Origin: Candidatus Bathyarchaeia archaeon
GTDB lineage: Archaea; Thermoproteota; Bathyarchaeia; Bathyarchaeales; Bathycorpusculaceae
NCBI GenBank assembly: GCA_038727135.1
Contig: JAVYWL010000001.1
Location: 32,001-96,000, forward strand
DNA: 64,000 nucleotides
Direction: 5' to 3'
Part shown: positions 1-64,000 of the stretch, piece after piece
Layout: each line of letters starts with the position of its first letter
How positions within the stretch are numbered: position 1 is the first letter of the stretch
Made by a program: the position numbers and the translations under genes
The notes under the pieces: model-generated
Databases searched by the model: none
The model's input: the letters and a program-made list of their open reading frames with translations, nothing else
Told to the model about the DNA's origin: nothing

Positions 1-429
1 TTGCGGAAATTCCACGTATACGGCGCTTCTGTCCGTCAAACCCTTATTGTAGGTGTCTATGGCTTCAACTGGGCATTTTTGTGCACAAAGACCGCAACCG
101 TTGCATTTCTCTTCGTTTATGTAGCGGCTTCTTTTTCGAATCTTCACTTCGAAGTTTCCGGCCTCGCCTTTCAAGTCCAAAACTTCGCTGTTCGTAATCA
201 ACGAAATGTTGGGATGTCTCCCAGCAGCAACAAGCTTAGGAGCCAAAATGCACATAGAACAATCGTTTGTCGGGAAAGTCTTGTCAAGTTGAGCCATAAC
301 GCCGCCAATGCTGGGCGACTGGTCAACCATATACACCTTAAAGCCAGAATCCGCCAAGTCTAAAGCAGCCTGTATCCCAGCAACGCCGCCGCCGACGACC
401 AGCACTGCGCCAACCTTTCCTTCAGCCAT
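1..429 (-). CDS. hdrA: Heterodisulfide reductase subunit A-like protein, 5' part (runs off window start)
   Basis: Not in ORF track. Manual minus-strand translation from ATG at 429 gives MAEGKVGAVLVVGGGVAGIQAALDLADSGFKVY...GGVMAQLDKTFPTNDCSMCILAPKLV, with the FAD GxGxxG and HdrA FPTxDCxxC motifs. Confidence 0.9.
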   Translation of the reverse strand, partial: MAEGKVGAVLVVGGGVAGIQAALDLADSGFKVYMVDQSPSIGGVMAQLDKTFPTNDCSMCILAPKLVAAGRHPNISLITNSEVLDLKGEAGNFEVKIRKRSRYINEEKCNGCGLCAQKCPVEAIDTYNKGLTDRSAVYVEFPQ

Positions 430-431
430 CT

Positions 432-1178
432 TTATCGCACCTCCAAAGCCTTATACAAAGGCGTATAACCTTCAACATGGTCTAGGGCTATCATGCCCTT
501 CCGCCTCATGTTCGTTATATGCCTCAAAACAGCAGAAGGCTTTATCCCGAGAATTTGGGCTAACTCCTTAACAGAGCGGGGCTTAATCCTCGCCAAGTGG
601 TGGATTTTGTAGCGGATGAACTCAGCCCTAACAATATCATCTAATAGGGCGTCAAACTCCGCTTCTGGGATTTTCTCGCCATAAGCGTTCATAAATTCGG
701 TTAGCTCTTCCTCTCTTCCAAGTAAAACGCGAAGCCTAAAGGCTGAAGCCGCCTCCTTAGCTGCTGTGAGATTGGCTACAATCTCCTCTTTGCTGAGCGG
801 AGAATTTCCAAGCTTCCAAACCTCTTCGGAGAACACTTTGGCGTAGTGGCTGAAGTTTTTGTCTTCTAACGGTGAGACTAACAGGAGCTTCAGTCGTTCA
901 GGCTCAAGTCCAGCCAATGCCAGCAACTTCTTCAACATTTTAACGGCGCGTTCAGCATGGAGGTTGCCATCAACAAAGTGGCAGTCTGGAGGCTTACACC
1001 CAACAAGCAGCACGCCTTCAGCCCCATTGACAAAAGTTTCCAGAATCAGCGCTGGGTCCATTCTTCCAACACACATAACGCGGATAACATTAACATTGTA
1101 AGGAACACGTATCTCTTCTTCGCAGAAGGCCCAATTACACATGAAACAAACAATTTTTGGAGGGTTAGAAGAATCCAT
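432..1178 (-). CDS. mvhD: MvhD-like [2Fe-2S] subunit fused to C-terminal winged-helix HTH
   Basis: CFMCNW, IRVMCVGR, GCKPPDCHF (MvhD motifs); C-terminal SVKELAQILGIKPSAVLRHITNMRRKGMI is HTH-like; RBS GGAGAGGTG upstream. Confidence 0.85.
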   Translation of the reverse strand: MDSSNPPKIVCFMCNWAFCEEEIRVPYNVNVIRVMCVGRMDPALILETFVNGAEGVLLVGCKPPDCHFVDGNLHAERAVKMLKKLLALAGLEPERLKLLLVSPLEDKNFSHYAKVFSEEVWKLGNSPLSKEEIVANLTAAKEAASAFRLRVLLGREEELTEFMNAYGEKIPEAEFDALLDDIVRAEFIRYKIHHLARIKPRSVKELAQILGIKPSAVLRHITNMRRKGMIALDHVEGYTPLYKALEVR

Positions 1179-1185
1179 TTCTATT

Positions 1186-2901
1186 TCACCTCTCCAAGGC
1201 TGTTAAAACCATTGAGAGAATTTGCTCGTTAGAAAGCTTCTTCATAGTTATGGCTCTCTCTGGACAACGTGCTGCACAGAGTCCACAGCCCTTGCAAAGC
1301 TCCTCATTCACTTGGGCCACGCCCTTCTCGTTCTTTTTGATGGCGCCAACCGGGCAAATGACAGCACAGACATTGCAGCCCACGCATTTACCCTCATCCA
1401 CAACAGCCTTGTCACCCTCACATAAGTCCATGCTGGCGAGGCACTCCGCACATGGTCCACAACCCAGACAGCGGAAAGCTTCAAACCTTGCTTGACGCTT
1501 AAGCTTTTCAAGATACTCCCTTGCCTCTTCAAAACTCAAGTGAGGCTTCTCTATTGGAGCGTCGTATCTGCGCTCCTTTTTTTCCAGCAACCGCCAGTCC
1601 TTAACCCACGTGGTCTCTTCAATTTTCTCCTCTTCCCTATCCTTCCGCAAGTCCTCGCCCCTCAAATAACGGTGTATGGAAACCGCTGCACGCTTACCAG
1701 CACCAACAGCCTCGATGATGCTTGCTGGACCAGTGGCAACATCCCCACCAGCAAAAATCCCCGGAACATTAGTTTCCAATGTCATGGGGTCCACTTGCAG
1801 TGGCGGCCCCCGCTTCTCTTTGCTAATAAGTTCTGGGGGCAAAACAGATGTCTCAACAATCTGTCCAAGAGCAGGAATAACCATGTCAACCTCATATTGA
1901 TGTTCTGAAAAGGCAATCGGTATTGGGCGTCTTCTTCCAGTTTCGTCAGGCTCGCCCAAGCGCATTCTCAAGCATTCAACAGCCTTAACCCGCCCATTTT
2001 CGCCTATAATCTGCTTAGGAGCCACCAAGAAATAGAACTTTATTCCATCCTTCTCGGCAAGCTCCACTTCGTGGGGTAGCGCTGGCATCTCCTCGCGAGA
2101 ACGCCTATAAAGAATCATAACCTCCTTGGCGCCAAGCTTCTTAGCAGTTCTCGCAGCGTCTATGGCTGTGTTGCCACCGCCTATGACGGCTACTCTTTCG
2201 CCAACAGCTATTTTCTTGCCTAAAGCTATCGCCCTCAAAAAGTCAACAGCATTTATTACGCCCTCCAATTCCTCGCCTGGCACATTTAATTTCATGCCCA
2301 ATTGTGTACCGATGGCGAGGAAAATCGCCTTATAACCGTCCCTTTTAAGGCTTTCAATAGTTATGTCTTTGCCAAACTCAACGCCAGTCTTTATTTCAAC
2401 GCCTATGTCCTTTATGTAGGCAATTTCGTTTGCAACAACAAATTTTTCAAGTCGGAAGTCTGGTATGCAGTAGCGCATCATGCCGCCCGGCTCAGCCATC
2501 CGTTCAAAAACGGTAACCGGATAACCCAGCTTCGCAAGTTCATAAGCCGCTGTCAAACCAGCTGGCCCAGCACCGATTATGGCTATTTTCTCGCTGTACT
2601 TCTTTGGCACCGGTTCAGCAACAACTCTTCCTTGTTCGCGTTCGATGTCTGCCACAAGCCTCTTTAAGGCGCGTATAGCCACCGCCTGGTCAAGGTTTAC
2701 TCTTGCGCATGCATCTTCACATGGGCTGAAGCAAACCCTTCCGCAAATGGCTGGGAAGGGCATGTCCCGCCTTATGACTTCAACAGCTTCCTTAAACTTG
2801 CCCCTCTGGATAAGAGCCACATAAGCCTGAACATTGACATGTGCTGGACATGCTGCTCGACAAGGAGGTAATTTCCTAACCTCTTGTAATGGCTTTTCCA
2901 T
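1186..2901 (-). CDS. GltD/NfnB(SudA)-like FAD/NAD(P)-binding oxidoreductase with C-terminal 2x[4Fe-4S] domain
   Basis: PPCRAACPAH, ICGRVC, GAGPAG, GGGNTAID, YRRS, AGGD, then two CxxCxxCxxxCP motifs; start taken at ATG 2901 (MEKPLQ). Confidence 0.85.
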   Translation of the reverse strand: MEKPLQEVRKLPPCRAACPAHVNVQAYVALIQRGKFKEAVEVIRRDMPFPAICGRVCFSPCEDACARVNLDQAVAIRALKRLVADIEREQGRVVAEPVPKKYSEKIAIIGAGPAGLTAAYELAKLGYPVTVFERMAEPGGMMRYCIPDFRLEKFVVANEIAYIKDIGVEIKTGVEFGKDITIESLKRDGYKAIFLAIGTQLGMKLNVPGEELEGVINAVDFLRAIALGKKIAVGERVAVIGGGNTAIDAARTAKKLGAKEVMILYRRSREEMPALPHEVELAEKDGIKFYFLVAPKQIIGENGRVKAVECLRMRLGEPDETGRRRPIPIAFSEHQYEVDMVIPALGQIVETSVLPPELISKEKRGPPLQVDPMTLETNVPGIFAGGDVATGPASIIEAVGAGKRAAVSIHRYLRGEDLRKDREEEKIEETTWVKDWRLLEKKERRYDAPIEKPHLSFEEAREYLEKLKRQARFEAFRCLGCGPCAECLASMDLCEGDKAVVDEGKCVGCNVCAVICPVGAIKKNEKGVAQVNEELCKGCGLCAARCPERAITMKKLSNEQILSMVLTALER

Positions 2902-3027
2902 CAAGGTTATCAGCCTTCTTAGAAGCATATTTGAATGTTAAACCAGATATATTAAGCCATCTAAACCAAACTTAACACAAAATTAACATAAAATTTCAAC
3001 ATAAAAAGAGGGGGAAATGGAGGGGGT

Positions 3028-3618
3028 TTATTCGCGAAGTCTTCCTTCGAGTTTGCTAACCCACTTGTTATATTCCCTAGAGCTTAGAAGGCTTTTGAGC
3101 TCCTCCTCAAGCGTCAAGGAGTTTTTGGGCTTGATCTCGACTATCCAACCCTCGCCATACGGATCTTCATTTACCAGGTAAGGCTTATCCTTCAATTTTT
3201 CGTTAATCTTAACGATTTTGCCGCTCACGGGCGCGTATAAATCAAACATAAACATCCAAGTTTCAGCTACACCGAAGGGCTCCATTTTGGCAACTTCCTT
3301 CCCAACGGGTTCGGTCATGATGTTTGCAATGCCTTTAAGATGCCTCTGGGCGTAGTCTGAAACACCCACACGGATGTTTCCTTCAGGGGTTATTTGCGCC
3401 CATGTGTGCTTCGGCGTGTATAGCAACTGCTCCGGAATAGCCAAAAGCTCTTCACGTTTTGCTGCTGGAATTCCCTCAGCCCGCATCAGCTCTTCTAAGC
3501 GCAGCCTTATGGCTTCGGAGACAAATTCTGATATGCTTCTGTATCGTCCTGTTCTTAGTAGTCTCTCGATTTCTTTTATTAGCTCTTGCCTTATGCTTAC
3601 GGTTTTCCATTCAGACAT
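3028..3618 (-). CDS. Ribbon-helix-helix (CopG/Arc-like) domain fused to GcvH/lipoyl-carrier-like domain lacking the lipoyl lysine
   Basis: N-term KTVSIRQELIKEIERLL..YRSISEFVSEAIR (RHH); C-term YTPKHTW..RVGVSDYAQ..DLYAPVSG..VNEDPYGEGWI (GcvH), with ETWM in place of ESVK. Confidence 0.85.
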   Translation of the reverse strand: MSEWKTVSIRQELIKEIERLLRTGRYRSISEFVSEAIRLRLEELMRAEGIPAAKREELLAIPEQLLYTPKHTWAQITPEGNIRVGVSDYAQRHLKGIANIMTEPVGKEVAKMEPFGVAETWMFMFDLYAPVSGKIVKINEKLKDKPYLVNEDPYGEGWIVEIKPKNSLTLEEELKSLLSSREYNKWVSKLEGRLRE

Positions 3619-3744
3619 TTCATATCAGCCTCCTTTACATCTGCGTGATATATAGAGCAAAGCAAAAGATATATATCTAACGTAAATAGAAAATATAGAA
3701 TAAATAATTGCGTCAAAGTAAATACTATAAATAGAGGGAAGCCT

Positions 3745-4818
3745 TTGGAAATTAGAAAAGTTCAAAGAGTAGGACATTCAACAATGACTGTTTCGCTTCC
3801 AAACGAGTGGATTAAAGAACACGGCATAAAGCCGCGAGACCTACTATTCATATTGCCAGAAAGGGACGGCTCCCTAAAAATAATGCCGAGGCACATAGCC
3901 CAAAAAGAGGAAGCCGAAGAATACATTGTTAATGCAGATGCATGCGACGAGCCGGGAATGCTTGAAAGAATAATTGTTGGAAGCTACATTCTAGGACGGG
4001 ATGTTATACGGGTAATCTCAACAAGCCGCATAGGTAAAAACCACGTAGACGAAGTTCGGAGGATAGTTCAAAAACTTATTGGGTTGGGCATCCTTGAAGA
4101 GACCCCTAAAAGCATACTCTTGCAGTGCTCTATAGACTCTACGAAGTTCAAACTTGACATGCTCATACGGAGGCTTGCCCTAATAGCTTCAACAATACTT
4201 TCTGAGGCTATGCAAGGCTTTAAGGAGAAAAAATATGACATTGTGGAGGAAGCCATCGCACGGGAAGACGAGGCTGACAAAATCTACTATTTGGCGGTGC
4301 GTCTGCTTCTTTCCGCGCAAGTGAAACCAGCCATAGCCGAAGAGGTTGGCATGGTTGACGTACTTTTTATACCAGCTGCAAGGCTGATTCTGCAGTACCT
4401 GGAGCTGGTGGCAGATTATTCCGAGGACTTAGCTAAGGAGGTTCTTGAAATGGAGATTTACAGAAATAGGCTTCCAGAGGATGTTGTTGACAGAATATTC
4501 CATTTAAGCGAGCTAACTCAGACAATTCTCCAGAAATCTATTGAATGCATCTTCACAAGGGATTTGAAGGTTGCAAACCAACTTCTTGAAATGAGAAAAG
4601 TGCTTGAGGTGGACTCCAATAGGCTTATGAGGGAAGCCCCAGAAATCCCCTATGTAAGGTCTATTCTCTCTTGCCTAAGCAAGATTGCTGACAAAGGCGC
4701 CACAATAGCTGAAATAGCCATAAACAGAGCCTTAGAAGATCCGAGCAGGTATGTTGGCGATGTTGTCAGAGCAGTTAAGCATGTTAGAACTCTACCATTG
4801 ACTATTGGAAAGAAATAG
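3745..4818 (+). CDS. PhoU-family regulator with N-terminal AbrB/SpoVT domain
   Basis: EIRKVQRVGHSTMTVSLPNEW (AbrB-like), REDEADKIYYL and LELVADY PhoU repeats; typical archaeal architecture. Confidence 0.85.
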   Translation: MEIRKVQRVGHSTMTVSLPNEWIKEHGIKPRDLLFILPERDGSLKIMPRHIAQKEEAEEYIVNADACDEPGMLERIIVGSYILGRDVIRVISTSRIGKNHVDEVRRIVQKLIGLGILEETPKSILLQCSIDSTKFKLDMLIRRLALIASTILSEAMQGFKEKKYDIVEEAIAREDEADKIYYLAVRLLLSAQVKPAIAEEVGMVDVLFIPAARLILQYLELVADYSEDLAKEVLEMEIYRNRLPEDVVDRIFHLSELTQTILQKSIECIFTRDLKVANQLLEMRKVLEVDSNRLMREAPEIPYVRSILSCLSKIADKGATIAEIAINRALEDPSRYVGDVVRAVKHVRTLPLTIGKK

Positions 4819-4909
4819 CTTTCGAAAGTTAATGCCATAATTCATCTACACTTAAAGTAACAAAGTTAAAATAGGATGAAATGTAAAATAATACTTAGAG
4901 GAAGACGTC

Positions 4910-5374
4910 ATGAGTGATGATTTTGAAGAGGCTTTAAGGAACATAGACGTCTTCTGCAAAGTTTTAGCCAAAAAACTGGTGGAAAGCCTTAGGATAGAAG
5001 AAAGCGAGGGAGAAAATCCCCTAGAGCCTATGGAGGGGCTTTTGAAAAGGAAGTATGTTATTGAGGAAAGGTTCGAGGAAAGCCCAACCGTCAAACATTT
5101 TATTCCACTGCCCCATGCTGAAGAGCCCTTAATAGACATTTTTGAAGACGAAAATTATGTTAAGGTTCTGATGCAGTGCCGCTGCAGAGACCAGCGGGTG
5201 ACAGTAAACAAGTTTGAGGATGGCTTACAAATATGCTTGGAAAATACTTGCTGGAAGCTCAACCTTCCAGTTGATGAGCTGCAAGTGGAAAACATAATTA
5301 TGAAGTGCAACAACAATGAGGCTTTGGAGGTTGAAATTCCGAAGTTAAAGACAACTGTAAACTACAGAAATTAA
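4910..5374 (+). CDS. Hypothetical protein, C-terminal Hsp20/alpha-crystallin-like region
   Basis: EEPLIDIFEDENYVKVL...LNLP...NNEALEVEIPK resembles small heat-shock domain. Confidence 0.5.
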   Translation: MSDDFEEALRNIDVFCKVLAKKLVESLRIEESEGENPLEPMEGLLKRKYVIEERFEESPTVKHFIPLPHAEEPLIDIFEDENYVKVLMQCRCRDQRVTVNKFEDGLQICLENTCWKLNLPVDELQVENIIMKCNNNEALEVEIPKLKTTVNYRN

Positions 5375-5385
5375 GGCGAGGAGCG

Positions 5386-5628
5386 CTAAACAGCCACGCC
5401 CTTCTGTTTAATTCTCCGCCGGCAAGCCTCTTCCTCAGCACATTTTGCACAAGTGTAAATAACGTCAAACTCGCTTTTGGTTGGGTTTTCAGGATTAACA
5501 ATGAATACGAAGCATTCCTCACCCTTTCTAATAACTCCGCCACAACAGAAGCATTTGTGCTCTTTAAGGGCTGTAATCTTCATTTTTACGTCCTCAAAAC
5601 CATATGCTACATCATCAGCTTTTAACAC
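5386..5628 (-). CDS. Small putative zinc-finger protein
   Basis: HKCFCCGGVIRKGE...YTCAKC; real start may be ATG 5583. Confidence 0.55.
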   Translation of the reverse strand: MLKADDVAYGFEDVKMKITALKEHKCFCCGGVIRKGEECFVFIVNPENPTKSEFDVIYTCAKCAEEEACRRRIKQKGVAV

Positions 5629-5649
5629 TTTCTAACAGAAGACAGAAAA

Positions 5650-6102
5650 TTAAATTGTGAGAACCGCGTTTAAGCCCTCCGTTTTAGCTGCCTCATAAAC
5701 CCTTTTATCGCCAGTTAAGAAGTTCGTGGCATTTACCGCTTTAGCGGACACTATTTGGAGGGCGTCCGCCTGATACAAATGATGCTTTTCTAAGAGGCGC
5801 CAGCTTTCAATAAGTAACCTAAAACGTATAGGAATTAGCCTTAAAACTCCTAAACGGGCAAGCCTTCTAGTTTCTAGGAGGAACTTGCCTTTGGCTATTA
5901 AGTAATTTCTATTGCTTAATATGCCTCTTACGTGGGCTTTGTCAAAGGCGCCGAGCACCTCGCCTATGTTCCAAGAGTTGAATGTGATGGTTAATTCGCC
6001 AGAATAGGCTTTAAGATAAACCTCTTTAGCAATTTTACTTCCAGGCTCCTTGACGTAACGTTTAACCAGACTACTGGAATCAAGATAGACTACTTCTTTC
6101 AT
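5650..6102 (-). CDS. vapC: PIN-domain toxin (VapC family)
   Basis: VYLDSSSLVKRY..E, ADALQIVSA, FLTGDKR acidic PIN motifs; overlaps upstream small gene. Confidence 0.85.
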   Translation of the reverse strand: MKEVVYLDSSSLVKRYVKEPGSKIAKEVYLKAYSGELTITFNSWNIGEVLGAFDKAHVRGILSNRNYLIAKGKFLLETRRLARLGVLRLIPIRFRLLIESWRLLEKHHLYQADALQIVSAKAVNATNFLTGDKRVYEAAKTEGLNAVLTI

Positions 6103-6346
6103 CCCTCATAGTCCTCACAAGGGTACTTACAAGGCCTTTTTTAGGCTTAACAGGCTCAAAATCTATCTCATAGTCTTCAGTGTTTTCTATGTCTTTAACA
6201 GCCTCGTCGAGGAGTTCCTCTACAAGCTCATCCTTAATGAGGTCTTCAAGGGCTTGACTTATTTCTAGGCCTCTCCTCGCTAGGCTTGATTTGTACTTTT
6301 CCCATAGCTCCTTGTCTGCATATATGCTGGTTTTTACTTTGCCCAC
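6080..6346 (-). CDS. Putative antitoxin (VapB-like, RHH-type N-terminus)
   Basis: 88 aa, KTSIYADKELW..ISQALEDLI, ends LVRTMRDER; overlaps vapC start. Confidence 0.75.
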   Translation of the reverse strand: MGKVKTSIYADKELWEKYKSSLARRGLEISQALEDLIKDELVEELLDEAVKDIENTEDYEIDFEPVKPKKGLVSTLVRTMRDERSSLS

Positions 6347-6456
6347 CGCTGGTGCCTCCTATACTGAATATACCTAAATTGGTATTTAAGATTCTCGCTT
6401 TAAACCAAAATGTGCTAAACTTTGCTAAAAAGAAAAATGAAAAATAAAAGTAGATT

Positions 6457-7332
6457 TCAGCCAATTTTTTCTAAAACTTTGTCGATTTTTATCTTGTGGA
6501 AGTCTAGTGCGAGTTCTTTTGGCTCTACTCCTAGGCTTAGGCTTAATAGTTCGGCGTAGTGGATTATTGGTATGTTGTACTCTTCCTTGTAGGTGGTTTT
6601 TATCAGCATTTGTCCAAGGTCAAGGGTTAGGAAGCAGAAGGGACATAGGGTTGATATGCAGTCTGCCCCAGCGTTGTAGGCGTTTACAATTTTGTCTCTT
6701 GCTATAGCTAGTGCCACATCGTCTGCATAGCCTCTTAGGAGTCCTCCGCAGCATCGCAGCTTATTCTTATATGGTATGCTTTTGGCGCCTAGAGCCTCTA
6801 TCAGGGTGTCGAATATGCGGGGGCGTTCTGGATCGTCAAAGCGTAGGAGTTCGCTTGGGCGTAGTAGGTGGCATCCTGAAAAGGCGGCTACCTTAAGATT
6901 GTTTAACGGTTTGATAATGCTTCGTCTTAAGCGGTTTACGCCTATATCATTCATTAAGACCTGTAGGTAATGCCTAACCTCTTTTATGCCTTTAAACTCC
7001 TTGCCAGTGTTGGCTAAAATCTTATTGACCTTTTCACGTAGTTCCGGCTTTTCTTTTAATAGGCGATTTGCAATTGTTAGGGATTCAAAGCATCCAGTGC
7101 AAAGCGTGAGTATGTTTAGGTCTGCTTCTTCCGCTAGGCAAATGTTGTAGGCGGCTATTGCCAAGCTTGTTTCCAAGTCTATTGACTGAAGTGGTGGCGG
7201 AGCGCAACACGTTGCGCCTTCCATGTCTACGAGTTGTATTCCGAGTTTTGTTAGGGCTTTTCTTGCGGCGAGTTCATAGTGGGGCTGGCGGGCGGGTATT
7301 GTGCAGCCTAAAAACAAGGCGTAGCTTGTCAT
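6457..7332 (-). CDS. hdrB: Heterodisulfide reductase subunit B
   Basis: YALFLGC, TCC, CTGC, GCHLLRP, RCCGG, CPFC (two CCG domains); follows hdrC. Confidence 0.93.
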   Translation of the reverse strand: MTSYALFLGCTIPARQPHYELAARKALTKLGIQLVDMEGATCCAPPPLQSIDLETSLAIAAYNICLAEEADLNILTLCTGCFESLTIANRLLKEKPELREKVNKILANTGKEFKGIKEVRHYLQVLMNDIGVNRLRRSIIKPLNNLKVAAFSGCHLLRPSELLRFDDPERPRIFDTLIEALGAKSIPYKNKLRCCGGLLRGYADDVALAIARDKIVNAYNAGADCISTLCPFCFLTLDLGQMLIKTTYKEEYNIPIIHYAELLSLSLGVEPKELALDFHKIKIDKVLEKIG

Positions 7333-7844
7333 TGCGGTGTACCCTCCTTCTTAAACATGACTTTGTCGAAGCCTGTCGCCGCCAGAATCTTTTTTATGGC
7401 TTCTATATCTGCTGGTTTTAGTGTTGGTAATCCATAGTCAGCCCTTTTCTTTTCCAGGAATTTCGAGATGGGGGCTAGACGTCCCTCGCTTAGGAGTCCT
7501 GTGGCGAATTCTGTGTATATGGCGGGTATGTTGCCTTCGCGAATGGCTATGTTTCTTAGGGCGTATATCACATCTGCAATCTCAACTTTTTGTGGGCAGC
7601 GTTCTTGGCAGTTGTAGCATGAGGCGCAAAGCCATATAGCGTCGCCCTTTAGAACTTCGTCTCTTTGCCCTAGTAGGGCTAGCCTTATTATTTGGCGGGG
7701 GTTGTAGCGTTCTGTCGTTCTCGCGACTGGGCATGTGCTGGCGCATGTGCCGCACTGGTAGCAGCGGGTTATTGTTTCTCCGCCGAGTCTGCTGGTTATT
7801 TCCCTTGCAAAATCGCGGGGTTTTTCTTCAGCCATTTTGCTCAC
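7329..7844 (-). CDS. hdrC: Heterodisulfide reductase subunit C
   Basis: CYQCGTCASTCP and WLCASCYNCQERCP. Confidence 0.93.
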   Translation of the reverse strand: MSKMAEEKPRDFAREITSRLGGETITRCYQCGTCASTCPVARTTERYNPRQIIRLALLGQRDEVLKGDAIWLCASCYNCQERCPQKVEIADVIYALRNIAIREGNIPAIYTEFATGLLSEGRLAPISKFLEKKRADYGLPTLKPADIEAIKKILAATGFDKVMFKKEGTPQ

Positions 7845-7866
7845 CTTTTGCAGTGTTCGCTTTAAG

Positions 7867-10359
7867 CTAGGCGAGTTGAAGTGAGCCTAGCCTTTCCACT
7901 TTTTCGGTCATGGCTTTGGCTGCTTCTGCGAATTTGTCGCCTTCTATGAAGACTAGGTTGAACATTTCGAGTCTTTCTGGTTCTATGCCATAGGCTTGGA
8001 GAAGCGTCTTCGCCATTTCCACCTTTCTTTGGGCTTTTTGGCTTCCAACCTCGTAGTGGCATCCGTCGGGCTTGCACCCCACCACCATAACGCCTTGGGC
8101 TCCAGCCTTAAAGGCTTCGAGAATATGCTGAACTTGGATTATGCCCGTGCATGGAACTCGTAGCACTCTAACGTTGGCTGGGTAGCTCATCATAGCCATT
8201 CCAGAAGAGTCTATGGCTGCGTGGCCACATTCTGAACAGCTGAAGGCCAGCACCAGCGGCTTTGAAGTGCCATTAATAGACAACAGCGCCTTTATTTGGG
8301 CCGATATTTGACTTGGCTTTAGATGGCGAAGCTCTATGGCGCCCACTGGGCATGTGCCAACACATACTCCGCAGCCCTCGCATAAAAGTTCTGAAACCTT
8401 AGCCACAAAGTGGCCGTCGCCCTTCGGCTCAAGAGTTATGGCGTTGTATGGGCATGTTACTGGGCAGAACTGGCAATTGCCACAATAATCCTCGTTTACA
8501 ACGGCCACCTTCGAGTCCTTGACTATTTTGCCATTCATAAGGAATTTGGCTGCCTTAACAGCCGCTGAATGGGCATGGAGCGAAGCTGTTGGGGCATCCT
8601 TCGGGAAGACAGCGCCACCACATATGAATATGCCTCTCCGTTTTGTTTCAGTAGGCCTGAGCTTGGCGTTGTACTCCTTAAAGAAACCGTCTTGGTCCAA
8701 TTCTATGCCTAGGATTTTCGCCAGCTCCTTTGCGTCTTCAGATGGCACCATGGCTGTGGCTAAAACCACTAGGTCTGCTTCCAATTCCAAGAGCCTTCTT
8801 AGAAGCTCGTCTTCAACCTCGACAACAAGCATGTTTGTGGCTGGGTCGTGGATTATTTCGGACGGCCTTCCCTTAACGAATTTAACGCCCATTTCTCTTG
8901 CTCTCTCATAATAGTATTCGTGTTCCCTGCCTGTTGTGCGAATATCTATGTAGCATATGGTCACATCCGCGTCTGGAAAGGCCTCCTTAATCAGCGTGGC
9001 ATGCTTCAGCGAAATCATACAGCAAATGCTTGAGCAGTAGGGATTCCAGCGCCGGTCCCTTGAGCCAACACATTGTACAAAGACGATACGTTTTGCCGGT
9101 TTTCTGTCTGAAGGCTTAACTGGCACCCCGCCTGTCGGGCCGAAAGCGTCCAGCATCCTCGCCAATTCCAAATGCGTTATCACGTCTGGATATTCGCCAT
9201 AGTGGTACTCCTTTATGACGCTTGGGTCATATTCTCGGAAACCGGTAGCCACAATTATGCTCCCGACGTTAAGTGTCACATATTCAGTTTTCTGGTCCAG
9301 ATTGACGGCTTTTGTTGGGCAAACCTCAACGCATTTGGCGCATTCATGGAACTTGCAGGCTTTGGCGTCTATGGCGTAGGCCGGTGGGTAAACCAAAGGC
9401 TTGTTTATGTAGATGGCTTTCCGCTTTGTGAGCTTGGCGTTATATTCGTCTGGCACTTCGACGGGACAGACGCTTGTGCATAGGTCGCATGCCACACACT
9501 TTTTCTCGTCCACATAGCGGGGTTTCCGTTCAACAGTCACCTTGAAGTTCCCCGGGCCGCCCTCAACCTTCACGACTTTAGCGTTTGTCAAAACACTCAA
9601 GTTTGGAATCTCTGAGAAGCCGGAACGGTAAACGCATTTCCTCGATGTTTGGGTCACAGTTTTTAGGTCCGTTGCTGGAGACTGAATGCATATGGCACAG
9701 TCGTCCGTCGGGAAGAAACGGACAGCTTTAGCAGCTAAACCACCCAAAAAAGGCTCTTTCTCTATCAAGTGAACTTGGAAGCCCATGTCCGCCAAGTCTT
9801 CGGCTGCTTGCATTCCAGCTATTCCGCCGCCAATAACAAGGATGGATTTGAGGGCTGGGAATTCGGCTTTCTCTATTGGTTCCAGAAGCTTGGCCTTTTC
9901 AATGGCAGCTAGGAGCATTGCCTTAGCTTTTTCAGTAGCCTCTCTCGGCGTGTTCCTGTGAGGCCATGCGCAATGATCTTTTAAGTCTAAAACCTCCACC
10001 AAATGCGGGTTAAGTCCAACCTCTTCAACTGCTTTTGCAATGGCTATTTCGCTTATTTTTGGTATCGTCTCTGCGACGACGACACGGTTTATCTTCTTGG
10101 TTTTAATGGCGTCTACTATAGTTTTTAGGCCTTCACCCCGCCAGAACTCGCTTCCCCTAGCGACAAGAGCAACCCCTGGAACAGTCTTAACAAAGTTTGT
10201 TAAGGCTTCAAAATCGAGGATTTTTGCTATTTGCCCACCGCAGTCGGATAGGAAGACTCCAACTTTTGCCTCTTCAACAGTTTTCACCTTCGTCTCCCTC
10301 CTTTTTCTCCTTACAACTTTACCTTTTGATTCTTTGGATGAGCCTTTTCTCGCTGTCAT
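7867..10359 (-). CDS. hdrA: HdrA-MvhD fusion protein
   Basis: GGGIAG, FPTDDCAIC, inserted ferredoxins, CVGSRD..YCSSICC, C-terminal MvhD (CSEC, RVPCTG, GCKPDGCHY); start set at ATG 10359 behind RBS GGAGGTGG. Confidence 0.92.
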   Translation of the reverse strand: MTARKGSSKESKGKVVRRKRRETKVKTVEEAKVGVFLSDCGGQIAKILDFEALTNFVKTVPGVALVARGSEFWRGEGLKTIVDAIKTKKINRVVVAETIPKISEIAIAKAVEEVGLNPHLVEVLDLKDHCAWPHRNTPREATEKAKAMLLAAIEKAKLLEPIEKAEFPALKSILVIGGGIAGMQAAEDLADMGFQVHLIEKEPFLGGLAAKAVRFFPTDDCAICIQSPATDLKTVTQTSRKCVYRSGFSEIPNLSVLTNAKVVKVEGGPGNFKVTVERKPRYVDEKKCVACDLCTSVCPVEVPDEYNAKLTKRKAIYINKPLVYPPAYAIDAKACKFHECAKCVEVCPTKAVNLDQKTEYVTLNVGSIIVATGFREYDPSVIKEYHYGEYPDVITHLELARMLDAFGPTGGVPVKPSDRKPAKRIVFVQCVGSRDRRWNPYCSSICCMISLKHATLIKEAFPDADVTICYIDIRTTGREHEYYYERAREMGVKFVKGRPSEIIHDPATNMLVVEVEDELLRRLLELEADLVVLATAMVPSEDAKELAKILGIELDQDGFFKEYNAKLRPTETKRRGIFICGGAVFPKDAPTASLHAHSAAVKAAKFLMNGKIVKDSKVAVVNEDYCGNCQFCPVTCPYNAITLEPKGDGHFVAKVSELLCEGCGVCVGTCPVGAIELRHLKPSQISAQIKALLSINGTSKPLVLAFSCSECGHAAIDSSGMAMMSYPANVRVLRVPCTGIIQVQHILEAFKAGAQGVMVVGCKPDGCHYEVGSQKAQRKVEMAKTLLQAYGIEPERLEMFNLVFIEGDKFAEAAKAMTEKVERLGSLQLA

Positions 10360-11776
10360 AAATTTCCACCTCCAAAGGCATTTGGCCAACGGCAAAATGA
10401 GTGGCGCATGCGAAACATGGGTCATAAGCCCTAAAGGCCATTTCAATCATGTTTAATATGCCGTCGGTCACTTTGCCCTTCTTGATTAAGCCTTTGGCTG
10501 CATCCCTAATTGACATGCAAATGCCGGGAACATTATGCGTAGTAGCCACAATCAGGTTGACTTTCTTGGCTAGGGCGTTCTCGTCCAGCTGGTAATGGTG
10601 TATAAGCGTTCCACGGGCGGCTTCCACGATGCCCACGCCTTCTCCCGGTTTGCCGGGTTTGTTGCGAATGTTTTTGCTTGTTATTTCCGGGTCTGTTACA
10701 AGTTCTAGGGCGCGTTCAGCCGCATACAATAATTCAATAAGCCTTGCCCAGTGGTAAGCCAATGTGTTATGAACTGGTTTTCCGCCTAGTGTGGAGTACA
10801 TGCGCTCGTATTCGGCTTGGGCTAGGGGTGTTGCCATGCCATCAGCCGCATTAAGTCTTCCAAGAGGACCGACACGGTATACGCCGTTTTCGGCTCCATC
10901 TATGAAGCCTTTCCATCCCACTTTTTTCAGATATGGAAGTTTAACGTAGGTCCATGGCTCCACACGCTCTTCAATAACGTCCAAATACTCTTTAGGTGAG
11001 AATTTGACGAATTCGCGTCCGTTGGGGTCTACTACGCGGACGTTTCCGTCGTAGAAGTTTACTTTGTTATTTTTGTCCACCAAGCCCATATAGTAGGTTT
11101 TGAGCGTGTATGCCGCGCTTTTAATCAAGTCCACGTAAGCAGTGTTTTTCAGCACTATGTCGTCGAAGAGTTTCAGCGAGAACTTGGCGAATTCTAGGCA
11201 ACTTCTTACCATGCGCTCAATTTCCCGGCGCTCTTCTTCTGAGATTGGCCTTGCAAATCCGCCGGGGATGCATGCGCTTACCGGGTGGGTTGCTTTTCCG
11301 CCTAAAATTTCCGTTATTTTTTGGCCATAAGCCCTATGCTTTATAACCTCCTTGCCTATTTCAAGGCCTGCCTTCTCAATGACACCTAGAACGTTGCGTT
11401 TTTCTGGTGGCGCGTCTGGTCCCACAACAAAGTCGGGGCCGCCAAGATAGTAGAAGTGTAGTGTGTGGTCGTATAGGTAGTAGCCGCAGTACATAAGCTC
11501 GCGGAGTTTTTTAGCTGGCTCTGGCGGTTCAACGTTGAAGGCGGCGTCTAGGGCTTTGGCGCTGGCCATGTGGTGGGCCACTGGGCATACGCCACATATG
11601 CGGGGCGTTATGATGGGCAGATCTTCGGCTCTGCGGCCTTCACAGAATTTTTCGAAGCCGCGGAGTTCCGGGACTTGGAAGTAGGCTTCGTCCACGTCGC
11701 CCTCTTCGTTTAGGAATATGGTTATTTTTCCGTGGCCCTCCAGCCTTGTTATTGGATTTATAACTATCTCTTTCAT
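10319..11776 (-). CDS. mvhA: [NiFe]-hydrogenase large subunit, group 3c (Mvh)
   Basis: PITRLEGHG, L1 PRICGVC, L2 AYDPCFACATH plus C-terminal extension; next to mvhG and hdrABC. Confidence 0.93.
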   Translation of the reverse strand: MKEIVINPITRLEGHGKITIFLNEEGDVDEAYFQVPELRGFEKFCEGRRAEDLPIITPRICGVCPVAHHMASAKALDAAFNVEPPEPAKKLRELMYCGYYLYDHTLHFYYLGGPDFVVGPDAPPEKRNVLGVIEKAGLEIGKEVIKHRAYGQKITEILGGKATHPVSACIPGGFARPISEEERREIERMVRSCLEFAKFSLKLFDDIVLKNTAYVDLIKSAAYTLKTYYMGLVDKNNKVNFYDGNVRVVDPNGREFVKFSPKEYLDVIEERVEPWTYVKLPYLKKVGWKGFIDGAENGVYRVGPLGRLNAADGMATPLAQAEYERMYSTLGGKPVHNTLAYHWARLIELLYAAERALELVTDPEITSKNIRNKPGKPGEGVGIVEAARGTLIHHYQLDENALAKKVNLIVATTHNVPGICMSIRDAAKGLIKKGKVTDGILNMIEMAFRAYDPCFACATHFAVGQMPLEVEIYDSEKRLIQRIKR

Positions 11777-12723
11777 GGGCGCATCACCCTCCTCCTTAGA
11801 AGGGAGTTAGCCAAAGAATACTTGTAGAAGGTTCCAACAGGGTCAACGACTTGCTGGATGACTTTCGGGTCTGTGGCTATGGAGGCGAAGGCGCTTATCA
11901 TGGCTGCGCCTTGGTCTGTCACGCGGGGTGCTGGTCCGCCGCATCCGGTGCATGGTATGTTCGCCTTTAGGCATTGGGCGCTGCATCCGCCTCTGGTGGC
12001 GGGTCCCATGCATATTACGCCTTGCTCTAGAAAACACGTTTTAAAGTCGTCTTCGATTTCATAGATTCGTTTTACTTGGGTAATTTTGCGGTCCTTCTTT
12101 TCTCTTGGACATTCGTCGCAGACAGACTTGTTGAAGAGGAGGTTTGCGCCTTTTGGTGGAAGTTTTCCGCTTAAGATGGCTTCTAGGGCGTCAATAACTC
12201 TTGGCACTGGCGGTGGACAGCCAGAAATAAAGTAGTCCACGTCAACTGTTTGCGCTAAAGTCTTAACAGTGTCGTAAAACTCTGGAAGCTCAAGCTCGCC
12301 CTGCGGCACTTTAAAACTTGTTTGGGGCGTTACTCCTTCAGGATTCCTTGTTGATGGAGTTTCAAAATAGGCTCTTTCAAAGATTTTTTCGCGGTTCCAC
12401 AAGTTGCCCAGGCCGACAACGCTTCCGTCGCAAGCGCATGAACCAAAAGCCACAAGAATTTTTGATTTCTGCCTTAGGAGTTTTGCCATGTATTCTTGTT
12501 CGCTGTTCCGTATAGCGCCATTGAAGAAGCAGACGTCTATGCTTTTGTCGGGCATGGCTTCAACATCCTTATATTTTATGTCCATGGCTACAGGCCAAAA
12601 AACGATGTCTGCTTTGGCTATTACATCCAAGATTTTCTCGTTGATGTCCAGAACGGCGATTTCGCATCCACCACAACTTGCTGCCCAGTAAAAGGCGAAC
12701 TTCAATTTCTGGGTTTTCTCCAT
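11773..12723 (-). CDS. mvhG: [NiFe]-hydrogenase small subunit (Mvh)
   Basis: AASCGGC, FGSCA, SGCPP, SVCDECP, CFLEQG..CMGPATRGGC..C..PCTGC; ATG 12723 behind GGTGAGGAG. Confidence 0.92.
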   Translation of the reverse strand: MEKTQKLKFAFYWAASCGGCEIAVLDINEKILDVIAKADIVFWPVAMDIKYKDVEAMPDKSIDVCFFNGAIRNSEQEYMAKLLRQKSKILVAFGSCACDGSVVGLGNLWNREKIFERAYFETPSTRNPEGVTPQTSFKVPQGELELPEFYDTVKTLAQTVDVDYFISGCPPPVPRVIDALEAILSGKLPPKGANLLFNKSVCDECPREKKDRKITQVKRIYEIEDDFKTCFLEQGVICMGPATRGGCSAQCLKANIPCTGCGGPAPRVTDQGAAMISAFASIATDPKVIQQVVDPVGTFYKYSLANSLLRRRVMRP

Positions 12724-12747
12724 TCTCCTCACCAGTTATGTATAATT

Positions 12748-12823
12748 TTAATGAAGCTAGATTATTGCAGCTTCTATAATTTAAATTTAGCTAATTTAGT
12801 AAATAGAAAATATGCTTCATTAA
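12748..12823. promoter_or_regulatory. Inverted repeat TTAATGAAGC..GCTTCATTAA in mvhG upstream region
   Basis: Perfect 10-bp inverted repeat at 12748-12757 / 12814-12823 in an AT-rich intergenic region. Confidence 0.35.
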
Positions 12824-12855
12824 GCTTAATTCAAATTTAAAATATAAAGAGAATG

Positions 12856-15648
12856 TTAGTTTGTTGCTGCTTTTTCAGCCTCTTTGTCTGTCGTCTTTTC
12901 CACGCTGAGCGCAGTTTCCATCGCTGTCGCTTTTTCCAATGGTTTGATTGGTGGTTCCTCTTCTTTTAAGTTTAGGGTTCCCCTTATTGTGCCGTCCTCC
13001 ATATACTTTAGCTGGAAGCCTAAGTTTCGCATAAGCTCAATCGCTTTCCGATTTTCTGGAAGCATTATTCCATAAACGCTTTCTAGGCCTCTTTCTCTGC
13101 ATATTTCTATAACGTAGTCCACGAGCTTTGTTCCTAGGCCTAAGCCTTGCCACGGATCCGCCACCAGAAAGGCTATTTCGCCTGTTTTTCCGTCAAGTTC
13201 TATGCTGACTCTGGCTGTTCCGATGATTTTTCTTTTGCCGTTTTCTGTTAGTTCGGCGACTATGGCTATTTCTCGGTCGTAGTCTATGTTGCAGTAGCGG
13301 ACTCTAACCTCGTGGGGCATGTGCTTAAGGGTCTGGAAAAGCTTGTAGCGGATGGACTCTTCTGAGCAGTTTTTGAACATTTCAAGCCACAGTGGCTCGT
13401 CTTCGGGTTTTATGGGTCTCAACAGTACTGTTCTGCCGTCTCGGAGTTTCCATAAGGTTTCATACTTTTTGGGGTAGGGGCTTATAACCAAGTGTTGGTG
13501 GGGTTCCACTTTCCGGAATATGAGTTCTTTGTCTATTATTATGCGAGCGTCTATGGCTATGGCGTCCTCTTCATCCACAAGCAGTGGGTTAATGTCAATC
13601 TCCTTTATTTGTGGAAAATCTATTAGCAGATGCGAGAAGAGAACCATAACCTCTTCTAGGCGTTTAATGTTGGCTGGCGGCATATTCCGGTAACCTTTCA
13701 AAAGCTGGTAAACCTTTGTTTCTTCCATCATGCGCCTAGCCAACGTCTGGTTTAGCGGTGGCAAGCCTATGGAGAAGTCCTTGAAAAGCTCCACGCCTAT
13801 GCCTCCCATTCCAAACATTATGACTGGACCGAAGACTATGTCCTTCTTTGACCCTAAAATGACCTCGTAGCCACGCCTCTTAATCATCGGCTGAACTGTG
13901 ACGCCGATTATTTGGGCTTTCGGATTGTATTTTTTGGCGTTCTTCATTATGGTTCTGAAGGCTTCTCTAACTTCGTCTTCGCTTTTAATGTCGAGGATTA
14001 CTCCGCCAGCATCCGTCTTATGAATTATCTGAGGAGAAAGAACCTTCAAAACCACCGGGTAGCCGATTCGCGAGGCAATGGCAACGGCCTCATCCTCGTC
14101 CTTAGCAATATAGGTCTTCACCACTGGAAAGTTGTAAAACTCCAAAACCTTTTTGGCTTCAAACTCTGTTAGTACTTCACGGTTTTCAAGCGCTGCGCCC
14201 TTCAAAATAGCCAATATAGGAAGCTTAGGCGGAGAAAGGTCGACAGGCAATTCTTCTGGAGTTTCATAGAGCAGTTCGAGGTTTCGCTTGTACTGGTACA
14301 TGTAAAGGTAGGTCCTCACCGCTTGCTCTGGAGTGGAGAAGGTTGGAATCTCGTTGGCGTTAAATATGAAGTTCGCCTCTTCCACAGCTTTCCTACCCAT
14401 AAAAGACGTTAGGATCGTTTTGCCCCGCTGCCCCTTGCTTTTTATAAGCTCCACTATGCTCTTTGCAATTTCAACTGGTTCCGCCACTGCTTGAGCCGTG
14501 TAAATTATGAGGATTCCGTCAACGTTTTCATCATTGAGGCACGCTTCCAAAACGGCTTTGTAGCGGTCGGCTCTGGCGTCGCCTAAAATGTCTATTGGGT
14601 TTCCATGGCTCCAATATGGCGGTAAAATGCTGTTAAGATATTCCATTGTCTGGGGGCTTAACTTTGCGAGTTTGCCGCCCATTCCTATGAGGGCGTCAGT
14701 AGCCATAACGCCCGGACCGCCAGCATTCGTTATTATTGCAAGGTTTGGACCGCGGGGTAGTGGTTGCATGCCTAAAACTTCGGCGCAGTTGAATAGGTCT
14801 GCTATTTCTTCTACGCGAACTATTCCGGCACGTTTGAAGGCGGCATCATAAACGTCGTCCTCGCCTGTAAGCGAACCTGTATGGGAGGCGGCTGCCTTGG
14901 CGCTTTCGCTGTATTTTCCAGCCTTTACAACGATTATTGGTTTTGTTCTGGCGAAGTGTCTTGCGGCACTCATGAACTTGCGGGCGTTTGTTATGCCCTC
15001 AATATACATGAGGATGCTTCGCGTTTTGGGGTCTGTTCCAAAATAGTCTATTAAATCGCCGAAGTCCACGTCTATCATGGAGCCTACGGAGACGAAGTGG
15101 CTGAAGCCAACATTCTCATGAACAGCCCAATCCAATATGGCTGTGCCGAGGGCTCCGCTCTGGCTTATGAAGGCAATGTTGCCAGGTCTTGGCATCTCAT
15201 TAATGAATGTTGCGTTTAAGCGTATGCTTGGACGGATAATTCCCAAACAGTTGGGTCCAATAATGCGTAAATCGTACTTCCGCTTTATCTCAAGAATCTT
15301 ATCCTCGAGGGCTTTGCCTTCTGGACCGGTCTCCTTAAAACCAGCACTTATAATTATTAGCCCTTTTATTCCGGCTCTGCCGCACTGCTCAACCACGTCC
15401 GGAACAGTTTTGGCTGGAGTGGCTATAACCGCCAAATCAACGGTTTTTGGAAGCTGCTCTACGGTTTGGTAGGCTTTAACGCCTAAAATCTCTTTTTTGC
15501 GGATGTTTACTGGGTAAACTTCCCCCTCAAAACCAGACTCAAGAAAGTTTTTCATTAGGGCGTAGCCTACAGAACCTTCCTCGTCGCTGGCGCCAACAAC
15601 AGCCACACTTTTAGGATTAAAAATCTTGTCAAGGTGTAAGGTAACCAA
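12856..15648 (-). CDS. ADP-forming acyl-CoA synthetase alpha/beta fusion with C-terminal GNAT domain (Pat/PatZ-like)
   Basis: FNPKSVAVVGAS, GPNCLG, SQSGALG, ASHTGSL, TNAGGPG, ATP-grasp region, then LRPIKPED..WQGLGLG GNAT motif A. Confidence 0.9.
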   Translation of the reverse strand: MVTLHLDKIFNPKSVAVVGASDEEGSVGYALMKNFLESGFEGEVYPVNIRKKEILGVKAYQTVEQLPKTVDLAVIATPAKTVPDVVEQCGRAGIKGLIIISAGFKETGPEGKALEDKILEIKRKYDLRIIGPNCLGIIRPSIRLNATFINEMPRPGNIAFISQSGALGTAILDWAVHENVGFSHFVSVGSMIDVDFGDLIDYFGTDPKTRSILMYIEGITNARKFMSAARHFARTKPIIVVKAGKYSESAKAAASHTGSLTGEDDVYDAAFKRAGIVRVEEIADLFNCAEVLGMQPLPRGPNLAIITNAGGPGVMATDALIGMGGKLAKLSPQTMEYLNSILPPYWSHGNPIDILGDARADRYKAVLEACLNDENVDGILIIYTAQAVAEPVEIAKSIVELIKSKGQRGKTILTSFMGRKAVEEANFIFNANEIPTFSTPEQAVRTYLYMYQYKRNLELLYETPEELPVDLSPPKLPILAILKGAALENREVLTEFEAKKVLEFYNFPVVKTYIAKDEDEAVAIASRIGYPVVLKVLSPQIIHKTDAGGVILDIKSEDEVREAFRTIMKNAKKYNPKAQIIGVTVQPMIKRRGYEVILGSKKDIVFGPVIMFGMGGIGVELFKDFSIGLPPLNQTLARRMMEETKVYQLLKGYRNMPPANIKRLEEVMVLFSHLLIDFPQIKEIDINPLLVDEEDAIAIDARIIIDKELIFRKVEPHQHLVISPYPKKYETLWKLRDGRTVLLRPIKPEDEPLWLEMFKNCSEESIRYKLFQTLKHMPHEVRVRYCNIDYDREIAIVAELTENGKRKIIGTARVSIELDGKTGEIAFLVADPWQGLGLGTKLVDYVIEICRERGLESVYGIMLPENRKAIELMRNLGFQLKYMEDGTIRGTLNLKEEEPPIKPLEKATAMETALSVEKTTDKEAEKAATN

Positions 15649-15707
15649 GCCATAGCACCAGCACCATGAAAATTCGGCGGCGAAGATTAAAAGTTTACCT
15701 AAAACTA

Positions 15708-15761
15708 AACCGCATTTTCAAAGTTGATTAAACTTATAACTTTAAAATCAGCCTAGTGTTT
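15708..15761 (+). repeat. 54-bp direct repeat, copy 1
   Basis: 52/54 identical to 17309-17362 by manual alignment. Confidence 0.9.
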
Positions 15762-15969
15762 GATAGAGAAAGGGATGATTGTTGTGATGGATAAGGTGAA
15801 GTTTAGATTCGCATTCATCGGCATAGCCCTATTCACACTTGCAGGCTGGCTTATAGGAGCACTTATTGAGCATACGCCTGGTCCCGGAGGCTTTCAAGCA
15901 ATAACCGCCTTAATTGGCGCCACTATAGCGGTCGGCATGCTGGCATTAGGAGAAGCACTAAAAAGCTGA
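15760..15969 (+). CDS. Small 2-TM membrane protein
   Basis: Two hydrophobic segments; start uncertain. Confidence 0.55.
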   Translation: MIEKGMIVVMDKVKFRFAFIGIALFTLAGWLIGALIEHTPGPGGFQAITALIGATIAVGMLALGEALKS

Positions 15970-16130
15970 AAGGGTAAGAAAAATTTGCGATTATAATAGA
16001 AACTTTAATCAGTGAAGAGACTCTATTGTTTGCTAAATACCTACCTACGCAACAAGAAAGACTCATGGAAACCAAGACTCATACAACTAACAAACTAAAA
16101 TCCATTTTTCTCTATCTTTGAAAATTCAAC

Positions 16131-16152
16131 GTTGGGTTGGGATTAAATTTTA
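16131..16152 (+). repeat. GGGTTTGGG(G)ATTAAATTTT motif, copy 1
   Basis: gttgggttgggattaaatttta, directly beyond the stop of 16154-16639. Confidence 0.75.
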
Positions 16153-16153
16153 C

Positions 16154-16639
16154 CTATGCTTCTTCCTGTAATTTATTTCCACAATATGGACAAAAGTCAA
16201 ATGTTCTTGAAATTTCCCTTCTGCACTTAGGACATGTTGTTGGTTTTAATTCGTAACCACATTTGGGGCAAACTTCAAAGTCTTCTTCTAATTCCTCACC
16301 GCATTCTGGACATTCTAAAAATCGTATTTCCTTGTGTTCTTTTATTACGGGTTTTACTTGCGCTTTAGCACGCATTAAAATCTTGTGCGCCCGTATGAGC
16401 TTATTAACATTCTTCCCATCTTCATAGACCCAATATGCTATTGCAAAACCGGACAAACCTAGCAAAATAACATAGATGCCTAACACTTTAAGAATATTAA
16501 AATCCGGTGAGGATAAACCAGCAAGTGGAAGTAATCTAAAAGCGTCAGTTAAATAATCTGCTGTCCTAAAAAGCTCATAGGCTATATAAAAGCACAAAAT
16601 AAAATTAATGAACAGAAAAAGCACAACTAATATCCTCAT
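16154..16639 (-). CDS. Membrane protein with C-terminal double zinc ribbon
   Basis: Two TM segments, then CPECG..CPKCG..CPKC..CPYCG. Confidence 0.8.
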   Translation of the reverse strand: MRILVVLFLFINFILCFYIAYELFRTADYLTDAFRLLPLAGLSSPDFNILKVLGIYVILLGLSGFAIAYWVYEDGKNVNKLIRAHKILMRAKAQVKPVIKEHKEIRFLECPECGEELEEDFEVCPKCGYELKPTTCPKCRREISRTFDFCPYCGNKLQEEA

Positions 16640-16724
16640 AATGCTTCATCTCTACAATTTAATTTATTTGGCTCAAAATTAAAAATTTTTGCAAATTTTC
16701 GGCGTATTGAAGTTTATTTTGGGC

Positions 16725-16831
16725 TAAAAATTAATCCCAAACCCAAACACCCTCTCAAAGGGGGAGAGAGGGACAGACGGACAGACAGAGACAGACACAC
16801 AGACAAACAGACAGAAACACAAGCATTAAAC
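16725..16831 (-). repeat. Motif copy 2 (inverted) plus GACA/TGTC-rich tract
   Basis: taaaaattaatcccaaacccaaac (reverse complement of motif), then gacagacggacagacagagacagacacacagac...cattaaac; imperfect inverted counterpart of 17360-17441. Confidence 0.75.
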
Positions 16832-16852
16832 TCAAGGAAAAAGGAGAATAGG

Positions 16853-17076
16853 CTATTTGGAAATCATTCCGTAAACTAATGTTGCGACTCCTATAAGTAC
16901 TAATACGGTACCAACTAATGTTAAATTAACCCGTAAGTAGCTAAAAATTGCGGTTGGTTGCCAAGCGGTAAACTTTCAGCAACCTTTGGAAGTACTACCA
17001 AATCAAAGCAAAAGAACACCATGCCTATTAAAAGGCAAATGATACCAACAAAACATACATTACGTTTCAAATTCAT
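16853..17076 (-). pseudogene. Frameshifted small 2-TM membrane protein gene
   Basis: ATG 17076 behind AAGGTG: MNLKRNVCFVGIICLLIGMVFFCFDLVVLPKVAE, then after a frameshift WQPTAIFSYLRVNLTLVGTVLVLIGVATLVYGMISK*. Confidence 0.5.
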
Positions 17077-17323
17077 CACCTTTCAAACTTAAATTTACTG
17101 TTCTAGGTTTCCATATTTGCTTTTCGTTTCTCAGGTATTTGGCTAAAAGGTAAGCTTCCTCGTTAATGAGAGTTCCAACTGTTTGGCTTTTCCCATGCTT
17201 AATTCTTGGAATGCCAACTTTAGCTTCAAACAGTCGGTTAAGCCTTTCAACCAATTCCCTAGTCTTTTCACGGTTTAAAACTTGTCTTTTCCTAAACGGT
17301 TAGAGCTGAACCGCATCTTCAAA
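17060..17323 (-). pseudogene. C-terminal fragment of a Cas1-like (solo/casposase-type) protein
   Basis: KMRFSSNRLG / KRQVLNREKTRELVERLNRLFEAKVGIPRIKHGKSQTVGTLINEEAYLLAKYLRNEKQIWKPR (one frameshift near 17290). Resembles, from memory, the C-terminus of archaeal Cas1-solo proteins; catalytic N-terminal part absent. Confidence 0.6.
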
Positions 17324-17362
17324 GTTGATTAAACTTATAACTTTAAAATCAGCTTAGTGTTT
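17309..17362 (+). repeat. 54-bp direct repeat, copy 2
   Basis: 52/54 identical to 15708-15761; coincides with the truncation point of the Cas1-like fragment. Confidence 0.9.
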
Positions 17363-17441
17363 AATGTTTATGTGTGACTGCTTGTGTGTCTGTGACAAGG
17401 TAAAGTGCAGGTAACGGGTGGGTTTGGGGATTAAATTTTTA
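17360..17441 (+). repeat. TG-rich tract plus motif copy 3
   Basis: tttaatgtttatgtgtgactgcttgtgtgtctgtg...gggtgggtttggggattaaattttta, ending 8 nt from the stop of 17450-17854. Confidence 0.75.
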
Positions 17442-17449
17442 ATCTCATA

Positions 17450-17854
17450 TCAGATACTATGTTTAGATTCGGCACTGAGAAATGCCAATATGGTACTTGT
17501 TACGGGCAATATGAACCCGACTGGTACCACAGGGGCTGTTGCGAGCTCAGGTTTAATTTTGCATAAAATAACAGGTAGCCCCAAAAATCCTCCAGTTAAT
17601 GCTCCCGCAGATACTAGCACTCCCCCCAACCTTGACTTTTGCAGCAAGACGAGAGTACCTCCAATAGTCATGAGTGATCCTCCTATATAGAGGAGAGGGT
17701 GTAAAAGAAAATATGCATAGTTTGTTGCATGCAAAGTTAAAACTCCGCTCGCAATTCCTAGCATAGCTGAAACCCAACGATAAAGGGTTTTTCTTTCCAC
17801 ATTTCTACGGTTAGTCTCTATTTTTTCTGGCGTATTCCATCCAGACAAGCTCAA
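17450..17854 (-). CDS. Hypothetical multi-pass membrane protein
   Basis: About four hydrophobic segments; start uncertain. Confidence 0.6.
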   Translation of the reverse strand: MSLSGWNTPEKIETNRRNVERKTLYRWVSAMLGIASGVLTLHATNYAYFLLHPLLYIGGSLMTIGGTLVLLQKSRLGGVLVSAGALTGGFLGLPVILCKIKPELATAPVVPVGFILPVTSTILAFLSAESKHSI

Positions 17855-17944
17855 AATCTCCAGAATAAACTGTGGAATCCATCTATTATTCCTTTCGAAT
17901 TTATATGCGCAGCTAAAAATTTGATGCGAAAGGGAAAAAGGTGA

Positions 17945-17970
17945 GGTTGGGTTTGGGGATTAAATTTTTA
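17945..17970 (+). repeat. Motif copy 4
   Basis: ggttgggtttggggattaaattttta; core identical to copy 3. Confidence 0.8.
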
Positions 17971-18021
17971 TGCAATAGCATTATAGCTTAACACGTGATG
18001 CACAAAGAACTTTAGTGTAAG

Positions 18022-18154
18022 AAAATCTAGAGGGGAGGGGATAGTCACTTTAGGCTGTTCTTCAAAGCCATTTTCGCAGTTGAAAATCTATAGAGGACTA
18101 GCGGCTATTGGCTTTGGAAAAAGCCAAAAAATGTATAGAGGGGTATCCAATTTA
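18022..18154 (+). repeat. Cluster of three AAAATCTA(T/G)AGAGGGG-like short repeats
   Basis: Copies at 18022, 18083 and 18124; the last matches the reverse complement of 36928-36958 at 29/31. Confidence 0.65.
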
Positions 18155-18181
18155 TGGTTTGGCGGAAGCCTAAATTTGACT

Positions 18182-20417
<2,236 letters not shown>

Positions 20418-20421
20418 AGGG

Positions 20422-21630
20422 CTAAGCCTCCGTTTTTAAAGGTTTTATTGGCGGTAAAGCCGCAACCCTCCTAACAAAGTCTTCGAGTTTTTTCTCAAAT
20501 TTTCCAGCATCCCTCGGGGAAGCCTCATAAAGCTCAAAACGCTCAATCAAGCCCATCTTCTTCAAAACATCCCTAAGAACAGCCATGTTTCTCTCCGCTG
20601 TGTCACGTCCCTCTTGAAGCTTGCAGTCATCAGCGGAACACACAACAGCCACAACTCCATCGAAGCCATTCCTCAAAGCATTAACAACATGAACAGGGTC
20701 AAGAGCCTTAAAACATGGAACCTCAAGCGTCACAGCATTCCGCTTGAAAAGAATGCCATTCGGATTGTCGAGAGCTAAGAACTCAGACCACTGACAACAG
20801 AAGACAAGGATTACTGGTGACTTGCCCTCAGCCTTTAACTTAATGGCTGAATCGACATAACGCTTCAAAACATTCTCAAATTCAAAACCCTTAACTTGGA
20901 TGGCGTGATGCGGACAGACCAAGGCGCAAGCGCCACAGCCCATACAGTAGTCGCTTAGGATTTTTGGCGTGGCAAAGGGCTCCGCCTCTATGGCGGTGTA
21001 TGGGCATATGAAAACACATTTGTCGCAGCCGACGCACTTCATGGTGTCATAAACAGCCTTCCGCGAATATTTAACAACCCGAACCACATCCTTGCTGAAG
21101 CCAAGCTCTTCAAGAACCCTTCTTCCGAGGAAAAGCCTCCTCGTATTGATTTTTGTGCCTTCTTTGAAGCGGCAAAACGAGTCCTCACACTGAATTGAAA
21201 CAACATTTTTAATGCCGGAACCCAAAACCCTGAATATGAATTCTGTTGGAACACGCCCAGAACACGGCAAACGCAGCGGAATATAATCCCTTATGCCTAA
21301 GCCCTGCCCAGCCAGAATTTCTTCAACTTCCCTTGTTGAAGGGGAGTTTCCACGACACATGAGCACAAGTGTTTCAGCCCCAGTTCTTTTCTGTTCTTTC
21401 TCAACGTAGCCCACCAAGCTTTCATAATCATAGTAAACTATTTCTATGGCGAAAACCGGACATGCGCTATAACATATGCCACAAACTTGACACTTCTGGA
21501 TGTCTATTTCCACCTTTCCAGTTTCAGCATCCCGCTTTATGGCTTCGTAGGGGCATATAGAATAACATATGGAACAGCGGCTACAGTAATCTTGGTTTAC
21601 GCTTACAACAACCGTTTGTTCCTCGCCCAT
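20422..21630 (-). CDS. Polyferredoxin with two MvhD-like domains
   Basis: Four CxxCxxCxxxCP motifs; LPCSGRV..QCEDSFC and FCCQWS..VPCFK..CSADDC MvhD-like segments; start ATG 21630. Confidence 0.8.
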   Translation of the reverse strand: MGEEQTVVVSVNQDYCSRCSICYSICPYEAIKRDAETGKVEIDIQKCQVCGICYSACPVFAIEIVYYDYESLVGYVEKEQKRTGAETLVLMCRGNSPSTREVEEILAGQGLGIRDYIPLRLPCSGRVPTEFIFRVLGSGIKNVVSIQCEDSFCRFKEGTKINTRRLFLGRRVLEELGFSKDVVRVVKYSRKAVYDTMKCVGCDKCVFICPYTAIEAEPFATPKILSDYCMGCGACALVCPHHAIQVKGFEFENVLKRYVDSAIKLKAEGKSPVILVFCCQWSEFLALDNPNGILFKRNAVTLEVPCFKALDPVHVVNALRNGFDGVVAVVCSADDCKLQEGRDTAERNMAVLRDVLKKMGLIERFELYEASPRDAGKFEKKLEDFVRRVAALPPIKPLKTEA

Positions 21631-21736
21631 TCTATCAGATCTCCAAATCACCGGCTTACTTTAACGCCATCAACGCCAGAAATTCTGAATGAAAGACCAT
21701 AGAATAATATAATATTTTTGGAGCAAAATTGACGCA

Positions 21737-22672
21737 TTATTGCTTGAAATAGTAGGGTCTGCGAATAAAACCATAAGCCTCTAGGGCAGCAGTTATTCCC
21801 TGCCCCACGGCAGTCCCAACTTGCTTTACCGGATGATTGGTAACATCGCCAGCCGCATAAACCCCAGGAAGGTTAGTTCTTTGACGAGAATCAACAATTA
21901 TGTAGCCATGCTCGTCCACAGCCACACCGGCTTCTCTAGCGAGTTGGCTGTTAGGCTTTTCGCCAACCTGAACAAAAATTCCATCCACTGAGAGTTCTGT
22001 GACGGTGCCTGTTTTGGCGTTAAAGAGCACAGCCTTGTTGACGAGCTTTTCGCCCTTAATCTCCCTCAATTCAGTGTTCCAAAAAACCTCAACATTAGGC
22101 TTTCCCAATAAAGCCCTAACACGCGCCTCCTCAGCCCTAAAAGCGTCCCTTCTATGCACAACCTTAACCTCCGAGGCTAAATCAGCCAGATAGAGGGCTG
22201 TAGCCACAGCAGAGTTGCCACCGCCAACCACTAGAACCCGTTTACCTTTGAAAAGGGGACCATCACAAATAGCACAATAGCTTACTCCTCTGCCCCGAAA
22301 TTCCTTTTCGCCTAGAACGCCAAGCTCAGTGAAGCTTGTGCCAGATGCAATGATAACAGCCTTAGCCCTATAGGAAGCTTTAACGGTTTCAACAATTTTA
22401 TCCTCGCCCTTCAAGTTTAGGCTTGTAACCTTTTCAAACTCTCGGATTTCTGTGCCAAGCTTCCTACATTGCGCCACAATTTTCTGCATAAGCTCAAGCC
22501 CGCTTATCCGCTCGAAACCAGGATAGTTCTCGATTATTGGGGCGTCAGCGGCTGTTCCACCAGCAATCTTCTCCTCCAAAATTAACGTTTTCAATCCGCT
22601 TCTAACAGCGTAAATTCCAGCCGTTAAGCCAGCGGCTCCAGCGCCAATTATTATTATTTCCCAGTCTTCCAT
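21737..22672 (-). CDS. trxB: Thioredoxin reductase
   Basis: GAGAAGLTA, IENYPGF, GVSYCAICDG, GGGNSA, HRRD, AAGDVT. Confidence 0.92.
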   Translation of the reverse strand: MEDWEIIIIGAGAAGLTAGIYAVRSGLKTLILEEKIAGGTAADAPIIENYPGFERISGLELMQKIVAQCRKLGTEIREFEKVTSLNLKGEDKIVETVKASYRAKAVIIASGTSFTELGVLGEKEFRGRGVSYCAICDGPLFKGKRVLVVGGGNSAVATALYLADLASEVKVVHRRDAFRAEEARVRALLGKPNVEVFWNTELREIKGEKLVNKAVLFNAKTGTVTELSVDGIFVQVGEKPNSQLAREAGVAVDEHGYIIVDSRQRTNLPGVYAAGDVTNHPVKQVGTAVGQGITAALEAYGFIRRPYYFKQ

Positions 22673-22728
22673 CCCCAACAGCCTCGACAAGGTATTTAGT
22701 GCACTCATCTTAATTGTTTTGTTACCCG

Positions 22729-22878
22729 TTAGTCTTCTTCAAGGTCCATGTCAAGCTCAGCGATTTCAAGTTCGTAGCATTCCGGGCAAAGCCCATCATA
22801 GGTCTCATATTCCTCTCGCGTTATTTCTCTGCCACAAAGCAGGCAATGGTAGGTTTCTTCTTCCTCATCTTCCTCCAT
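22729..22878 (-). CDS. 49-aa acidic zinc-finger microprotein (missed by ORF track)
   Basis: MEEDEEEETYHCLLCGREITREEYETYDGLCPECYELEIAELDMDLEED*; CxxC..CPxC. Confidence 0.65.
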   Translation of the reverse strand: MEEDEEEETYHCLLCGREITREEYETYDGLCPECYELEIAELDMDLEED

Positions 22879-22914
22879 TCATAAGCCTCAAAACTTTATA
22901 TGCACACATTTGTT

Positions 22915-24024
22915 TTATAAGGCGAACGCCAAAAGCTCAGCCACATCCATAACTTGGATTTTACCCTCATTACCAGTTGTTTTTACAGCGTCTTCCATTG
23001 TAAGCATGCAAAAAGGACAAGCCACAGCCAAGATTTCCGCGCCGACATCAACAGCCTCCTTAACGCGGACCTCAGCCAAGCGCGGTCCTGGAATGTCAAC
23101 CCACATTCTTCCCCCGCCTCCTTCACAGCATAGGCTTCTGCTTCTTGAACGGTCAAACTCCAAAAGTGTAACGCCTTTTATGCTTTCTACAACTTTGCGG
23201 GGTTCATCGTAAATGTTGTTTTGCTTGCCAAGATAGCATGGGTCATGATAAATCACTTTTTTGGCTACTTCTTTTGATGGGTTTAACTTTCCAGTTTCAA
23301 TAAGTCTTGCCAAAAGCTGTGTGTGATGCTGGGGCTCAAAGCTCGTCTGATTATACCTGTTCTTAAAGGCGTGAAAACCATGGGGGCAGCTTGTAACCAG
23401 CTGTTTAACGCCGTACTTGCCAAAAATTTTCATGTTTTCCTCAACTAGGAATTCAAAAAGCCCCTTCTCACCCATGCCGTAGACTTCGCTCCCACAACAG
23501 TTTTCCTCCTCGCCCAAAACTCCGAAGCTAAGTCCAGCAGCCTCAAAACATTTCACAAGGCTTCTTGCGACACTTTGCACTCGCGGGTCGTAGGCTGGTG
23601 TGCACCCAACATAATATAGGATTTCAGCCCCTTGTGACACGTGCTTAACGTTTAAGCCTTGACTCCACTCGGTGCGTTTTCCACGAATCCTCCCCCACGG
23701 ATTACCGTTTTTGAATATGCTTTCTAGGGCATCCCTTATGGTTGGGGCTATCTGACCCTCTTCAACAGCCAAACTTCTAATGTCTATTAGAAACTCGTAG
23801 GGGTTCAAGTCTTTAGGGCAGCGGACACCACAAGTTGAGCATGTCGTGCAACTCCACAACTCGTTGGGCGGATGTATCACCAGCTTGCCTAAAGCTGAAA
23901 CTTCACGCATGTAACGTCTAATGTTAAGGTTTGCCTTTTTGGCGACTGGACAGCTTCCAGTGCACATGCCACATTGAATGCACTCCAAAAGTTTGTGCTT
24001 CTGTACAAGCTCTTGAGGGTTCAT
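22915..24024 (-). CDS. HdrD/GlpC-like Fe-S oxidoreductase (2x[4Fe-4S] plus two CCG domains)
   Basis: CIQCGMCTGSCP, CTTCSTCGVRCP, YYVGC, NCCG, YHDPCYLG, CCEGGGG, ACPFC. Confidence 0.88.
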   Translation of the reverse strand: MNPQELVQKHKLLECIQCGMCTGSCPVAKKANLNIRRYMREVSALGKLVIHPPNELWSCTTCSTCGVRCPKDLNPYEFLIDIRSLAVEEGQIAPTIRDALESIFKNGNPWGRIRGKRTEWSQGLNVKHVSQGAEILYYVGCTPAYDPRVQSVARSLVKCFEAAGLSFGVLGEEENCCGSEVYGMGEKGLFEFLVEENMKIFGKYGVKQLVTSCPHGFHAFKNRYNQTSFEPQHHTQLLARLIETGKLNPSKEVAKKVIYHDPCYLGKQNNIYDEPRKVVESIKGVTLLEFDRSRSRSLCCEGGGGRMWVDIPGPRLAEVRVKEAVDVGAEILAVACPFCMLTMEDAVKTTGNEGKIQVMDVAELLAFAL

Positions 24025-24119
24025 TCTATGTCACTTTGCTGAAAGTTGAAGGATAAGATTTTAAAAGCATTTTCCCTTTTAAGGGTTTAAACAATCATAC
24101 AATTTGGAGAAATCAACCA

Positions 24120-26498
24120 ATGTCAGAGGAAAAGAAAGGGCAAGCGAAACCCCGCATAGGAATTTTCGTATGCGAATGCGGCGGCAACATCGGGGACGTT
24201 GTTGACGTAAAGGCTGTTGTTGAAGCTGTCAAAAACTGGGAAGACGTCACAGTAGCAAAATATCATAAGTATTTGTGTTCAAAGCCAGCCCAGGAAATGA
24301 TTGCAGAAGCCATAAAAAAGGAAAACCTTGACAGAGTTGTGGTGGCTTCATGCACACCTAGAATGCATCTCGCCACCTTCCAAAGCGTTTTGGAAAGAGC
24401 TGGACTAAACCCCTACATGCTTGAATTCGTTAACATAAGAGAGCAAGACTCATGGGTTCATGGGCCGAAACCAAATCCCGAAGCAACGAGAAAGGCCATA
24501 AGCCTAATTAGGGGAGGTTATGAGCGCAGCCTTGAACTTGAGCCTCTGGAAATGATAAGCGAGAAGGGCTCAAGGGAAATTCTCATAGTAGGCGGCGGCA
24601 TAGCTGGCATAATGGCTGCCCTCCAGCTTGGATATTTGGGCTATAGAGTTCACCTTGTTGAGCGCAAGCCAAGCATAGGAGGAAACATGGCTAAACTTAC
24701 AAAGGTTTTCCCCACGCTGGACTGTGCCCAGTGCATTTTAACGCCTCGAATGGCTGAGGTTGGAAGAAACCCCAATGTGAACTTGCTAACGTATGCTGAG
24801 GTGCAGGATGTTAGCGGGCGCCCCGGCAACTATACGGTTCGCATTTTCATGAAGCCTAGAGGCGTTGACGTTGAAAAGTGCAGAAGCTGTGGTGTATGCG
24901 CAAAAGTTTGCCCTGTCACGGTTCCGGACGAGTTTAATGAGGGCTTATCCCAGCGGAAAGCAGCCTACATAGAGTTTCCACAAGCCGTTCCATCCGCCTA
25001 TGCCATAGACTTTAAAGCATGCACAAAATGTGGAAAATGTGAACAGTACTGTCCGGCGAAAGCCATAAACTTGAATGATACTGGCAAAATTGTTGAGTTG
25101 AATGTCGGCGCCATAATTTTGGCGACTGGCTATAAGCTTTATGACGCAAGGAAACTGGAAAATTATGGCTATGGCGTTTACAAAGACGTCATAACAATGA
25201 TGGACTTAGAAAGGCTGACATCGGCAACTGGACCAACAGGCGGCTATGTTAAGAGGGCTGATGGAAGCGACGTCCGAAAAATCGCCATAGTTTTATGCGC
25301 GGGCTCGAGGGACAAGAACCACATCCCATACTGCAGCCGAATATGCTGCATGTACGCCCTCAAACAAGCCTTTGTCCTTAAGAAAATGCTGGGAATAGAC
25401 GTAACAGTCTACTATACAGACATTAGGGCGACTGGAAAAGGCTATGAAGACTTGTACTGGCGAGACCAAGAAGCCGGCGTAGTCTTCATCAGAGGAAAAG
25501 TAGCGGAAGTATGGAAAAACGACAATGGAAAGCTTGTGGTCCAAGCTGAAGACACGTTAACTGGAGAAACCAGAGAAGATGAATTTGACATGGTGGCTTT
25601 GGCAACACCAATGGTTCCGCCAGACGGCTTGAAGGAACTGGCTGAAAAAATGAAAGTAGCCATAGGCGAAGACGGTTTCATAACGGAAAAACATCCAAAA
25701 CTCGACCCGGTGGATTCGCTTGTCACAGGAATTTTCGCATGCGGATGCGCCCTAAGCCCCAAAGACGTGAGAGACACCGTTTCAGACGCCCTAGGCGCAG
25801 CGGCAAGGGCAGCCTTATTCCTAAAAAGCGAATACGTAACCACAAGCCCCGAAAAAGCGTTCGTCATCACAGAATTATGCAATGGATGCGGCGAATGTAT
25901 AAAAATTTGCCCAGTAAACGCAATAACAATGCAGAATGGAAAAGCGAAAATAGACCCATTCCAGTGCACTGGTTGTGGCGCATGCATCCCAATATGCCCA
26001 CAAGAAGCCATAGACTTCAAAAACTCAACAACAAGACAGATAGCAGCCACTATAAGAGGAGTTTTAGCCGACAAAACGCCAGAGGAGATCCGAATAATAG
26101 CTTTCGTCGACAAGAATGTCGGATATACTGGAATGGACTTCTTGGGGCTTGACCGCACAAACTACCCGGAGAACATTCGTATAATAGCTGTTCCAACAAC
26201 GGCAATTCTTGGCAAGAAACAAGTACTCATGGCATTTGCGTATGGAGCAGACGGCGTGTTGGTAATTGAGGGAGGCGAGGAAATAGATGAGAAATTTACC
26301 AAAAAACGCATGATAGAAATGGGCAAGGAGCTTGCGGCTTTCGGAATAGAAACGATGAGGCTCAGATACAGCTACGTTCCATTACCAGTTTATAAGAAAG
26401 CCGCAGAACTCTTTACAATGTTCACTGATAGAATCAAAAAGTTTGGACCATTGGCAGAAGAAAAACGCCAGAACATAAGGCAGAAACTGCAACTATAA
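24120..26498 (+). CDS. hdrA: HdrA paralogue with cysteine-less MvhD-like C-terminal domain
   Basis: VCECGGNI, YLCS, ASCTPR, GGGIAG, FPTLDCAQC, CAGSRD..YCSRICC, ferredoxins; C-term YPENIRIIAVP..AFAYGADGVLV. Confidence 0.92.
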   Translation: MSEEKKGQAKPRIGIFVCECGGNIGDVVDVKAVVEAVKNWEDVTVAKYHKYLCSKPAQEMIAEAIKKENLDRVVVASCTPRMHLATFQSVLERAGLNPYMLEFVNIREQDSWVHGPKPNPEATRKAISLIRGGYERSLELEPLEMISEKGSREILIVGGGIAGIMAALQLGYLGYRVHLVERKPSIGGNMAKLTKVFPTLDCAQCILTPRMAEVGRNPNVNLLTYAEVQDVSGRPGNYTVRIFMKPRGVDVEKCRSCGVCAKVCPVTVPDEFNEGLSQRKAAYIEFPQAVPSAYAIDFKACTKCGKCEQYCPAKAINLNDTGKIVELNVGAIILATGYKLYDARKLENYGYGVYKDVITMMDLERLTSATGPTGGYVKRADGSDVRKIAIVLCAGSRDKNHIPYCSRICCMYALKQAFVLKKMLGIDVTVYYTDIRATGKGYEDLYWRDQEAGVVFIRGKVAEVWKNDNGKLVVQAEDTLTGETREDEFDMVALATPMVPPDGLKELAEKMKVAIGEDGFITEKHPKLDPVDSLVTGIFACGCALSPKDVRDTVSDALGAAARAALFLKSEYVTTSPEKAFVITELCNGCGECIKICPVNAITMQNGKAKIDPFQCTGCGACIPICPQEAIDFKNSTTRQIAATIRGVLADKTPEEIRIIAFVDKNVGYTGMDFLGLDRTNYPENIRIIAVPTTAILGKKQVLMAFAYGADGVLVIEGGEEIDEKFTKKRMIEMGKELAAFGIETMRLRYSYVPLPVYKKAAELFTMFTDRIKKFGPLAEEKRQNIRQKLQL

Positions 26499-26578
26499 AG
26501 GTTAAATTCTCAGTTACGCTCATTCTTAACAACAACGATTAAAAGCACAAAACCCTATAATTTAGTATTGAGCATGAT

Positions 26579-26995
26579 ATGGGTGAAAAAGCCAAAAAAG
26601 TAAATCTCTTAAAACCTTTTGACGCAAATAAAATCTCAATTGAAAAAGATCGCTACTTCCACGACGCATACATAGTGGACTTACCATTAGAAGACATTCC
26701 GGACCATGTTTGGCAAGACATTTTCGAAAGAGAGTGGAAATTAAGCAGACACTTATGGGATAGAAAACTCTTCATTATAGGCAACAAGATAAGACTCATA
26801 ACAACGGAAGACGACTTCAAGGAAAAACTTGATTGGGTCGAACACGTTATAAACCAGACTAACAAAGCCGTAGACGAATATAACCGCAGCATAGAAGTCG
26901 CCAAAGAACTGGAAACTAAAAGAACCATGTGGGAGGAGAGAGCAACAATTGAGAGATTACGAGAAATATTAACTAGAAAATTCAGCCAAGTCTAA
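26579..26995 (+). CDS. Hypothetical protein
   Basis: 138-aa ORF with ATG start, charged/coiled-coil C-terminus. Confidence 0.65.
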   Translation: MGEKAKKVNLLKPFDANKISIEKDRYFHDAYIVDLPLEDIPDHVWQDIFEREWKLSRHLWDRKLFIIGNKIRLITTEDDFKEKLDWVEHVINQTNKAVDEYNRSIEVAKELETKRTMWEERATIERLREILTRKFSQV

Positions 26996-27178
26996 ATAGA
27001 AAAGAAAAAACAGTCACTAAAAATTTAAAGGTTAGATTAAACCATCTTCACGTCTACTAAAAAGTAGTAAAAGTTTAATTTGAGTTCTGCACTTGTTTTG
27101 TCGGTGTAAACATGAGGGATTATGTTCTCTCGTGAAGACAAAACCTTTAATATCCCTCAAAACAGCTCAGAGAGTTTT

Positions 27179-30094
27179 ATGGAAATTTTAAGGCGAGTCG
27201 AGGAGAAATGGCAGAAGCGCTGGGAAGAAGCAAAAATCTTTGAGGCAAACCCAGATCCTAAAAAGCCAAAATTCTATATAACAGTGGCCTACCCCTACCC
27301 AAACTCCCCACAACACATTGGTCATGCACGAACCTATACTTTGGCTGACGTTTACGCCAGATACAAGCGGATGCAAGGCTATAACGTGCTCTTGCCGATG
27401 GCTTTCCATTATACTGGCACTCCGGTTTTAGCCATGGCAAGGCGTCTAGCAGAAAACGATGAAGATTTGATAAGCGATTTTGTTGACGTCTACAAAGTTC
27501 CTAGAGAAAAGTTAAGAGAGTTGACGGATCCGCTTGCTATGGCTCGCTACTTCCACGAAGAAATCAAGGAAGGCATGAAAAGGATTGGCTACTCAATAGA
27601 CTGGAGGCGGGAGTTCACAACCATAGACCCCCAATACAACCGCTTCATAGAATGGCAGTTCCACAAACTCCGCGAAAAAGGCTACATAACTCGTGGAAGC
27701 CACCCGGTTGGCTGGTGTCCCAAAGACGGTAACCCTGTTGGACAACACGACACACAAGGCGATGTGGAGCCAGAAATAGGCGAGTTTACACTCATAAAGT
27801 TTAGGCATGGCGAATGGGTTCTTCCAACGGCTACGCTGCGTCCAGAAACGGTCTTCGGCGTTACGAACATTTGGCTTAACCCAAAGGCAAAGTACGTTAA
27901 ATCCATCGTCGACGGCGAAAAATGGATAGTTAGCGAAGAATGTGCTGAAAAGCTAACATATCAAAACCACAAAGTGACTATACTTGAAAGTTTCGAAGGA
28001 AAAATGCTTGTAGGAAAACGGGTTGAAAATCCAGCAACAAACGAGGAAATCTACATTCTGCCCGCGGAATTCGTTGACCCTAAGAATGCGACGGGTGTGG
28101 TAATGTCTGTGCCTGGACATGCACCATACGACTATGTAGCATTAGAAAACATAAAAAGTGAGCCGTGGAAGCTTATGGAATATGGATTGACTGAAGATGC
28201 CGTGAGAGCCATAAACGCCATTTCCATAATCGAAGTTCCTCAGTATTCCGAGATTCCAGCAGCAGATGTTGTAAAAAGGATGGGCATAAAGGAGCAGACA
28301 GACCCCAAACTTGAAGACGCCACAAAAGAAGTCTATAGGCATGAATTCCACAACGGCAAAATGAAAAGCAACGCTGGGAAGTACGCTGGCTTATCTGTGG
28401 CGGAGGCCAAAGAAAAGGTTAAGCAAGACCTAGTAGCTGCTGGAAAAGCCACAACAATGTACGAGCTCCTAAACAGACCAGTGCGTTGCCGCTGCGGAAC
28501 AGAATGCATCGTGAAAATCTTCGAAAACCAGTGGTTTATAGACTATGGAAACCCTGAATGGAAAGCCCTAGCCCACAAATGCCTAGAGAGAATGAGGATA
28601 CTGCCGGAAGAGCTCCGCACAGAATACAAGTACGTGATAGACTGGCTACACGAAAAAGCTTGCGCAAGAAAATCGGGCTTGGGAACACGACTGCCATGGG
28701 ACCCTGAATGGATCATAGAGTCCCTATCAGACTCAACAATATACATGGCGTACTACACTATAGTTCGCCACATAAAAGAGCATAAAATCCAGCCAGATCA
28801 GCTAACGGATAAAGTTTTTGACTACGTTTTCCTCGGAATTGGAAACGCGGAAGAAGTGGCGGATGAAACTGGAATAAACGCCAAAGTCCTAGAAGAGATG
28901 AGGCAAGAGTTCCTTTACTTTTATCCCCTAGACAGCAGGCATTCAGCCCACGAACTTATTCCAAACCATTTAACATTCATGATATTCAACCACACAGCCA
29001 TATTCCCAGAAAACCTTTGGCCGCGGCAAATAGTGACAAACGGGCTTGTCACCATGGAAGGAGCTAAAATGAGCAAATCCTTCGGCAACATAATACCGCT
29101 ACGAGAAGGACTGGCGGCCTACGGCGCGGACCCAATAAGGCTAAGCGTGTTAGCAACGGCAGAACTTTTACAAGATGCAGATTTCAGCCCATCCGTTGCA
29201 AAGGCGATGCGAGACAGGCTGGAGCGGCTTTACAAGCTTGTTATTGAAATGGCCGAAACAGGAACATGTCAAAAAAGTCATCCTTCAAACGAGGAGCTGA
29301 CAGCTATTGATAGATGGATGTTGAGCCGACTGCAAGAACACATCAAAAAAGTAACGGATGCCATGGAAAAACTAGCTGTGCGTAAAGCAATCCACACAAT
29401 TTTATTTGAACTGGACCAAGACCTACAATGGTACCAGAAACGGGTTAAAACAACACCAAAAGCCGCCGTGGCCTACGTAATGAACGAAGCGTTGAAAACT
29501 CAAATACTGATGCTCGCTCCCTTCGCGCCCCACATCTGCGAAGAGCTTTGGGAGAAAATGGGCGAAAAGGGATTCGCTTCCTTGGCGCCGTGGCCAAAAC
29601 CACATGAGGCAAAAGTTGATGTTAAGGCTGAAGAAAGCGAAACACTCATTGCAGCTCTGCTGGAAGACACAGCACACATCATAAAGGCAACAGGTATGAA
29701 ACCCACAAAAATATTCTATTACACAGCAGCGAAGTGGAAGTGGAAGGCTTACCTAAAGGCCATCAAAAAATCCTTGGAAGGAAAAATTGAACAAGCCAGC
29801 TTAATCAGGGAACTGCTAAAAGATGAAGATTTAAAGGGAAAAGCTAAAGAAGTAGCCGATTTCATAGGCAAAATCATTGAAGAAATCAATAAAATACCAA
29901 AAGAGAGAAAGGAGAGACTAATGCAGGTCGGGTGGATGGATGAAACTGGAATATTGGAGACAGCAAAGGAATTTTTGGAAGCCGAGATAAACGCCAAGAT
30001 TACAATTCAAAGCGAGGAAGAAAAGGAACTCTATGACCCCAAAAACAGGGCGAAACTGGCTAAGCCATGGCGACCTGCGATATACATGGAGTAG
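27179..30094 (+). CDS. leuS: Leucine--tRNA ligase (archaeal type)
   Basis: AYPYPNSPQHIGH, ATLRPET editing domain, WIIESLSDSTIY, KMSKS; start likely ATG 27179. Confidence 0.95.
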   Translation: MEILRRVEEKWQKRWEEAKIFEANPDPKKPKFYITVAYPYPNSPQHIGHARTYTLADVYARYKRMQGYNVLLPMAFHYTGTPVLAMARRLAENDEDLISDFVDVYKVPREKLRELTDPLAMARYFHEEIKEGMKRIGYSIDWRREFTTIDPQYNRFIEWQFHKLREKGYITRGSHPVGWCPKDGNPVGQHDTQGDVEPEIGEFTLIKFRHGEWVLPTATLRPETVFGVTNIWLNPKAKYVKSIVDGEKWIVSEECAEKLTYQNHKVTILESFEGKMLVGKRVENPATNEEIYILPAEFVDPKNATGVVMSVPGHAPYDYVALENIKSEPWKLMEYGLTEDAVRAINAISIIEVPQYSEIPAADVVKRMGIKEQTDPKLEDATKEVYRHEFHNGKMKSNAGKYAGLSVAEAKEKVKQDLVAAGKATTMYELLNRPVRCRCGTECIVKIFENQWFIDYGNPEWKALAHKCLERMRILPEELRTEYKYVIDWLHEKACARKSGLGTRLPWDPEWIIESLSDSTIYMAYYTIVRHIKEHKIQPDQLTDKVFDYVFLGIGNAEEVADETGINAKVLEEMRQEFLYFYPLDSRHSAHELIPNHLTFMIFNHTAIFPENLWPRQIVTNGLVTMEGAKMSKSFGNIIPLREGLAAYGADPIRLSVLATAELLQDADFSPSVAKAMRDRLERLYKLVIEMAETGTCQKSHPSNEELTAIDRWMLSRLQEHIKKVTDAMEKLAVRKAIHTILFELDQDLQWYQKRVKTTPKAAVAYVMNEALKTQILMLAPFAPHICEELWEKMGEKGFASLAPWPKPHEAKVDVKAEESETLIAALLEDTAHIIKATGMKPTKIFYYTAAKWKWKAYLKAIKKSLEGKIEQASLIRELLKDEDLKGKAKEVADFIGKIIEEINKIPKERKERLMQVGWMDETGILETAKEFLEAEINAKITIQSEEEKELYDPKNRAKLAKPWRPAIYME

Positions 30095-30096
30095 CG

Positions 30097-30458
30097 TTAC
30101 AGGAAGCTTTTCAAGATATTTAGAGTTCTTGGATTAACGCGAATATGATAATTTTTTCTCCCACCACTTGTGGTTGTAACGTAAAAGTCTTTGTCTTCCG
30201 GAGTTTAGAGCCGTAAAGAAGGGCTAAAACGGTTCTGCCGATATTTACGGACGTCACCTTCTCGCTTTTTAACTTCTCCTCAATAGCTTCCTACAACATC
30301 CTCAAATTAATCGTGTAGATAACTTCCGATCCTTCCCTACCAGCCCTCGCATAATGCATCTCCATATCTATCAGAAGATGTTTAACTATATCGTAATAGA
30401 GGGACTACGATATTTGATTAGGAACTACGTAATTTACAAGGAAAGATAGGAATGTCAC
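30097..30458 (-). pseudogene. Degraded hypothetical gene (in-frame stops and a frameshift)
   Basis: Manual translation ..VPNQIS*SLYYDIVKHLLIDMEMHY..INLRML*EAIEEKLKSEKVTSVNIGRTVLALLYGSKL / DKDFYVTTTSGGRKNYHIRVNPRTLNILKSFL* reads as protein-like. Confidence 0.45.
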
Positions 30459-30605
30459 CTATCCTATTCTCAGACAAGCTGCCTACCTTTCTAATAATAT
30501 GGGGAAAGCCTCATCTTTAAAGTTTTAAGTAAATTTTTCTGTTAAAGCACATAGGCTGTAGATAAAACTATATCTCTAACATTTTTATCTATGAAAATCA
30601 GCGGA

Positions 30606-30706
30606 GGGTCCGTGGCGCAGCTTGGACAAGGCGTAATGCTTAATCCAAAGAGCGCGTCGGCCTTCTAAGCCGGAGATCCCGGGTTCAAATCCCGGCGGAC
30701 CCGCCA
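30606..30706 (+). tRNA. tRNA-Arg(TCT) with ~21-nt non-canonical D-loop intron, encoded CCA
   Basis: Acceptor GGGTCCG/CGGACCC, anticodon arm TCGGC-CTTCTAA-GCCGG, T arm CCGGG-TTCAAAT-CCCGG; extra sequence in D-loop with TGGA/TCCA helix and 3-nt bulges. Confidence 0.92.
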
Positions 30707-30768
30707 TTTTATGGAAACTTTATTTAAACTGCTTGTTAAAAGCTAAATCGTGTGCAAGGGCGGTGTGT

Positions 30769-33159
30769 ATGAGGGTTATGTTTTGGTTGTTGGATGTGAA
30801 TTATGAGGTTAGGGATCACGAGCCTGAGGTGTGGCTTTGGGGCATAGACTCTTCTGGGAATAGAGTTTTGGTGGTTGATAGAGGTTTCCTTTCGTATTTT
30901 TATGCTGTTGTTGAGGAGGGCTTTGATCCTGCAAAGGTTGCTGGAAAGATTGAGGCTAGAAAGACGGAGTTTCCGTTTGTTGTTAGGGTTGAGGCTGTTG
31001 ATAGGAAGTTTTTCGGTAAGCCCGTTAAAGCCTTGAAGGTTTATTGTCGTGACCCGGACGCCATGGCGAAGTATGCTAAGGCCTTTAGGAGAATTGAGGG
31101 CATTAAAGAGTGCTTTGAAGATGATATTCGCTATTCGATGCGTTATTTAATTGATAATGGTGTTGTGCCATGTGGCTGGCATGAGGTTGAGGTTGCTGAA
31201 GAATTGAAAAATGTGGATTTGCAAGTAGACCACGTTTATGTTGCTGCGTCTCCGCCGAAATTTGTTGAAAGGGCAGAGGTGCCAAAACTGAGAGTTTTAG
31301 GTTTTTCGATGATTTGTTATAGCCGCGAAGGGGCGCCGAAACCTGACAGGAATCCCGTTGTCATAATTTCGGTGGCAACTAATAGCGGTGAAGAGAGGCA
31401 GTTTGTCGCTGGCGAGGATAGGGATGATAAGCCTGTTCTAGAGGCCTTCATAGATTATGTGCGAAAGTTTGACCCTGATATTGTTGTTGGTTATGGTGTG
31501 AATAGGCAGGATTGGGCTTACCTTAATGAGCGTTGTAAGAGGCTTGGCTTGCGTTTGTCCATTGATAGGGCTAAAACCGAACCGCATACAAGTGTTTATG
31601 GACATGTTTCAATTACTGGAAGGGCTAACATCGATATTTTCGATTTTGCGGACGAGTTTCCAGATGTTAAGGTTAAGGCTTTGGAGAATTTGGCGGATTA
31701 TTTGGGCGTTATGAAAATTGAAGAGCGTGTTTTGGTGGAGGATGTTGATTTTGCCGATTACTGGGATGATAAGGCGAAACGTGAAATCCTCAGGAGGTTT
31801 TCGCTAGAAAATACCCGCTGTATTATGGGCATAGCTAACGCCATTCTGGACTTTGCCATGCAGCTTTCAAGCCTTGTCGGTTTGCCCCTTGACCACGTTG
31901 GAACAGCCGCTGTGGGCTTTAGGGTTGAGTGGTTCCTAATTAAGCACGCCCACAGAATCGGCGAGCTTGTGCCAAAAAGGGTTGAGCAGCCCTATAGACC
32001 TTATGCTGGCGCCATAGTGCTTAGTCCCAAGCCCGGCTTGCATGAGAACATCGCCGTTTTAGACTTTGCAGCTATGTACCCAAACATTATGATAGCCTAC
32101 AATCTTTCACCAGATACTTATGTAGCTCCTAAAGAGCCGATTCCACCATGCGGCGTTTATGAAGCGCCAGAAGTCAAGCATAGATTTAGAAAGGAGCCTC
32201 CGGGCTTTTACAAGGAGGTTCTGTCGCACCTGATAAGTGTTAGGAATGAAGTTCGTTCAAAGATGAAGAAGTGCGCCCCAGACAGCGTTGAATACCGCGT
32301 TTTGGATGCTAGACAAAAGGCGATTAAGGTTATTACAAATGCTTCCTATGGTTATGCAGGCTGGATTGGCGCAAGATGGTATATTAAGCCAGTCGCTGAA
32401 GCTGCCACTGCTTGGGGCAGACACACAATCTTAAGCGCTATTAGGATGGCTGAGGAGGAAGGCTTAACGGTTGTTTACGGCGACACTGACAGCATCTTCA
32501 TAAAGTATGAGCCGGAAAAAGTTGAGCAGCTTGCCGCAAAAATTTATGAGAAGCTCGGCTTGGAAATCAAGCCTGACAAGATTTATACGCGCATATTCTT
32601 TACTGAAGCAAAGAAGCGCTATGCTGGGCTTCTTCCAGATGGACGGCTTGACATTGTTGGTTTGGAGGTTATTCGTGGCGACTGGGCTGTTGTAGCAAAA
32701 AAGGTTCAGGAAAAAGTTTTGGAGATAATTTTGAAGGAGCAGTCGCCGCAGAAAGCTGCGAGATTCACCCAACAGTTCATTTATGAGTTAAGGCAGAGGC
32801 GTGTTCCATACCGCGACCTAATTATTTGGAAGACTTTGACGAAGCCAGTTGAGGAATACGCTGTTAAGACGCCTCATGTTGAGGCAGCCAGAATGTTGAT
32901 GGAGAAGGGTTGGAAGCTTGCCATGGGCGACAAAGTTGGCTATGTTGTGGTTGCTGGAACTGGGCGCCTATATGAGAGGGTTAAGCCCTACATGTTCGCT
33001 TCTTACGACGAAGTGGACATAGAATATTACGTGACAAATCAGGTTGTGCCGGCAGCCGCCAGAGTCCTCGAGTGCTTTGGCATAACCGAGGAGCAGTTGT
33101 TAACGGCTAAGGCCAGCGATAAGGAAAGGGAGACCAGGAGGCTTACAGACTTTTTCTAG
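30769..33159 (+). CDS. polB: Family B DNA polymerase (PolB3-like) with degenerate 3'-5' exonuclease motifs
   Basis: LDFAAMYPNI, KVITNASYGY, YGDTDS, KKRYAG; C-terminal PIP-box-like RRLTDFF; start ATG 30769. Confidence 0.93.
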   Translation: MRVMFWLLDVNYEVRDHEPEVWLWGIDSSGNRVLVVDRGFLSYFYAVVEEGFDPAKVAGKIEARKTEFPFVVRVEAVDRKFFGKPVKALKVYCRDPDAMAKYAKAFRRIEGIKECFEDDIRYSMRYLIDNGVVPCGWHEVEVAEELKNVDLQVDHVYVAASPPKFVERAEVPKLRVLGFSMICYSREGAPKPDRNPVVIISVATNSGEERQFVAGEDRDDKPVLEAFIDYVRKFDPDIVVGYGVNRQDWAYLNERCKRLGLRLSIDRAKTEPHTSVYGHVSITGRANIDIFDFADEFPDVKVKALENLADYLGVMKIEERVLVEDVDFADYWDDKAKREILRRFSLENTRCIMGIANAILDFAMQLSSLVGLPLDHVGTAAVGFRVEWFLIKHAHRIGELVPKRVEQPYRPYAGAIVLSPKPGLHENIAVLDFAAMYPNIMIAYNLSPDTYVAPKEPIPPCGVYEAPEVKHRFRKEPPGFYKEVLSHLISVRNEVRSKMKKCAPDSVEYRVLDARQKAIKVITNASYGYAGWIGARWYIKPVAEAATAWGRHTILSAIRMAEEEGLTVVYGDTDSIFIKYEPEKVEQLAAKIYEKLGLEIKPDKIYTRIFFTEAKKRYAGLLPDGRLDIVGLEVIRGDWAVVAKKVQEKVLEIILKEQSPQKAARFTQQFIYELRQRRVPYRDLIIWKTLTKPVEEYAVKTPHVEAARMLMEKGWKLAMGDKVGYVVVAGTGRLYERVKPYMFASYDEVDIEYYVTNQVVPAAARVLECFGITEEQLLTAKASDKERETRRLTDFF

Positions 33160-33160
33160 G

Positions 33161-34315
33161 TTAGCTTTCGGATATTTCGGAGAAAGTTATAAGCTGCACG
33201 TTTAGTGGCGGCTTTACGGCTTCTGAAATGCGGGAAGCCACTATGTTTTTTATGTTTTTCTCGCTGGCTATGTCCACTATTCTCTGGGTTATTATGCCGT
33301 CAAATACAACGGTATCTACGCCGCTGGTTTGTTGGAGTTTTTCTGCCAGTTGGCTTACTGGAAGCCTTTCTATGGGTTCTAGTTTCTCGTTTAGGAGAAC
33401 CGCCTCAAATGTGCCGTCCAGTTCCTTGGCTATCTGAACAACCTCTTTTGGAAGCTCCACTCGGCGTTTTTCCCGTTTTGGCGGCTTGAAAAGCTCCTCC
33501 ACGGGGACTTTGGCTTCTAAAGCCTCGAAGATTTCCTTGCAGTTCAGTTCCTCAACCTCTTTTCCTCTTGGGGCTCTAGCCACATATTTTATGTTGGTAA
33601 CTTGTAGCAGCTCTTTTAGGATTAGGTCTCCGCCCCTGTCTCCGTCAAGGAAGGCTGTTGCCTCCTTTTCTCTGCATAGCTTCTTTATTGTTTCTGGAAC
33701 TTTGGCGCCTTCAAGGGCTATAACATTGTGGATTCCGCAGCGCAGCAAGTTTATTACGTCGGCTCTTCCTTCAACGAGGATTATTTCCTTTGCACTGTCG
33801 ACTTCTGGTCCTGCTGAAAGCTCCTCTGGACCGTATTTTTCAACTTTCGCCACCTTTAGGGTTTCAGCCAGTTCCTTAAAAACCTCGTCCACGGTTGGCA
33901 TCGACTCAATAGTCCATTTGTGGAGAATTTCTTTAGCCCTTTCAATTATGGCTTTTCGCCTTGTTTCCCTTACATCCTCAATTTTTTCAAGGGTTACCTT
34001 CGCGGCACATGGCCCAACACGGTTTATGCTTTCTATGCTGGCTGCTAGAAGGGCTGTGGAAACGCGGTCTAGGCTCGTGGGAATTGTAATAGTCCCGGTT
34101 GTTTTATCATTTTTTGAGTGAAGTTCTATTTCTATTCTGCCTATTCTCCCAGATTTTTGGAGTTCCCTTAGGTCTAGTTCTGGTCCGAAGAGGCCTTCTG
34201 TTTGTCCGAAAACCGCTCCTATAACGTCTGGCTTTTCAACTACGCCTTCTATTTCGAATTTTGCCCGTATTACATACTTTACTGTAAGGGTTTGTGATGA
34301 ACCCGTAAGCGTCAC
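33161..34315 (-). CDS. dnaG: Archaeal DnaG (exosome-associated primase-like)
   Basis: GVVEKPDVIGAVFGQTEGL, VEGRADV, DGDRGG TOPRIM, FDGIITQR; start uncertain (GTG 34315 or ACG 34306). Confidence 0.93.
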   Translation of the reverse strand: MTLTGSSQTLTVKYVIRAKFEIEGVVEKPDVIGAVFGQTEGLFGPELDLRELQKSGRIGRIEIELHSKNDKTTGTITIPTSLDRVSTALLAASIESINRVGPCAAKVTLEKIEDVRETRRKAIIERAKEILHKWTIESMPTVDEVFKELAETLKVAKVEKYGPEELSAGPEVDSAKEIILVEGRADVINLLRCGIHNVIALEGAKVPETIKKLCREKEATAFLDGDRGGDLILKELLQVTNIKYVARAPRGKEVEELNCKEIFEALEAKVPVEELFKPPKREKRRVELPKEVVQIAKELDGTFEAVLLNEKLEPIERLPVSQLAEKLQQTSGVDTVVFDGIITQRIVDIASEKNIKNIVASRISEAVKPPLNVQLITFSEISES

Positions 34316-34425
34316 CTCCTTTATGCATATAGTTTATACCTTGTGTTAGTTTGAATGTGTGATGAGAGAATTGTCCTCTCTCAACACCGAGATTAGTTAA
34401 TAATGACTTTCGATATATATTACCT

Positions 34426-34842
34426 TTATGAATCACCAATCTTGCTTTTTAATGTTTTCATGTATTTGGCCAAGCCTTCCACGTCCTTTACTTCCTTACC
34501 AGTTAGGCTGGAGAGCCTCAGCCAATAGTACAAGTTAGCCTTAACGCCCATCTTTTCTATATGCTGTTTTATGTTTTCTGTTAGTTCTCTGCCTCTTCTG
34601 TCAAAGTCTAGGAGCATTATGACTTCCCCTGTTTTTGAGGCTTCTATTTCTGAAATAACATTTAAGAGATTTTTTCCGCCAGTTTTTGCGAATATCATTT
34701 GTCCGTGTATGCCTAGCTCTTTCAGGGCTTCCGCGTCCTTTCTTCCCTCGACAAGGATTGGCTTCCCGCTTTTGTTTTCTTCGGCTAGCTGCTCCAGAAT
34801 TTGTAGGATTTGTTCTTCCTTCTCCTTTAGGTGTGTGGACAA
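34426..34842 (-). CDS. Small TOPRIM-domain protein
   Basis: ILVEGRKD..LLDFDRRG..KDVEGL. Confidence 0.85.
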   Translation of the reverse strand: MSTHLKEKEEQILQILEQLAEENKSGKPILVEGRKDAEALKELGIHGQMIFAKTGGKNLLNVISEIEASKTGEVIMLLDFDRRGRELTENIKQHIEKMGVKANLYYWLRLSSLTGKEVKDVEGLAKYMKTLKSKIGDS

Positions 34843-34848
34843 GCCTTT

Positions 34849-35925
34849 TTACCTTGTTACTTCAGCCTTTCTCACAACTTCTAGGCTTTCTCTAGCCTCT
34901 TTGTCTGTTTCGAAGTAGCGTCTTATGGGTTCCAATATACGGGCTAGTTCTTTGGCTACTGCATTTTTCAAGTCCTGCGGGTGAAGTTGCCCGGTTCTGT
35001 AGGCTTTTTCTAATTGTTCGTAGTTTTCGAAGGTTATTGTGCCGCCATATTTTGATGGGCGTTCGACCGTGAAGGCTTTTGCTTCATGGAATATTACGTA
35101 TTTGACTATTTCTAGGACTGGGTTCATTTCCGTCTGCTTTTCCGGGCACCATGCCCTCTTCAGTTTAGCTCTTATCTGTTCTTCGTTGTCGTGGATGAAT
35201 ATGGCTGTCCAGGGCTTGGACTTGCTCATTTTGCTGGCAATCACCTGCTCCAGCTTATCCTTTGTTTCGAGTTTGGCTGGCTCTGCTATACCCATGAGCA
35301 GGTGGTGGTGCAAAGCCACCGGCTTTTTCCACCCCATTTTTGGAAAGATTTCGCGGGCAAGCACGTGGGCTTTGCGTTGATCCATCCCGCCGTGGGGTAT
35401 GTCTGCGCCTATGGTTTTTATGTCGACGGCCTGCATTGGCGGATAGAAATACTGCGACAAGTCTAGCCTTTCGGTTTCGCTTCGACCCATTATTGTTAGG
35501 CAGCGAAGTGTTCGGCTTAGTGTCATGTGCTTTGCAAACTTTAGCAGGTTTCGCCAATACTCATCATTATTGTGGTAGAGTTCTGAGCCGACGACAATTT
35601 TTACGCCTGGGCAGAAGAATTGGAAGGCTTTAGCGTAGTATTTTGTGGCTTGGAGGATTTTGTCCCAGTCTCCGCCGAACTTGTTGTTTATGAAACTGTG
35701 CCAATCCGCCAGATAGACTTGACACCGGACGCCAGCCTTCAATAAATCGTTTATTTTGAAGCCTGAAATTACAAGGTTTCCAAGATGCAGCAAACCCGAA
35801 ATCTCAAAACCAATGTAGTGTCCAGGATGCTCATTTGTCTCTAAAAGTTCTCTTAACTCGCTTTCAACGAGAATTTCCTCTGTTGGCGGACGTTTAATGA
35901 GTTCTATTTTTGTTTCTATGTCCAA
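34849..35925 (-). CDS. tyrS: Tyrosine--tRNA ligase
   Basis: YIGFEISGLLHLG, ADWHS, YPPMQAVD, GGMDQRK, KMSKS, LHPQDLK; start likely TTG 35925. Confidence 0.94.
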   Translation of the reverse strand: MDIETKIELIKRPPTEEILVESELRELLETNEHPGHYIGFEISGLLHLGNLVISGFKINDLLKAGVRCQVYLADWHSFINNKFGGDWDKILQATKYYAKAFQFFCPGVKIVVGSELYHNNDEYWRNLLKFAKHMTLSRTLRCLTIMGRSETERLDLSQYFYPPMQAVDIKTIGADIPHGGMDQRKAHVLAREIFPKMGWKKPVALHHHLLMGIAEPAKLETKDKLEQVIASKMSKSKPWTAIFIHDNEEQIRAKLKRAWCPEKQTEMNPVLEIVKYVIFHEAKAFTVERPSKYGGTITFENYEQLEKAYRTGQLHPQDLKNAVAKELARILEPIRRYFETDKEARESLEVVRKAEVTR

Positions 35926-36019
35926 GACTGTCAAGCCTTTTACAAATAAGCGGAACTGCAACTTAAAAGTTGTTTCGCGGGCGCTTTTGTTTCCCACGTT
36001 ACCTATCACTTAACTTCAT

Positions 36020-36240
36020 CGTGGAGCCTTTCGCTCCCCTTGGTTAAGCTCTCTCCGGCGTGGGAATTTTGGAGCGCCCGCGCCCGCCGGTGTCCCATGC
36101 TTGGGTAAACCCGCCTTCACAGCAACAAGCGTTTTGTGGGCTTGCTGCTCTGTTGGGTCCGTCGGCATGGATTTATCCCGGCGGGATTTCAAGAAGGCTC
36201 GCTTGGGAGAGTGTTCATCGCCAAAGGAGGTTAAAGCCTC
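36020..36240. ncRNA. Candidate structured non-coding RNA (GC-rich, multi-helix)
   Basis: Several complementary pairs seen by eye; no credible ORF; TTTTAAAC TATA-like box on minus strand at 36261-36268. Confidence 0.4.
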
Positions 36241-36366
36241 TTTTAGAATTAAATGTTGCTGTTTAAAAGCGAGTCATATTTGTTGATGTTTTTAAGTTAC
36301 AAATACACCGCCCCTCTCTAGTTTTTGGCGATTGCGGTTAACCTTTTATGGTTGATTAGCCGTTAA

Positions 36367-36744
36367 TTGCATGTGTGTCGTAGGGTAGGTTGCGTTAGGG
36401 TTCGAGGTTTTATTGCTAACCCGTTAGACCGCAATTTGAAGGAGGAGTTGGAGTTTATTGTGGACACAGGCGCTATTTACACGGTTATTCCGAGAAGTGT
36501 TGCTGAAAAGCTTAAGTTGAAAGAGTTGGGTAGGCGAAAATTTAAGACCGCGAATGGAAGCATCGTAGAGTTTCCAGTTTCAGAGGCGTACATAACAATA
36601 GGTGGGGAAGGCGTAACATCACTTGTTGCCGTTGCGGATGAGGGCACACCCACCCTTTTGGGCGTGACAACCCTTGAACTTTTAGGGTTGCAGGTTGACC
36701 CGGTAAGCGGAAAACTTGTGCCGATGGAGCTAATGATTCTTTAA
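36367..36744 (+). CDS. Clan AA (retropepsin-like) aspartyl protease
   Basis: FIVDTGAIYTVIP..TLLGVTTLELLGLQVDPV; start uncertain. Confidence 0.82.
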   Translation: MHVCRRVGCVRVRGFIANPLDRNLKEELEFIVDTGAIYTVIPRSVAEKLKLKELGRRKFKTANGSIVEFPVSEAYITIGGEGVTSLVAVADEGTPTLLGVTTLELLGLQVDPVSGKLVPMELMIL

Positions 36745-36789
36745 GCCGTAAGCTTTTGAAATTTTGGCTGGGTTTTAGGCTTATTTTCT

Positions 36790-36958
36790 CTACCCCCCTT
36801 CCCTCTAGAATTTTCGCGATGTCAATTTTGTTGCTGGCGGAGAACTGCAAAATTGATAGCCCCTCTATAGAATTTCCTGGGCATTAAAAAATGACTGCTG
36901 GAGCCAATTTAGGTTGTGGGTGGTTGCTAAATTGGATACCCCTCTCTAGATTTTTTGG
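36790..36958 (-). repeat. Cluster of three AAAATCTA(T/G)AGAGGGG-like repeats (a further copy at 36311-36326)
   Basis: Copies at 36790-36814, 36855-36875, 36928-36958; same family as 18022-18154. Confidence 0.65.
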
Positions 36959-38612
36959 TTATAAGCCATTCGATGTCTATTTCTAGGGCTGCTGTTGGGT
37001 TTTCCAGTTCAAAGTTGTTTAGGACTTGTGGGTGGACTTCGCCTAGAACCCCAATTTGTTTATTTCCTATTTTGATGGCTGCGGTCCTGCCTTGCAAGAA
37101 GCTTGGATGTTTCGTCTCTTTTATTTGCCAGTTTGTTAAGCCTAAGTTGGCAAGGAGTGCTTCGCATGTGGATTTTATTTCTGTGTAGTTGGCTGTTGAG
37201 TGGCATGTTACCGCTGCCAAGTGTAAGCGTCTTTCACACATGGTTTCTTGGCGGCGGTTTATTTTTGCCACGTCTGAAACTTCAAAAAGCTTTTGCGGAT
37301 AGCTTTCATGCTTGTTTTCCGCCAGGTTCTTCAAAAGTCCTGGTAAGAGCATCTCCCTCATTATTGTGTATTCGGCTGACACTGGGTTTGCGAGGCGCAC
37401 CGGGTTTTCTGGTTTAAGTCTCATAAGCTCGTAGTGGACGCGTTCATTTGTTAGGGTGAAGTTCATAACTTCCAAGAAGCCTAAACCGGTCATTATTTGG
37501 CGTACGGTGTCTGCCAACTTATTTACTGGGTGCTTTTCGCCAACAGTCACGGTGGGGGGTATTGTTGGTTCTAGGCGGTAGTAGCCGTAGCCTATGGCGA
37601 CCTCCTCGACGAGGTCTATTTCATGCATTATGTCAATGCGGTAGGGTGGAATGGCAACTTCCAAAACGCCCTTTTCAATGGTTTCCGCGTCCAATCGACA
37701 CTTTTGCAGGCATTTTATGGCTTCAGCCTCTGAAAGTCTTAAGCCCAACATTCGGTTGGCGTAGCTCAGCCTAAGCCTCATCTTTTCTGGTTCAAGATTC
37801 GGCGAAACCACCGTGCGGTCTGGATAATGCACAATAACCTTTTCAAGTTTGCCGCCCATGTCGGCTAGGGCGGTCGCCAAAACTTTTAGGCCTTTCTCCA
37901 CAGCCTCAAAATTTGGTCCAGTAACATCCAAAAAGAGATTGCGTGTATTGGCGTCTACTCTTGTAAGTTCACCGTTTATTATTGGCGGCATTGACAAAAC
38001 TTGCCCGTGCCTATCGATTAGCAGTGGATATTTTGGCGACCAGTCGATTAGGTGGCGGTAAGCCACGCCCTTCTCATGTTTTTCAAGAATCTCTTTGGGT
38101 GTCATCTCCTCTGTTTTGCCAAGGGGGACAAATTTGACGCTTGTTGGTTCCACAGCGGTATAGATGAAGGGCGGCTCAACAACGTCCAAGTTGTGGATGC
38201 CGATAGAAGCCTTTTTACGGTCTCTGCCAACCCCCCAGTGGAGGTCTTCCTGCATATCCATTAGCTCAACAACAGCGCCTTCATCCAGCTTTACATCTCG
38301 AACTATGGCGGCAAGCATGTATGGCCTAACAGTGGCAACGGCGCCGTCCACTCTAAGTGTTGTTTTGGGCTCTTCCGCATGGTATTTTGGCATTCCAGTC
38401 TCCAGTTCCAAGAAGCCTTTTAATGCGCGGGCCACACCAGCATAGCTGCAGAAGTCTATGCGGTTTGGGTTATACTCAGCCTTTACATGGTCTTCGCCAA
38501 TTTCTTCCAAGTCGAAGCCTATCCATGGAAGCCACTTTGTCAGGTCTTCAACGGTCACGGGCTTGCCTAAAAACCTTGAAAAACGTTCCACATTAAGCGT
38601 TATCACTGGCAT
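36927..38612 (-). CDS. pheT: Phenylalanine--tRNA ligase beta subunit
   Basis: YNPNRIDF, QEDLH..GRDRKKASIGIH, SMPPIING, RIDIMHEIDLVEEVAIGYGY; start ATG 38612. Confidence 0.95.
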   Translation of the reverse strand: MPVITLNVERFSRFLGKPVTVEDLTKWLPWIGFDLEEIGEDHVKAEYNPNRIDFCSYAGVARALKGFLELETGMPKYHAEEPKTTLRVDGAVATVRPYMLAAIVRDVKLDEGAVVELMDMQEDLHWGVGRDRKKASIGIHNLDVVEPPFIYTAVEPTSVKFVPLGKTEEMTPKEILEKHEKGVAYRHLIDWSPKYPLLIDRHGQVLSMPPIINGELTRVDANTRNLFLDVTGPNFEAVEKGLKVLATALADMGGKLEKVIVHYPDRTVVSPNLEPEKMRLRLSYANRMLGLRLSEAEAIKCLQKCRLDAETIEKGVLEVAIPPYRIDIMHEIDLVEEVAIGYGYYRLEPTIPPTVTVGEKHPVNKLADTVRQIMTGLGFLEVMNFTLTNERVHYELMRLKPENPVRLANPVSAEYTIMREMLLPGLLKNLAENKHESYPQKLFEVSDVAKINRRQETMCERRLHLAAVTCHSTANYTEIKSTCEALLANLGLTNWQIKETKHPSFLQGRTAAIKIGNKQIGVLGEVHPQVLNNFELENPTAALEIDIEWLITKKSREGYPI

Positions 38613-40111
38613 AGGGGTGTCCTCCTCAACCATCCCAGATTGTTCGCATACAACAATCTAACATCGTCCAAGCCGAGTTCAATCATGGCGAGGCGTTCCA
38701 GCCCGCCTCCCCAAGCCAAAACCGGACATTTCACGCCCACAGGCGCCAAAACTTCTGGTCGGAAAATTCCCATGCCGCAAAGTTCTATCCAACGCTTAAG
38801 CTTGGGATGGTAAGCCACAGCTTGAGCTGAAGGCTCCGTATAAGGGAAGTAGCTTGGCCAAAACTCTATCTTTTCAAGGCCGAATTTTGTGTAGAAGGTT
38901 TTTAGGGTTCCCATTAAATCGCGGAGTGTAACCCTCTTGTCGACAACTATGCCCTCAATCTGGTGGAATTCGGCTAAGTGCTTGTAGGTGACCTGCTCGT
39001 TCCTGTAAACTCTGTCCACGGAGAAAACTTTTATTGGTGGCTTTTTGCGTGTAGCCAAATACTTTATTGTTTCGGCTGTTGTGTGGGTTCGCAGAACAAG
39101 CCTCTTGGCTTCTTCTGGATTCCACTTGTAACGCCAACCCTTAGAGCCGGTAACCCAACCGTCTTCATGGGTTTTTGCAACAGCCTCCACAAGCCTTCGG
39201 GATGGCAACCGTCCCGTCTGCGGATTAGCCAAATAAAAAGTGTCCATCATTTCGCGGGCTGGATGGTCTTGAGGTTGAAACAAGGCGTCAAAGTTCCAGA
39301 AGGCCGTCTCCACCAGTGGGCCACGAATTTCCGTGAAGCCCATCTCCAAAAAGATTTCGCGGGCGCGCTTGATAATCTGCTGAAGCGGGTGCATCTTGCC
39401 AGGATAAACGGCTGGTCCAGGAGCCGCCACATCGAACCTTGTGAGTTTCACGCTTTTCCAACGCCCAGTTATTATGAGTTCTGGGGTTAGCTGTGTCACT
39501 TCCTCAACTATTTCTAAGCCTTTTTTGACGGTCTTCCATCCTTCCGCTGTTAGCTCCAGTTCGCGGTAAGTTTTCTCCTCTAAATCCACAAGCTTGCGCC
39601 TTCGGATAATGTCTAAGGCTTCTTTCTGCTCTCTGCTTAAACCCTCAACGGTGATGGAGCGCTTCTCGAAAATTGTGGCTAAAAGCTTCTCATCACCCCC
39701 AAGCGGCGGTTCGGCTTCCACATTTAACTCACATTTTTCGCCCTTAATTGTTCCCCAGCCCTTTCTCTTCAGCCAGCCCAAAGCTATCGGTACAAGACCA
39801 GCATCTAAACCAGCCTCTCTGGCAGCCTCATCTACACCTGCCTCGCCGCCAAGCCTCAACAAAGCGCGGAGAAGACGCCGCTCTGGCAAGCCGTACTGCA
39901 CATAGCCCTCGCCTTCCTCATTTAACGTGGCGACATTCCATTTCCTCTCATGAACTTTTACAAGGTTACGCGCTGAAAGGGTTAAGGCAGCCCTCATAAC
40001 AGCGGCGTGTGCCAAGCCGCTTTTTTCGGCTATGTCTTCCACAGAGGCTTTTCCGCCAAGCTCCTGCAGTGCCATTAAGGTTTTTCTTTCATGAAGCCGC
40101 AAACCAACCAT
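38603..40111 (-). CDS. pheS: Phenylalanine--tRNA ligase alpha subunit
   Basis: FWNFDALFQPQDHPAR, LRTHTTA, RVYRNE, EFHQIEG, YFPYTEPS, AWGGGLERL. Confidence 0.95.
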   Translation of the reverse strand: MVGLRLHERKTLMALQELGGKASVEDIAEKSGLAHAAVMRAALTLSARNLVKVHERKWNVATLNEEGEGYVQYGLPERRLLRALLRLGGEAGVDEAAREAGLDAGLVPIALGWLKRKGWGTIKGEKCELNVEAEPPLGGDEKLLATIFEKRSITVEGLSREQKEALDIIRRRKLVDLEEKTYRELELTAEGWKTVKKGLEIVEEVTQLTPELIITGRWKSVKLTRFDVAAPGPAVYPGKMHPLQQIIKRAREIFLEMGFTEIRGPLVETAFWNFDALFQPQDHPAREMMDTFYLANPQTGRLPSRRLVEAVAKTHEDGWVTGSKGWRYKWNPEEAKRLVLRTHTTAETIKYLATRKKPPIKVFSVDRVYRNEQVTYKHLAEFHQIEGIVVDKRVTLRDLMGTLKTFYTKFGLEKIEFWPSYFPYTEPSAQAVAYHPKLKRWIELCGMGIFRPEVLAPVGVKCPVLAWGGGLERLAMIELGLDDVRLLYANNLGWLRRTPLCQ

Positions 40112-40378
40112 CTTCAAACACCCAGATTATGGTTTAAGCCGTTTAGCGCGCTATGATGCTTACATAAGAGTCTTTGGAGAGTTTTAAAACTATGCCCTTT
40201 AAAAGCGAAAGCAAAGCCGCTTCTCATGTGAATTGGCGGGGCATCCCTTCACCAACAACATTTGAATGGAAATGCCAACCCCATATTTATAGCTTATTCC
40301 GTAGGCGTTTTCACAAAATTTAATACGCCTCATGGGAATTGTATAAGGAAGCCAGAAAAGGTTTGGAAAGTGTAAAGA

Positions 40379-41506
40379 TTGGGCGAAGAAAGAAACGAGA
40401 TGGTTGTCACTCCATGGGAGGTTAGGGGCAAAGTAGACTACGAACGCCTAATCCGCGAGTTTGGAACCCAGCCCCTAACAATGGAGCTAATCCAAAAACT
40501 GGCAAAACACACAGGCGGGCTTCACCTTCAACTGCGGAGGGGCCTCTTCTTTTCGCACCGCGACCTAGATGTTGTCCTAGACCTATACGAGAAGGGAACA
40601 AAATTTGTGCTGTATACTGGTCGGGGCCCCTCTGGCCCGGTTCATTTGGGGCATCTGGTTCCTTGGGTTTTTACAAAGCACTTGCAAGACAGTTTTAAGA
40701 CGAGGCTCTATTTCCAAATGACGGATGACGAAAAATTCTTGGTTAAGGACGAGTTGGAGCTTAAAGAGGCAACAAACTTCGCTTATGAGAACGCTTTAGA
40801 CCTCATAGCCCTGGGCTTCAAGCCAGAAAACACCTTCATAATATATGACGTGCAGGACATAGACTTGCTGTACGATTTAGCCTTGGAGGTTGCCAAACGC
40901 ATAACCTACTCAACAGCCAGAGCCACTTTCGGCTTTCAAGAAAGCACAAACATTGGATGGGTTTTCTGGCCAGCCATCCAGGCGGCCCCATGCTTCATCC
41001 ACGCAAAACTAACAGGCGAAAATGTTCCGGCTCTTATTCCTGCAGCCATAGACCAAGACCCCTATTGGCGGATTACACGTGATGTCGCTCCAAAGCTTGG
41101 CTATTATAAGCCAGCGCAGATTCACTGTCGCCTTCTTCCGGGCTTGGGCGTTGGCGGGAAAATGAGCGCTTCAGAACCCGAAACATGCATATTCACAACA
41201 GACCCGCCGGAAGTTGTAAAGCGTAAGGTTTGGAACGCCTTTACTGGTGGTAAGCCAACCGTGGCGGAGCAGCGGAAAATGGGTGGAGATCCGTCTATAT
41301 GCACGGTTTTTCAGTACTTCCTATTCATTTTTGAGGAAGACGACGATAAGCTTGCCGAGAGGGAGAGAAAATGCAAGGCTGGGGAAATTTTGTGCGGCGA
41401 ATGCAAAAAGGAATTGACGGATAGGATTAACAGTTTTCTTGAAGACCATAGGAAGAAGCGGGAGAAAGCCAGAAACATTTTAGACAAGTTTCACATAAAA
41501 CGCTAG
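40379..41506 (+). CDS. trpS: Tryptophan--tRNA ligase
   Basis: VTPWEV, YTGRGPS..HLGH, TDDEKF, IDQDPY, KMSAS. Confidence 0.95.
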   Translation: MGEERNEMVVTPWEVRGKVDYERLIREFGTQPLTMELIQKLAKHTGGLHLQLRRGLFFSHRDLDVVLDLYEKGTKFVLYTGRGPSGPVHLGHLVPWVFTKHLQDSFKTRLYFQMTDDEKFLVKDELELKEATNFAYENALDLIALGFKPENTFIIYDVQDIDLLYDLALEVAKRITYSTARATFGFQESTNIGWVFWPAIQAAPCFIHAKLTGENVPALIPAAIDQDPYWRITRDVAPKLGYYKPAQIHCRLLPGLGVGGKMSASEPETCIFTTDPPEVVKRKVWNAFTGGKPTVAEQRKMGGDPSICTVFQYFLFIFEEDDDKLAERERKCKAGEILCGECKKELTDRINSFLEDHRKKREKARNILDKFHIKR

Positions 41507-41518
41507 AAAGTTGGAGGC

Positions 41519-42094
41519 GTGCAAAGAATGAATGGGAAAGAAGTTGTCGATGTAAGCCCTTCAAACGCTTTTAGGCTTGTCCACCCAATGCACACGGTTC
41601 TAGTCTCATGCGTTGGCAAAGACGGAAAACCAAACATTATCACTTTGGCTTGGGCTATGCCAACATCCATAAATCCGCCGCTTGTGGCTGTAAGCATTGC
41701 GCCACGAAGACACTCCCACAGCCTAATCCAAGAGACAAAAGAATTTGTCGTTAACATTCCAACAATGGAGATATTGGACGCCACATTCTTTTGTGGTCGG
41801 GTTAGCGGAAGAGACCGCGACAAGTTTAAGGAGGCTGGATTAACGCCCCTTCCAGCCAGAAAGGTTAAGCCGCCAATAATTAAGGAGTGCATCGCCCACT
41901 TGGAATGTAGGCTTCACAGTCAATTTCAAACCGGGGACCACACAATTTTTGTAGGCGAAATCCTAGAAGCCTACGCAAACAAAGACTGCTTCACAAGCGC
42001 TGGCTACGACCTAGAAAAAGCAAAAATGGTCTTCCATTTGGGCGGAGACGAGTTTGCAACCCTCCAGCCAAAAATTTTCAAGCCCAGAGCCTAG
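41519..42094 (+). CDS. Flavin reductase-like (flavoredoxin) protein
   Basis: PNIITLAW..SINPPL, EFVVNIP, LECR..GDHTIFVGEI. Confidence 0.88.
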   Translation: MQRMNGKEVVDVSPSNAFRLVHPMHTVLVSCVGKDGKPNIITLAWAMPTSINPPLVAVSIAPRRHSHSLIQETKEFVVNIPTMEILDATFFCGRVSGRDRDKFKEAGLTPLPARKVKPPIIKECIAHLECRLHSQFQTGDHTIFVGEILEAYANKDCFTSAGYDLEKAKMVFHLGGDEFATLQPKIFKPRA

Positions 42095-42762
42095 AGCTGG
42101 TAGCTTTCTCCCGGATTCAGAACCACCACTTTGGCTTTCGGCGCCTTCCCCTTCACTTTTTTGACAAACTCGTCTGCCGATTGGGCTAGAACAGGAAAAG
42201 TCTTATAATGCATCGGAATTACGACCTTGGGCTTCAACAGTCTGACGGCTTCAGCTGCCTCCAAAGCGCTCATAGTGTAGTATCCGCCTATTGGCAATAG
42301 TGCCAAATCAAGCTTGTAAAGCTGCCCAATAAGCTTCATGTCTCCGAAAAGGCCGGTGTCTCCGGCATGGTACACCCTTTTTCCTTCAGCTTCGACAACA
42401 ACGCCTGTTGGTGCACCCCTTGAGCATGTGTGGAAGGCTTGAACCATGTAAAGTTTTACGCCTTTAACCTCTGCGCATCCACCGATGTTTAGTCCAACAA
42501 CGTCTTTGACGCCGTTTTCGCTGGCGTAATTGCCAAGCTCAAAAGTTGAAACAAAAGTGGCGTTGGTTCGCTTGCAAATGTTTATGGCGTCGCCAAGATG
42601 GTCGCCGTGGTCGTGGGTCACATAAACAATGTCAGCCCTGTCGATTTCAGAAGCCTTCACTGGCGAGGCTGGATTCCCATCGAGCCAAGGGTCAATCAGC
42701 ACAATTTTCCCGCCCATCTCAATTTTGAATGAGGCGTGTCCAAACCACGTAACCTTCGCCAA
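42091..42762 (-). CDS. Metallo-beta-lactamase-fold hydrolase (UPF0173-like)
   Basis: WFGHASF, IDPW, THDHGDH, YHAGDT, LPIGG, IPMHY. Confidence 0.9.
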   Translation of the reverse strand: MAKVTWFGHASFKIEMGGKIVLIDPWLDGNPASPVKASEIDRADIVYVTHDHGDHLGDAINICKRTNATFVSTFELGNYASENGVKDVVGLNIGGCAEVKGVKLYMVQAFHTCSRGAPTGVVVEAEGKRVYHAGDTGLFGDMKLIGQLYKLDLALLPIGGYYTMSALEAAEAVRLLKPKVVIPMHYKTFPVLAQSADEFVKKVKGKAPKAKVVVLNPGESYQL

Positions 42763-42841
42763 ACATCAAGCCTCCCGCTAAATCTTTAAACCCTTTAATA
42801 CTGTTTAGTTTATAAAGTTAAAAGGTTAAAGTGCCCCATAA

Positions 42842-43747
42842 ATGAAAGCCATAGACAAGGAAGCCTTTGAGAAGCTCCGTTCATCTGGTAGGATTCTCCG
42901 CGAAACCCGAGAAGAGTTGAAGGGCTTTGTCCGCGAAAACATGCCAATAATAGAGGTTTGTGAAAAGGCAGAGGAGCTGATTAGGCGTAAAGGCGGGAAA
43001 CCAGCCTTCCCATGCAACGTCTCAATAAACGAGATTGCAGCCCACTACACCTCACCGCCAAACGACACAAGGAGAATTCCGGAAAAGTCTCTTGTGAAAG
43101 TGGATATTGGTGCCCATGTGGACGGCTATGTAACAGACACAGCAGTGACAATATGCTTTAACCCAGAATACCGTGAAATGGTGGACGCGGCAGAGCAAGC
43201 CCTAAAAAAGGCTGTGGAAGCCATACGCCCAGAAACACCAACCTCAAGGCTTGGCGCACTAATAGAACAGACAATAAAGTCCAAAGGCTTTAAGCCCATC
43301 TCAAACTTAACAGGACACAGCGTTGGCAGATACTTGGTGCATGCCGGAACATCACTTCCAAACGTGGCACACTTATCCTTCACAAAAGTTAAGATAGGCG
43401 AAGCCTACGCCATAGAACCCTTCGTGACAGTGCAAAACGCCGTCGGCAAGGTGGAAAATAGCACAGAAGCCACAATATTTCGCTTTGTAAAACAGAAGCC
43501 CCTCAAAAACGCCTATGCAAAAAAGCTTCTAAAATTTATTGAGGAAAACTTTAAAACACTGCCATTTACCGAGCGTTGGCTTCAAGGCGTAATCCCAAAA
43601 GAACATTATAGGGAAGCCTTCAAGGAGCTTCTAACTTCAAAGGCTATCATGAGCTATCCAGTTTTCGTAGAAGCCAGCAGAAAACCAGTAGCCCAAGCGG
43701 AACACACAGTCCTAGTGGTTGAGGACGGATGCCTAGTCCTAACCTAG
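42842..43747 (+). CDS. map: Methionine aminopeptidase type II
   Basis: PAFPCNVSINEIAAHY, DIGAHVDGYVTD, NLTGH, AIEPF, AQAEHT. Confidence 0.95.
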   Translation: MKAIDKEAFEKLRSSGRILRETREELKGFVRENMPIIEVCEKAEELIRRKGGKPAFPCNVSINEIAAHYTSPPNDTRRIPEKSLVKVDIGAHVDGYVTDTAVTICFNPEYREMVDAAEQALKKAVEAIRPETPTSRLGALIEQTIKSKGFKPISNLTGHSVGRYLVHAGTSLPNVAHLSFTKVKIGEAYAIEPFVTVQNAVGKVENSTEATIFRFVKQKPLKNAYAKKLLKFIEENFKTLPFTERWLQGVIPKEHYREAFKELLTSKAIMSYPVFVEASRKPVAQAEHTVLVVEDGCLVLT

Positions 43748-43753
43748 CTCCTA

Positions 43754-44176
43754 TCAATAGGGAAAAGGCGCCTTACCCTTCTCACGAACCTCTCGGTAAA
43801 TGGCTGTAATAATCATTTTCTCGTTGCACTTCTGGCATGGCTCAACCTCTTTGAAAACATAATCGCCTCGCTGAAACTCTCGGACGCTTTTGAAGCCGCA
43901 CTTCCTACACTCAATAGTCGTGGTAATCGGCGGAGCCTCAATTCTCAAGCGGAGTATCCGCTGCCGCGTCTGGAACAGCACATAAGTTGACAAGGCTAAG
44001 CCTATAAAACCCAAAAGAAGCCAGTAAACAGCGATTTCCGGCGCGGTGTTGTAGAGGTAAATTGCAAGCACCAGCGCCGCCAAGGCTAAGGCCAAAGTGA
44101 CAAATATTATGAGGAGGACGAAGGATGAAACCCTCGTTGCCGCAGACGCGTCACTTCTGCTACTGCTCATCGTCAT
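43754..44176 (-). CDS. Membrane protein with C-terminal zinc ribbon
   Basis: Two TM helices, ECRKCG..RGDYVFK..CQKC; adjacent to DUF1512 gene. Confidence 0.75.
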   Translation of the reverse strand: MTMSSSRSDASAATRVSSFVLLIIFVTLALALAALVLAIYLYNTAPEIAVYWLLLGFIGLALSTYVLFQTRQRILRLRIEAPPITTTIECRKCGFKSVREFQRGDYVFKEVEPCQKCNEKMIITAIYREVREKGKAPFPY

Positions 44177-44185
44177 CGCCCTCTC

Positions 44186-45328
44186 TTATTGTCCTATGCC
44201 TATGGTATTCCCAACACCGGCAATAATAACCTTGTCGCCCTCCTTAGTCCTCTCCAACACCACTTGCCTAATCCTCTCGATGGCTTTGTCAGCAGCCTCG
44301 AAAATCTCCTTGCGCATCGGCGAAACAGCATCGCCAATATCCTCCTTAATTATAACAGCATTTATGGGAATGCGATACTTCAGAATGGTTTCCTCAATCT
44401 TGAACTGGTCTACGCCTGGACCGCCTATGGCTGCACCAACACCCTCAGCTACTTCACCGACCTCCTCGCCTTCAAGCTTCAAGGCGGCGTCAATCATTAT
44501 TATGTTGGCTATTTTGCCCTCATTCTCTTCAATAATTGTTTTAATGGCGTCTCCGGGTTTACCAACGTTCCCGCCTGGACCTTCAGCCTTTATGACGTAG
44601 GCTGTTCTCCCTTCAAAGGGAACCTCAGCCACAACACAGTCTTTGGGAACCTTTCTTATTGGGTGACCGTGCATGAGTTTTGCTGCAACCAGCGCGCCGA
44701 CACCGTCACCAATGGGCTGGCCGTAGGCGAAGGCTTTAAGGGCGCTTGCGTAGGCTTCGGCTTCCCGCATGACCAGCGGCAGAATCATCTGAATCTGCAT
44801 TATAATGTAGAGGCTTAACGTCTTCTTTCCAAGCAAATAGTAATGCCTTATAACCTTGTAAATGTAGTTTAAAGCCATAGCCGCCTCAAGAGTGTTCTCC
44901 AAATTGTTCGCCTGAGTTTCGTCAGCCGCTGGGGCAATAAGCTTAACTTCATCCTTAAAGCGGGTGTCTCTAACGTCCAGTATGTGTTCAAGCTTCCAAA
45001 CAATTCCAGCCGGGTCAAGGCTTTGAGGAGCAATCGTAAAATATTCTAGGAAGCGGTCAACCCTAGCTGACGGGTCCGTTTGGGGCTTTCCAATCTCCTT
45101 GATGGTTTCTATGGCTATTCTTCGCCCCTCGTCTCGGATGTACTTCAGCTTGTAGAGACTGCCCTCAACCTCCCTAAGCATAATATAAAGCTGAATACGC
45201 TGACCATAAAATATGGAAATGAATATGAAAGCGTAAATGATTAGAGTTAAAATTTGTGAGAAGACATCCCCTCCTGGGAGCTGCAAGAGCTGACCGTTAA
45301 GAACGAGCAACGCTGCCACTAGATTCAC
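44186..45328 (-). CDS. DUF1512-family protein
   Basis: PIGDGVG, KAEGPGGNVG, IDAALKLEGE..AEGVGAAIGG, GVGNTIGIGQ. Confidence 0.82.
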   Translation of the reverse strand: MNLVAALLVLNGQLLQLPGGDVFSQILTLIIYAFIFISIFYGQRIQLYIMLREVEGSLYKLKYIRDEGRRIAIETIKEIGKPQTDPSARVDRFLEYFTIAPQSLDPAGIVWKLEHILDVRDTRFKDEVKLIAPAADETQANNLENTLEAAMALNYIYKVIRHYYLLGKKTLSLYIIMQIQMILPLVMREAEAYASALKAFAYGQPIGDGVGALVAAKLMHGHPIRKVPKDCVVAEVPFEGRTAYVIKAEGPGGNVGKPGDAIKTIIEENEGKIANIIMIDAALKLEGEEVGEVAEGVGAAIGGPGVDQFKIEETILKYRIPINAVIIKEDIGDAVSPMRKEIFEAADKAIERIRQVVLERTKEGDKVIIAGVGNTIGIGQ

Positions 45329-45404
45329 ATACTCACCTTCCGAAAAACTAGCAAAAGCCTAGTTATAAATTTTAGGATATTCCAAGTTTACTCGCACAAT
45401 GGAG

Positions 45405-46217
45405 TCAGATGTAATGTAAGTTTTTAAGTATCATGTTGACACTTGCCACAAGGAGCATAGCCGCAAAAACAAGGTTTAGGCTTCTATTTGAAAGCCTCCT
45501 ACTCGTATAAGCGCCGACTTGCGCCCCAACAACAGAGCCTACTCCAAGATAAAATGCATACAAAGCGTTCACGTTTCCCTGCTGCACGTGGCTGACCACG
45601 CCGGAAATCGATGTAAAAATCATTATGAACATAGATGTTGGTATGGCGAAATGTATTGGAAAACTAAGCGCGTAGCACATGACTGGAACAAGAACAACTC
45701 CTCCACCTATTCCCAAAAGCCCAGAGGTTACCCCACCAAAGAAACTTAAGAATAAGCCATAAAGCATTTTCCGCCTGTTAAACAGCAGCCCTTTTTCAAA
45801 GGCAGCATCAACTACACCGCATGCCTTTACGGATTCTGTGGTAAAGGCTTTGTAAACCATTTGAAAGGCAACAAAAATCAGGAAAGCGCCGAAAATAACG
45901 CCAAGCCACATCTTTACAGTTGGAACAGCCGTGATGGATGCTCCAACATAGCCTCCAGGTGCAGTGGCGCAAGCCAAAGCCAAACCAGCCTTAACGTAAA
46001 CGCGGTTTTGTTTTAGATAATTTGCGGAGGATGCTATGGACGTGATGATTATTGTGGCCAAGCTTGTGCCTACCGCTACCACCGGCTCAAAGTTGTAGAG
46101 AAGCGTTAAGAGAGGAACTATGAATATTCCGCCTCCAACGCCTGTTAAGGCTGCGGCTATGCTTATCAAAAAGCCGAAGAGGGGAAGCATCAACTCCCAC
46201 ATGTCATAGTTCTCCAA
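45405..46217 (-). CDS. TauE/SafE-family (TSUP) permease
   Basis: LTGVGGGIFIVP, AVGTSL, SGLLGIGGG..VP, multiple TMs. Confidence 0.88.
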   Translation of the reverse strand: MENYDMWELMLPLFGFLISIAAALTGVGGGIFIVPLLTLLYNFEPVVAVGTSLATIIITSIASSANYLKQNRVYVKAGLALACATAPGGYVGASITAVPTVKMWLGVIFGAFLIFVAFQMVYKAFTTESVKACGVVDAAFEKGLLFNRRKMLYGLFLSFFGGVTSGLLGIGGGVVLVPVMCYALSFPIHFAIPTSMFIMIFTSISGVVSHVQQGNVNALYAFYLGVGSVVGAQVGAYTSRRLSNRSLNLVFAAMLLVASVNMILKNLHYI

Positions 46218-46278
46218 AGGCGACTTTCGGAAAGAAGTAATGCATCCGCTGACCTCATATTTAAAGCGTAACCTCTTT

Positions 46279-47649
46279 TCAGAAAATTTTTCCCGGGTTT
46301 AGGATGTTGTTGGGGTCGAAAGCCCTCTTAATCCTCTTCATAAGCTCAATTTTTGCTTTATCCTCAAACTCTAGGAAAAGCTCCTTTTTCTCCAAGCCTA
46401 TGCCGTGTTCAGCCGACACAGCGCCTCCCAAAGCTTTTCCCAAAGTGTAAATCTCCCTCAAAATGGCTGACAGTTTCTCCGGATTTTTTTCGAATATGGC
46501 TAGGTGTACGTTCCCATCACCAACATGTCCAGCACCACTTATAACCACTGAATGTTCCATGGAAATTTTCTTAACCCCCTCCATGAATTCTGGGATTTGA
46601 CTTCGTGGAACAACCACGTCGACAAGAAAAGTTGCACCAGCATCCCTAGCGGCGTAAAAGGATTTTTCCCTCAACTCTAAAAGCTCCCTCCCAGCTCTTT
46701 CAGTGGATGGAACAAGAACCTCAATTGCACCGTTCTTCATACAGATTTCGCTAACAAGCTCGGCGTCCCTGTAAAGTTTTTCTTGACTTTCACCCTCCAA
46801 AACAATGAGGAGAAAAGCTTCCGACTTGTCGCGCACATGCTCATCTATTGGAACAATTATTCCAGTGTAATTTTCCATGGCGCCAAGCCCAACCTTATCA
46901 ATAAACTCGATTATAAGGGGTGTAACACCACACTTCAACAAAAGCGGAACAGTCGCCACACCTTGCCTAAGCTCTTTGAACGCAACAAAAAGGGTCAATC
47001 TAGCCTTCTGTTTCGGCAAAAGCTTCAAAATAACCTTGGTTACAACGGCTAAAGTTCCCTCAGAACCCACAATTAACTGCGTTAAGTCATAGCCCGACGA
47101 AACCTTCACATACTTACCGCCAGTTCTAATGATTTCGCCGGTTGGCAAAACAGCCTCCAAACCTAAAACAAAGTTGCGGGTAACCCCATACTTAACCGCC
47201 ATCATACCACCGGCGTTGGTGGCAACATTACCACCAACAGTTGCGCTCTCCTCTCCGGGATAAATTGGGTAACAAAGACCACGCGCCTCAACAGCCCTCA
47301 TAAGACTTGATAGGGTAACGCCGGCCTCAACAACAGCCACATGGTTATCCTCATCTATTTCCAAAATCCAATTCAAACGCTCAAGAGATAAAACAACCCC
47401 ACCCGCAGATGGAACACAGCCCCCGCTTAGGCCTGTTCCACCACCCCTAGGAGTAACCGGAATCCGCCTCTCGCTGGCCAACTGCAGTATTTCTGCAACT
47501 TCCTCAGCGCTTCTAGGCTTAACGACAACTTCTGGTATGCAAGGATTAACGGCAAGTGCCTCATCACGCCCATACTCCTCACCTATATCGTCGCCCACAA
47601 GAACATTCTCACAGCCAACAATCTTCCTAAGCTCGGCTACCACTTCCAT
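46279..47649 (-). CDS. FAD-linked oxidase, GlcD/D-lactate dehydrogenase family
   Basis: PRGGGTGLSGG, ATVGGNVATNAGG, GSEGTL, GHVGDGNVH, SAEHGIG, FDPNNILNPGK; start reset to ATG 47649. Confidence 0.9.
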   Translation of the reverse strand: MEVVAELRKIVGCENVLVGDDIGEEYGRDEALAVNPCIPEVVVKPRSAEEVAEILQLASERRIPVTPRGGGTGLSGGCVPSAGGVVLSLERLNWILEIDEDNHVAVVEAGVTLSSLMRAVEARGLCYPIYPGEESATVGGNVATNAGGMMAVKYGVTRNFVLGLEAVLPTGEIIRTGGKYVKVSSGYDLTQLIVGSEGTLAVVTKVILKLLPKQKARLTLFVAFKELRQGVATVPLLLKCGVTPLIIEFIDKVGLGAMENYTGIIVPIDEHVRDKSEAFLLIVLEGESQEKLYRDAELVSEICMKNGAIEVLVPSTERAGRELLELREKSFYAARDAGATFLVDVVVPRSQIPEFMEGVKKISMEHSVVISGAGHVGDGNVHLAIFEKNPEKLSAILREIYTLGKALGGAVSAEHGIGLEKKELFLEFEDKAKIELMKRIKRAFDPNNILNPGKIF

Positions 47650-47722
47650 ATCCAAAGGAAACCCAACCGCACATAATACTGCCAATTTAAACCTTAAAAC
47701 AGTATAGCCCTTCAAAAGGAGT

Positions 47723-47848
47723 GGGGCTGCCAGCTTTCCCGGCTTCGCGTGGCCGAAGACCACACTACAACCGGGAACGGAGCGCGGTTTAACTTCCGAG
47801 TTCGGAATGGGATCGGGTGGAACCCGCGCCCTATGGCCGGCAAACCCC
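47723..47848 (-). rRNA. rrf: 5S ribosomal RNA (stand-alone)
   Basis: Minus strand GGGGTTTGCCGGCCATAG..CACCCGATCCCATTCCGAACTCGGAAGTTAA..GCTGGCAGCCCC; terminal helix pairs. Confidence 0.95.
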
Positions 47849-47999
47849 AAAATACACCGTAAACCATTGCTCATTAACTTTTCGCTCACTCCGGACATTT
47901 TAAAAAGATTTTCACAGATAGTCAGTAATTACTGGCCAAAACGGCAAGTTTTTAGAGCAAAATCAATTACCTAGAAATCAAATTATAGAGGCTGTAATT

Positions 48000-48470
48000 A
48001 TGATGAAGGAAAAATGTATCAAGCCGGAGTTTTTTGACACTATTAACTATGCCATATGCCAAGCGGTCAATGAATATTTAAGCGAAAAGGCTATTGACTT
48101 CTTCAGAAGGGTCGGTGAACACCACCTAAACGAAGCACTAGAAAGAGGCCTAATCAAGATTGATGAAGAGGATAAGCCTCTTGATGTGTTAATAAAAATT
48201 GCTAGGTATTTAGAGTCTGTTGGCTACATGAAGAAAATAGTCATTCATAAGCTCAGCGATGACGAAGCGCTGGTTGAAATGTTTGGAGTTTCGGTCACAA
48301 AATCCTCAGCCAAAATTATAAGAGAAGGAAAACAGCCCTCCCACTTCATGACAAACACCATGATTGCCGCATTAAAAAGGTACAACATCAAAGCAAAACT
48401 TGAAGACGTGGAGTTCGACGAGGATAGTGAACACTTCAAAGAGCGATGGAAAATTATCCAAACTAGGTGA
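48000..48470 (+). CDS. Hypothetical protein, possibly V4R/HNOB-like ligand-binding fold
   Basis: 156-aa ORF coupled to next gene; fold guess is weak. Confidence 0.55.
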   Translation: MMKEKCIKPEFFDTINYAICQAVNEYLSEKAIDFFRRVGEHHLNEALERGLIKIDEEDKPLDVLIKIARYLESVGYMKKIVIHKLSDDEALVEMFGVSVTKSSAKIIREGKQPSHFMTNTMIAALKRYNIKAKLEDVEFDEDSEHFKERWKIIQTR

Positions 48471-49468
48471 ATAACATGGAGAAGAAATTTAAGATATTCA
48501 TTCCAGAGCCAGAATGGGAAGAATCCCACAAAATTCTCGAGGAAATAGCTCAAGTAAAAGTAGGCGAACCAAGTGTGAAATACACTGAAGATAGACTCGT
48601 AAGAGAGATAAAGGATGTTGATGCCTTAATAATAACATCCCAACAACATGTAACAAAGAAAGTCATAGAAGCTGCAAACAAATTAAAAGTGATAGTCAAA
48701 TATGGTTCAAAACCAGGAATTGATAATGTGGATTTAGACGCTGCCACCAGAAAAGGAATCCTTGTTTGTTATACTCCATATGCTAACTCCGACAGCGTAG
48801 CTGAACACACAATAGCCCTAATCCTAGCTTTAATGAAAAAATTGTACATTACATGCTCTCAGCTAAGGCAAGGGAAATGGAGAGACAAAAGCTTACTGGG
48901 AAATGAGCTTCTGGGGAAAACTGTAGGAATTATTGGATTAGGAAGCGTCGGACGCAAAGTGGCTGAAAAGATATCAGGATTTAAAGTGAAGCTGCTTGCG
49001 TATGACCCATATGTTGAGGAGGAAGCTGCCAAAAAGATTGATGTGAAGCTTGTGGATCTAGACACGCTATTGAAAGAATCAGATGTTGTTACCATTCATG
49101 CAACTTTAACCGAGGAAACTAAGCACTTGATAGGGGAGAGAGAACTCAGATCCATGAAAAAGACGGCCTTCATTGTAAATACCGCGAGGGGAGCAATAAT
49201 AGATGAGAAGGCTTTGATTAAAGCTTTAAAGGAGGGATGGATTGCCGGAGCAGCGTTAGACGTTTTTGAAGAGGAACCGCCGAGTCCAGATAATCCTCTG
49301 CTTAAAATGGAAAATGTTATTGTCACCCCTCATTTTGCATCTTGCACTTACGAAGCATATCAAAGAGAAGCACTTTTGGCCGCCGAAGAAGTTTTAAGGG
49401 TACTTAAAGGGGAAAATCCAAAATTCATTGCAAACCCTGAAGTGCTAAACCGTAGCTTTGACTTATAG
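48467..49468 (+). CDS. D-isomer-specific 2-hydroxyacid dehydrogenase (SerA/GyaR-like, no ACT domain)
   Basis: SVAEH, GIIGLGSVG, VNTARG, AALDVFEEEP, TPHFA. Confidence 0.9.
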   Translation: MNNMEKKFKIFIPEPEWEESHKILEEIAQVKVGEPSVKYTEDRLVREIKDVDALIITSQQHVTKKVIEAANKLKVIVKYGSKPGIDNVDLDAATRKGILVCYTPYANSDSVAEHTIALILALMKKLYITCSQLRQGKWRDKSLLGNELLGKTVGIIGLGSVGRKVAEKISGFKVKLLAYDPYVEEEAAKKIDVKLVDLDTLLKESDVVTIHATLTEETKHLIGERELRSMKKTAFIVNTARGAIIDEKALIKALKEGWIAGAALDVFEEEPPSPDNPLLKMENVIVTPHFASCTYEAYQREALLAAEEVLRVLKGENPKFIANPEVLNRSFDL

Positions 49469-50137
49469 TCTTGAATATTTCTTTATGACGCTTAAAATTG
49501 ATGTGCTTTTTGGAAGTTCTGCCGCTATCTTCTTTTCGGTTTCCTCAATTTTTGAGGCTTGTTCCACGACTTCTTTAAGTCTTTCCTTTGGAATTACAAC
49601 GACACCGTCCAAGTCTCCGACAATAATGTCGCCGGGGTTCACACGTACACCGCCACAAATTATAGGAACATTCACATCCACAACCTCCGTTCTTCCAACA
49701 GAGTTTGTTGGAACAACGCTCCTCGAAAAGACTGGAAATTCAAGCATCTTACACTCGGCTAAATCTCTAAACCCGCCATCAAGAACAGTGCCGCTTAACC
49801 CTTTTGCTTTTGAGGCATAAGCCATTATACCGCCGAACAAAGCAATATTAGAAGCTTCATTCCCGCCAACACCCTCTATTGACCTAACAAGCACCGCGCC
49901 CCTCGGGGCATTTTCAATAGCCTCCAAAGCCTTAATCGGCGCAACCTTCCTATCAGAAAGCCTATCCTTAACAGTCACAGCTGGACCAACAACCTTCACA
50001 TCGCACGTACGAGGCTTTATAGAATAGTCCATAAAACCCCGAATCCCCATACCATCAAGAGCATCAGACAGCGAAGCAGTCGGTATTTCAAGAATTTTTT
50101 GGAGAAAGTTTTTTTCCAATCCCATATTCGCTACCAC
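49463..50137 (-). CDS. RraA-family / HMG-CHA aldolase-like protein
   Basis: TASLSDALD, GPAVTV, LFGGIMA, DGGFRD, VNPGDIIVGDLDGVVVIP. Confidence 0.87.
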   Translation of the reverse strand: MVANMGLEKNFLQKILEIPTASLSDALDGMGIRGFMDYSIKPRTCDVKVVGPAVTVKDRLSDRKVAPIKALEAIENAPRGAVLVRSIEGVGGNEASNIALFGGIMAYASKAKGLSGTVLDGGFRDLAECKMLEFPVFSRSVVPTNSVGRTEVVDVNVPIICGGVRVNPGDIIVGDLDGVVVIPKERLKEVVEQASKIEETEKKIAAELPKSTSILSVIKKYSRL

Positions 50138-50253
50138 TCGTCTACGAATGAAAACAGCAAAAATTTATCCTTTTCGTAAGGGCCAAAGAATCAAAAGGTT
50201 TAAGTGAGATTTCTTACATCTCTGTTAGACTCAACTAAAAAGAGGAGAGTGAA

Positions 50254-51213
50254 TTGACCAGAATATTCCACAGCGTTGATGCGCATGGAAGTAATCTCGT
50301 TTGGAAGAAGTACCTAAACGCAGCTACTACATACAAAGCTGATGTTGTCCTGCTTTGTGGAGATTTAACTGGCAAGGCAATAGTGCCAGTAGTGAAAGTT
50401 AAGGAAAGCGAATGGTTTATCAATCCCTTCGGAAAGGAAGAACGCTTTTACTCCGCAGACAAACTAAAGGAAAGACTAAGCACACTGGAAAACCAAGGGT
50501 ACTACACATTTGAAACAACAAGAGAGGAAATAGCTGAACTGCAAAACAACCCCAAGAAAATTGAAAGCTTATTTGCAAGGTTAATGATGGAACGCCTCGA
50601 GCAATGGTTAAAAATGGTGGAAGAGAAAATTCCCAAAAATGTGAAAGTAGTTGTCATGCCAGGAAACGATGACATCACGGAAATAGACGAAGTGATAAAA
50701 GCACATGAAGATCGGATAATTTATCCTCTTAACAAGGTTGTCTACATAGATGATAAACATCCCATGATAAGCTGTGAATATGTAAATCCAACTCCTTGGG
50801 AAACACCAAGAGAAGCGCAAGAACACGACATTATGGTAATGTTGGAGAGAGAGTTTAGCAGAGTTAACGCTAATGAACGAAAGTATCTGATATGTAATTT
50901 CCACGCCCCTCCTTACAACACACAGTTAGACTTAGCTCCCAAACTTGACAAAAAATTGAACGTTGTGACGCGGCTTGACGGTTCACCTGAAATGGTACAT
51001 GTTGGAAGTAAAAGTGTACGGGCATTTATAGAAAGACATGAGCCAAAATTAGGATTGCATGGACACATACATGAGGCTGCCGCAGATCAGAAAATAGGAA
51101 GAACCGTTGTTGTGAATCCAGGTTCAGATTACCAAGCGGGAGTGCTTCGCGGCTATGTTATTGATTTAATGGCTGACGATGAAGAGATAAAAGTTTGGAG
51201 AGTGGAAGGCTAA
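50254..51213 (+). CDS. Calcineurin-like metallophosphoesterase (Icc-related)
   Basis: DAHGS, CGDLTGK, PGNDD, FHAPP, LHGHIHE, NPGS. Confidence 0.87.
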   Translation: MTRIFHSVDAHGSNLVWKKYLNAATTYKADVVLLCGDLTGKAIVPVVKVKESEWFINPFGKEERFYSADKLKERLSTLENQGYYTFETTREEIAELQNNPKKIESLFARLMMERLEQWLKMVEEKIPKNVKVVVMPGNDDITEIDEVIKAHEDRIIYPLNKVVYIDDKHPMISCEYVNPTPWETPREAQEHDIMVMLEREFSRVNANERKYLICNFHAPPYNTQLDLAPKLDKKLNVVTRLDGSPEMVHVGSKSVRAFIERHEPKLGLHGHIHEAAADQKIGRTVVVNPGSDYQAGVLRGYVIDLMADDEEIKVWRVEG

Positions 51214-51230
51214 CCTAATAGGGTTTTGTA

Positions 51231-51932
51231 ATGTCTAATGCATGCAAAAGGAAGTTAGAAAAACCGTTTTATAAGATAGAGGACTTAAAAGCAGCGAAGA
51301 AAATTCTCATGCTGGTTGATGGTTACCGTAAACTCAACATTGAAGATTTTGCATGGGCGGATAAAGAGGTAAAAGAAGGAAAAATGGGCGTCAAATTTTC
51401 TAAAGACTGGAAGGAAATTCGAGAAATCATGTTAAAATTTGCAAGGGAGGCAGGTTCGCAGAGGCGCTTGCTTAATCTTGCAGCTCTTCAGCAGATACTA
51501 ATTCAGGCCGGGTTGGTCATATCAGCCATAACCACATTGTTAGCTACATTAAGTATGGTGGCTTTCCTCTTCCATTTTGAATGGGCCAGACTCGTTCCAG
51601 AAATCCTCAGTTATGCGCTTATACCATTAGCGATCGGAATAGTGGTTATGCTGGCTGGCCCCCCGTTAATTGCGAGGAAAATATCTTCGGAACTTGAAAA
51701 ATTTTTCGCCAGAAAAAGAGACCTTGTTGTTAAGGCAGACCCAATTTTAAAAGACGCTGCCCAAAAAATAATTAATGGTATTTCTGAAGGAATAAAAAAT
51801 GGCGATTTAAAGGTTAAGAAGAGAAAGGCATATGAGCTGGGACTTTTCAACACCGATTATGACGGAATAAAAATCGTCAAGAAACCATCTTTTTTTAGGA
51901 AATATTATATAGTGCTTCCAGAAGACGCTTGA
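51231..51932 (+). CDS. Hypothetical membrane protein
   Basis: Two central TM helices, between phosphoesterase and permease genes. Confidence 0.7.
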   Translation: MSNACKRKLEKPFYKIEDLKAAKKILMLVDGYRKLNIEDFAWADKEVKEGKMGVKFSKDWKEIREIMLKFAREAGSQRRLLNLAALQQILIQAGLVISAITTLLATLSMVAFLFHFEWARLVPEILSYALIPLAIGIVVMLAGPPLIARKISSELEKFFARKRDLVVKADPILKDAAQKIINGISEGIKNGDLKVKKRKAYELGLFNTDYDGIKIVKKPSFFRKYYIVLPEDA

Positions 51933-51987
51933 AAAAATATTTATAGTTAGTAGTTATAACAACAACTACGTTTTAAATGGTGAGAGG

Positions 51988-53568
51988 ATGGAGAAGGAAA
52001 AACCTCTGCTCTTTGTGAGGAAAGCTTCCGGTCTTAGGAGAGCAATCACACCTTGGCAGTCAATCTTCTTCGGCGTTGCTACATCGTGTACGCTGCCATG
52101 GCACTTCTACTTGATGGCCGTGCTTCCCAACTGGTATCCGGGGATAAATCTTCCACTGCTATACTTTGTGGCAAACTTAATAGTGATTTTTGAGGACTTC
52201 AGTATGGCTTTGATATATGTTGCAATGCCTAGGTCCGGCTCAATCTATATACCAGTATCAAGAGCAGTTTCGCCGATGCTTGGAATAATGGAGGCTACAA
52301 GAAGCTATATTACAAACCCAATCTTTAGAGGAGCAAACGCATACGTAGGAACTTTGTCGTTGGGCGCGCTTTTACAAGTATTAGGGTCGATAACCGGAAT
52401 AGAGGGGCTTTCAAGCGCTGGCTTAACTTTGGTTCAGCCAATGTATGCTTTAGCCTTCACGATCCTACAACAGATAATAGGCACACTAATCGATGGACTT
52501 GGTCCCGGAATCATTGGAAAATGGATCGCCTTCTGGGGCATACTTGCGATGTTCGGCTGGATAACAGTACTCATTCCACTAATAGCAACAGGACCCGCCC
52601 AGTTGCAGGCTAAATGGGATCAAGCTTTCGGTGCTGGAGCATATCAAGAGGTTATAAACGTTTCAAATGCGCATGGATTCAATCCGGCTAATTACCAGTT
52701 TAGTTGGGGCGCAATAGGTGGAGCATTACTAATTCCGGTGTCAAACACTTGGCCATACTGTTTGATGCCAGTAACAGGCGAGGTTCAAGAACCATCAAAG
52801 AGCATACCATTAAGCATGGTCGGCGCTGCTGTGATAGTGCTTATAGTTAACGTTTCAACATCGTTGGCATACACAAACACTTTTGGAGACTTTGCTCTTA
52901 GATACAACTTTATAGTTGAGAGTGGCTATTCCGGTGATTTCACAATCAATAAAAGCTTGCCAGTTAGCGTAAGCACATACTCTGCAATTCTAGCTTCTGA
53001 TAATCCAACGTTCGCTGCTATTGTTGGCTTTGCTCCACAATGGGGCAACTTTGCAGATATGGTGCTCAACTGCTTGTTCACCTCAAGACCCATGTTTGCC
53101 ATGGCTATGGACAGGATGGCCCCCGAAATATTCGCTAGAGTGCACCCGAGATGGGCAAGCCCATACGTAGGCTCAATATGGTGGTTTGTAATTTCAGTAG
53201 TAGTCGCAGTTCTATGTGTATACTACGGTGCATTAATATCTGTCGTCTTGGGAATCGGTTGGGTCTATACATTTGCAAGGTTGTTCCAGCACTGGTCAGA
53301 GGTAGAAGTAGCATTTTCAAAACCGCACATTTGGGAGAGAGGTTTCAGATGGACTATTGGTGGCGTACCGCTTGTAGCCATAACAGGCGCGATTTCAGCC
53401 ACATTTATGCTTTACATACTTTGCACTTCAGCGGCAATCATTGGCAGTGGCCTTATGATAGCCGTAACTTACCTCATCGGAATGCTTCACTTTGCCATTT
53501 ACGCAAACAGAAACTTGAAGAAGGGAATTCCTCCATCAAGCATTTACGGAGAATTGCCGCCAGAGTAA
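51988..53568 (+). CDS. APC-superfamily amino-acid permease
   Basis: FVRKASGLRR, AMPRSGS.Y, GEVQEP, SRPMFAMAMDRMAP..VHPRWASP, YGELPPE. Confidence 0.87.
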   Translation: MEKEKPLLFVRKASGLRRAITPWQSIFFGVATSCTLPWHFYLMAVLPNWYPGINLPLLYFVANLIVIFEDFSMALIYVAMPRSGSIYIPVSRAVSPMLGIMEATRSYITNPIFRGANAYVGTLSLGALLQVLGSITGIEGLSSAGLTLVQPMYALAFTILQQIIGTLIDGLGPGIIGKWIAFWGILAMFGWITVLIPLIATGPAQLQAKWDQAFGAGAYQEVINVSNAHGFNPANYQFSWGAIGGALLIPVSNTWPYCLMPVTGEVQEPSKSIPLSMVGAAVIVLIVNVSTSLAYTNTFGDFALRYNFIVESGYSGDFTINKSLPVSVSTYSAILASDNPTFAAIVGFAPQWGNFADMVLNCLFTSRPMFAMAMDRMAPEIFARVHPRWASPYVGSIWWFVISVVVAVLCVYYGALISVVLGIGWVYTFARLFQHWSEVEVAFSKPHIWERGFRWTIGGVPLVAITGAISATFMLYILCTSAAIIGSGLMIAVTYLIGMLHFAIYANRNLKKGIPPSSIYGELPPE

Positions 53569-53646
53569 ACAGAAGTCCCCCTCCCTTTTTTCCCACTTTT
53601 CTTTAAAATACGTCCAATTTCTTCTTCTATTAAATCTATCAAAGTT

Positions 53647-54426
53647 TTAATGTTGTATTTCCTCGACTTTTCTGTACCATTGTTTTTTTGCGCCAATTTT
53701 TGCTCTCATTTTCCATCCGAGGGATTTTGGCTCTTCTTCGATTACTTTGATTAGGCTGTCTATCCTATCCTCGATGAGTTTTTTGTCGTCTTCAACAAGT
53801 TTGCTGTAATCGGCGAGTAGGCTTTTAATCTTGTTCAGGTTTGTTGTTGCAGTGTAATAGAATCCCCAGTCGTCGGAGAGTAGTTTGGCTATGTATTTTG
53901 AGTTTATTGTTTCTTTGTCGCCTTCTCCAACTTCGTGTTCACGTAAGAGGATTATTACATCTTTGACATCTTTTTCGTTTATCTGAACTATTTGGAGTTT
54001 TTCGAGTAGCATTTCCGCCAAAGGTATTGTTGGATAGTCCACTTCAAGCCTTCCTCTAAAATCTATATCATGGCACATCTCAAGTCTATCTAAGAATATG
54101 TCTACTGAGAAACCCATTTGCTTATCATGAAAAATTCTTCTTCGAGCGGCCACAGCAGCTATAGAGGTTGGCCGCTTCTCATAACCGTTCTCTAGTAAAA
54201 GTTTTTCTATTTGGTTTATCTGCTTGCCATAGGCTAGGAGGTCAATGTCTGTTATTGGCCGAGTTTTGCCTAAAAGGTGGCCATATTTTGGGCAGTGGAG
54301 ACGGAAGGCGACCGCGCCTAAAACCCTTAGATACAAGCCCTTTGCATTTGCCTTTTCAATAAGTTCTAAAGCTTTATTGATTATTATTTGGTCTCTCTCA
54401 GACATATCTTCAGCCTTCTTCAACAT
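53647..54426 (-). CDS. Nucleotidyltransferase-like protein (Pol-beta superfamily)
   Basis: LRVLGAVAF..TDIDLL (DxD), VDIF third acidic residue, LLEKLQIVQINEKD. Confidence 0.65.
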   Translation of the reverse strand: MLKKAEDMSERDQIIINKALELIEKANAKGLYLRVLGAVAFRLHCPKYGHLLGKTRPITDIDLLAYGKQINQIEKLLLENGYEKRPTSIAAVAARRRIFHDKQMGFSVDIFLDRLEMCHDIDFRGRLEVDYPTIPLAEMLLEKLQIVQINEKDVKDVIILLREHEVGEGDKETINSKYIAKLLSDDWGFYYTATTNLNKIKSLLADYSKLVEDDKKLIEDRIDSLIKVIEEEPKSLGWKMRAKIGAKKQWYRKVEEIQH

Positions 54427-54505
54427 CTTGAGTGTTAAAGTTCATAAAAAATGAATGATATTCGTAATAAACTTTTTGCATGTTTCAAGCATAAACGAGA
54501 AATGC

Positions 54506-55642
54506 TTAGTGTAGTACCCGCTTAACCAAGACCTCGATGGGCTCATATTCTACGTCGGTGACTCCGAAACGCTTAGGGCTGAAAGCCTCTTTGCAAGCCC
54601 TGTTTTTTAGGCACTCGCGTAGCCTTTCATGTGCTGGAATTCCTATAACGGTCATGTTTACACCTGCTTTTAAGTTGGCAGTCATCAATCCCTTCCCAGT
54701 TTTCGGGTCAACCATGCATATTAAGTCTGGAAATATTGCAACTGGCTTTCCATTTATCCTTGCAAGCATCGCTTCATTCTTAAAGGTTATTTCCATAGTC
54801 ATACCTGTAAAGTCTCCAACTCCTTCAAGTGTTGCCTTCGCAAGGTAATGCGCCTTAACATCCATTCCGGACATTTCCTTCACTTTGCCGGTAAAGAGTT
54901 TGAAGCCCTTGGAAACCTCTAAAATCGCTTCGACGGGGTCTTTTTTGGCGTTTAATGCGTTGGCAACAGCTTCGCCAAGCTTTATTGAGAAGGTGATCGT
55001 GTTTGGTATAACGCTTTCTTTTAGTTGTTTGCCGCTCATTGGGTAGTGGTTGTTGGCACCTATTTTTCCGTTAAGTTCCAACGCCAACCGCATAATTTCG
55101 TCCGGGTATGTCGGATTCACTGAATGCTTAACTATGAGCACATTGCCATCCCTATCCACAAAGGGCATAGGGGTTAAGGAGATGCCATGACCTAGGAAGG
55201 ACGACATCTGCGTTTCCGGGGCAGCCCTTCCAAGTCCGTCGCCGTCAACCGTTGAAATCCCAACCCTCGCAGCTAATGACAACACTACGGGCGTGTTTAC
55301 GCCGCCCAGTTCAAATGGAACAACATGGTCAACTTTCCTGTTGAAGAGACTTTCAGTAATTTTTAAGGCTTCCATCAGCTCGTATCTCTTCTCCCATTTC
55401 TGAAGCATGTCGCCGATGGATTTGTAGGCGCTTACTGAGCCAGCGTAGCCTCCGCAAACAACAAAGGCGTCATCTTTGACCTTGTCTGGAGATATTATTC
55501 TATACTCACGGCCTTTCTTCAAATCCCATTCTACAAGTGGTTTGCCGAAGAATTCTGGGTCTCCGCCGCCGCCAGTCCCTAGAATCCCAACCCCAAGTAA
55601 CATATACTCTAATTCATCTTTGTCTAAAATTTTCTCGCTCAT
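54506..55642 (-). CDS. DUF917-family protein
   Basis: GILGTGGGG, PFELGGVN, VDGDGLGRAAPE, FKNE, FPDLI; start reset to ATG 55642. Confidence 0.85.
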   Translation of the reverse strand: MSEKILDKDELEYMLLGVGILGTGGGGDPEFFGKPLVEWDLKKGREYRIISPDKVKDDAFVVCGGYAGSVSAYKSIGDMLQKWEKRYELMEALKITESLFNRKVDHVVPFELGGVNTPVVLSLAARVGISTVDGDGLGRAAPETQMSSFLGHGISLTPMPFVDRDGNVLIVKHSVNPTYPDEIMRLALELNGKIGANNHYPMSGKQLKESVIPNTITFSIKLGEAVANALNAKKDPVEAILEVSKGFKLFTGKVKEMSGMDVKAHYLAKATLEGVGDFTGMTMEITFKNEAMLARINGKPVAIFPDLICMVDPKTGKGLMTANLKAGVNMTVIGIPAHERLRECLKNRACKEAFSPKRFGVTDVEYEPIEVLVKRVLH

Positions 55643-55705
55643 GCAGTTCACCAACTCTAATATGAGGATAGCTTTTAATTTGGAAATGCTAAAAAGCGTT
55701 TCTGT

Positions 55706-57097
55706 ATGCGTGGGATGGATAAGTTGGACTTGAGAGAAATTAGAAACGAGCTGGCTGAAATTGTGGGAGAAGGCAACGTCAGCGACGCGGATTTTGAGCT
55801 CTATGCCTATAGTCGCGACTTGAGTCCGGCTGCCCCACGATTGGCTTCCCTTATTGTCCGACCCAGAAGCACGGAGGATGTTAGCGGAATTGTTAAACTG
55901 GCGAATAAGCATAAAATTCCAATCTATGTGAGAGGATGCGGTTGTTCACACTGGGCTGCTTGGCTTCCGGTTAAGGGCGGAATATTGTTAGACATGACAA
56001 GCATGGAGAAAATATTGGAAATAGACGAAAAGAATCTGGTTGCGGTGGTTGAAGCCGGATGCACGTGGTTTAGGCTCATGGAAGAGTTGAGGAAGAGGAA
56101 GCTAACGTACCTATCAAGCGAAATGGGTGGCCCAGCCATGACTATTGGAGGAAGCATAATAAAGGCTGGTGGCGGCCCCTACGGCACATGTAAATTTGGG
56201 TTCCATGGACAGACCGATGTTCTTGGATTAGAACTTGTGCTTCCAACAGGTGAAGTTACTAAAACTGGATCGTGGGCCATGCCAAAATGTGCACCCTTCA
56301 GAAGGGAGGGATTAGGCCCTGATCTAACGGGACTGTTTATTGGCTCGGAGGGAATTTTTGGCATCGCCACAAAAGTGGCTTTAAGGATTAGGCCTCTCCC
56401 AGAACATGAAGATTTTCTCCATTTCGAATTCGACGACTGGGAAGACGTGGTTAGAGTGGGAGATGCAGCTACACGTGAAGTGGGCGATGAAATGGCTTAC
56501 AGCCTAGACTGCGGCGAAGAAGCCTCAAAAATGGGCGTTGTAAGCGTCAGAATTCATGTTTTTGGATACAACCGACAAATCATGCAATACAGAAAGAGAT
56601 TACTCACCAAAATTTGTCGTGAAAACAACGGAAAAGAACGTGACCCAGACATTGCAAAGAACTCATTTTCAAAGGTTGTGGCAGGTCTCCCTGAAATATT
56701 TGCGGCTGGGGTTTGGCACTTCGCAGGATGCGGAACTGTTCCCATACATGAGCTGCCGAAATATGTTAAAATTTGGCGGGAAATCGTCCAAAAATACGGA
56801 TTTTTTAGGAATACTTTTGGTGCGTGGGCTTTTCCACGTGGATGGACAGTATATGTTCACATGCCCTACCTTGAACCTGATGAGCGTGAGAAAATAATTT
56901 CCATATCAAATGAGATTAACAGAAGATTTTTCGAAAATGGCATTGTGCCCTATGGGATAGGAGGACCGGAGGGCTTACAGCCATTTTTGAAAGGAAGGCT
57001 GGGAGCTTATAACGACCTAATTAGGAGAATTAAGCAGTGTTTGGATCCGAACAACATTTTACAACCGAGCATTTTGGTGAGTCTAAATGATGCTTGA
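55706..57097 (+). CDS. FAD-binding oxidoreductase (GlcD/VAO family, divergent)
   Basis: IVRPRSTEDV, VEAGC, GLELVLPTG, GSEGIFGI, LDPNNIL. Confidence 0.85.
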   Translation: MRGMDKLDLREIRNELAEIVGEGNVSDADFELYAYSRDLSPAAPRLASLIVRPRSTEDVSGIVKLANKHKIPIYVRGCGCSHWAAWLPVKGGILLDMTSMEKILEIDEKNLVAVVEAGCTWFRLMEELRKRKLTYLSSEMGGPAMTIGGSIIKAGGGPYGTCKFGFHGQTDVLGLELVLPTGEVTKTGSWAMPKCAPFRREGLGPDLTGLFIGSEGIFGIATKVALRIRPLPEHEDFLHFEFDDWEDVVRVGDAATREVGDEMAYSLDCGEEASKMGVVSVRIHVFGYNRQIMQYRKRLLTKICRENNGKERDPDIAKNSFSKVVAGLPEIFAAGVWHFAGCGTVPIHELPKYVKIWREIVQKYGFFRNTFGAWAFPRGWTVYVHMPYLEPDEREKIISISNEINRRFFENGIVPYGIGGPEGLQPFLKGRLGAYNDLIRRIKQCLDPNNILQPSILVSLNDA

Positions 57098-58238
57098 GAG
57101 TTATAAAAGGCAAATCTACAACTGCGGAAGGTGTGGTTACTGCCTCGGCGGATACCTTGACCACGTTTGCCCATCAAGGTTCATAGGCGGCTTTGAATCG
57201 GCAACGGCTAGAGGAAGAATGCTTATTGCCCGAGCCCTGCTGGAGCGGAAACTAAACTATTCCAAAGAACTTGTTTCAGTATTATTCAAATGCTTTTTAT
57301 GCGGCGCATGCGATGTTAAATGTAATCAAGCTGCCAAAATCAAGATTACAGAGATAACAAAAGCCATGCGGGCAGACGCAGTAGAGACTGGCGTCATCCT
57401 CGAAAAGTTGGTTCCAGCAGCCAAGACATTAAGTGAAAGCCATAACATATATGGCAAACCATCAACTGAAAGAACTTTCCTAACTCAATCATATCCAAAA
57501 AAGGGCGGAACTTCCGATTTACTTTATTTCCCCGGTTGTGTAATAACATTTAGATACCCGAAAATCGCCCAAAACACTCTACAAATTTTGAAAGTTGCAG
57601 GGGTTGATTTTATTCTGCTCGGTGAGGATGAGTGGTGCTGCGGAAACCCGTTCTTTTTCATGGGAATGTCGAAGGAAGCTAAGCGGTTCGCCTTACACAA
57701 CATCGAAGCGATAAGAAGTAAAGGCGTCAAAACCGTTTTAACTTCATGTGCGGGTTGCTACAGAGTGTTGAGCCAAGAGTACCCGAAAATTTTTGGAGGA
57801 AAACTTCCCTTCAAAGTGATGCATGTAACACAATTTCTCAGCAAACTCGTTAATGAGGGCTCCCTAAAGCTGAAACGGACGAAGTACGACAGAGTTACAT
57901 ATCATGATCCGTGTGAAATTGGACGCTACGGAGGAATTTACGATGAACCGAGAGAGATTATCCAAAGCGTACCGAATTTGAAACTTGCGGAGATGAATAA
58001 AAGTAGGGATGATTCGTGGTGCTGTGGAGGGGGAGGGAGCGTTAACATCGTGCACACAAATCTAGCCCTTTCGGTGAGTGCATTGAGAATAAAGCAGGCT
58101 CAAGAAACCGGTGCAAAGGTGCTTGTTACAGCATGTCCAACATGCGTGCAAATGCTTGAGCTTGCATCTAAAAGGACGGGAACGAAAATTCATGTTGTCG
58201 ACATTGCAAGCCTCGTCTTAGAGGCAATAAAAACATAA
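57087..58238 (+). CDS. GlcF/HdrD-like Fe-S subunit
   Basis: CGRCGYC..CP, CFLCGACDVKC, FPGC, WCCG, YHDPC, CCGGGG, ACPTC. Confidence 0.88.
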   Translation: MMLESYKRQIYNCGRCGYCLGGYLDHVCPSRFIGGFESATARGRMLIARALLERKLNYSKELVSVLFKCFLCGACDVKCNQAAKIKITEITKAMRADAVETGVILEKLVPAAKTLSESHNIYGKPSTERTFLTQSYPKKGGTSDLLYFPGCVITFRYPKIAQNTLQILKVAGVDFILLGEDEWCCGNPFFFMGMSKEAKRFALHNIEAIRSKGVKTVLTSCAGCYRVLSQEYPKIFGGKLPFKVMHVTQFLSKLVNEGSLKLKRTKYDRVTYHDPCEIGRYGGIYDEPREIIQSVPNLKLAEMNKSRDDSWCCGGGGSVNIVHTNLALSVSALRIKQAQETGAKVLVTACPTCVQMLELASKRTGTKIHVVDIASLVLEAIKT

Positions 58239-58247
58239 CAGTCTCGT

Positions 58248-58652
58248 TTACTCTTCTATTCCAAGCGTTGAACGAAACAGATTTGCGCCAACACAAATCA
58301 TTTCACAAGGCTCGTTCGAGTTGTTTCTAAAGCCATGCACGGTGCTTGGAGGAATATACACGGCGTCGCCTTCCTTAACCACTTCGCTTTCATCTCCAAC
58401 AATCATAACCCCCGACCCTTTAAGAATGTAATATATTTGCTCATGGTAATCATGCGAATGCAGCTCGATAATGGCTCCCGGTGGAACAGTTGTGTGCCAA
58501 AATTTCCATATGGTTTTGAGACATTCGCTGTTTTTGTCTTTGTTTGAGCTTTCTTTAATGCTTGTGCAGAATAAGTCCCTATACATGGCGCCGCCGTGTT
58601 TTTCAACAGGCTTAACTTTGTATATGCTCTGTATCAGCAAATTTAACACCAT
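58248..58652 (-). CDS. Cupin-domain protein
   Basis: HSHDYHEQIYYILKGSG..GDAVYIPPSTVHGFRN. Confidence 0.85.
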   Translation of the reverse strand: MVLNLLIQSIYKVKPVEKHGGAMYRDLFCTSIKESSNKDKNSECLKTIWKFWHTTVPPGAIIELHSHDYHEQIYYILKGSGVMIVGDESEVVKEGDAVYIPPSTVHGFRNNSNEPCEMICVGANLFRSTLGIEE

Positions 58653-58674
58653 ATTTGTTAAATAAAAAATTGGG

Positions 58675-59694
58675 TTATGGGCGGTATATTAAGTGCACCC
58701 TGTTCCCGGCAGGGTCTCTGCTTTTCAAATAGACTGCTTTGACATCTGGTTTCATTGTGGGTTCTTCGAGTTCAACGCCTTTCTCTTTGAGGTAGTTGCA
58801 GGCCGCTTCAAAGTTTGAAACATAGATGGCTATGTGTCCGCGAACATCGGCCTCTTGAGATTTCATAACTTCTATTTTGCCGGTTCCAACCCCGGAAAGC
58901 ATAATCGAAGTTTTTCCCTCTTTCTTTGAGAAGCCAAATGTTTGAGCATACCAATCAGCTATAGCGTTTGCGTCAGCTTTCTCTGTAGGGTAAATTGCAA
59001 CATGCTCAACTCCTAGGAAAAGAGGTACACCGCGTGCTTCACGTATCCACTGTATGCAGTTTTCAACCCTCTTCTTTATTGCCTCAAAGTCTCCAGCCTT
59101 CACAAAGTCTTTAACAATAAGGTTTGAGCCCATGTTCACGGCAACGGCGCCGGCTTTTATCCAGCTTGAAATGCTTTCCTTTGTTGCCTCAACTCCGCCA
59201 GAAGGCATAAGTCTAGACCATGGACAAGGTCCGAGAATGTCCTTTATAAATTGCGGTCCTAGAACATCTGCCGGGAAAATTTTTATTATGTCAGCGCCCA
59301 TCTCTTCAGCCTGTGATATTTCTGATGGTGTACTGCAGCCTGGGACATAAGCCACCTTATACCTATTGCATATTTTTGCTACCTCTGAATTGAATACTGG
59401 GCCTACAATGAAGTTTGCTCCACAATTTATGTAAAGTGAGGCTGCGGATGGTTCAAGTATGGTTCCTGCGCCGAGGATTACGTCTGGAAGTTCCTTGTCA
59501 CGCCATTTTACAAGCTCGCTGAAAACTTGATAGGCTAATGCTCCCCTGTTTGTGAATTCAACAACCTTTGCTCCGCCTTCAGCACAAGCTGCCACGATTT
59601 TCTTCGCTGTTTCCAAATCCCCTTCATAAAATGTTGGAAGAAGCCCTATTTCAGCTATCTTTGAAACAACCTCATGCTTTAATAATCTTGGCAT
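58675..59694 (-). CDS. eda: KDPG/KHG aldolase (bacterial Eda type) fused to VOC/glyoxalase domain
   Basis: VEFTNR, GAGTI, GANFIV, PGCSTPSE, IKIFPA, MPSGGV; C-term EHVAI..HIAIYVSNFEAA..DPAGNRVHL. Confidence 0.87.
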   Translation of the reverse strand: MPRLLKHEVVSKIAEIGLLPTFYEGDLETAKKIVAACAEGGAKVVEFTNRGALAYQVFSELVKWRDKELPDVILGAGTILEPSAASLYINCGANFIVGPVFNSEVAKICNRYKVAYVPGCSTPSEISQAEEMGADIIKIFPADVLGPQFIKDILGPCPWSRLMPSGGVEATKESISSWIKAGAVAVNMGSNLIVKDFVKAGDFEAIKKRVENCIQWIREARGVPLFLGVEHVAIYPTEKADANAIADWYAQTFGFSKKEGKTSIMLSGVGTGKIEVMKSQEADVRGHIAIYVSNFEAACNYLKEKGVELEEPTMKPDVKAVYLKSRDPAGNRVHLIYRP

Positions 59695-59712
59695 TTATGA
59701 CGCCTCCATTAT

Positions 59713-60747
59713 TTAGCGGACTATCCTCCCAGAAGTTATTCCCTTCATGATGTTTTCCACTTCGCTTAATTTAACTATGCACGAGTCGCCGTACACCGAA
59801 TGCTTTAGACAGGAAACGGCAACAGCGAAGTTCAAAGCCTTCTGCTTGTCATTGCCGAAATTTAGAAGCCCATATATTAAGCCGCCGGAGAAGGCGTCGC
59901 CCGCACCGACCCTATCCACAATGAAGTCAATGTCGTAGGTTGGAGCCGTGTAGAATTTATCGCCATCATACAATGCGCCGGACCATGTATTGTGAGTTGC
60001 GCTTATGCTCCCACGAAGTGTAAAGGCAACCGTTTTGATGTTTGGAAACATCTCCATAATCTTTTTTGCCACATACTCGTAGCTTTCAGCTTTCACCACG
60101 CCTTTTACAACATCTACTTCTGGAGGTTTAATGCCGAACACTTTTTCCGCGTCCTCCTCATTGGCAACCATGACGTCAACGAATTCCGCTAGCTGCGACA
60201 TGACTTCCTTAGCAGTTTTACCCCACTTCCACAGGGCAGCTCTATAATTGAGGTCGCATGAGACTGTTAAATTCATACTTTTTGCCTTTTTAACCGCTTC
60301 TAAGCATGTGTTTGCCGCGTTTTCGCTCACAGCTGGAGTTATTCCGGTCCAGTGGAACCAGCACGCATCAGCAAATATTTTGTCCCAGTCGAAATCCTTC
60401 GGGCTTGCCGTTGCAAAGGAAGAATTGGCCCTATCATATATAACTCTGTTCGCCCTCTGAGCTGCGCCGATTTCGAGAAAGTATATGCCTAAACGTTCGC
60501 CGCCGCGAACTATTTTTTCTGTCCCAACACCAAACTGCCGCAAATAGTTTATGCAAGCATCACCCAAATCATTCGGCGGAAGCCTAGTAACAAAGTCCGC
60601 GGGCTGACCAAGATTTGCCAGAGTTATTGCAACATTTGCCTCTGCTCCGGCATAAATCGCATCGAAAGACCTGGTTTGAGTAATCCTCAGAAAGCCTGGT
60701 GGTGCCAAACGCAGCATTATTTCGCCGAAAGTAACAACCTTTCTCAA
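59713..60747 (-). CDS. kdgK: 2-keto-3-deoxygluconate kinase (PfkB family)
   Basis: FGEIMLRL, GAEANVA, YDRANS, DLNYR..LW, DRVGAGDAFSGG. Confidence 0.88.
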   Translation of the reverse strand: MRKVVTFGEIMLRLAPPGFLRITQTRSFDAIYAGAEANVAITLANLGQPADFVTRLPPNDLGDACINYLRQFGVGTEKIVRGGERLGIYFLEIGAAQRANRVIYDRANSSFATASPKDFDWDKIFADACWFHWTGITPAVSENAANTCLEAVKKAKSMNLTVSCDLNYRAALWKWGKTAKEVMSQLAEFVDVMVANEEDAEKVFGIKPPEVDVVKGVVKAESYEYVAKKIMEMFPNIKTVAFTLRGSISATHNTWSGALYDGDKFYTAPTYDIDFIVDRVGAGDAFSGGLIYGLLNFGNDKQKALNFAVAVSCLKHSVYGDSCIVKLSEVENIMKGITSGRIVR

Positions 60748-60880
60748 TTAACCCCACCTCAAATTTCGGTTCAGCGATATTAAGCGGCCCATGCTCATAA
60801 ATGTAACGCCAAAGAACATGCATTCTTTTGGAAAAACTTATAACATGTACAGATTACCCACTGAAGCGAGGTTGAAAATT

Positions 60881-61627
60881 ATGACGGCAAGCGTTAAAAA
60901 CGATGTAAAAATCAGAGTTTTGGGCATATGTGGAAGTCCCCGCAAAAACGCGAACACTGAATTCTTGCTGGATCAAGCTTTAGATGCAGCGAAATCCGTT
61001 GACCCCGAAAACGTGGACGTAGAAGCCTACTCTATAGCCGGTAAAGAATATCTTCCATGCATAAGTTGCTTCTCATGTGCAAAAACAGGAGAATGCATAA
61101 GAAGTAAAAAGGATGATTTCAACGAACTCCGCGACAAATGGATTGAAGCTGACGCCGTCATAATGGCGGTTCCAGTCTACCACCTAAGCATACCAGGGCA
61201 GCTGAAATGTTTTATCGATAGGCTCGGAAACAGCATTTGGAGCTACGAGGGCAGTGCAGGAAAACATCTAAAAGTTTACGGAGCCATCGCCCAAGGAGTC
61301 CACATATTTTCCGGCCAAGAGAATGCGATAAAAGAGATAATAAACCATGCAATAGTGATGGGCAACATCATAACTTCCGGGGACCCGTGGGAATCCTATT
61401 TAGGCGGTGCCGGATGGACTGAAAATAGAACGGAAAAGGACGCTCTGAAAAGCCTATATGAATCTAAGAGTTTCGATGCTGAGGTTGCGGTGAAGTCTGC
61501 CAGAAGCTTGGGCAAGAGAGTTGCGGAGTTAGCCCTAATAATAAAGGCTGGCGCCCTCCACTACATTGACTATCTAGAAAAAGATCCATTATACAAACCT
61601 CTCATAAGGAGAATAAGGAAAAGATAG
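60881..61627 (+). CDS. Iron-sulfur flavoprotein / flavodoxin-fold protein
   Basis: GSPRKNANT, PCISCFSC...C, PVY..PGQLKCFIDR; start uncertain (60791-60881). Confidence 0.85.
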   Translation: MTASVKNDVKIRVLGICGSPRKNANTEFLLDQALDAAKSVDPENVDVEAYSIAGKEYLPCISCFSCAKTGECIRSKKDDFNELRDKWIEADAVIMAVPVYHLSIPGQLKCFIDRLGNSIWSYEGSAGKHLKVYGAIAQGVHIFSGQENAIKEIINHAIVMGNIITSGDPWESYLGGAGWTENRTEKDALKSLYESKSFDAEVAVKSARSLGKRVAELALIIKAGALHYIDYLEKDPLYKPLIRRIRKR

Positions 61628-61708
61628 TATCATTAGCAAAGCGAACATCAGTAAAGGCTTTTATACTATGCCGAGTTCATGTCTTCTTCGATCGGAAGGT
61701 GGCATTTG

Positions 61709-62194
61709 ATGGAGAAACCGCTCTTATTCCTGGACTTGGATGCTTGCACTGGTTGCAAGGCTTGTGTTGTAGCCTGCTCTCTTAGAAAAGAGCGGAAACT
61801 TGACATGGGAGTGGCCAGGCTGTGGGTGCCGAAGAAAGAAAGCATATGCCTAGCTGTGCCTGTGATATGTGAACAATGCGAAAACGCGCCTTGCCAAAAC
61901 ATTTGCCCAACGAGGGCAATATCAAGAGACCCTAAAACCAACGCGCTTTTTGTGGACGAAAAAAAATGTATAGGCTGTAAGGAATGCGTTTGGGCCTGTC
62001 CCTTCGGAGCCATAACCGTTAGGCATGGAGTAGCCATCAAATGCGACTTATGCGATGGTGATCCGGAATGCGCAAAAGTATGCATTCCCAAAGCCATTCA
62101 ATACACAAGTTTAGAGGAGGAAGGTTTCGATAAAAAGTGGCGTTCTCTGGAAAAGCGCATCAAAGCCCTAGCAACAATTGTTGGAGGAAAATAA
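61709..62194 (+). CDS. 4Fe-4S dicluster protein (AOR electron-transfer subunit)
   Basis: CTGCKACVVAC, CEQCENAPCQNICP, CIGCKECVWACP, KCDLC..CAKVC; directly precedes AOR. Confidence 0.88.
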   Translation: MEKPLLFLDLDACTGCKACVVACSLRKERKLDMGVARLWVPKKESICLAVPVICEQCENAPCQNICPTRAISRDPKTNALFVDEKKCIGCKECVWACPFGAITVRHGVAIKCDLCDGDPECAKVCIPKAIQYTSLEEEGFDKKWRSLEKRIKALATIVGGK

Positions 62195-62195
62195 G

Positions 62196-64000
62196 ATGTA
62201 TGGATGGCAAGGTAAAATCCTCCACATAGACCTAACTAAAGGAAAAATATGGATCGAGGAACTTGATAGAAAACTTGCGGAACTTTTCCTAGGAGGTAGA
62301 GGAATAAACGCAAAGCTTCTATGGGACCTAATAGGTAAGCCGGGGATAGACCCCCTCGGGCCTGAAAATGTACTAATATTCGGAACTGGAACGCTAACCG
62401 GTACAACAGCACCATCGTCCGGAAGAACAACAATTACATGTAAAGGTCCTATAACGAATCTTTATTTAAAGACGAACATGGGCGGCCACTGGGGCGCCGA
62501 GCTAAAATTTGCAGGCTACGACCATTTAGTTGTACACGGAAGAGCCAACCATCCAGTATACGTAGCTATCCAAGACGAGAGCGTTGAAATAAGAGACGCT
62601 AAACATCTTTGGGGATTAAACGTCAGGGAAACAACAGAAGCGCTTGTAGATGAATTAGATGATAAGGAAACTAAAGTTGCATGTATTGGGCCGGCTGGAG
62701 AGAACCTTGTAAAATATGCGGCTGTAATGAACTCCGTTTACCATGCAGCTGGCAGAGGTGGCGCCGGGGCTGTTATGGGTTCAAAGAATCTGAAGGCAAT
62801 AGCTGTTAGAGGCACAAAAAGCATAGAATTGTGGAAGCCGGACGAATTCAGAGAACTAGCCCTAGAAGTGAGAAAAAATTTAGCAAAGGACAGCGGCGCC
62901 CAATCTCTTTATAATTATGGCACATCAGGGTCCTTAGAGTTTGTCAACAACTTGCACGCCTTTCCAAACCGCAACTTCAAGTACGGACACATAGAAAACG
63001 TAACGCCTTTAACGGGACAAAACCTTGTTGAAAAAGGATATCTACTAAGGCGTGTTGGATGCTTCAGCTGCACCACAAGCTGCCATAGATTTGTACAAGC
63101 AAAGGAAGGTCCATACGCTGGAACTTTCACTGGAGGACCCGAATACGAAACATTTGCGGCTTTGGGTTCCCAAACATGGGTTCTAGACACAGACGCAGTG
63201 ATAAAAGCTAATGAATTATGCAACATCTATGGACTTGACACCATTTCCACCGGCACCACAATCGCGTGGGCTATGGAAAGCTATGAAAGGGGCGTCTTGA
63301 CCAAAGAAGAAACTGATGGCATAGAATTGAGTTTCGGGAACGCTGATGCGGTGATAAAGACTATCGAAGCGATAGCTTTTCGCAAGGGGAAACTTGGCAA
63401 TCTTCTAGCTGAAGGCGTGAAACGTGCTTCTGAAAAAGTTGGAAAAGACAGCTGGAAGTGGGCCATATGCAATGCAAAAGGTCTCGAACAGTCAAACGTT
63501 GAAACACGATCCGCGAAGGCCTACGCCTTGGCCTTTGCCGTTAACCCCCGCGGTCCAGACCATCTCCACACAGAAACCTTTGCAGAGTTTGGTGCCAGCC
63601 CAGAGGCAATAGCCCTTATAGAGAAACTCACCGGAGATAAGAAGTGGGCTTCACCATATTATACTGAGTATCGTCCAGAGATTGTGCGTTGGCATGAGGA
63701 CTGCTATGCAGTTACAGATAGTTTAGGCTTCTGTGCCTTTGCAACAACAGCCGCATACGCGGTTAACCCAGAGAACATGGCTCAAATGTTCTATTTAGCA
63801 ACGGGCATTCCAATGGATGAGAAGACGATAATGACTGCTGGGCGGCGCATTGTAACCCTTGAGAAATGCTTTAACGTAAGGGAGGGCGCTGACAGAAAAC
63901 TCGATAACCTCCCATGGCGGCTGATGAACGAACCTGCAGCCTCGGGTCCAGCCAAAGGCATGATGAACTCGGAGCAGGAACTAAACGCCATGCTTGACAA
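62196..64000 (+). CDS. aor: Tungsten aldehyde:ferredoxin oxidoreductase family protein (runs off window end)
   Basis: Not in ORF track. From ATG 62196: MYGWQGKILHIDLT..FLGGRG..DPLGPEN..IGPAGE..AAGRGGAGAVMGSKNLKAI..GPEYET..GLDTIS. Confidence 0.92.
   Translation, partial: MYGWQGKILHIDLTKGKIWIEELDRKLAELFLGGRGINAKLLWDLIGKPGIDPLGPENVLIFGTGTLTGTTAPSSGRTTITCKGPITNLYLKTNMGGHWGAELKFAGYDHLVVHGRANHPVYVAIQDESVEIRDAKHLWGLNVRETTEALVDELDDKETKVACIGPAGENLVKYAAVMNSVYHAAGRGGAGAVMGSKNLKAIAVRGTKSIELWKPDEFRELALEVRKNLAKDSGAQSLYNYGTSGSLEFVNNLHAFPNRNFKYGHIENVTPLTGQNLVEKGYLLRRVGCFSCTTSCHRFVQAKEGPYAGTFTGGPEYETFAALGSQTWVLDTDAVIKANELCNIYGLDTISTGTTIAWAMESYERGVLTKEETDGIELSFGNADAVIKTIEAIAFRKGKLGNLLAEGVKRASEKVGKDSWKWAICNAKGLEQSNVETRSAKAYALAFAVNPRGPDHLHTETFAEFGASPEAIALIEKLTGDKKWASPYYTEYRPEIVRWHEDCYAVTDSLGFCAFATTAAYAVNPENMAQMFYLATGIPMDEKTIMTAGRRIVTLEKCFNVREGADRKLDNLPWRLMNEPAASGPAKGMMNSEQELNAMLD

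Follow-up and report, generated by a model that had tools for sequence, protein, structure and literature searches.

A putative ribbon-helix-helix regulator built on a GcvH-like domain that lacks the lipoyl lysine, encoded beside hydrogenase and heterodisulfide reductase operons in Bathyarchaeia

Bathyarchaeia are abundant, uncultured archaea, and we know of no substrate or regulation for their Hdr/Mvh-type complexes. The ribbon-helix-helix (RHH) regulator NikR uses an operator composed of two half-sites 16 bp apart; to our knowledge, none of the small RHH regulators and antitoxins carries a GcvH fold. GcvH-like lipoate-binding proteins (LbpA) are linked to the Hdr-like genes of the sulfur-oxidizing sHdr system (PMC6067878; PMC10332631). 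The GcvH-L protein of Streptococcus and Staphylococcus, which belongs to the SirTM/macrodomain operon, is described as a lipoic acid carrier (PMC12440151).

We analyzed a 64,000-nucleotide stretch of a Candidatus Bathyarchaeia genome (the window) that contains the gene for P0001, most likely an undescribed regulator of the neighboring hydrogenase and heterodisulfide reductase operons that is misnamed GcvH in databases. We found no description of its architecture, an RHH domain joined to a lysine-less GcvH domain, in the open-access literature searched. The gene and the parts of its product are as follows:

3028..3618, minus strand: coding sequence of P0001, 196 amino acids, RHH plus lysine-less GcvH-like protein (ORF list and translation)
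3475..3618, minus strand: putative ribbon-helix-helix domain, residues 1-48 (sub-threshold profile matches)
3049..3438, minus strand: GcvH-fold domain, residues 61-190 (Pfam GCV_H; Foldseek and VIA-align against solved H-proteins)
3244..3258, minus strand: hairpin tip W121-M122-F123-M124-F125, with Met122 replacing the lipoyl lysine (alignments)

Translation of the 3028-3618 ORF yields a product that includes the stretch FGVAETWMFMFDLYAPVSGK, and residue 122 is methionine (codon at 3255-3253, CAT on the plus strand). The first-pass annotation had reported a methionine in place of the lipoyl lysine (ATG at 3253-3255) within an otherwise conserved GcvH fold, and this observation was confirmed. 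Pfam GCV_H covers residues 65-188 (E 5.7e-31), and the flanking motifs HxW, DYAQ, DLYAPVSG, NxDPY and GW are all retained. The full-length protein was modeled by AlphaFold2 with a mean pLDDT of 84.3; its C-terminal domain matches 1onl_A by Foldseek (E 1.2e-13, TM 0.91 on the target) and 1dxm_A by VIA-align (Z 21.6, rmsd 1.2 Å, 128 residues). A gapless BLASTP alignment with the canonical GcvH of the same genome (L001; 41% identity over 131 columns) sets Met122 in the lipoyl lysine column (VESVKAVSDL), and HMMER alignments to solved H-proteins likewise put Met122 on the lipoyl lysine.

Among 1598 candidates, 1262 homologs matched P0001 with E<=0.001, and the best 120 of these are 195-202 amino acids long. 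The loss of the lysine is not private to P0001: ETWMF[MILV]FD is present in all 120 of these closest homologs, and across 131 family ORFs (107 loci) the lysine column holds M in 102, W in 17, P in 10, S in one, a gap in one and K in none. The family tip is aromatic, with the pattern W-[M/W]-F-x-[F/Y/H]. The RHH plus lysine-less GcvH family is confined to one order of Bathyarchaeia, and matches in the ESM Atlas were solely Bathyarchaeota clusters named GCV_H. In a phylogenetic tree, a single branch (SH-aLRT 97) has all 22 RHH-bearing and 10 N-truncated rows on one side and separates the RHH clade from every Lys-bearing GcvH row, which is consistent with a single origin. Five rows (P0169, P0170, P0184, P0224 and P0267) have a Lys in a KW motif; they fall outside the RHH clade, and therefore the main split of the tree is unaffected.

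From its sequence, P0001 is predicted to be unable to carry lipoate at the canonical site. It is extremely unlikely that P0001 nevertheless functions as an H-protein or lipoyl carrier through modification of a different residue, or that the methionine reflects a sequencing or assembly error. Its public name, GcvH, follows from a score of 125.3 bits against the looser NCBI subfamily model NF002270 (cut-off 117), but its score of 103.6 bits against the GcvH equivalog model TIGR00527 is under the cut-off of 115.85. The complete absence of K from the lysine column and the identical hairpin core of the 120 closest homologs speak against both an error and a carrier function, and the Lys that occasionally lies two residues past the lysine column (WMFKF) is unconserved. 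The genome also encodes a normal, Lys-bearing GcvH (C1:697239-697595) and a GcvT (C1:728555), both ~660-690 kb away from the P0001 gene, so P0001 is a spare GcvH copy. The weak GCV_H matches at C2:251312 and C2:261696 belong to BCCP biotinyl proteins (EAMKM) and do not represent paralogs.

At the N-terminus, the first-pass annotation had proposed a fused RHH domain. The matches are RHH-like and share a register, and all of them are sub-threshold. Pfam RHH_1 aligns to residues 6-43 (E 0.0018, 18.6 bits, under the curated cut-off of 20.5), and NCBIfam models for the ParD antitoxin (3.7e-5), YlcI/YnfO_N (6.7e-5), CdrS (0.0016) and NikR (0.009 and 0.013) align to residues 6-45, all below their cut-offs; no RHH model in either collection attained its curated cut-off on P0001. 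Five different RHH models nonetheless align in one register. In an alignment of 25 members (A3), 17 of which have the N-terminal region, RHH_1 matches eight (best E 9.7e-5) and ParD_antitoxin four. A profile search of the PDB with the N-terminus returned Helicobacter pylori NikR as its top match (E 0.02), and VIA-align gave a weak match to the ParD2 antitoxin 7b22_A (Z 4.6, model residues 8-51).

The full-length model has an extended stretch at residues 1-8 and, after it, helices at 9-23 and 29-47; within the strand, W4, T6 and R10 vary little or not at all between relatives. The N-terminal 50 residues modeled in isolation gave two helices with no strand, and a Foldseek search of the PDB with that model returned no match; these results weigh against the RHH assignment, although they carry no information on an obligate-dimer fold. 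Prediction of a two-copy complex of P0001 from alignment A3 gave scores of 0.32, 0.39 and 0.30, against a mark of 0.42 and one control at 0.34, and so argues neither for nor against dimerization. P0001 contains two His and no Cys, and 118 of its 120 closest homologs also lack Cys, which excludes a thiol or Fe-S switch for this subtype.

Since the N-terminus finds its best sequence matches among ParD-type antitoxins, P0001 could belong to a toxin-antitoxin or plasmid-partition module as an RHH antitoxin-like protein. We consider this very improbable: neighbor tables for 107 loci contain no toxin gene beside the family gene, the neighbors are conserved chromosomal redox operons, and the C-terminal domain is a GcvH fold. 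Within 15 kb the neighbors of the P0001 gene include Hdr/Mvh genes, the AbrB-PhoU gene and others, of which the nearest are:

3745..4818, plus strand: divergent gene for a 357-amino-acid protein with an AbrB/MazE-like DNA-binding domain and two PhoU domains (Pfam PhoU 3.1e-14, MazE_antitoxin 9.4e-6)
1186..2928, minus strand: GltD-like NAD(P)H Fe-S flavoprotein, whose gene opens the hdr/mvh operon downstream (Pfam; NCBIfam NF009410, 523 bits)
432..1178, minus strand: MvhD (FlpD) with a C-terminal ArsR-like winged helix-turn-helix (Pfam FlpD 1.1e-31, HTH_20/HTH_5; NCBIfam)
1..429, minus strand: start of HdrA, 1010 amino acids in the genome, extending beyond the window (ORF list, genome)

The placement of the gene upstream of an hdrA/mvhD operon, as first annotated, is correct: the gltD-like gene, mvhD-HTH and hdrA follow in that order on the same strand, and in the genome beyond the window HdrA is followed by MvhD, HdrC, HdrB, MvhG, MvhA and a maturation protease. 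This operon lies downstream of the family gene at 87 of 107 loci (65 of 80 from genomes and 22 of 27 from metagenomes), and the divergent AbrB-PhoU gene lies upstream at 88 (68 of 80 and 20 of 27, respectively). The hdr linkage is kept down to ~40% identity, and the synteny includes tandem paralog pairs of 40-63% identity. At ~11 of the 80 genome loci the gene instead heads a TauE/NuoEFG-like/[NiFe]-hydrogenase operon, and the fetched flank shows no Hdr genes. A gene that heads two types of operon is more readily explained as that of a regulator than as that of a fixed subunit. Three proteins of the P0001 locus have DNA-binding domains and each is a candidate binder of the conserved elements described below: P0001, AbrB-PhoU and MvhD-HTH.

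The first-pass annotation had suggested a transcription factor whose GcvH-like domain mimics a lipoyl protein and senses or docks to Hdr or lipoate-handling enzymes; in this reading it would report their state. The closeness of the fold to GcvH, with 41% identity to the genome's own copy, and the conserved hdr linkage agree with this idea, as does the partnership of LbpA proteins with sHdr (PMC6067878; PMC10332631). A Rosetta-stone hint comes from an unrelated Anaerolineae family of 15 clusters, in which proteins that combine a GlcD-like FAD oxidase with an HdrD-like Fe-S/CCG module also contain, covalently fused, one to three GcvH-like domains that lack the lysine; 32 of 33 aligned domain segments have no Lys at the lipoyl column. 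The operons with no Hdr genes in the fetched flank at ~11 of 80 genome loci, however, mean that Hdr docking cannot be the general mechanism. Furthermore, six genomes that encode the protein (G196, G250, G106, G178, G056 and G136) lack a gltD-like ortholog, and no lipoate ligase gene lies near the locus, both BPL_LplA_LipB matches being on contig C2. Docking of this kind is therefore quite improbable.

The Anaerolineae fusions also indicate that GcvH folds without the lysine are working parts of Hdr-like enzymes, and P0001 might similarly be a subunit of Hdr/Mvh and NAD-linked hydrogenase complexes, with an accessory, scaffolding or assembly role and no binding to DNA. Its GcvH-like domain would then serve as a protein-protein module and its N-terminus as a dimerizing helical handle. 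In favor of this view, the gene immediately precedes the redox operons in the same orientation, and its ribosome-binding site is strong and conserved. Nevertheless, the Anaerolineae hairpins are longer, rich in Arg and His and unlike WMFMF, and these domains are separate on the tree; the N-terminus of P0001 matches only DNA-binding RHH families; the family gene serves two different types of operon; and an oligo-T stretch and a TATA-like box in the spacer before the gltD-like gene suggest separate transcription. We regard a subunit role as unlikely.

The regions on both sides of the P0001 gene contain the following elements:

3619-3744: intergenic region of 126 bp, up to the divergent AbrB-PhoU gene
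3629..3635, minus strand: AAGGAGG ribosome-binding site, conserved, 11-17 nt before the ATG
3648..3654, minus strand: proximal TATATAT box
3669..3676, minus strand: distal TATATAT box, starting 21 nt from the start of the proximal one; probable TATA box
3682..3696, minus strand: 15-mer ATATTTTCTATTTAC, immediately upstream of the distal box
3717..3726, plus strand: palindrome AGTAAATACT (GTAWWTAC block)
12799..12813, minus strand: 15-mer ATATTTTCTATTTAC again, 67-81 nt ahead of a second operon, mvhG/mvhA/hdrA-mvhD/hdrC/hdrB
2929..3027, minus strand: spacer to the gltD-like gene (alignment of 18 spacers)
3003-3014, minus strand: C-rich/oligo-T stretch, conserved in the 18-spacer alignment
2972-2977 and 2983-2988, minus strand: TGTTAA repeats, conserved in the same alignment
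2947-2955, minus strand: TTAATATAT box, conserved in the same alignment

The double box at its fixed distance occurs in 73 of 96 family upstream regions and in 112 of 14928 background windows, and GTAWWTAC in 54 of the 96 regions compared with 225 background windows; both counts overstate independence because the compared regions share descent. The TATATAT boxes were not seen in the upstream regions of L074, L078, L083 and L084. The 1.55-Mb genome has just two TATATA-N12-17-TATATA sites, and the second (C3:131459) is a low-complexity palindromic non-coding stretch that seems unrelated. The boxes may simply be the TATA boxes of two divergent promoters. The 15-mer ATATTTTCTATTTAC has exactly two occurrences in the genome, at 3682..3696 and at 12799-12813 of the window. 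Three of seven relatives keep TTTCTATTTAC before the second mvh/hdr operon, and a fourth has it with one mismatch; on C2, the matches to the shorter TTCTATTTAC fall within coding ORFs.

The conserved blocks in the spacer imply that the downstream gltD-like operon may have its own promoter, which suggests that it is transcribed separately from the P0001 gene. A search of Rfam over 2800-3900 gave a chance-level match alone (E 0.81), and a sigma-70/terminator scan, whose models are not relevant to archaeal promoters, gave nothing notable. Two raw-read RNA runs (X3 and X4) contributed 0 reads with ~3% of each run sampled, too little for a test. Contigs from two data sets labeled metatranscriptomic but probably DNA (X1 and X2) have a summed depth of 167-560 over 3241-3780, with flanking bins mostly at 0-90 and up to 113 at the first 180 bases of the window; this depth is unusable as an expression level because it is summed over related organisms and the gene is highly conserved.

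The best reading of P0001 is thus as a regulator, based on the weak RHH profile matches, the conserved promoter elements and the pairing with a gene that encodes a DNA-binding domain. The transcription factor of the first-pass annotation is retained in this form, with support that is indirect. More specifically, P0001 is probably a NikR-style RHH regulator in which the GcvH domain, itself not lipoylatable, serves to receive a signal or to drive oligomerization. The N-terminal module would dimerize and read the DNA of its own divergent promoter, where its targets would be the two TATATAT boxes 21 bp apart, the adjoining TTTCTATTTAC element and the AGTAnnTACT palindrome. The promoter in front of the second mvh/hdr operon is probably a further target of this module. 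We infer this pairing of protein and elements, and with it DNA binding, the sign of regulation and the signal. The GcvH-derived C-terminal module, with its aromatic hairpin tip in place of a lipoyl lysine, would be the signal-receiving part, the oligomerizing part or both. Together with the divergent AbrB-PhoU protein, P0001 would control hydrogen/disulfide redox operons, either GltD-MvhD-HdrABC-MvhAG or TauE-NuoEFG-like-[NiFe]-hydrogenase.

A bolder and rather doubtful version is that the domain is a new sensor/tetramerization core, in which GcvH-like domains hold two RHH dimers across the two TATATAT boxes, in a NikR-like geometry, and the aromatic hairpin docks onto a redox partner. The hairpin would occupy the place of the lipoyl arm, and the docking partner might be AbrB-PhoU, a subunit of Hdr or of a hydrogenase, or else a lipoyl-binding pocket. 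If so, the H2/disulfide bifurcating machinery would be transcribed according to its own state, and lysine-less GcvH folds would be a recurrent interaction module of Hdr-like systems, as the Anaerolineae fusions may illustrate.

In the regulator reading that we prefer, a cofactor-carrier fold has been reused, with its cofactor site lost, as the putative effector domain of a transcription factor. The conserved pair of RHH-GcvH-like and AbrB-PhoU proteins, with its candidate operators, would offer a handle on when and why hydrogen-dependent electron bifurcation switches on. More than 1000 entries that databases list as 'glycine cleavage system protein GcvH' are misnamed, and this can inflate glycine cleavage in metabolic reconstructions of these MAGs.

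Compared with known systems, P0001 shares the fold of GcvH (PF01597, TIGR00527), with ~40% identity and the flanking motifs. Unlike GcvH, the family has Met, Trp or Pro for the lipoyl lysine and an extra N-terminal domain, and the P0001 gene is not beside gcvT or gcvP and its product falls below the TIGR00527 cut-off. GcvH-L is likewise a GcvH paralog recruited outside glycine cleavage, and its structure (5a35) matches P0001 with a Foldseek E of 6.3e-6 and a VIA Z of 15.0, but it lacks a DNA-binding domain and is only 16% identical. The genes for LbpA and P0001 share linkage to Hdr-like genes (PMC6067878; PMC10332631 for LbpA), although the neighbors are of the HdrABC/MvhADG type for P0001 and sHdr for LbpA. 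The analogy to LbpA/sHdr that had been drawn for P0001 does not hold, as its defining features are missing: LbpA carries lipoate on a conserved lysine, and its gene is accompanied by those for its own ligase and LipS1/S2, whereas P0001 has no such lysine and no lipoate ligase gene nearby.

On the RHH side, models of CopG, ParD and haloarchaeal CdrS match the N-terminal 45 residues of P0001 in register, but these proteins are single-domain or have short toxin-binding tails, while P0001 adds a GcvH fold. NikR differs in that its C-terminal domain is ACT-like, nickel-binding and tetramerizing, whereas that of P0001 is the hybrid barrel of GcvH with no evident His/Cys metal site. Like P0001, however, NikR consists of an RHH followed by a beta-rich domain of ~130 residues that does not bind DNA, its gene is linked to hydrogenase genes, and its RHH is the best PDB profile match to P0001. 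The pair of boxes in the P0001 promoter, two helical turns apart, also resembles the half-site pair of NikR.

The studied gene encodes P0001, a protein whose residues 65-188 form a GCV_H domain (Pfam, E 5.7e-31).

3028-3618, minus strand: studied ORF, 196 residues (ORF list, translation)

The first-pass annotation had claimed that Met replaces the lipoyl lysine of this GcvH fold, and every checkable detail of that claim was correct by translation, alignment and model superposition. The hairpin of P0001 reads ETWMFMFDLYAPVSG; its Met122 (codon ATG, 3255-3253 on the minus strand) falls exactly on the lipoyl-lysine column in a gapless alignment with the canonical GcvH of the same genome (139 aa, VESVKAVSDL; 41% identity), and alignments with solved H-proteins likewise set Met122 on the lipoyl lysine. 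An AlphaFold2 model of P0001 (mean pLDDT 84.3) matched H-protein 1onl_A with a TM of 0.91 and H-protein 1dxm_A with a Z of 21.6 and an rmsd of 1.2 Å over 128 residues. The source name 'GcvH' for P0001 is explained by the loose NCBI subfamily model, which the protein passes (125.3 vs a cut-off of 117) while it fails the equivalog model (103.6 vs 115.85). Canonical GcvH, GcvT and two BPL/LplA-family genes are present elsewhere in the same genome.

Loss of the lysine is a property of the whole family. A word-index search returned 1598 candidates, 1262 of which were homologues of P0001 at E <= 0.001. The best 120 of these 1262 (83-100% identity, 195-202 aa) came from Bathyarchaeia MAGs and metagenomes, and all 120 contain ETWMF[M/I/L/V]FD. 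Among 131 family ORFs shorter than 300 aa, taken from 80 genome and 27 metagenome contigs (107 loci in all), the lysine column held M in 102, W in 17, P in 10, S in one, a gap in one and K in none, so the substitution is no private mutation. Representatives of 50%-identity clusters gave the same picture: all with an N-terminal extension lacked Lys, and ordinary GcvHs read ESVKA. That P0001 is a working lipoyl carrier is scarcely credible. A thiol or Fe-S switch was also considered and is excluded for the P0001 subtype because cysteine is absent (118 of the 120 closest homologues have none).

A maximum-likelihood tree (89 rows) has one branch (SH-aLRT 97) that parts every one of the 22 rows with an RHH, together with 10 N-terminally truncated relatives, from all 44 Lys-bearing rows; five rows labelled lysine-less in this tree do carry Lys, and all lie outside the RHH clade. 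This topology is consistent with a single origin of the RHH-GcvH-like family. A diverged 'type 2' copy (40-48% identity; its hairpin is longer, for example ETVARWPLVIHDL) forms a clade separate from type 1 (supports 99 and 98), and tandem copies, type 2 then type 1, are common at metagenome loci (23 of 27) and rare at genome loci (2 of 80). Of 301 sampled genomes from the class, 87 belong to the window's order, and 23 of these, the window's own included, have full-length matches (E < 1e-60). The 214 from other orders yielded none. In either set, diverged copies could be hidden among matches weaker than those listed. One distant cluster bears the source name 'Baldrarchaeota'. P0138, a 185-aa metagenome protein from outside the window, has part of a MoCF_biosynth domain ahead of a lysine-less GcvH-like C-terminus of type 1 (ETWMFKFE) and is possibly a chimeric gene call.

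Single tests of the N-terminus were indecisive, and all pointed in the same direction. RHH_1 aligned to residues 6-43 (Pfam, E 0.0018; 18.6 bits, under the cut-off of 20.5), and NCBIfam models matched residues 6-45 in the same register, all below their cut-offs: ParD antitoxin (3.7e-5), YlcI/YnfO_N (6.7e-5), haloarchaeal CdrS (0.0016) and two NikR models (0.009 and 0.013). In an alignment of 25 members, 17 of which carry the N-terminal region, RHH_1 matched eight (best E 9.7e-5) and ParD_antitoxin matched four; we consider it very improbable that the protein is an antitoxin. The top PDB match for a profile of 20 N-termini was the H. pylori NikR RHH (E 0.02), and a narrower profile retrieved chains of ParD, NikR and the CopG family at E 0.03-0.8. 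The full-length model begins with an extended stretch (residues 1-8), then has two helices (9-23 and 29-47), and its residues 8-51 superposed on ParD2 with a Z of 4.6 (VIA-align). Modelled alone as a monomer, the domain gave two helices and no Foldseek matches, a result that is uninformative where the strand forms only in the dimer. W4, T6 and R10 of the strand, like the SxSEFVSEAIRLRL helix, show little or no variation. The N-terminus is thus very probably an RHH fused to the GcvH fold, as the first reading had proposed.

Nine genes follow the studied gene on the same strand, encoding a GltD-like Fe-S flavoprotein, an MvhD-ArsR-like HTH fusion, HdrA (1010 aa), MvhD, HdrC, HdrB, MvhG, MvhA and a maturation protease, and an AbrB/MazE-PhoU gene is its divergent neighbour. 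The HTH fusion (432-1178, minus strand), an electron-transfer subunit with a DNA-binding domain, combines FlpD (1.1e-31) with a C-terminal ArsR/MarR-like winged HTH (HTH_20, 7.6e-6) and is the second operon gene in most related loci.

Nearest downstream ORF at the 80 genome loci
GltD-like homologue: 65
ORF of 323-335 aa: 10
ORF of 256 aa: 1
Other or contig end: 4

A GltD-like homologue also lies downstream at 22 of 27 metagenome loci. Two of 11 downstream ORFs of intermediate size were tested, and both were TauE/SafE permeases. At the TauE loci L072 and L079 the gltD-like gene comes next. At L058, L069 and L076, where a longer downstream flank was covered, the next genes encode a 124-aa unknown, NuoE-, NuoF- and NuoG-like subunits and a [NiFe]-hydrogenase, and no Hdr genes appear in the flanks covered. 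The 124-aa protein (P0300; L069:7707-8081, plus strand), kept between TauE and the NuoE-like gene in this second operon type, has no Pfam match. A gltD-like orthologue adjoins the family gene in nine genomes (G145, G163, G082 and six further genomes), and six genomes have the RHH-GcvH-like gene and lack the orthologue. The protein's association is therefore with AbrB-PhoU and with redox operons that contain a hydrogenase, rather than strictly with Hdr. The linkage to hdr in the first-pass annotation holds for the loci with a GltD-like gene downstream and was not seen in the TauE/hydrogenase flanks covered. Its proposed transcription factor, docking to Hdr through a lipoyl mimic, cannot hold where the context is Hdr-less, and we regard it as a quite unlikely special case.

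AbrB-PhoU is the divergent upstream neighbour at 68 of 80 genome and 20 of 27 metagenome loci, passing over unmatched ORFs of <100 aa; loci without it mostly have a contig end or an acetyl-CoA-synthetase-like gene there. The latter gene lies upstream at four loci besides L110, a metagenome contig on which the family's RHH-like N-terminus is in frame with a 711-aa ORF (1443-3578, plus strand; remainder acetyl-CoA-synthetase-like by eye), which could reflect a deletion, a genuine fusion or chimeric assembly. Beside AbrB-PhoU, a 154-aa ORF (4910-5374, plus strand) without a Pfam match at E<=0.01 is kept in most related loci. At 5650-6346 (minus strand) lie a 150-aa ORF, labelled 'PIN' by eye only, and, upstream and overlapping it, an 88-aa ORF; the two look like a toxin-antitoxin pair.

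Lysine-less GcvH-like domains also occur in 15 clusters of fusion proteins from Anaerolineae and others (P0132 and P0303-P0316, outside the window; 950-1400 aa). These carry one to three such domains fused to a GlcD-like FAD oxidase (FAD_binding_4/FAD-oxidase_C) and an HdrD-like module (Fe-S, two CCG), and Lys is absent from the lipoyl column in 32 of 33 aligned domain segments. They favour reading P0001 as a non-DNA-binding accessory subunit. However, their Arg/His-rich hairpins differ from those of the RHH-GcvH-like family, the two operon contexts are unlike a fixed subunit, and the RHH signals speak against it, so we judge this reading unlikely.

Elements in the 126 bp between the divergent genes:

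AAGGAGG, conserved
3648-3654 and 3669-3676: TATATAT boxes, 21 nt apart
3682-3696: 15-mer ATATTTTCTATTTAC
3717-3726: palindrome AGTAAATACT

Both boxes are kept in 24 of 28 aligned upstream regions while the sequence between them drifts, and by eye the block order is unchanged at more distant tandem-pair loci. By regular expression the double box was found in 73 of 96 upstream 130-nt windows against 112 of 14928 background windows from the same loci, and GTAWWTAC in 54 of 96 against 225 of 14928; the upstream regions are related by descent, and these counts are footprints, not independent trials. The double box mostly starts 54-57 nt before the ATG, with starts at 88 and 106 nt too under a looser box pattern. 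TATATA-N12-17-TATATA has two sites in the genome, the studied promoter and an unrelated perfect 24-nt palindrome, TATATACTTAAATTTAAGTATATA (C3:131459-131482), which lies in low-complexity DNA, rich in A/C and in G/T, where no ORF is convincing.

The 15-mer has exactly two copies in the 1.55 Mb genome, where base composition predicts ~0.01 by chance. One lies 64-78 nt upstream of the studied gene and the other (12799-12813, minus strand) 67-81 nt upstream of a second operon, mvhG/mvhA/hdrA-mvhD/hdrC/hdrB (promoter 12774-12813). Its core and the following TATA-like CTAAATTTAAATTATAG recur upstream of the second operon in three of seven relatives; a fourth has them with one mismatch. Three features are conserved in the spacer that separates gltD from the studied gene: a C-rich/oligo-T stretch, TGTTAA repeats and a TTAATATAT box. 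Because these spacer elements are conserved, we infer that the downstream gltD operon has its own promoter and that the studied gene is transcribed mainly alone.

We rate the P0001 family as probable RHH regulators with a new effector domain. In the mechanism that we favour, with some reservation, RHH dimers would bind conserved elements in two promoters, that of the gene itself and that of the second mvh/hdr operon; the aromatic hairpin (W-[M/W]-F-x-[F/Y/H]) of the lysine-less GcvH domain would bring about oligomerisation or pick up a signal from a partner or ligand, and AbrB-PhoU would act as co-regulator. Full-text searching of literature outside the subscription journals brought up no account of an RHH-GcvH fusion or a lysine-less GcvH regulator. 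The present analysis contributes the lysine count across the family, the tree with its single clade, both operon contexts, AbrB-PhoU as near-constant partner, the conserved promoter elements, the 15-mer common to the two mvh/hdr promoters and the fusion family from Anaerolineae. Among known systems the best likeness is NikR, in the pairing of an RHH with a beta-rich domain of ~130 residues, in paired boxes two helical turns apart, as compared with the NikR operator geometry, and in the link to hydrogenase.
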